A program made the translations under genes and the position numbers. A stretch of DNA of 35,156 bases, taken from positions 47,204,527-47,239,682 of the forward strand of contig NC_057718.1 of the NCBI RefSeq assembly GCF_004010195.1, written 5' to 3'. Source of the stretch: Chiloscyllium plagiosum (Eukaryota). Every line of letters starts with the position of its first letter. The stretch's first letter is position 1. Shown in pieces: positions 1 through 35,156 of this stretch. Under the pieces are notes generated by a model, which searched no databases, had not been told where the DNA came from, and worked only from the letters and a program-made list of their open reading frames with translations.

Positions 1-408
1 AAGATCGTATGAGGTAAGGCTGAGGCACTTGGGGTTGTTTTCATTGGAGAAAAGAAGGTTTAGGGTTTACTTGATAGAGGTGTATAAGATGATTAGGGGT
101 TTAGATAGGGTCGACAGTGAGGATCTTTTTCCACGTATGGAGTCAGCTATTATGAGGGGGCATAGCTTTAAATTAAGGGGGTTAGGTATAGGACAGATGT
201 TAGGGGTAGGTTCTTTACTCAGCGAGTCGTGAGTTCATGGAATGCCCTGCCAGTAGCAGTGGTGGACTCTCCCTCATTATGGACATTTAAGCGGGCATTG
301 GATAGGCATATGGAGGATAGTGGGCTAGTGTAGGTTGGGTGGGCTTGGATTGGCGCAACATCGAGGGCCGAAGGGCCTGTACTGCGCTGTATTCTTCTAT
401 GTTCTATA
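1..408 (+). mobile_element. CR1 LINE 3' end (ORF2 C-terminus and 3'UTR)
   Basis: ORF 29..232 GLFSLEKRR..LIEVYKMIRGLDRVD..RGHSFKL is the typical CR1 ORF2 C-terminus; ends in GGCCGAAGGGCCTGTACTGCGCTGTA plus a TTCTATG-like tail. Confidence 0.92.
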
Positions 409-590
409 TACGTGCTGAGACATGTAATAAAGCATGAGGCAGCTGCTGCTAAGGTGCAGTGGGAAAGACCATTGTCTGACGTCTTTCTGTTGAAGTTTAA
501 ATGGGTGTCTGTTCATTTATCGGACCCTCCTGGTACCTCAAATACAGTGTATATGTAAATGTATCTTTGTTCAAGTAAGAGACTTGTATC
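409..590 (+). mobile_element. Tx1/L1-clade LINE ORF2 C-terminal remnant and start of 3'UTR
   Basis: Reads YVLRHVIKHEAAAAKVQW; similar to the minus-strand copy at ~27330-27450 (DYALKLGATAAKMQWGKTTI*). Confidence 0.6.
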
Positions 591-2025
591 ATCGATAGCC
601 GTTGATGAAGTGTTGGAAAACTGGAGGTTGGTTAATGTGATGCTATTGTTTAAGAAAGCTGGTAAGGAAAAGCCAAGGAACTATAGATTGGTGACCCTGA
701 CATCAGTGATGGGCAAAATTAGAGGGGACAGGATTTGCACATATTTGGAAAGGCAAGGACTGAGTAGGGATAGCCAACATGGCTTTGTACATGGGCAATC
801 GTATCTTACTAACTTGATTGAGATTTTTGAAGAAGTGAAGAAGATTGAAGGCAGAGCCATGGATGTCTATATGGCCTTCAGGAAGGTGCTTAACAAGGTT
901 CTGGTAGTCCCAGGTAGACCAGTTAGCAAGGTTAGATTACTGGGAGAGCTAGCCATTTGGATACAAAATTCACTTGAAGGTAGGAGATAGGGTAATGATG
1001 GAAGATTGTATTTTTGGACTAGAAGCCTGTGACGAGTGGTGTGCTGCAAGGATCAGTGCTGGATCCACTGCTTTTTTTTGTCATTTTTGTATAAATTATT
1101 TAGCTGTGAATATAGGAGGTAGACTTAGGAAGTTTGCACATGACAACAAAATTGGTGTAGTGGAAACCAAGAAGGTTACCTTAGAGTGTGATGGGAGCTC
1201 AATCAGATGGGCCAAGGAGTGCCAGGTATAGTTTGTTTTCAATAAATGTGAAGTGCTGCATTTTGTTTGGGCGAATCTGGGCAGGACGTATCCACTTAAT
1301 GGTAAGGACCTGGGAAGTGTTGCCAAACAAAGTGACCTTGGAGTGCAGCTTCATAGTTCCTTGAAAGTGGAGTCCCAGGTGGACACTGGAGTGAAGAAGG
1401 GATTAATTCACTTGCCTTTATTGGTCAGTGCATTGAGTGCAGGAGTTGGGAGGTCATGTTGTAACTGTACAGGACATTGCTTTGGCCAATTTTGGAATAC
1501 TTTCAGTTCGAATCTCCCTGCTATAGGAAAGATGTTGTAAAACTTGAAAGGGTTCAGAAATGATTTAAAAGAACGTTGGGAGGGTTAGAGGATTTGAGCT
1601 ATACAGAGAGGTTGAATAGGGTAGGGCTATTCTTCCTGGAGTGTCTGAGGCTGAGAGGGGACCTTATAGAGGTTTATAAAAATCATGAGAGGCATGGATA
1701 AGGTGATTAGTTAAGGTCTCCCAGGTAGGGAGTCCAAAACCAGAGGGCATTGGTTTAAGGTGAGAGGGAAAGATTTAAAAGGGGCAACGTTTTCATGCAG
1801 AGGGTGGTGTGTACGTTTGTGTAGGGAACAACCTGTCAGAGGAGGTGGTAGAGGCTGATGCAATTACAACACTTAAAAGACACCTGGATGGGCGCATGTA
1901 TTGGAAGGATTTAGTGGGATATGGGCCAAATGCATGTAAATGGGACTGGATTAATTTAGGACATCTGGTTGGCAGGGGCATGTTGGACTAAAGGGTCTGT
2001 TTCTGTACTGTGAATCTTAAGTCTG
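591..2025 (+). mobile_element. Degenerate 5'-truncated CR1 (HER1-like) LINE, RT to 3' end
   Basis: Frameshifted RT motifs W..VNVMLLFKK..KEKPRNYRLVTLTSV, DSQHGF, KFAHDNKIG, CEVLHF; 3' tail GGGTCTGTTTCTGTACTGTGA. Confidence 0.92.
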
Positions 2026-2029
2026 TTTG

Positions 2030-2604
2030 TGAGAATATGTACAGGGTATAAGCAGGCAGGGAAAGAGTTCAGTTCTGAGTTTTGTGAAACAGGTTCAGCT
2101 GAGCATGACTTAGATCAGATAAGAATTTAGTTAACAATGGGTGCTGGAGGCAAGGGTATTGGGTTAACAAGGTGGAAAAACATTCCTTATGTAGAGCCAT
2201 TTAACAAGATGAGGTAGTGTTCAGAATGTAACACCAGTCAACTAGGTGAAAAGTATCCAATGTACAAATCCATTGTATAACAGTAAAGGGCTTGGTCTCT
2301 GCCATTGATTGTAATGGTCATCCAAATAACATGTATATTGCCTTATCTGGATGCTCCTCCCTGTAAAATTACTATATAGTTCATTGAGAAACTGCTGTTC
2401 CTGTGCACATGGGCGATCGTTTTCTCTTCCCTCCAGGGCCCGGAATAAAGATGAAGGAGGTACAACTATACTGTATCTCTGATCATTTTGCTTTGACTAG
2501 GGGGAGGGGGGAAAAACAGGACAGCATTTGGACAGAGTCAAAGACCTGGGACCTGCAATGTTTGTTTGTTCTCTTCATATCCTCCTGTACAGAACTGATC
2601 TGCA
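2030..2604 (+). mobile_element. Probable solo LTR (boundaries uncertain)
   Basis: CCAAT ~2257, TATATA 2373-2378 and AATAAA 2444-2449 in U3-R-U5 order; candidate TG...CA ends with TTTG duplicated (2026-2029/2605-2608); alternative ends 2085-2485 with TTTTG duplicated. Confidence 0.5.
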
Positions 2605-2729
2605 TTTGTGACTGTGTATGTATAAAGATTTTTATGAATAAACTATATTTTTGAAATGTTGGAGCAAATTGATACAAAAAATCTCAGTCAGAAGAAACAA
2701 CAGGGCTGACACTGTGTTTAAAAAATAGA

Positions 2730-2995
2730 ATGCTAAAAGGTGATTTTAAGAAGTTCTAAAATTATGAAGAGGTATGATACGTGCTCAGAAAATGTTTGAC
2801 TTGGAGAAGTCCAAAATTAAAAGCAACAAATAGAAGATAATTGCTAATCCAATAAAGAACTCGGAAGAAATGCCTTTACCCAGTGAGTTGATGTTTTGGG
2901 AGGATGCCTGTTATGCATGCAAGGAGGAAAGTAATAGCAAATGCAGATTGAGTAGGAGGATGCTCGTGTTCAGTAGAGGTGAGTTGAACATGACT
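2730..2995 (+). mobile_element. Old CR1 3'-end fragment
   Basis: Degenerate AGGTGATTTT..GAAGTT.TAAAATTATGAAGAGGTATGATA and CTTTACCCAGTGAGTTG CR1 3' motifs. Confidence 0.5.
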
Positions 2996-3427
2996 GATAT
3001 ATCTATGAAATTACTACTATTGCTATCAAGTTAGTACATTTTAGTTACATTTTGAAAGTGAAGTAATTGCAAAAGGAGCATTAATACCAAATAGAAAATT
3101 AGAGAACAGAATTTGAGTTACCTGGTTGTAATTAAGTGCATTTGGGTGATGTTTGATTTATGTTGCTAATTAAAATGTTGAATTTGGTATCACCCTAATA
3201 TTTTGGAGTCTGGCTTGCTTAAACGCCTGAGTCCGTTTAAATTGAATCTGTTAACCTCTCCTGATACAATTCTGTTTTTTAATGGTCCAGAGGCAGATAC
3301 GGACAACTCTGATCTTAACACTTCCGTACCCCTTTAATATTGTTTGCTGTGCAAAATGAGGTTTTTCTATTCGTTATATCTATTCGGAACCTGATTTCAA
3401 TAAGCTGGTTTGCCAATTATATTAATA

Positions 3428-3629
3428 CAGATGGACCTGCTATAATACAAGCTTCGTTAAAGTGAATTCACTATAATACAAATTGACATTGTTTCTACAC
3501 GTGAACTATTAAATTGTGTTGGCTGTAGCAATTACATCACAAACATTTTAAGCACGGTTTCTGAAGTGCGGTTTTTCTCTAATGTGGGATTGCACAACAA
3601 CGCAACCATTGCATTATAGAAGAACTACT
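3428..3629. mobile_element. Old Tigger/pogo-like MITE
   Basis: Imperfect terminal inverted repeats CAGATGGACCTGCTATAATAC ... GCATTATAGAAGAACTACTG, TA-flanked on the left, with an internal CTATAATACAA repeat. Confidence 0.4.
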
Positions 3630-3690
3630 GGTACCTTGCAAACAAAACTTTTACCCTTATTAAAAGCCTTGCACCCAACTTTATTTCCAG

Positions 3691-3821
3691 GTAGCGACAT
3701 AAGGGCTTTGGATGATGATTTGGATGAATGCATTAAAGAGACGGCCTCAAAACGTAAGCAGTTTCCAAGGAAGATTATTGGACACCTTGCTAGGACCATG
3801 AAAGCAGAAAGGGAATCACTA
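3691..3821 (+). CDS. NSL1: NSL1 (MIS12 kinetochore complex subunit), internal coding exon, 131 nt, phase 1 to 0
   Basis: Acceptor ttatttccAG, donor GTATGT; encodes SDIRALDDDLDECIKETASKRKQFPRKIIGHLARTMKAERESL, matching human NSL1 as recalled (SDIKVLEDQFDEIIVDIATKRKQYPRKILECVIKTIKAKQEIL). Confidence 0.93.
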
Positions 3822-4029
3822 GTATGTTTACCTTTTTTGGTATATTTATCTTGAAATTCAGTTTGTACTGATTTGCCCAATTATTCAGCTCCATGCTTTA
3901 TATATGACAGTATCTAACTTATGTACTTGGTAAATTCAGTTGCATGCTGTTGCTCAAACCAATGGTAGGAGATCTGCTTTAATTTAGTAGTATAAATCCT
4001 TTCTACAATTTCATCGAAACATGTCAACC

Positions 4030-4262
4030 CTCGGAAATTACTGGAGAAGCTCCTCAACGTAATGTTCCAGCCACAGCTTTCTTAGCTGTTTTATCAATGA
4101 TCATTCCTCAATCATATGGTCAGAAGTAGAGATATCACTGACTTTTGCAGTGTCCAGTACCATTTATAATTCTGCAGATACTGAAGCAGTTATGCCCGTA
4201 AACAGCCATACCTGAGTAATGTTCAGGCATGGAGTAAGTCACATTTTTGCCCCACACGTGCC
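4030..4262 (+). mobile_element. RT fragment of a second CR1/L2-type LINE family
   Basis: Degenerate INDLPSIIRSEV..FADD..DTEAV..QVTFAPHKCQ-type region; homologous to minus-strand segments at ~9380-9600 and ~10800-11000. Confidence 0.55.
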
Positions 4263-4267
4263 AACGG

Positions 4268-4625
4268 GGAAGGCGGTGATACAATGGTAAAGTCACTTAG
4301 CCAGGGTAATTCTCTGGGACGTGGGTTCAAATCCCACCATAACAGGTGGTGAAATTTTTTTTTTTGAAAATAGGCAATTAAAACTGGCCTAATGGTGACC
4401 ATCTAGCATTGTTATAAAAATGCATCTAATTCACTATTGTCCCTTGGGGAAGAAGGTCTGCCATGCTTACCTGGCCTAGCCTAGCCTACATGTGACTGCA
4501 ATATGCTTGACTCCTTAACTGCCCTCTGAAATAGTCCTAGCTAGCCATTCAAACTAAGGGGCAATTCAGGATGGTCAATGAATGCTGGTCCAGCTCAGTG
4601 AAGTACACATGCCATGAACAATTTA
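4268..4625 (+). mobile_element. tRNA-derived SINE (family B)
   Basis: B-box GGTTCAAATCC at ~4325; body similar to 5565-5880 and 25497-25828; LINE-like tail GGATGGTCAATGAATGCTGG. Confidence 0.8.
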
Positions 4626-4759
4626 TTTAAAAAATGAGGAAATATCTCAGAATACTGGTTGACCATTGACCAGAAACTGAATGTATAAGTTCCCTAGCTG
4701 CAAGAGAGCAGGTAGGAGGCATGGAGTTCTGTAGCAAGCACTCTGCTTCTTGATTCTGT

Positions 4760-5015
4760 GCTGCAATGTATGGGAACACTACCATCTTCCAATCCATACA
4801 CCGCTTTGATTTTGAATTATAATAGTGTTCCTTTGTTGTGATTATGCCAAAATCCCGAAACTCCCTTCCTAACACTACTTTGTATGTGTATACCTGCACC
4901 AGCTGCATTACAGTTCAAAGAATTGGTTTACCACTAGCTTTTCAAGAATAGTTATGGATGAGCAATAAATGCTGACGTCGAGAATGATGTGCATATATCT
5001 TGAAATTTTTTTTGA
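4760..5015 (+). mobile_element. 3' end of the CR1/L2-type partner LINE of SINE family B
   Basis: AACTCCCTTCCTAACA...CAGTTCAAAGAA...GGATGAGCAATAAATGCTG; same tail as SINE family B. Confidence 0.65.
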
Positions 5016-5564
5016 AAAACATGAAGATTCAGCACCATTGCCAAGATATTTGCTTTTTGTTTCAAATGCACTTTGCTATTTCTTGATAGTGATATTGGAG
5101 TGAACTTGACAACAATGACATAATATCTTTGCAACAGGCAAGATTGAAGCATTTACAATTATATGCACCATCTTTATTGCAAATGTGTTGTTCATGGATT
5201 TCATCTGATAGTTGTGACCTCCATCCCATGGTGCCACCTACACACCATCCCCACTGACATGCTTTTTGTTTTTAATAGTAGTGAGGGATATACTAGAGTA
5301 TAACTTCTCATTCTGGTAGGCTTTCATGACAATCCAATAATTTTGTGGTTGCCAAGATAGCTAGATGCTGCTTTTTTTTAGATTTATTTAATTAACTCAA
5401 ATTGCCTCTAGATTTCAAGTACTGACCCTCGGTTATTCAGCTAGTTTCATAATCACTTTTACTGTACTTGACAAAGATTGTGAAGAACAAATGAATTTAA
5501 AAGAAAGAGATAATAATAAACAGGCAGTGTTTTTTCAAAAATCTGCATTTCCAAATTGGTGGGA

Positions 5565-5890
5565 TGTGGTGGCCTAGTGTTATTATCACTACTATGAATC
5601 CAGATAACGTTCTAGAGACAAGGGTTGGAATCCAATTCGTTTTTAAAAATCTGAAATTAGGAGTCTAATTATAGCCACCAAACCATTGTCGATTGTTGTA
5701 AAAACCCATCTGGTTCACAAGTGTTCTTCAGGAAAAGAAACTGCTGTCCTTATCTGGTTTATCATGAGTGTGATTCCAAGTCCATGGTGATGCGATTGAC
5801 TGTCTCTTAATGGGGTAATTAGGGATGGGCAATAAATGCTGGTCTAGTCATTGACACCCATGTCCTGTGAATACGTTTTTAAAAAAAAAA
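5565..5890 (+). mobile_element. tRNA-derived SINE (family B)
   Basis: A-box-like GTGGCCTAGTG, B-box-like GGTTGGAATCC; shared core AACCATTGTCGATTG..AAAACCCATCTGGTTCAC; tail GGGATGGGCAATAAATGCTGG; A-rich end. Confidence 0.82.
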
Positions 5891-6419
5891 ATTCAAGGGA
5901 CAGGAAGTTGGTATATCAGTAATTGTTATCTCATACAGCATGTAAAGCTCCTTTTACTCCCGATTTATACTCGCCCTAAATCTTTCCATCATCTCGATGT
6001 GAAGGTAGGCATGTATAGCAAATCAGTGTTCAGTCTGTTTTGAAATGCCAATTTTCACAGTTCACCAGGCATGCAAGTGCTTCAATACTTAAGTCTGATT
6101 TGTCCCATAATACCTTAGTGTTGATAACCTTGCGGTTACTATGATAACAGAATCTGGCCTTTGTGTTTATGAGCACTTTACACTTGTATAAAAACAAACT
6201 GGTATGGTTGCTTTCAACTGTTACACGAAAGGAAGAATAAAAATATTTTTATACAATACATTATTGACACCTGAAATGCTTTATCATTTATCAAAATAAG
6301 GAGGCAAATTTTTTTAAAAGAGGAGTGGTGAAACTTTTGTAAAACAAAGGTCTGGAGAAGTATGAGAAAGAGTTACAAGAAAACTTTGAGGACCAAGTCA
6401 ACAGTTCTTTCAGGAGCCA

Positions 6420-7072
6420 TGTTATAGACCAAACCAGAATACATGCACGCATACGCGCCATCCATAATGGAACTAGCCTAGACCCTAACTTGCTTTCTCC
6501 ACTTTATTTCCAGATACAATTCAATTGATCGACCACTAAGCTTTAATCAAATTGCATTTTATTCTTAAAACACAATCAAAATACAGCAAGAAGAATTAGC
6601 AAAGCTTGACTCAATTGAAATGCTTCACAAAGTTATGTATTCTTTAACCAAGAATCATCATGTGTTCCAACTCGACAGCATCCCACAAATGCATCCTTGG
6701 AAAAGGCAATTCAATGACATGTTTAAGGTTCTCACATGCTCTCCGTCTCCAGCTTAGGAGAAAGAAGAATCTTTCCCTTTTTAATTTTTAAGAAGCCTCG
6801 TGTCTAAGACTTCACTCTAGCAACAGAGAACTCAACTTTTAGCCCCAGCAACCTTATCAACTAGCTGAAATCAAAATTTCCTGGGTCTGTGTGAGCCCTG
6901 ACCCTACCCATTAATGATTCTTTGTCTTATATTTTAAAAAAACACCCAGTGAGAACTCAAAATTGTTTATCAATTACCTGTCTGAAGGAGACATTTTGGT
7001 ACCGTTGTGACAATATCCATCTGCAAGAGAAACAGGACAGAATACATCTTTTTAATGTCACAGTACCATCGT
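6420..7072. mobile_element. Possible solo LTR (Gypsy-like, probably antisense)
   Basis: Begins TGTTATAGACC; contains TTTATT (antisense polyA signal); no coding; no TSD confirmed. Confidence 0.35.
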
Positions 7073-7271
7073 AGCTGGCGTAAGCACAATGCAACAAATG
7101 TCCCAAGCTGTATGACTCCCAGTAGCTCATAGGTATGCCATTAAAAGGTCTGCGACAATTATGGTTCAATCTGCAGGATCTTGAAAGTTAACCAGAGGAG
7201 TGGGGTGATGTTTGATTCTAATATAAATATTTGAACCTATTTTCTATAATAATATATTTCATTTTGTGCAG

Positions 7272-7329
7272 AAGCTATATCAGCCTGCGGTAATGACCCA
7301 ATTAAAAACAGAAGTTCATCCAGAACAAG
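7272..7329 (+). CDS. NSL1: NSL1 internal coding exon, 58 nt, phase 0 to 1
   Basis: Acceptor ttttgtgcAG, donor AAG|GTAAGC; KLYQPAVMTQLKTEVHPEQ aligns to human KQYHPVVHPLDLKYDPDP; phases fit the flanking exons. Confidence 0.88.
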
Positions 7330-7779
7330 GTAAGCAAGTGAAAATTTTCTTTCAAAGTCCAGGTACCTTCTCTAGTTAACTATGCTGAACTCACTGAATT
7401 GCAACCCAATTGTACATTTGTGTTTTATTTGGAAAAATTAAAAATGGACGTGAGCTGTCTTTGTGCGCTTGTCAACCACCTGAGACCATGTATTGTACAC
7501 GATTAGCTTTTAAAGGCACTACCTTTCTCCTTCCTTCATTTGAGGAGGAGGAAAAGGATTCAGATACCCAGCAGCTCCCTGTGCAAAAAGAGCTGAAATC
7601 AAAAATTTCAGCAACTTACATTTTTTTTATAGTGACTTTAACATTCCTATTAGGTAACGTTTGGCACCAATCACAAGGAATAGTAGGACAGGTGATTAAA
7701 AGGTTTTAAACAAATAAATTTTATGCAGTGTCTTAAAAATATTACATCTTTTTTTAAACATGGTATTTCAGAACCTCAG

Positions 7780-7970
7780 CTCTAGGAAGCTGAATGCACA
7801 GCCTATAATAGTGCAGAGTAAATTGAGAAAAGGGAAGTGGCCAGAATTGGAGGGATACAGAACAGAGTTGGAGATTTGTAGGATTGAAGAAGGAGAGATA
7901 TGAGACTGTGGAGGGCCCTTGAAGACTAGGATGATCATTTTAGATTGACTGTCTGCAAGGTCCTTAATGT
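7780..7970 (-). mobile_element. Old L2-like LINE fragment
   Basis: Purine-rich GAGACTGTGGAGGGCCCTTGAAGACTAGGATGATCATTTTAGATT, typical of antisense L2 ORF2 remnants. Confidence 0.4.
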
Positions 7971-8169
7971 AAGAGGATGGGCTCAGTTATGCTGCAGAAA
8001 ACCATCTGGTATAGGTATGAACTGAAACCAATCATTATCTGGTTTTAATAAGCATTTATTTGGAGTTCCACATTACAAACTAGTATCTCTTAACTCAATA
8101 ACCATAGTTTCAGACTGTTCTTCTTTATACTATTTTTATAAAAGCACAGCCTGTTAACTAACAAAAAAA

Positions 8170-8570
8170 AAATAATCAATCTGTTCAGACATGTCACAAC
8201 ATAACTCAAGGGTAGATGGAACTGTGAAGCTGGACCTCCTGGCCCAGGGGTGAGAATACTACAAGGGCCCCCAGCAGCATAGTTAAACAGTCAAAAGGGA
8301 ATTGCAAGTTAATGCCTACCACCTGCATGCAACTTAATAAACTATGATGCAGTTACAACATTACAGTGCTTGTGGCCTCTGAATCAAGAGTCCCAATTCT
8401 CATCTGCTCCAGAGGTGTGTCATAATATGTCTGATCAGAGTAATTAAAATAGCTGTACTTTTGCCTAACAAATCTGAGGTGTCCCTGCCTCTGAGCCACA
8501 AGTCCTGGGTTCAGCGCCCACCTGCTTCAGAGATGTGTAATAATATGTCCTAACTGGTTTATTAGAACCT
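8170..8570. mobile_element. Cluster of three short tRNA-derived SINE-like copies (one minus, two plus)
   Basis: 8360-8450 and 8478-8570 share CCTCTGA..CTGCT(C/T)CAGAG(G/A)TGTGT(C/A)ATAATATGTC; 8170-8262 is a diverged reverse-complement copy. Confidence 0.55.
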
Positions 8571-8734
8571 GTCTACAGTCTGCACAGGTGATTGGTGACC
8601 AGGAGTTGGGATGAGTTGTGATATGGGCAACAGAATTTTGAATTAGCTCAAGTTAACAGAGTAATGATGGCCAAGATACTATTGAAATAGTTGAGTAAAA
8701 TAAGCTATTACTTTTAATTAAATAATGCTGAACC

Positions 8735-11245
8735 CCCATTTATTGTCCATGCATAAGAGACCTTAAAGGTATTGAGAGCTATCTTGAACCACTACAGTCT
8801 ATATAATATAGTAGTTCTAGTGTTGTTACAAAGGGAACTCCAGTGCTTTAACCCAGAAGGCAATGGAGTGATGATATGATTCAAGTCAGAATGGTGTGTG
8901 GTCATGTTCCCATGCATCTGCTGCCCGTGTCCTTCGTGCTGGTAGGAATTGGGAATTCAGAAAGTGCTGTCAAACAAATCTTGCTGCATCTTTGCAGGGC
9001 ATCTTATGGATGCTATATACTGCAGCCACTGAACATGGTGATGGGGGGAGTGACGGTTTAAGATAACAGATGGGCAGACTGGAAAGTGCACCATTTTGTT
9101 CTGGTTGGAATTGAACTTTTTTGAATATTGTTGGTGATGATTTCATTCAGGCAAATGGAGATTATTCCATCACATTGTTGACCTGTGCCTTCTCTATGTT
9201 GGGAGGTTTTGAAGAGCCAGGAGGAGAGTTTCTTGCTCTGTCCTCCTTTTATAGACTCAGTGCTTATACGGTTGATCCAGGTCCCGCCCACCCCAAGGTT
9301 TCAGCCATGGGAATGCCATTCAATGTTGAGGATAATGCTTAAATTCTCCCTTGATGGAGATGGTCATTGCTTCAGTACGTGTGGTGTAAATATTACATTC
9401 CACCTGTCAGCCCAATTCTGGATTTGTTTTTTCCAGCCTTGCTGTATTTGGATATAGGCTGCATCAGGAGCTGAGGAGTTGTGAATGACACTTAATGTTG
9501 TGCACTCATCAGTGAACATGCTCACCACTGACCTTGTGTTGGACGAATGGTTGTTAATAAAGCAGTTGAAGATGGTTGAGCCTGTGAATCTATGTTGCAG
9601 GTGTTTCTCAGCAATATCATGTGGCTGGGATGGTTAATCTCCAACAACCACAATGATCTTGCATGATACTAGGTTTGATTCCAACCATTGGAGAGTTTTC
9701 CTCAATTCCTCTGGACTCTGATTAATTAGAACTCCTTAATGTCACTTACTCAAATTATTATGCCTTGATGTCATGAACATTCGCCTTCACTTCCCCTCTT
9801 GGATTAGGTACCCAATATCCAGTGTGCCAGCATTCAGCTGGTTTGGTTCAATTCATTTCATATATCCTCAAGAAGTGGCTTCAGGCATTGGATACTGAAA
9901 ATATTATGAACTCTAGCAACAGTCTTGCAAAGTTACTGAAATTCTTTGCTCCAGAACTAGCGCAATTTTATTTTGAACCAAAGTTATCATAAAGGAAGGA
10001 GCTGAGTGGGCATCATAGAACTCAAACTGAACAAAAGTGCACTAGTTATTGTTGATACCACTGTTCGCATTTATCAATTTACTGATAATTGAAAGTAGAG
10101 TGATGGGTGGTAATTTGGTAGCTTGGATTTGTCCAGCTTTTTCTAAACACAATATACCTGGGCAATTTTTCAGTTTGCTGGCTATGCATCAATATTGTAA
10201 CTGCTATAACTGCTTGGCTCAGCGTGTGGCTCGTTCTGGAGCACAAGTTGTCTGTGCATTTGCAAAAATGTTGACATTTGTTATGCTAAAGACCTCTGGG
10301 ACACTGAGATGGATCATTCATTTGAATCATCTGGCTAAGGATTCTCGCACTGCTGGGCGAGATGGGACTTGATCTTCTTAAGGACTGTATGGTCGTCATT
10401 CCTACATGACTATCACCGACATATCTGCTGAGATACATTGGTGAGAATGAGGTCAAGTAGGTTTTTCCCTTCTTGGTTCCCTTGCCATCTGCCACAGGCT
10501 CTGGGACTTGGTCCACTCAGTTAATAGTGATCCTACTGAGCCACTATTGGTGATGGGCATTTGAAGTACCTCCACCCAGAATTCATTCTGAAACCTTGCT
10601 GCCCTCCAAGTTTCCTCCAGTGTCCAATATGGAGATGTACTGATCAGCTAATGGAGAGTGATCAGTAAATATCTGGAAAGCTGCTTTACCCTTGTTTTGA
10701 CATGACTGCGTGAGGCTTCATGGGTCTGAAGTTGATGTTGAGGACTCTAAGGACAATACCGTCCTGACTGTATATCACCATGTTACCTCCATCCTACAAG
10801 TGCTGCAAACCATACTTGGATAGTGATAGGTGATAACTGGGTCATTAGCTACAAGGTATCTGAAAAGTTGCAAATGATGTTTAACATTGCGCATTTGTTC
10901 GTGAAGGTCCCCATGTCTGACCTTGATAGTAGACTGAATTTCTTGGAAGCAGCTAAAATGGTTGGGTCCAGGGCCCTGAGGAACTCCCTGCAGACATATC
11001 CTGAAGTTGAGATGACTTGCTTCCACAACCACTTTACTTTGTGCCAGGTGTGACTCCAAGCTGTGGATAGATTTTCCCACTTTTCCCATTTGACTCCAGT
11101 TTGCTAGAGCTCTTTAATACCACACCCTATTAAAAGTAGCCACTCTCATTTTACCTGGAGTTCAGCTGTTCTGTGCTTTTATGAAGTCTGGAGCTGAGAG
11201 GTCCTTGCAAAATCCAAACTGAATGTCAGTGAGCAGGTAATTATT
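8735..11245 (-). mobile_element. Degenerate CR1/L2-type LINE (SINE-B partner family), several fragments
   Basis: Starts with antisense tail CATTTATTGTCCAT; antisense RT segments (TCATCAGTGAACAT = MFTDE; TAAAGCAGTTGAAGATGGTTGAGCCT; CCTTGATGTC); second RT copy at ~10800-11240. Confidence 0.75.
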
Positions 11246-11380
11246 AAGCAAGTACTGTTCTGCTTCTATGTCTTAAGGTCTTCGAGTTAATTTTAGAATA
11301 ATCCTGAGCCATGCTGATTATCAATTTATGGTGGTACTTAATGATACTTTGTAACATATTTGCAAATGCACTTTTAATAG

Positions 11381-11448
11381 TATCCAAGGAGAAGGAGTTG
11401 GTGAAAATTGCATCAAATATTTCTCGAGATATGAGTGACGTTATGAAG
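11381..11448 (+). CDS. NSL1: NSL1 internal coding exon, 68 nt, phase 1 to 0
   Basis: Acceptor cttttaatAG, donor AAG|GTAAGC; (V)SKEKELVKIASNISRDMSDVMK aligns to human APHMENLKCRGETVAKEISEAMK. Confidence 0.9.
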
Positions 11449-11851
11449 GTAAGCATTTCGGAGCGATTTGTATATTAATTATTCATCTAAATAAAGGAGG
11501 TTCAACCACTCACTTTAATAAATTTCCAAAGTTTCAAATTATTGAATTGTACTGAATGTTTTGGGGAAATATTTGGTAGTTTTGTTCAAGACTTTGAACT
11601 TTGAACAAATCGCCCTACCTTGCCTGGTATGAGGTCTCGAATATCCAATAGTACAATTTTTATAAATTTCTCCAGTACTTACTTGGCGCATTAGAATACT
11701 ACACCATTAAAAGTGTTTGCATTGTTTTTTAAATTAGTTTTAAAGTGACTGTTCACATTCTTGTATCCACTGTAGTTTGTATACATAGGTTCTTGTATGT
11801 ATTTTCTTTAAAAAGTCTTTCAAACGGTGTCTATTGAAATAATAGAAAAAG

Positions 11852-14800
11852 AGAACTAGGAACAGGCCATTTGACCACTTGAGCCTACTTCACCTTTCAG
11901 TATATGATCCTCTATCTCAATGCCATACTCTTGATTTCTCTCCATACCCCTTGATGCCTTTAATGCTTTTTTAAAAATCTTGCTCTCGCGCTCGCTCTCG
12001 CGCTCGCTCTCGCGCTCGCTCTCGCGCTCGCTCTCGCGTTCGCTCTCGCGTTCGCTCTCGCGTTCGCTCTCGTGCTCGCTCTCGTGCTCGCTCTCGTGCT
12101 CGCTCTCGTGCTCGCGCTCGCTCTCGCTCTCGTGCTCGCGCTCGCTCTCGCTCTCGTGCTCGCTCTCGCTCTCGTGCTCGCGCTCGCTCTCGCTCTCGTG
12201 CTCGCGCTCGCTCGCTCTCTCTCTCTCGCTCGCTCTCTCGCTCACTCACGCTGATCTGGCCTCCACGGACTTCCATGGGAGTGACTTTCACAGGTTGACC
12301 GTCATCTTTTTGAAGAAATGTTTCCTTATCTCAGTTCTAAATTGCCTACCTTGTATTCTAAGACTATGACCTCTGATTCTAGATTTCCCAAACATAGGAA
12401 ACATCCTCCCTGCATCTAGTTGGTTTAGTCATTTTAGTTGGTTGATCCCTTTTTATGTGTTCACACTTCCTAAAATATCACTCTTTAAATAATGCTGTAC
12501 CTTTTTTGTTATTCACACCAAGGTGTACAATTTCACAGTTATCCATGTTCTACTGTATCTGCCATGTTTGCTTTTGCACACAACTTCTTCAAATCATCCT
12601 GAAGCCTCCTTGCATCTTCCTCTCAACTCTCGATCCCATCTAGCTTTGTGCCATTAGCAAATAGCGAAATATTACATTTGGTTCCCACATCATTTATGTA
12701 TAAATGACTTGGATGCAATATATATTTTGTGAATAGCTGAGTCTCGAGCATTGATCCCTATGGTGTACCACTAGTCACTACCTGAGATCCAGAAAAAGAT
12801 TAATTTATTCCCACAGTTTCCATATCAGTATGTTAGCCCCGATGCCACGTGCTTTAATTTTGCCTATTAATCTCTTTTTATAATAGGACCTTATCGAAAG
12901 CTTTCAGGAAATCCAAAAACACATTACCTGGTTCTCCCTTACCTCCTCTTCTAGTTCCAGCCTCAAAAAAACTCCAGTAGCTTAGTTGAGCATGTTTTCC
13001 ATGTGTTTTGTTAACACATCTTTTATAATAGATTCTAGTGTTTATACACTACTGATGTTAGGCTAACTGATCTGTCTTTTTTTTCCTCTTTCTTTTAAAC
13101 AATAGTAGGGTTACATTGCTACCCTGCAATCTATAGGAACTGATCCAGTCTATAAAGTTTTGGAAGATGACCACCAATTTACCCAATATTTCAAGGGCCA
13201 CTTCCTTTAGTACTCCAGTTACAGATTATCGGGCCCTGAGGATTTGTCAGCCTGTAACCCCATTAATTACTAATCTTTATATAACGCTGATTTTCTTAAC
13301 TTTTACTATTCCTAACTTCTCTAATATTTCTTGGAAATTATTTGTGAAGACACAACCAAAATGTGTATTCAACTCTTCTGCCATTTCTTTATTTCCCATT
13401 ATAATTCCCACTTTTGACTAAGAAATCTACATTTCTCAACGCTAATCTTTTCCTGTTCACATATTTATAGAAGATATTACAGTCAGATTTTATGTCCATA
13501 CAAGTCAGACATTATTCACCGCCTTTTCAAACTTTTTGTCCTCTTTTGAACATATGAACTAGAAGCAGGTGTATGCAATTCACTCAGTTCCACCATTAAA
13601 TATGATCGTATCCATTTTCTTGCCTGCTGTCCAGAACCCCACTTCAAGTACTAATTTAAAAATCTATCCATCCCCTTAAATGTACTCAGTCCTGGCTTCC
13701 GCCATGGCGTTAGGTTGTGAATTCTCCAGGTCTGCTGAATTCTAACTTGCTTCCAGTCTTCAGGTTTGCTGCTTTTTCTCGCAATTTGTTTCTCCTCTTT
13801 AGATCTCCCATCAGCCATAATTTATTTTGTCAGCCATAGTCGAGCCACCTTTCCTGTTCTATTTTTGTGCTGGATTGGAAAGAATAATTGTCATATATGC
13901 ATATGTTCTTTAAATATTAGCTGTTACCTATCCACTGCCAATCCTTTAACGTTTTCTCAATTTATTATCGCCAACTTGCACTTCAGGCCATCATATTTCC
14001 CTTTTATTTAGATTCAGGGCCCCAATTTCAGATTCAGTGACATGGCCCATCTTAATAAATAATTTTGTCATTTTATCATTGCTCTTCTGCAATGGACCTA
14101 GGACAACAGGAATGTTAATCCTTTCTCATTGCGTAATACCCAATCTAGGGTAGCCCGCTCTCTAGTCAGTTCTTCAAGATATTATTCTTAAAATATGTAC
14201 ACCACTAAAACACATTCACTCCAGGAAATCATCCTCTGTTATTTGCTAATTTGGTTTGCCCAATCAATGTAGATTAAAGTCACCCATGATTACAATTATA
14301 CCCTTATGGCATGCATCTCTAATCTCCTTTCTCTGTCTACAGGCAAATGCAAGAGAAAATCCCCAACATTGTTTCTGCCGTTGATGTTTCTTAGTTCCAC
14401 CTGAGCAGAATCCAAATCATTATTTTATGAGCCAATATCCTTCCTCATTGTGGGCATGGAAGATCCTTTACGAATAATGGTTCCCACACCTTCTTTCCTT
14501 ATTTGCCTGGCCTGCCTAAATATTGAATACTCCTGGATGTTCATTTCACGACCTTAGTCAGTCTGTAGTTATGCCTGTGTAATTGCAGCTTTATTATAAC
14601 TGTATATCTATTTGTGCTATTAATTCATCTGTCTTACTGCCAATGCTCCACCACATTAACATGCAGTGCCTATAATTTTGCTCATTTAACCTTATTAGTT
14701 GTCTTTATTTTGCACTATGACACCATTTGGTTCTTGTTCTTGTTTTTTCTGCCTATTTTTGTACTTTTGTCTTTGATTTCTATCCTTGGGTCTAGCATCT

Positions 14801-15310
14801 CTGACTCCATGCTCAGGTTCCCATTCCCCTGCTATTGTAGTTTAAATCCTCCCTGACAGAATGAACAAATAGCTCCCCCTTGCAAAGATATTAGTCCTAT
14901 TCCTGGTTCTGTCCAGATGCAACTCGTCCTGTTTGTAGTAATTTAATCTTTCCCAGAACCAGTTCTAGTATCCCACAAATCTGAATTTTTCCCTTTACGC
15001 CATTTCTTCAGCCACATATTCATTGAGTATACCCTGTTATTTCGATACCTGTCAGGATGTAGCACTGGGTAGCAGTTTTGAGATCCAACTTTATAGTGCG
15101 TGCTAACTTCCTAAACTCCTCTTGTGCAATTTAATCCATTTTTCCACTTTTATATCATTGGTACTGATATGTGACAACCTTTAGCAGTTTACTCTCCCTC
15201 TTCAACATGCACTGCAGCTTCTCCAAGACATCCTTGATGCTGCTACCATGGAAGTAATATACCTTTTGTGGAGTCTCTCTCTTGCAGCACCAAACCTTCT
15301 GTTCTCCTTA
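11852..15310 (-). mobile_element. Long degenerate CR1 LINE (3'UTR, RT, endonuclease and ORF1 remnants) with a nested CR1 3' end at ~13550-13735
   Basis: Antisense 3' end at 11852; antisense RT motifs (AGCTTTGTGCCATTAGCAAA = FANGTKL; CCTTATCGAAAGCTTTCAGGAAATCC = DFLKAFDK); EN motif ATTAAAGTCACCCATGAT = IMGDFN; esterase-like ORF1 remnant TCATTGGTAC at ~15155. Confidence 0.8.
11982..12250. repeat. CpG-rich compound microsatellite, ~12-nt period (CTCGCGCTCGCT / CTCGTGCTCGCT) grading to (CT)n
   Basis: Directly visible tandem array. Confidence 0.97.
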
Positions 15311-15699
15311 CTGATGGGCAGTAAACAGATGCTCAATATTGGCATGCCTCAAGAACAAGAAAGATTTTCTGTAAATTCTTTTGAAATGTAGGTGAATAAA
15401 GGCTTATTAAATATGGTTGACCCCCAGTGAGGAAGAAATGGCTTCAGGAAGATCCGACGATTGAGTTTGGCAGTAAAACTTCAAGTTAGATTATGCTTAA
15501 TTTTGGGAAAGTTTAACAGCAAGTGGTTTTTATAGCCAGATGTTTACAGCTATATAACAAATGGATTATCTCGCAGAATATTAAGTCTGTAGGCCTTTGA
15601 AGGATTTCCAAGAATGTTCAATTTGTTAATCTAATTTTTTGCAGGAGAATGTAATTGTGATGTGCAAGAACTAATGTTAATGCAATTTTGTTCTCCCAG

Positions 15700-15975
15700 C
15701 ATTTACCAACATTTATGGAGAAAGCTGAAGGACTTTTGCAAACTCTAACTCTTGTTCCCATTATGAAGCAATCCCAGACAAACAAAGCAATATTCTCAAC
15801 CTCCACAGAGATGTGTTTCCAAAATAGCAATGAACAAACTCTGCTGCTTGGAAAATCTGATGTCACTCCCATAGAAACTGAAAGACAATTGAAGAGTCGT
15901 AAGTCACACAAAAGTAAAGTACATTCTTCCATTAATCGAAAATATCCAAAGCGAAGACTGCATCTTGGTCAATAA
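15700..15975 (+). CDS. NSL1: NSL1 terminal coding exon (91 aa plus TAA)
   Basis: Branch-point-like ACTAAT ~15670, acceptor ttgttctcccAG; HLPTFMEKAEGLLQTLTLVP..KAIF..VTPIET..RKYPKRRLHL aligns to human SLPALIEQGEGFSQVLRMQP..QEVF..TTPTET..RKWYPLRPKKINL. Confidence 0.93.
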   Translation, partial: HLPTFMEKAEGLLQTLTLVPIMKQSQTNKAIFSTSTEMCFQNSNEQTLLLGKSDVTPIETERQLKSRKSHKSKVHSSINRKYPKRRLHLGQ

Positions 15976-16750
15976 TCCTGCAAAACATTCAGCGGCAACA
16001 GATAGCTTGTACATTAATAGCATGGTTTTTTTTTAGTATTTTTAGCCAGGTTTGGTGTAAAGTTCAATCGTTGGCATCTCAGTTTGGAAGTGCTTAGAGT
16101 ACAGTCCACAAAGATATTTATCCAATTGTTTATTCATGTAAGAATGTATACTAATAATGTCCAGCCCTGAGGAGAGGTCTTAACGTGAGAAAATTAATTA
16201 GATTTGAGAATTGTTTGAATAGATGAAACCTAAAACATATTTGTCATCTAATTTGCAAGAGAGTTAACCTTGTTCAGATTTTTGTATTTCAGAATCTGAC
16301 TCAATATTGTTTAATGTTAGAGTTCCATTCCTGTTTTAGGACTAAAATCCCCAGAAAAGATTTTTAAAATTATGTATAAATAGCTTGATTTTTTTTTTTG
16401 TAATCGTTACTTTTTTCTCTGCTTTCTGTTAATTTACTTTGTAATGAAATACTAGATATGTTCATTTAAGAGCAGTCTCTAATTGTGACTGTCAGTTACT
16501 TCACATCTAACAAATGATGACTCCGTTAAAGAGAATTTGTATAAACATTGCATGGAAAATGAAACTGAAATGAATTTATATAAATGGACAGTGAAATGTG
16601 AATAGTTGATTGGCCACTTCTAACTATCTTGTGTAAGATAAGTTTTTTTTAAAAGTGTGGAATAACACATACTTACTGGTTCTTTGAATATTGTAAACTT
16701 CAAAATTGTAAATATCCAATGTCTATCTTTGTATGTTTCTCATAATTTTA

Positions 16751-16756
16751 AATAAA
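16751..16756 (+). terminator. Candidate NSL1 polyadenylation signal (3'UTR ~15976-16780)
   Basis: AATAAA at the end of an AT-rich, repeat-free stretch, followed by T-rich sequence; ATTAAA at ~16796. Confidence 0.55.
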
Positions 16757-16859
16757 CTTAAGATACATATATATTGTATAACTATATTTTTCTTAATTAA
16801 AAGCTGGCAAACTTTTCATGGCACTTTTCTAGCAGGAACAATGTAGCTTTTTCTAACTT

Positions 16860-17700
16860 GTTCATGGTATGAGAGAATCACTGATAGGTCCAGTATGTTT
16901 TGCACATTCTTTAACTCACTTGAGAATTTGATAGTGAGCTACCATAATGAACTCATGCAATCTAACGTGGTGCAGTTGCACTTACAATGCTCTTAAAGGG
17001 GTGACAAAGTTCTGACCCAACAATGGTGAAAGAATACATGACAAAGTCAAGATGATGAGGAACTTGCAAGTGGTGTGTTCCTATGTTTCTGTTCACCTTG
17101 TTTTAGATTTACTGTTGGAAAGTAGCTGCAGTACATCTGTACACTGATATTGAAGGGACTTCACGTTTTTAAAGTAGTGGATGGCAGCTTTTTCCTGGAT
17201 GGTGTTGAGCATCTTGTGTTGGACTCGTACCTAACCAAACAAATAGAGAGTACTTTGGTCACTCTTGTGACTTGTATCTTGTGGATCATGCAGTTGGGGT
17301 GTTGTGATGTTAATGCTGTTGGACATTAAGCAGAGATGGTTAGACCCTTTAAGTTGAACCTCATGATTGCCTGGTACATGAATGGCACAAATGCTACTTG
17401 TGACTTTTAACAGGCAGCATTCAATCTTGGGTTAATGTTGTCATCATCTGTGGAGTTGCAAATCATACTGAGTACTGCAGTTATCACTGAAGATCTTCAG
17501 TTCTAACCATGTATTGGAAGGGAAGGCCATTGGTGAAGCAGCCAAGATGGTTGGATTTGGAAATGACTGAAGATCCCCTGCAGTGATGTACTTGGGCTGA
17601 GATTTTCTTCGGCTACCAACAACCACCATCTTCCTTTATGCTAGATATGATTAGCAAGAAGAGTTTTCCCACTTTTTCGTTGATTTCACCTTTTCTAGAG
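16860..17700 (-). mobile_element. Degenerate CR1/L2-type LINE, 3' portion
   Basis: Collinear with 8735-9750 (GTGGTGTGTTCCTATGT..; TGAAGCAGCCAAGATGGTTGG; AACAACCACCATCTTCCTT). Confidence 0.65.
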
Positions 17701-18489
17701 GTATACAGGTAATTTGGACAAGTAGGGGGAAAATGCTGGTCATTGTGTAGCCACGTGTACAGAGGCCTGCAAAATATTGGGAGGACTATCAAGTTGAAGA
17801 ATGCAAGTTCAAGTAAACTTATTCTCAGTCCCAGAAAACAGGTTGGACTCTTGTGTTATGAACCCCGTAGTGACTAACTTTTCAAAAAATATTTTACTTC
17901 CAGTTAGCCACTGAAAATCACAAAATTTAAGACTACTTAATGAAATAAACTAAAAGGCAAATCGACAAAACTCTATTTCATTAGGTGACTATAGTCTAAA
18001 CTACAGAAATATTTCTCCACTTTTTGAAATGTTTGAAAATTCCCAAGTGTATCCAGAATTATCACCGATGCCTTTGCAATTGTCCAAAGGTGTGGATATC
18101 TTGCATTTTATTTCCAATAATTCAACCTGGGTTTATTGTTTTCCTAGCAACCAAGCTCCTGGGCATGTTTTCAAGCAAGATTTGCATGACCTCTTTCAAT
18201 ACTCTTCAGTTCTGTATAAAGGCAGTTTGAACCAAAGCACCATGAACTTCACTGTAGGTACAGCAAAGAGATAGGTCTTGAACCCATCCCAGCTATTCAT
18301 GTTTACATGTATGTTCTAGTCCAGAATTCCTTGGTAATGCGGATAGAAAGGCTCCCAATTCATTTTTTATCACAAAGGTGATCAAGTATCTCCTGCTCTT
18401 AGCATTGCAATGGCATTGGCATAGATTAATATAAGTTGATACTTAAATTGTTTGGACACTCCTTGATTATCAAATGCTAAATCCCCAGA

Positions 18490-19340
18490 ACTTTGAATCA
18501 AAGGCTGGATATTGCCATAAGAGGAGCTGAACAATGGCTGGTGGACTTCAATTTGGATAAATGTGCAGTGTTGCATTTGGTTCAACAAACAGGCAGGACT
18601 TCTACAATTAATGGTAGACCCTTGGTTAGTGTTGTAGAGCAGAGGGGTGTAAGGGTTCAGGTACATAATTCCTTGAAGTTTGCATCACATATAAACAGTG
18701 GTTAAGGTGTTTAGCACCTTTTATTGCTCAGTCCTTTGAGTATAGGAATTGGGAAATCATGCTGAGGTTGTACAGGACATTGATGAGGCCTCTTCTGGAA
18801 TGCTGTGTCCAATTGTCATCAACATGCTATAAGCTAGAGAGGTTCTGGATTTATCTTCTCAAAACTCGCTAACCTAAAGAGGTTTCAGAAGAGATTTAAC
18901 AGGATGTTGCTGGATATGGAAGGTTTGAGTTATATGGATAGGCTGGGACTTTTTTCATTGGAACGTAGAAGATTAAGAGGTGACCTTTTATAGAGGTTTA
19001 TAAAATGAGGGGTATAGATACAGTTAATGGTAGGTGTCTTCCCTAGAATGGGGGACTTCAGGATGAGGGAGCGTAATTTTAAGATGAGAGGAGAAAGATT
19101 TTAAAAAGTGTATGAGAGGTAACACTTTAGAGTGGTTCATATATGGGATGAATTGCCAGAGGAAGTGGTTGATGCAGGTAGTTATAATGTTTAAAAGACA
19201 TTTGGGTAGATCCATGAATAGCAAATGTTTGGAGGAATTTGGGTCAGGAGCAGGCAGGTGGGAATGGTTTAGTTTGGGAACATAGGTGGCATGGACCCGT
19301 TGGGCTGAAGGGTCTGTTTTCATGCTGTATGAATCTGACT
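18490..19340 (+). mobile_element. 5'-truncated CR1 (HER1-like) LINE
   Basis: AEQWLVDFNLDKCAVLHL, GLFSLERRRLRGDL motifs; tail GGGCTGAAGGGTCTGTTTCATGCTGTATGAATCT. Confidence 0.9.
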
Positions 19341-19659
19341 GACCCTTCAGTAATTCATCTCCTCTTAAATTAGCTTGATGGTTCCAATTAAGGACAAACA
19401 TTTTAACTTTATTTTTGCTAGTCCCAAGTTCTTGATAGGTATCTTTGATGAGAAAACAATACTAGTGTGAGGGTTAGGGCTTGTGATCATCTAATCTACA
19501 TTTAGTGAATTAGCAAAGTAACACCAGTTATTTGGGCCGATCATAAGTAAAAATGCACACTTTTTCTAGGTATTGAATGCGATGTGATGGGTAAGTAAAC
19601 TTTTAATTACATATCTAGCATTAGTTCTACACTTTCAGTTATTTTAGAATATTGCTTTT

Positions 19660-19974
19660 GGGCAGCACGGTGGCTCAATGGTTAGCACTGCTGCCTTACA
19701 AAGCCAGGAACCCGGGTTCGATTCCAGCCTCTGGTGACTAAATGGAGTTTGCACATTCTCCCTGTGTCTGCGTGGGTTCCCTTCGGGTGCTCCGGTTTCC
19801 TCCCACAGTCCAAAGATGTGCAGATCAGGTGGATTGGCCATACTAAATTGCCCATTGTGTAAGGTGCATCATGCAGAGGGAAATGGGTCTGGGTCGGATT
19901 CTCTTCGGAGGGTCGGTGTGGACTTGTTGGGCGGAAGAGCCTGTTTCCACACTGAAGGTAATCTAAATCTAATC
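19660..19974 (+). mobile_element. HE1-type (V-SINE superfamily) shark SINE, full length
   Basis: A-box TGGCTCAATGG, B-box GGTTCGATTCC, V-domain GGAGTTTGCACATTCTCCCTGTGTCTGCGTGGGTT..CTCCGGTTTCCTCCCACAGTCCAAAGATGTGC, CR1-like tail CCTGTTTCCACACTG plus AATCT repeats. Confidence 0.92.
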
Positions 19975-20134
19975 CATTCAGAGGATTGCATAAGAGCTGG
20001 TACCACTCTTGCAAGAGGAGATAATTGCACATTTACCAAGATTGTTTCAGTGGCCAAGTTAGGTGTAAGATTAAATAATGGAAATATAAAATAAGAACAA
20101 GACCTAGGACTTTTAATAGCAAATATTGGGATTA

Positions 20135-20292
20135 TTGAGTTCTGGCAACATCTGTGCGCACACAAATGGAACTAGCATTCTGAAAAGCCATTGACACAAA
20201 ATATTGTTTCTCCTTCCACAGATGTGTCCAGATTTGCTGAGGACATCTAATATTATTTTGGGTTTCCAGCATCTCTGGTATTTTGCTTCTGC
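20135..20292. mobile_element. Degenerate fold-back (Penelope-related) short element
   Basis: TCTGGCAACATCTGTG ... CACAGATGTGTCCAGA inverted arms and tail TTTCCAGCATCTCTGGTATTTTGC; similar to 29645-29830 and 28938-29127. Confidence 0.5.
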
Positions 20293-20449
20293 CATTAAAG
20301 TGGAAATTGATTTATGTCAGTATACCTTGATCCAATCAGGCATGTAACCATAAACTCTAAGCCAGGCCAAAGCATAAGAGGTAGTTAGTAAATATGTGTG
20401 CATGAAATTGAAGGCAACTGACTAATAAGAAATTGCTTAGGAGATTGAA

Positions 20450-21035
20450 GACAAGTTGGAATAATTGGTTTGTACGCCTTGGAAAGATGTGTCTTATCGT
20501 GTCCTTCTGCAATTGAGACTCAGCTATTCACTATTCAGTCTTTCAATGAAGTAATCAATGAACTAATTTTTCTGACACAGCACCAGATGGCACAGTAAAT
20601 AGTGTTACAAAGGTACATTTATATAGAAGTTAGCAGATGAGACCCTTAAAAGATGTTTAATGTGGGAAAGTGTGAGGTCTTCCATTTTAAACCCAAAATG
20701 GATCAGACTGTAGGCTAAATGGCAAGAGTGGGGATACTTTGACTGCTAACTATTAGCTTTTACTGATTTCTGTATGAAAATTAAAAGATGTAAGGATTTT
20801 TTATTTCATTACAGCTGAATTGCAACAAAGGTGAAGTTGTTATAACCATATAGAGTGATGTGTTCAGTTCTGAGTACCTTATGAAGCAGATATTGGCCAT
20901 GTTGCTCTGTGTTGCAGTAAATGTTAAAAGGGTTACATTATCAGGATAAATTGCCTGGACTAAGTTTGTAATCATTTGAGCATTGAAGATTAAAGATAGT
21001 TTACTTAACATGTTTAAGATGATTAAAGGAAGTGA
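20450..21035 (+). mobile_element. Highly degenerate CR1 RT fragment
   Basis: TTTAATGTGGGAAAGTGTGAGGT (FNVGKCEV) and TGTTTAAGATGATTAAAGG remnants. Confidence 0.5.
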
Positions 21036-21042
21036 AACCATG

Positions 21043-21272
21043 GAATCATAGAATCCCTACAGTGTGGAAACAGGCTGTTCGGCCCACCAAGTCCATGCCG
21101 ACCCTCTGAAGAACATTCCACTCCGACCTAACCCCCACCCTATCCCTGTAACCCTCCATTTCCTGTGGCTAATGGACCTAACCTAACTCCCTGAACACTG
21201 AGAAATTTAGCATGGCTAATCCACCGAAATTGTACGTCGTTGGACTTTGGGAGGAAATCGAATGTCCTGGCG
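21043..21272 (-). mobile_element. HE1-type SINE, 3' part
   Basis: Antisense tail GAATCATAGAATCCCTACAGTGTGGAAACAGGC and AATTTAGCATGGCTAATCCACC..TTGGACTTTGGGAGGAAA; reverse complement of ~19795-19960. Confidence 0.85.
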
Positions 21273-21429
21273 GACCATTTCCCATGGTAGGGACTCTAAA
21301 ATAATGGCATGTAATGGCTCAAATCTTGGAATGTTTGTACCATTGAAATCTGGACTTGAGTTCAGAGAAGTATCAGGATCCAGCAGAAGACCTGCCACAA
21401 CCTTGTGCTATAGATGTCCAGGAAATTTA

Positions 21430-21798
21430 TGATTCGGAGATGCCAGTGTTGGACTGGGGTGTACAAAGTTAAAAATCACACAAACCAGGTTATAGTCCAA
21501 CAGGTTTAATTGGAAGCACACTAGCTTTCGGAGCGATGCTCCTTCAGGTGATTGTGGAGGGCTCGATCGTAACAGAATTTATAGCAATAATTTGCTGTGT
21601 GATGTAACTGAAATTATACATTGAAGAATTGATTGATTCTTCAATGTATAATTTCAGTTACATCACACTGCAAATTTTTGCTATAAATTCTGTTATGATC
21701 GAGCCCTCCATAATCACCTGATGAAGGAGCGTCGCTCCGAAAGCTAGTATGCTTCCAATTAAACCTGTTGGACTATAACTGGTGTTGTGATTTTTAAC
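21430..21798 (-). mobile_element. Penelope-like element remnant: inverted pseudo-LTR pair with a 38-nt tail and hammerhead motifs
   Basis: ~162-bp inverted arms 21468-21629 and 21636-21798; unpaired extension 21430-21467; direct repeat CAGGAAATTTA at 21419-21429 and 21799-21809. Confidence 0.8.
21715..21749 (+). ncRNA. Minimal type-I hammerhead ribozyme motif
   Basis: CAC-CTGATGA-A-GGAGC-gtc-GCTCC-GAAAGCT-A-GTA: conserved core CUGAUGA/GAAA, 5-bp stem II, palindromic AGCU stem III. Confidence 0.7.
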
Positions 21799-22097
21799 CA
21801 GGAAATTTAAACTTCCATTGTACATCCTTTACAACCTTGATCAGTGTGTCAAGGACTTGGACTAGACTTGTGGAACTTACAATGCAAAAGTAACACTGTT
21901 TACACTTGATATAATTCAGATTAACCATTGTGACTGAACTGAATACTATAACTGACACTGCCAATACTCACTGACCCAACTAACCCTACCACAACACTCT
22001 CTCTAAGCTGTAGAAGCAAAGTAAACCATCCCACTGAGTCTATTCCACCATTCAATGAGATTATGGCTGATCTGAATATCTTTAGCTCTATTCTCCT

Positions 22098-23302
22098 TCT
22101 TGATTAATCATGTCACAAAGAGGATTGATGAGGGCAGAGAGGTGGACATGATCCATGTGGACTTCAATAAGGTGTTTGACAAGTTTCCCTTTGCTACACT
22201 GGTTAGTAAGGTTAGATCTCATGGGATACTGAGACAACTAGCCATTTGGATATGGAACTGGTGGAGAGTTGCTTTTCGGACTGGGAACCTGTGACTAGTG
22301 CCACAGGAATCGGCGCTGGGTCCACTACTTTTCGTCATTTATATAAATGATTTGGATATAAACATAGGGGGTATAATTAATAAGTTTGCAGATGACACCA
22401 AAATTGAAGGTATAGTGGACAGCGAAGAAGGTTACCTCGGAGTACAACGGGATCTTGATCTTGGCGTACAACGGGTCAATACACTGAAGAGTGGCAGATG
22501 GAGTTTAATTTAGATAAATGCACGGTGCTGCATTTTGGAAAAGCAAATCTTAGCAGGACTTATACATTTAATGGTAAGGTCCTAGCGAGTGTTGCTGAAC
22601 AAAGAGACCTTGGAGTGTAGGTTCATAATTCCTTGAAAGTAGAGTCACCGATAGATAGGATAGTGAAGGCGGCGTTTGGTATGCTTTCCTTTATTGGTCA
22701 GAATATTGAGTACAGGAGTAGGGAGGTCATGTTGCAGCTGTACAGGACGTTGGTTAGGCCACTTTTGGAATATTGCATGCAACTCTGGTTTCCTACCTAT
22801 CAGAAGGATGTTGTGAAACTTGAAAGGGTTCAGAAAAGATTTACAAGGATGTTGTCAGAATTGGAGGATCTGAGCTAAAGGGAGAGGCTGAATCAGCTGG
22901 GGCTGTTTTACCTGGAGTGTCAGAGGCTGACCTTACAGAGGTTTATAAAATCATGAGGGGCATGTATAGGATAAATAGACACAGTCTTTTCCCAGGGGTG
23001 AGGGAGTCCAGAACTACAGGACATAGGTTTAGGGTAAGAGGGGAAAGATACAAAAGGAACGTATGGAGCAACTTTTTCACATAGAGGGTGGTGTGTGTAT
23101 GGAATGAGCTGCCAGAGGAAGTGGTGGAGGCTGCTACAATTGCAGCATTTAAAAGGCATCTGGATATGAATAGGAATGGTTTAGAGGGATATGGATCAAG
23201 TGCTGGAAAATGGGACTAGATTAGGTTAGGATAGCTGGTCGGCATGGATGAGTTGGACCAAGGGATCTGTTTCCATGCTGTACATCTCCATGACTCTGTG
23301 AC
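22098..23302 (+). mobile_element. 5'-truncated CR1 (HER1-like) LINE, relatively young
   Basis: DFNKVFDK, PQESALGPLLFVIYINDLD, KFADDTKI, LYRTLVRPLLEYC, KLERVQKRFTRM; tail CTGTTTCCATGCTGTACATCTCCATGACTCT. Confidence 0.95.
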
Positions 23303-23599
23303 ACTCTGTCCTTCCTATAATGTGGCTGCATATGAGTTAGTACCTGAGACATACAGGCAAAAGTTCTGGAATTTAAGGAAGCAGCCTAGGCAACTCTAAA
23401 TTGAATTAGCAAGATTTAAGCAAAGTAATTTTGACAAGTGGAGAATAGCATGTGTAATGTTCTTAGAGACATTATTCTCTTCGTGGAATTTAAAACTTAC
23501 CACTTTCCATAGTAAATAAAGCTGAGGACCAAATGGTCCAAACTGCTACATTGGCAGTGATAATGGCTGACAATTTAAAAGCATGAAAGAGCAGTAGTG

Positions 23600-23985
23600 A
23601 AGGGGAATTAGTTAGGGGAGCAGACTGGCAATTCTACTGTGGTGGACATCACTCCAGGATGGTTTGTTGCCTCCCTGGTGCAAGTATCAAGGATGTCATA
23701 GGGTTGCTGCAGGTTATTCCTCTGCAAAGGCTGAATAGCCAAGGTCATGGTCCACAGTGGTACCAATAACATTGGTGGGAAGGAGGCAGTGGTCCTGAAG
23801 TCAGAATTTAGGGAGCCATGTAACAAAAAAATTAGCAAACAGGACCTCAAAGTGGTAATCTCTGGTTTTGTTCCCAGTACCATGAAGTGAGTACAATAAT
23901 AAGAGGATAAGACAGGTGAAAGTGTAGCTGTAAAAGTGATGCAAGTGTAGTGGCTTTAAATTCCTAAGTCATTCTGACTGGCTCT
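23600..23985 (+). mobile_element. CR1 ORF1 (SGNH/GDSL esterase) remnant
   Basis: MVCCLPGASIKDV and VMVHSGTNNIG motifs, followed by KVVISG. Confidence 0.7.
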
Positions 23986-24782
23986 GTCTTATCACAAGTT
24001 AGCTGGGAAGAATGTGGTAATCATCCTGCCCCAATGTTTGACGAGCATTCGCAAAATGTTTAAGTCCTATTTCAACAACCAAGATGACCAATTTGCCTGA
24101 CAGATATTCAGAACAAAAGCAATTCACACCAGGTTCCATTGTTAATAGAAAGTCATTCTATTTATTGTAAGACTTTAAATTTAACAAATGGCAGAGAAAA
24201 GAAAGGATTTCAATCTATTACTGTGTAATTTAAAATCCCAATATAGCTAAACACTCAGTCACAATTAAGACCGAAAAAAAGCAGACAGTTGGCATATTAT
24301 GGGTGGAGAGAAAAAAGACAAGGTAAGCAAAATTCCAAAAATGAAGTTTCCAGATTATGAGGGTGGCTTAAATTATTTTATACAGTTTCTTTTGATTTCA
24401 GCAATGATGACATCTGGTGTCTGGAAAGTAAAAGTTGTTCAATAGTTAATCCAATGGAGCTAGGTCTTTTCTTCCAAGAATTCTTTCTTCTCAATTTTGC
24501 TGTTTGCCCACATGGAGAGAGGGAGAGATTAATATTTTTGGTTTGCAGGCACTGGATATCTTAGCTTGGTCTTGCACTTAAAGTTTTACACCAAACTGTA
24601 ACTCAACCAATCAGAAGAGTGCTAACAGTCAGAATTTGCTTAACTCATAAGACTTTTGATGCAACTTTGCCAATTTCCATCAGGGTGTCAAAAAGTAACA
24701 TTATCTTGCTCAACTAAGAATAGGCAGTGCACAATCCCAGTTGTTTTGCTCAAGTTGCAAAATTCTCCTGGTATTGCAGCTA

Positions 24783-24972
24783 TACAGAGTCAGACAGCAT
24801 GAATCAGACCCTTTGATCCAACTCGTCCACACCAATTATACATTTCAATCTGACCTAGTTCCATTTGCCAACATTTGGCCCATATCCTTCTAAATCCTTC
24901 CTATTCATATACCTACCCAGATGCCTTTTAAATATTATATTCGTACCAACCTCCACCACTTTTTCCAGCAGC
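24783..24972 (-). mobile_element. CR1 3'-end fragment
   Basis: ACAGCATGAATCAGACCCTTTGATCCAACTCGTCCA..CCCATATCCTTCTAAA..CCTCCACCACTT is the reverse complement of the 23110-23290 tail. Confidence 0.85.
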
Positions 24973-25496
24973 CCAACTTCTCAAAAAAGAAAAATATTTG
25001 CTTTTTCTAAATCTGTACAAGCTGGATAGCTTGCACCAAACAGAGCCAGGCCTCAGTTCCTTGCAGGGCTTTTTTGCTAGTGGGTAGGGGAGACTTTAAA
25101 ATAAATTAGGTGGGTTGTGGGAGCCAGGAGAGAATATTAAACAGGAATACTAAGGTGCACAAGAAATTGGGAAAGACAATGCCACAACAGAATAGTAAGT
25201 TAATAGGCAAAGTTGAAATAGGGGAGAAATCAAAACATTCTAAACCAAGTTTCCATTGCGAGTATATAAGATTGCTGAGTTATTGGTGCAGACTGCCATC
25301 TGGATTTATAACGTTGTGGATACCATTATGACAGCAGGCCAAAATGAATTAGCCTCTATATCACTGGATGTGCAGCATATTGAATAGTTTAATTACACTG
25401 ATGCATTGCCCTATCGCTCCTAACTAGACTTCTAAGAATAATATCAGACTCCACGTGTATAACTTATACAGAAATTAACATATTGTTAATATATAT

Positions 25497-25828
25497 TAGC
25501 GGTCAAGTGGTATTATGATTGGAATATTAATCCAGAGACCCAGGTAATGTTCTGGGGTGCTGAATCCCACCGTGGCCGATGGTGGAATTTGAATTCAATA
25601 AATATCTAGAATTAAGAGTCTAATATTGACCATGAATCCATTGTCGATTGTCAGGAAAAACACATCTGGTTCACTTATGTCCTTTAGGGAAGGAAACTGC
25701 TATCCTTACCTGGTCTGGCCTACATGTGACTCCAGGCCCACAGCAATGTGGTTGACTCTTAACAATTAAGGATGGGCAATAAATGCTGGCCAAGCTAGCA
25801 GTGCCCTCATCCCATGAATGAATAAAAA
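25497..25828 (+). mobile_element. tRNA-derived SINE (family B), best-preserved copy
   Basis: ATCCAGAGACCCAGGTAATGTTCTGGGG..GAATCCCACC..; tail GGATGGGCAATAAATGCTGGCC..CATCCCATGAATGAATAAAA. Confidence 0.85.
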
Positions 25829-26560
25829 TGTATCTTTCACCAAGCAAAGCTAAACAAGTATACACTCTAATTAAGGTCTATGATTTAAACCCAATCTTCT
25901 TTGATCATTACCTCCAGACTCACATAGATGGACACAGTTAAGGGATACATTTAAAAGAAAATAAAAGAATTGTAATTCACCAGTTTGATAACCATTTCAA
26001 TGGTGAGTACCAGTTCTTCAGGGAATCTTTGAAAAATGTGTTATATTACAGGCACATAGGAATGCATCTTACTTGATTTCTGAAGTCTCCAGTCAATGCA
26101 ATCAGCTTCCAGCAGACTCCAAGGAATATTCATATGTTTCCTAGGAATTGAGATTATTTTCTCAGAAAATTCAACAATTCTTTAATTGGATATAAAACTC
26201 AAGAGAGTAAAACTCTGGAGTCTTTCTCTGTCCAAACACCCAGTTCAATCTATGGTTTCGCTTTTTTTTCAATATTCTCTGTTGTTAGCTGGACAGAACC
26301 TGCCTTGTCTTCATTGACCAATGCAACATCCAACCAGCTGCCAGTCCTTGAGCATACCACATCCTGGTAACAAAACGTTTGCAGAGTTCTTAGGATGATA
26401 ATCTGCATTTATCTTTCCAAGCCAGTTCCAATACCTATGTTTCAGTTTATGCTTTTTAAATGAAGCTGTTATTCGATGTTGAAAGTTTGATTTTCAACTT
26501 AAGCTCTCAGACCCAAATCAAAAATGAGAAAATAAAGAAAAAACAATGATGGTCTCAACA

Positions 26561-27290
26561 ATACAAGGCATTCAGGAGCAGAGTTCAAGGACAGAATAAT
26601 TTTGGGTAGAGCTAAGGAACAAAAAGTGCAATGACACTGTTCAGTGTAGTCTATAAGCTACTAAATACTGGGAAAGATGTACAGGAACTAATCTTCAAGG
26701 AAATTGAGAGGTACAAACAATGTAGAGTTGTTAGAATAGAGTACTTAATTATCTGAATGTAGACTGTGTAGAGTGGTAGTGTAAAGGGCAGAGAGGGGCA
26801 AGTGTTCCAAGATCATGTTCAGGAGAATTTTCTACTGTAGTATGTAGTCCAGATGACAGGAATGCAGGCATTATTCCTAGTTCTTGGGAAAGAGATGGGT
26901 CAAGTAGACCAAGTGTCAGTTGGGGAACATTTAGGGAACTGATCCTTGTATTATAAGATTTAGGATGACGATGCAGAAGAACAATGGATAATCCAGGGTA
27001 AGAAAAATTAACTGGGAAAACAGCTCACATCAATGTGAAAGGAAAGGAGTTTGGCCAAATAGACTGGAGCCAAAGGGTGGTGGGAGCAGTTGCAGCAGAG
27101 TAATGGTCTTCCTTCAAAGAGGAGATGATTCAGCTACTGTCAAAATGTATTCCCTCAGAAAGGTAGAGTTCTCTGGATGAAAATTGATGTAGGAATTAAG
27201 ATAAAGAAGAGAAAGTGCATTTATGATAAAGGGTTGGGTAATAAATACTGCTGAGGACTAGGCTGAAAATAGAAGGTTCAGAAGCATTTT
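26561..27290 (+). mobile_element. Degenerate CR1 ORF2 endonuclease-region fragment (continuation of 23600-23985 and ~25040-25320)
   Basis: WVELRNKK, VVY, ENFL..YV and VSVGEHLGN..DP motif remnants. Confidence 0.55.
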
Positions 27291-27299
27291 TAACTGATG

Positions 27300-28437
27300 C
27301 AGGGAAAAATATACATTTTGAGGCAACAAGTGAGGTTTGATAACTGAACAGACCCCATTATACTTTGGCAGAAAGACCTTAGATGGTTGTCTTTCCCCAC
27401 TGCATCTTGGCAGCAGTTGCCCCAAGCTTTAATGCATAATCCAGGGCCTTGGAATGTGCTGGTCTGCAACACGTGGTTGGGGTCAACTTTTTACAGAGGA
27501 ACCTCGATTATCCAAATATCAATTATCCAAATATCGGATTATGCGAAGGAGATCTCGAGGTCCTGATAGAAACATTATATCAAAGACATGTTTCCAACAC
27601 TGATTGCATCTTTTATTTACAGTGATTAAATGCTGCCGAGTACAGTCCTGAACTAAGGAGAGGCCAGGCACCATCTCCACATTAACTGACCGCCCGCAGT
27701 CTCTCTCTCTCGCCCCCCCTCCCCCCTCACACTTTCCCTGGAGTTCTACACAGGCACGTACCCTGAAACCCCCCTTCTCCAGATAATCTCTCCAACATTG
27801 TCCTGTACAGGGCAAAGGTGGAACCTGTCAAAAAGTTGTAGTAAAATGTGCTATTTGGAGACTCATCTCTCAAAAGGCAGCAGCAGCAGTCTTGTTGGTG
27901 TCCAGTCCAACTGCCACGGAGACGGGGCAGGTGCATGGGGGTGGGGGGGGTGGACAGGGGGCAGTGTTGGACTGGTTTGGGGAACAGGCGCAGTAGGGGG
28001 GGTCACGCACAGTGTGCTGCTGCCTAGTCTCTTGAACAGGGTGTGGACTTAACAGAAAACTCCGAGCCCCAGCGGAAAGGCATTGAATCAATTAACTGAA
28101 TAATCAATTATCCGAACGAAATAGTGCCTGCCCATCTCGTTCGGATAATTGAGGTTCCTCTGTACTCTAGAAGGCCAACATGTTTCAGGTAGACCAATGA
28201 GCATCTTTCACAGAGTTGATGGTCGTCCAAGCGCAGTTAATGTGTGTCTTGGAGTGTGTCCCGGGAAACAGGCTGCAGAGTCCTACATCACAGAACTGCT
28301 TGCAATGAAAGTTAACAAAAACCACTGCATCTTTCTTCTAACCTTCTTTGCAAAGGTGCATTCCAGACAGAGGTGTGTGACAGTCTCTCCGCTCAGCTGC
28401 TTGGAGGGAAGTGAGCAGTTCTGGAGGGAGTCCAGAC
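27300..28437 (-). mobile_element. Tx1/L1-clade LINE ORF2 3' part, split by a MITE and cut by the gap
   Basis: Minus strand reads ETVTHLCLECTFAKKV (zf-RVT-like knuckle), FPGTHSKTHINCAWTTINSVKDAHWST, then after the MITE CCRPAHSKALDYALKLGATAAKMQWGKTTI*. Confidence 0.75.
27494..28162. mobile_element. Tigger/pogo-type (Tc1/mariner superfamily) non-autonomous MITE, 669 bp
   Basis: TIRs CAGAGGAACCTCGATTATCCAAA / TTCGGATAATTGAGGTTCCTCTG (21 of 23 match), TA on both sides (27492-27493, 28163-28164). Confidence 0.9.
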
Positions 28438-28937
28438 NNNNNNNNNNNNNNNNNNNNNNNNNNNNNNNNNNNNNNNNNNNNNNNNNNNNNNNNNNNNNNN
28501 NNNNNNNNNNNNNNNNNNNNNNNNNNNNNNNNNNNNNNNNNNNNNNNNNNNNNNNNNNNNNNNNNNNNNNNNNNNNNNNNNNNNNNNNNNNNNNNNNNNN
28601 NNNNNNNNNNNNNNNNNNNNNNNNNNNNNNNNNNNNNNNNNNNNNNNNNNNNNNNNNNNNNNNNNNNNNNNNNNNNNNNNNNNNNNNNNNNNNNNNNNNN
28701 NNNNNNNNNNNNNNNNNNNNNNNNNNNNNNNNNNNNNNNNNNNNNNNNNNNNNNNNNNNNNNNNNNNNNNNNNNNNNNNNNNNNNNNNNNNNNNNNNNNN
28801 NNNNNNNNNNNNNNNNNNNNNNNNNNNNNNNNNNNNNNNNNNNNNNNNNNNNNNNNNNNNNNNNNNNNNNNNNNNNNNNNNNNNNNNNNNNNNNNNNNNN
28901 NNNNNNNNNNNNNNNNNNNNNNNNNNNNNNNNNNNNN
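28438..28937. other. Assembly gap, 500 N
   Basis: Run of exactly 500 N, probably a fixed-size scaffolding gap. Confidence 0.99.
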
Positions 28938-29127
28938 AGCACAGCAGGTCAGGCAGCATCCGAGGAGCAGGAATGATTCAACTTTCCTGATGAAGGGTTT
29001 TTGCACGAAACATCGATTTTCCTGCTCCTCGGATGCTGCCTGACTTGCTGTGCTTTTCCAGCACCATTCTAATCTTGAATTTAATCTTGACTCTAATCTC
29101 CAGCATCTGCAGTACTCACTTTCGCCT
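28938..29127 (+). mobile_element. Fold-back Penelope-related short element with a degenerate hammerhead motif in its loop
   Basis: 36-bp arms 28938-28973 and 29019-29054; loop contains CTGATGA-A-GGGT-TTTT-GCAC-GAAACATC. Confidence 0.7.
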
Positions 29128-29644
29128 TTTAATAAACTACCGATGCACCGAAAAATTTGACAACATTCTGTGCAAGGAAACCAGAAGGAACAATGAGTGT
29201 GTGTGTATATATCTATATATTATATATCTTCCTATATGAAGTTGACTTTTTAATTTTAAATAACATCAACGAACGTCGTTAAATAGACACGACATTTTTA
29301 AAAAAGTTATGAACATGTAAGGCCGATTCACAAAATAAAAATGAACATGCCCTCCGGTATTTGAGTGCTTTAGGGTGCTCATAACCATGACATCACTTTC
29401 ACAGTAGTTATTTTGAGTGATTTTACAGTTATTATGTGAAGAATCAGTTCCGGGCATGATTAATTCCATGTTACTCTTTATCCTTTCCGAGGGAGTCATT
29501 TACTTGAGAGTCTGAAACAATGACCTGTCACTCAACTGTTTCCAAATAACCCCGGCGCTCTAGTTGCCTGAGAGTTTAATGTGGAATATAGCGACATTTT
29601 CGAGCAAATAAAGTTTAGACTTCATACTTGCAGTAAATCAAAAG

Positions 29645-29830
29645 GAAAATACAGCGAATGCGGGAAATTTGAAATACAAACTAAGTACTGGAGAAGCGCA
29701 GCAGGTCGGCAGCATCTGTGGAGAGTAAAGAGTTAACATTTCGAGTCATATTAAACGTTAACTCTGTTCTCGCTCCAAGATACCGTCTAACCTGCAGAAT
29801 ATCTCCAGCACTTTCTCTTTTTACTTCAAA
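29645..29830. mobile_element. Degenerate fold-back element related to 28938-29127
   Basis: CTGGAGA..GCAGGTCGGCAGCATCTGTGGAGAG..GAGTTAACATTT / AAACGTTAACTCTG..CTCCAAGAT..AACCTGC..TCTCCAG inverted arms. Confidence 0.6.
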
Positions 29831-29959
29831 TTTGGAGGGTGGCCCGTCAAAACAATGACTTTCAGTAATTGCTAACGTTAATTAAGTTTGAATAGTCCTG
29901 TGAATTGGAGGCAGACCACCCTTTTTTTTGAGATTCCTTCTAGCCTTAAAGATAAGCCA

Positions 29960-30145
29960 CAGCACGTGACTTACTGCAATGTTGCGAGCACATTCCAAGA
30001 AAATGTTTTCTGACAAAGTGAAACTCTCAGAACTGCTTTTAGTTTTATAATTGCATCACACACAAAAAAGGTTTCCTGAACTCAATTACGGGCAGCAGTA
30101 CTCGCCTCTAGATCTTAAGATCAGTTTCAATGGGAAATCCGGGTG
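29960..30145 (+). promoter_or_regulatory. Putative BATF3 proximal promoter motif cluster
   Basis: E-box CACGTGAC 29963-29970; GAS TTCCAAGAA 29993-30001; IRF-E-like AAAGTGAAACT 30015-30025; TTTATAA ~30044; C/EBP-ATF site ATTGCATCA 30050-30058; kB-like GGGAAATCC 30132-30140; locally raised CpG. Confidence 0.55.
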
Positions 30146-30230
30146 ATTGATAGCAAGCTGCTTTCGAATCTCCTCTTGCATTCGGTTATTGCTGTCTCTC
30201 TTTGCACGTATGTGCTCACGTATGTGTGTC

Positions 30231-30305
30231 ATGTCTGAAGTAAACTCTCCAAGATTAATTGTGCATAGTCCAGCAAACGACAGCTCCACAGACCGGGAAT
30301 CGCAG
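30231..30305 (+). CDS. BATF3: BATF3 first coding exon (MSEVNSPRLIVHSPANDSSTDRESQ)
   Basis: GTC-ATG-T start context, donor CAG|GTCAGT, phase 0 into the next exon; in-frame upstream ATGs at 30210 and 30222 are alternatives. Confidence 0.75.
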
Positions 30306-30417
30306 GTCAGTAGAAAATATGTTCCCAATCTGGTTGCAATTCCGCAGTGTCCCGGCTGACTATCGCTTTTTGTTCGAAAGCACATTTTCAAATCAAAATC
30401 GCATGTTTGAACTTTAG

Positions 30418-30522
30418 GACTTTGGAAGCGATAACAAGAGGCTTCGGAGAAGAGAGAAAAACCGAATTGCCGCGCAAAGAAGTCGGAAGAAACAGACGCA
30501 GAAAGCAGATAAACTACACGAG
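30418..30522 (+). CDS. BATF3: BATF3 exon 2, bZIP basic region (105 nt)
   Basis: Acceptor gaactttAG, donor GAG|GTAAAA; DFGSDNKRLRRREKNRIAAQRSRKKQTQKADKLHE matches BATF3 (RRREKNRVAAQRSRKKQTQKADKLHE) better than BATF (..KADTLHL); lies downstream of NSL1 as in mammals. Confidence 0.93.
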
Positions 30523-31499
30523 GTAAAATGCAGAGGAACAGATCTGGCAGTAGTCGGGCCTTTGAATTTTATCTCCTTCATAACAGTATGCAAATAGTGA
30601 TTAGCAATAAAACTAATCGTTAGTGAATACGGTGCGGTTAGACATAACAAAATGTTGTTATCAAAAATTAATTTGCACTTCTTGGCATTTTTTGATCCTT
30701 AGATACGTAACCTTTAATATTAAAAACAAACTCTATTGTGATTATCTGGTCGTCAGTTATTTAAGTAAATTTCATCAAAATTGTAAAGCTGAAACGTGAA
30801 ATTTAAGTAGACAAAACAATACCCTGAGTTCATTGACTGTTTCTGAGATTTGCTTAAACATTTCCTGCTAACCTGTGAGGAATTTTCTTGCATCTGATTT
30901 ACGGTATCTGGACTGCACATTTGCAAACCACAGTATTTAAAGATTCGTGGGAGAGAGTTAAATGCAAATCGAGCTAGGTTTCTGAGTAATAAAGCCTAAG
31001 ATAGCCTTGTCCCTGTAGCTTAATTGACCTGATTCGCCCCAACTAAAGATGTGACCGTTTGGGGCAAATGTTCACAGCTACATCACTCGTACTCAATAGT
31101 CAGTTAAAATATCCTGAGCTCTTCACACCTTCTGTATCAGTTTATACAAGCTTTGTCTTCTCTGATTCCTTATTCAGCTTATAGTATTTATTCAAAATTA
31201 TACACTTAAATGTAATACTGCCTGGCAATAACGTTAACAAGTTAGTTGGAATTGTGAAGCATATAGTCCTATTTCCTTTGTGGATTTAACAAAAATGCAA
31301 TTTCTTAGAAATGTATGCTGATCAGAGTGATATCTTCACTGATGCAGGAATCTTTCATCTTTTTCGCTTTTGTAACCATGTGAATCATTTCCAGATCTGC
31401 TAAAGCGTGGGTTACAAATAGTATATAGTTTAATATAAGATATGCTCACAATCAATATGAAAACCTTATTACTCTTGTTAATCATTCTTGGCCATTAAT

Positions 31500-31690
31500 G
31501 ACAAAGTTGGTAGTCAGGTTCAATTAGGAAAGCAAATGGTGTGTTTGTCTTCATCACAGAAGTATTGGAGAATAAAGTAAAGAAATCTTACTGCAATTGT
31601 ATTGGACTTTCATGGGACTGCAGTTTTAGTCTCCTTAACTAAAGAAGGATTTACTTCCCTCTAAGAATGCAGCAAAGGTTTACCTCTGAC
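31500..31690 (+). mobile_element. Old CR1 fragment
   Basis: AGGAAAGCAAATGGTGTGTT..CTGCAATTGTAT..GCAGTTTTAGTCTCCTT..GCAGCAAAGGTTTAC correspond to KANG.L / LQLY / QFWSP / QQRFT. Confidence 0.55.
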
Positions 31691-32126
31691 TTAAAAATCA
31701 AGGTCATTATATTTGTAGACCTTTTATCTTTGTGAAGTATTAAAACATGTGGCAATGTTAATTAGTGGTTCGTAGCTTCAGTAACAAGGAATTCTGAATA
31801 CTAATCTAAGTAGGGCATCTTTATGTACCACTTCCACAGAAATTAGAGCACAGAAAATGATTATTTGGCTCATCTAGTCCATATTGCATTCAGTTTTCCT
31901 GTCATGTTTCTCCATCTCAGTTTGTCAACATATTTCAAATTACTTCCCATATATTTGTCTAACTTCCCCTTAACTGTCTTGAACCTGTTTCATTGAACCA
32001 TTTCTGTGATGTGAAAAGTTCCATATTTTCCATATTCACGGAACAAAATGTTTTCTTCTAAATGTCTTTTCGATTACTGTCTTATTAATTTTGGTTGCCA
32101 CAAATTTTGGAAGCTTTTTCTTCATA

Positions 32127-32300
32127 TTAGAATTAGGTTTATTGTCACATGTATTCAAGTACAGTGATGCAGGAGTACAGTGAAAAGTGTACAAATTTGC
32201 AATTCTTCAGTCATCTTAGGTACAAATTTGCCATCTTAGGTACAAAGGTACCTAGGTACAAAATCTTATGTATAAAGGAGAAAATAAAGAAATAAAATTA
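32127..32300 (-). repeat. Antisense retroelement-like tail with short tandem CTTAGGTACAAA repeats
   Basis: TTTATTGTCACATG at ~32138; about four (CAT)CTTAGGTACAAA-like units at 32212-32276. Confidence 0.45.
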
Positions 32301-33439
32301 AAAGTTTAGCATTACAGTTTTTCTTAAGTGCTTAGCCATGGGCATTCACCCCAGAGACCATCACCAGCATGAGTCCCTTCACTGTACTATGCTACAGAAC
32401 TCTGTTGCTATTCTTCAATGCCATCTTGCCTCTTCCAATGATGTCGCTGCCATGAGATCACACTGGGATGGATGCTATCCACAGAATGTAAGTAATGTTA
32501 ACATATTTTTTAAAAAGCAGAGAAAGAAACAAAGTATAAAAGCAGGTGAAGGAGACGAGTCTGTCCAGAGTTGGGCTCCATCTCCAATCCATGCTGTGCT
32601 CTGACTCTGGTCCATGCTGGGCTCCAAATTGGGATCTACACCAGGCTTCACCACAAGTTCGCACTGGACTTCTGCACTGTCTACACTGGTAAACCCTTTA
32701 ACACATTTAATAATGTCAATCAGGTCACTCCTCGCCCCTCTCATTAAACAAGGAAAGATGCCAAACCCCACCACCACCACCAATGTTTTCCCATGTTATG
32801 ATCTCCGAGGCTTTGTTAATGCATGGGAGGGTAACCTGGAATGTAGCACAGGATAGAGTTGCTAGTTGGATCATACTTGTGAAGCTTCCTTTGTCTTCAG
32901 AGCTACTTTTGATAAATTCCAATCCGTCCCAAAAAAACTACTAATTGGCCGTCTGCTATTTACTCTTTCTTCCATTATAACATACTAACTGAATGAATGA
33001 ATTTGTTCTGCTAATAGGTTATCAATCTGAAACATTAACTCTGCTTTTCTCCAAATATTTGCTTGTCTTGCTTAGTATCTTCAGTGGGGTTTTTTTCATT
33101 TCTGCTGTTTATTTTTATATTCAGTTAATTTACTGTTTGATTATTTAATAAATAAGATCTCACTTCAGTTATTTTTCTTTGAGATTTTATCATCCTTCGA
33201 ATTTAGACACCTTAAAAGATGTAACATGACAAGTCTTAAACTTTTAATTATGCACATGTATCTTCTCTTACTTTACCTATGTAAAATCAGGACAAAATAC
33301 ATTTTCCTCAAAGGGCATCTTTAATATTGTAGTATAGATAAAATGTATAATTAATATTGTAACAGAAGCAAAGGAATCTCCCACTTCCAAAGCTCATTTA
33401 GAAATATAATTTTTCCAGTCCTTTATGGAATTTGGCCAT

Positions 33440-34322
33440 TACCTGCAAGATCAGCATTTGGGAATTCCAGAACTTAACCCCACAACAGTGAAGGAACACC
33501 AATATATTTCTTAGTCTCAGTTGTTTGTGTAACTTGGGGAAAGTTTGCAGGTGGTGGTGTTCCTATAGTGATAATCCTGTCCTTGTTCTTCTTGGTGATC
33601 CTCTTCTTGGCATTTCTCTTTGGATGCAGATTTTAGGAATATTGTCCTCATTGGTTTCAAGCCTGCAGTTTCTCCAGCAGTAGGTGCAGGATGGAGGTGT
33701 TGTCACTGCTGAGAACAATTGAATTGATACTTCTCTTCCAAGCTGGTTCTTGACTTGTAAAGATCTCTGTAGCACTCCTACTATAGTATCTCTAAGCATC
33801 TATCGCTTCTCACTGTCAGTGGTCGATGTGACATGCAGAGGAACTTCTTCAAGGAGTTATTTGTGTCTGGGGCAACAATAAAAGAAGGGCAATATATTCC
33901 AGTCTTGATGGTGTGTGACAACAGGGAGGGAGGGATCTTGCAGCTGGTGCTGTTCTGGTGTTGGTGATGGTGCTTTTTATCTTCCAAGTGATGGACATCA
34001 TAGATTTGGAAGTTGCTGTTAAAGGAATTTTAGAAAGTTTCTGCAGTGCATCTTTCAGCCAATATGCATCAGTGTTAGAGGAGTAAATGTTTAAGGTTGT
34101 GTATGAGGTATCAAGCAAGAAAGCTGCTTTGTTCTGAATGGTCCTGAGGTTCGTGAATGTTGTTTAAATTCATCCATCAGGCAAGTCGGGAGTATTCAGT
34201 GACACCCCTATCCTGTTTCCTGTGGATGATGGACAGGTTTTAGGGAATGAGAAAATGGATTATTCACACAGAATTATCAGTTTATGATCTGCTTGTATAA
34301 CAACAGTATTTATGTGGCTGGT
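33440..34322 (-). mobile_element. Degenerate CR1/L2-type LINE 3' fragments
   Basis: TTGCAGGTGGTGGTGTTCC, CTGCTTTGTTCTGAATGG, CATCAGGCAAGTCGGGAGTATTC; collinear with 8800-9260 and 16990-17290. Confidence 0.55.
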
Positions 34323-34330
34323 ACAGAGCA

Positions 34331-35156
34331 GTAGAGTCATAGAGATGTACAGCATGGAAACAGACCCTTCGGTCCAACCTGTCCATGCCGACCAGATATC
34401 CCAACCCAATCCACTCCCACCTGCCAGCACCTTGCCCATATCCCTCCAAACCCTTCCTATTCATATACCCATCCAAATGCCTCTTAAATGCTGCAATTGT
34501 ACCAGCCTCCACCTCATCCTCTGGCAGCTCATTCCATACACGTACCACCCTTTGCGTGAAAATGTTGCCCCTTAGGTCTCTTTTATATCTTTCCCCTCTC
34601 ACACTAAACCTATACCCTCCAGTTCTGGACTCCCGACCTCAGGGAAAAGACTTTGTCTATTTATCCTATCCATGCCCCTCATAATTTTCTAAACCTGTAT
34701 AAGGTCACCCATCAGCCTCCGACGCTCCAGAGAAAACAGCCCCAGCCTGTTCAGCCTCTCCCTGTAGCTTAGATCCTCCAACCCTTGCAACATCCTTGTA
34801 AATCTTTTCTGAACCCTTTCAAGTTTCACAACATCTTTTCCGATAGGAAGGAGACCAGAATTACACGCAATATTCCAACAGTGGCCTAACCAATGTCCTG
34901 TACAGCCACAACATGACCTCCTAACTCCTGTACTCAATACTCTGACCAATAAAGGAAAGCATACCAAATGTCTTCCTCACTATCCTATCTACCTGTAACT
35001 TCACTTTCAAGGAGCTGTGAACCTGCACTCCAAGGTCTCTTTGTTCAGCAACACTCCCTAGGACCTTACTATTAAGTGTATAAGTCCTGCTAAGATTTGC
35101 TTTCCCAAAATGCAGCACCGCGCATTTATCTGAATTAAACTCCATCTGCCACTTCT
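34331..35156 (-). mobile_element. Young CR1 (HER1-like) LINE in BATF3 intron 2, running off the window
   Basis: Minus ORFs MEFNSDKCAVLHFGKAN.., KLERVQKRFTRML..GLFSLERRRL, FTQRVVRVWNELP; antisense tail AGAGTCATAGAGATGTACAGCATGGAAACAGACCC. Confidence 0.95.

Follow-up and report, generated by a model that had tools for sequence, protein, structure and literature searches.

A probable dead-on-arrival Penelope-like element insertion in Chiloscyllium plagiosum, built of two truncated 3' ends standing head to head

A 368-bp palindromic insert in the window analysed here, a 35,156-nucleotide stretch of Chiloscyllium plagiosum DNA, is with high probability a dead-on-arrival insertion of an endonuclease-bearing (EN+) Penelope-like element (PLE), consisting of two 5'-truncated 3' ends joined head to head and made in one event after the split from two relatives. 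On its structure the insert very probably belongs among the truncated EN+ PLEs, and it was most likely built during one insertion event and not copied from a ready-made palindrome. The wider family to which the two ends belong is very abundant in all three species, and most of its copies have an intact minimal hammerhead, in contrast to the inserted copy, where both arms are damaged.

Results

Anatomy of the insert

The insert occupies 21430-21797, between two copies of a 12-bp target duplication (Table 1). The direct repeat, CCAGGAAATTTA, is exact, and a 12-mer match of this kind would be expected by chance with a probability of ~4 x 10^-5 when 20 x 20 boundary positions are allowed. The initial annotation had given 369 bp and a duplication of 11-12 bp; 369 bp with 11 bp is the same junction shifted by one base, and we prefer 368 bp with 12 bp. 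The duplication is 67% AT and there is no A run at either end of the insert. Within it, inverted arms at 21468-21629 (162 nt) and 21636-21798 can be aligned over 160 columns, of which 153 are paired and 7 mismatched, with three gaps besides (1, 1 and 3 nt); the arm length first reported is correct, while the description 'near-perfect' is slightly generous at ~96% of paired columns. The 38-nt unpaired extension noted on one side is found at 21430-21467, where the bases have no partner in the arm alignment, and the first 16 bases of the insert differ from the reverse complement of its last 16. With arms, tail and direct repeat all confirmed in the window, the palindromic insertion is real, and its head-to-head arms and 38-nt tail agree with the Penelope-type inverted ends proposed at the outset. 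No reading frame is open through either arm. On folding energy the small hairpin of the 38-nt tail was rejected as a special signal, since it lacks significance (z -0.93) and 41 of 200 shuffled versions are at least as stable.

Table 1. Positions of the parts of the insert within the window
Feature	Position	Strand	Basis or remark
Left copy of the target-site duplication	21418..21429	.	exact repeat; present once where the site is empty (contigs from organisms B and C); last base matches the family tail end as well
38-nt 'tail', outermost 3' end of the left copy	21430..21467	-	no partner bases when the arms are aligned
Left arm, 5'-truncated family end including the apparent loop 21630-21635	21468..21635	- (sense)	arm alignment and RNA reads through 21635
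Left minimal hammerhead motif, stem I CAC/GTG	21519..21550	-	3-nt deletion after 21543 interrupts the core
Right arm, 5'-truncated family end without tail	21636..21797	+ (sense)	arm alignment
Right minimal type I hammerhead motif	21715..21749	+	stem I down to 2 bp through A21749
Hexamer ATTAAA, a poly(A) signal (AATAAA when the family allele A21759 is present)	21758..21763	+	mirror copy 21505-21510, minus strand
Site of non-templated A runs in family RNA reads	21775..21778	+	mirror position 21490; then a GT/T-rich stretch 21780-21795
Right copy of the target-site duplication	21798..21809	.	exact repeat; first base also fits family sequence

Empty and filled sites in three species

The stretch 21230-22010 was compared with three DNA runs, of which 84, 85 and 64% was covered, giving 35,206, 39,275 and 36,144 contigs, and with one RNA run, X21 (3,143 matching reads from 2% of the run). 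In each of the relatives B and C, one contig joins 21417 directly to 21798 at single-copy depth, skipping 380 bases, which is the 368 bp of the insert plus one 12-bp copy of the repeat. In record 1 of X10 (organism C) bases 26-210 correspond to 21230-21417 and bases 211-423 to 21798-22010, and record 16 of X7 (organism B) contains the same empty site (bases 272-459 and 59-271). Looking for an empty site with a single copy of the repeat in related species had been recommended at the start, and finding it in two other species proves that the direct repeat is a target-site duplication. The site is filled in X2 (organism A, the window's own species), where the two junctions are spanned at flank depth by records 8 and 15, which show 0 and 1 differences; among the 24 pieces listed of 112,876, none is an empty allele of organism A.

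Because the site is empty in both relatives and filled in organism A, we place the insertion after the split from these two. The arms have diverged from each other at 7 of 160 positions (4.4%) and the flanks from those of the two relatives at 15 of 401 (3.7%) and 19 of 398 (4.8%); these divergences, which are small counts, would fit an insertion near the species split with arms that were identical at birth.

The centre of the palindrome

The six bases 21630-21635, originally taken for a loop, turn out to be family sequence of the left arm: 196 RNA reads cross them, with an agreement of 0.92. At the centre of the left arm, 196 of ~236 RNA reads continue into upstream family sequence, as do 288 of ~300 at the centre of the right arm, and it is because reads pass through 21630-21635 into that upstream sequence that we assign the apparent loop to the left copy. 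The truncation points of the two copies are therefore 6 nt apart, the left copy being 6 nt longer, and on a plain reading they are joined with no microhomology. Both copies end 82-88 nt upstream of the hammerhead core and are longer than the common family stubs, since 13 of the 15 family joints listed (448 in total) run into the right arm at 21712-21716, a short way upstream of the core. Several of the joints listed begin or end at the private differences 21483, 21519 and 21711, their positions being partly alignment artefacts, and the true joint edge may lie a few bases further upstream, as private base 21711 can halt the alignments.

Two minimal hammerhead motifs, both damaged

The motif of the plus arm comprises CTGATGA (21718-24), an extra A (21725), a stem II of 5 bp, GGAGC/GCTCC (21726-38), GAAA (21739-42), GCTA (21743-46) and the palindromic AGCT (21742-45), with a predicted cut after A21746. 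Its letters are as first read, including the mutated stem I, CAC/GTA, which is left with two pairs only owing to A21749. The minus-arm motif likewise bears out the initial description, with an intact CAC/GTG stem I and a first box that is short of 3 nt after 21543, a deletion through which the left arm fails the first catalytic box; 136 of the 326 RNA reads over the left motif contain the three bases deleted there. The free fold of the plus-arm motif is predicted to form stem II only.

A loose core pattern occurs four times in the window, where 0.72 occurrences would be expected, and none of 100 shuffled versions has as many; two of the four, at 21718 and 28987, lie within inverted repeats. 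The search with RNA family models that had been suggested for the hammerhead returned no such match: of seven Rfam matches at E<=1, none is to a hammerhead, and six are to miRNA-hairpin models under gathering scores, which we rejected as reflecting the hairpin only. Rfam hammerhead models expect a helix III, which is absent from the minimal motif here. Also rejected was an ORF starting at an ATG within the hammerhead core, as its frame ends after 8 codons.

The whole insert is predicted to fold at -268 kcal/mol, in agreement with the long hairpin initially foreseen for a transcript. It is unlikely that the ribozyme works in the inserted copy, because each strand has one damaged sense motif and the antisense arm would be transcribed first. 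In read-through RNA the one hammerhead in sense orientation would then be trapped in the predicted hairpin. The ends of RNA reads pile up neither at the predicted cut nor elsewhere, which says nothing either way, since a poly(A)-selected library would lose both products.

Abundance and form of the family

In each of the three species the hammerhead is covered 1.1-1.25 x 10^5 times as deeply as the flanks, a figure that is summed contig depth and not a calibrated copy number. Depth is maximal at the 3' end of the family and lower upstream of the hammerhead, where a subfamily difference at 21690-21712 also lowers it. There are two recurrent 3' ends. The first, at 21429-36, is the tail end, where 887, 899 and 808 contigs in the three DNA runs exit the family before 21429 into AT-rich unrelated flanks; the second is marked by a loose-end consensus before 21484 (301 and 308 contigs), which turns AT-rich at ~21461-68.

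A family consensus lacking the catalytic core had been named as grounds for abandoning the hammerhead assignment. The loose-end consensus behind 21519 (322, 384 and 321 contigs; agreement 0.67-0.70) instead reads through CTGATGA in all three species, and at 21749 the family letter G makes up 76, 80 and 88% of the depth across the DNA runs, so that the minimal hammerhead first proposed is intact as a family form across the three species. The plus-arm motif of the insert has both boxes, the extra base between 9 and 10.1, the G10.1-C11.1 pair and the palindromic 15.2-16.2 (21718-21746). The common family alleles behind the cut, A21749G and a 2-nt loss at 21748, both give GTG, and the sole variable position listed in the stem II region is 21731 in the loop (among 40 listed of 68, with letters unlinked per position).

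Two minor variants are common to both arms of the insert, C21639/G21626 and C21671/G21594, at positions where the family has T in 91-100% and 73-93% of DNA depth, respectively. The sharing points to one template or one source locus for the two arms. None of the 107 ORFs of at least 66 aa in the window matches RT or GIY-YIG families by Pfam. A 19-nt arm pattern has no match in viral contigs, and its two matches in metagenome contigs were set aside as chance, with little or no extension beyond the pattern.

A probable poly(A) site behind the hammerhead

In the RNA run X21, of which 2% was read, A runs or mirror T runs are present in 903 of the 3,143 family reads (332 + 410 + 161): 742 reads have an A run behind 21775 or 21778, and 161 have a mirror T run before 21490. 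The A-run site is 29-32 nt behind the predicted cut and 12-15 nt behind the ATTAAA at 21758-63. Of the 20 template bases that start at 21776, 3 are A, so that no A-rich stretch follows the site, and no matching A-run loose end occurs among the 18 listed for the DNA runs. ATTAAA and AATAAA are established poly(A) signal hexamers. The A at 21759 that changes the former into the latter is found in 44, 43 and 9% in the DNA runs and in 194 of 1,004 RNA reads. Over the arms 93-97% of RNA reads are sense, compared to 54:46 over the tail, and RNA depth on the right arm goes from ~1,010 to ~275 across the A-run site. In its available text, PMC7140322 names both hexamers.

The A-run reads come from family copies and not from the inserted locus; X21 has 0 reads on the locus flanks and 89 of 3,143 reads that are at least 99% alike, numbers that, in 2% of a run, neither support nor exclude expression of the locus. 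No RNA data set is listed as containing the stretch, which has no bearing on whether it is expressed. We consider it likely that the A runs mark true polyadenylation in some family copies, on RNA evidence from one run of one sample, a single-cell oligo-dT library in which few or many loci may be the source of the reads.

Surroundings in the window

The insert is ~5.5 kb downstream of the end, at 15975, of what is probably the last exon of NSL1 (15697-15975, +; a weak sole match, E 0.81); an NSL1 (Mis14) kinetochore exon at ~3680-3820 (+) matches Pfam Mis14 with E 1.6e-8. A second, unrelated hammerhead family is present at 28938-29125, with its core at 28987-29014 (+), a decayed stem II, 36-nt arms (28938-28973 and 29019-29054) that are 97% complementary, and a longer 3' extension. 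Its left arm meets the assembly gap 28438-28937, and there is no A(A/T)TAAA within ~110 nt behind its motif, the first being at 29131. Inverted repeats of 25 nt that start with TA lie 623 nt apart (27492-27516 and 28140-28164), with a sub-terminal 50-nt palindrome at 28104-28152; we take the 27492-28164 element to resemble a DNA element of the Tc1/mariner or Tigger type. The window also contains five decayed LINE-like 3'-end fragments, 64-86% alike (559-2017, 18527-19336, 22076-23297, 24794-24975 and 34333-35156), which have no Pfam match and are presumably of the CR1/L2 type, and a CT/CG-rich tandem array of 12-nt period and ~350 bp (11931-12288).

Discussion

In the model that we favour, the enzyme of the element would have acted in trans, nicking both strands 12 bp apart at an AT-rich site and leaving the duplication that is observed. 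From each nick, reverse transcription would then have started at an internal position of the RNA, in one case where the tail ends and in the other 38 nt further in, as suggested by the in vitro behaviour of an Anolis PLE, and this would have yielded the one arm with a tail and the one without that the two ends display. Synthesis of both cDNAs would have ended 82-88 nt upstream of the core, the template probably being a single RNA or RNAs of one source locus, and the truncated ends of the cDNAs would have been joined by a route that left no microhomology at the observed junction. Afterwards the arms, presumably identical at birth, would have decayed independently, with neither hammerhead likely to cut.

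As to how the ends were joined, we see an even chance that two target-primed cDNAs were involved, and consider the fold-back of one cDNA with self-priming, as proposed in the accessible part of PMC3846280, the less probable though still serious candidate. Fold-back is the better explanation of the near-symmetry of the insert than two primed cDNAs, and an offset of 6 nt is unlikely for two fully independent cDNAs, which favours either fold-back or a shared RNA 5' end.

The layout can be compared with that of PLEs described elsewhere, as far as the available text of the papers cited here goes. In rotifers, PLE insertions have head-to-head inverted pLTRs, a 31-bp tail and 8-10-bp TSDs (Arkhipova et al. 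2013, PMC3846280), and across PLE clades an inverted 5'-truncated copy is found together with a 30-40-bp tail (Craig et al. 2021, PMC8557442). The insert resembles these EN+ PLE units in its head-to-head truncated copy, its one-sided tail in the 30-40-nt range, its one TSD and the empty site with a single TSD copy (PMC3846280, PMC8557442). It differs from them in that both copies are cut back into the terminal repeat, with no ORF left, and in a centre with neither an internal palindrome nor microhomology; its TSD is 12 bp, as opposed to 8-10 bp in the rotifer cases (PMC3846280).

According to the accessible text of Frangieh et al. 2024 (PMC11167929), the protein of the Anolis Poseidon PLE (PAc) nicks and extends both strands at AT-rich sites in vitro, reverse transcription starts at two internal sites that bound the tail, and the hammerhead is protein-assisted and dispensable for insertion in vitro. 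The likeness to PAc includes two internal 3' end points around the tail, an AT-rich target with ATT, and a hammerhead shortly upstream (PMC11167929). From the predicted cut to the tail end there are 92 nt here, while for PAc a start at +111-118 and a cut at +26 give 85-92 nt, a comparison in which either PAc start may be meant (PMC11167929). Unlike in PAc, where the ORF starts in the hammerhead (PMC11167929), no frame is open here from the hammerhead through the tail, and the tail hairpin is not significant.

Metazoan PLEs carry minimal hammerheads (min-HHRs) both as solo motifs and as opposite-strand pairs 100-700 bp apart (Cervera and de la Pena 2014, PMC4209133, in the portion available), and cleavage of dimers by Lunse et al. 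is recounted in the accessible text of a review (PMC6765202). The motif here is like the min-HHR in having both catalytic boxes, the extra base between 9 and 10.1, G10.1-C11.1, the palindromic 15.2-16.2 and no helix III (PMC4209133). Helix II and helix I of the family are 5 and 3 bp long, whereas those of the Schistosoma families are 7-8 and 4-5 bp (PMC4209133), and in contrast to the min-HHR both motifs of the inserted copy are damaged. Animal non-LTR retrozymes, as far as the accessible text on them describes (bioRxiv 10.64898/2026.07.22.740005), are likewise non-coding, ~300-400 bp long and PLE-derived, with a type I hammerhead. They are head-to-tail tandem units with a hammerhead in each (bioRxiv 10.64898/2026.07.22.740005), whereas the insert consists of one head-to-head pair, tailed on one side and framed by a TSD, and the window contains no tandem copy of the insert unit.

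The most durable of the alternatives, which we nevertheless regard as improbable, is that a non-autonomous palindromic PLE derivative was transcribed as a hairpin and retrotransposed ready-made, the insert being a daughter copy. The initial annotation had spoken of retrotransposition as one unit; a single event with one TSD is upheld, but the copying of a whole ready-made palindrome is not, as reads at the centre continue upstream. One TSD does frame the whole structure, and the minor variants shared by both arms would be expected of a ready-made unit, but one template explains them equally well. Some other inverted family units do appear to have been re-amplified, or may have been, since the eight junction fillers whose depth was calculated, from the 12 listed, are at 9-51 times single-copy depth; however, the 11 left-to-right fillers listed (from 12 listed of 585) all differ from one another, and no contig spanning the centre of the inserted copy is among the 24 pieces listed of 112,876. 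The arm divergence, moreover, matches the age given by the empty site, so that no earlier history is needed. One family junction in organism A, at ~51 times single-copy depth, has a 23-nt filler that is itself a small inverted repeat, and it is a candidate for an inverted unit that was amplified whole.

Very little probability attaches to two back-to-back insertions, to an inverted duplication that arose locally at a later time, or to a fold-back error of the assembly. Assembly can create false palindromes, and none of the pieces listed covers the whole stretch, but a single TSD surrounds both arms, the empty site is clean, both junctions are found in an independent run with 0-1 differences, and differences at 7 positions plus 3 gaps between the arms are not what an artefact would be expected to give. 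Least credible of all is a DNA transposon of the MITE or fold-back kind, bounded by long terminal inverted repeats and resembling a hammerhead only by accident. Such an element would account for a long, non-coding, TSD-flanked inverted repeat but not for ends that are not inverted copies of each other with 38 nt outside the repeat on one side, for a family depth that drops from the 3' end toward the centre, for centres that vary and arms that extend upstream in other copies, or for core letters and a stem I that are intact in most of the family.

Taken as a single insertion, the dead-on-arrival PLE copy described here is ordinary for its class, and its layout has already been described for Penelope-type elements. 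It is a footprint of the step by which inverted PLE ends are built and, as a clean insertion with a proven empty site, is usable as a presence/absence marker among three related species.

The sole part of possibly wider weight is the probable poly(A) site. We found no published description of a poly(A) site behind a PLE hammerhead in a search outside of which most subscription PLE papers lie; the available text of PMC2377424 (Schostak et al. 2008) has 0 occurrences of 'polyadenyl', and that of PMC12031113 and PMC7140322 has nothing on a pLTR poly(A) site. The position of the site between the predicted cut and the two insertion end points suggests a model, tentative and in our judgement rather unlikely, in which the 3' module is a functional cassette of a cut site, a poly(A) site 29-32 nt behind it, and two reverse transcription starts ~20 and 60 nt further on. 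If this were true, polyadenylated RNA would lack both starts and would not be a template, and only read-through RNA would be copied; the lack of a poly(A) tail in PLE copies would thereby be explained, and the ribozyme cut would strip the tail from the mRNA. With ~10^5 copies, the family would in addition be a rich source of poly(A) sites for host transcripts. It is a lead worth following, for if the poly(A) signal were to recur in other runs and in other PLE families, it would assign the ribozyme a role that can be tested and would explain why priming is internal.
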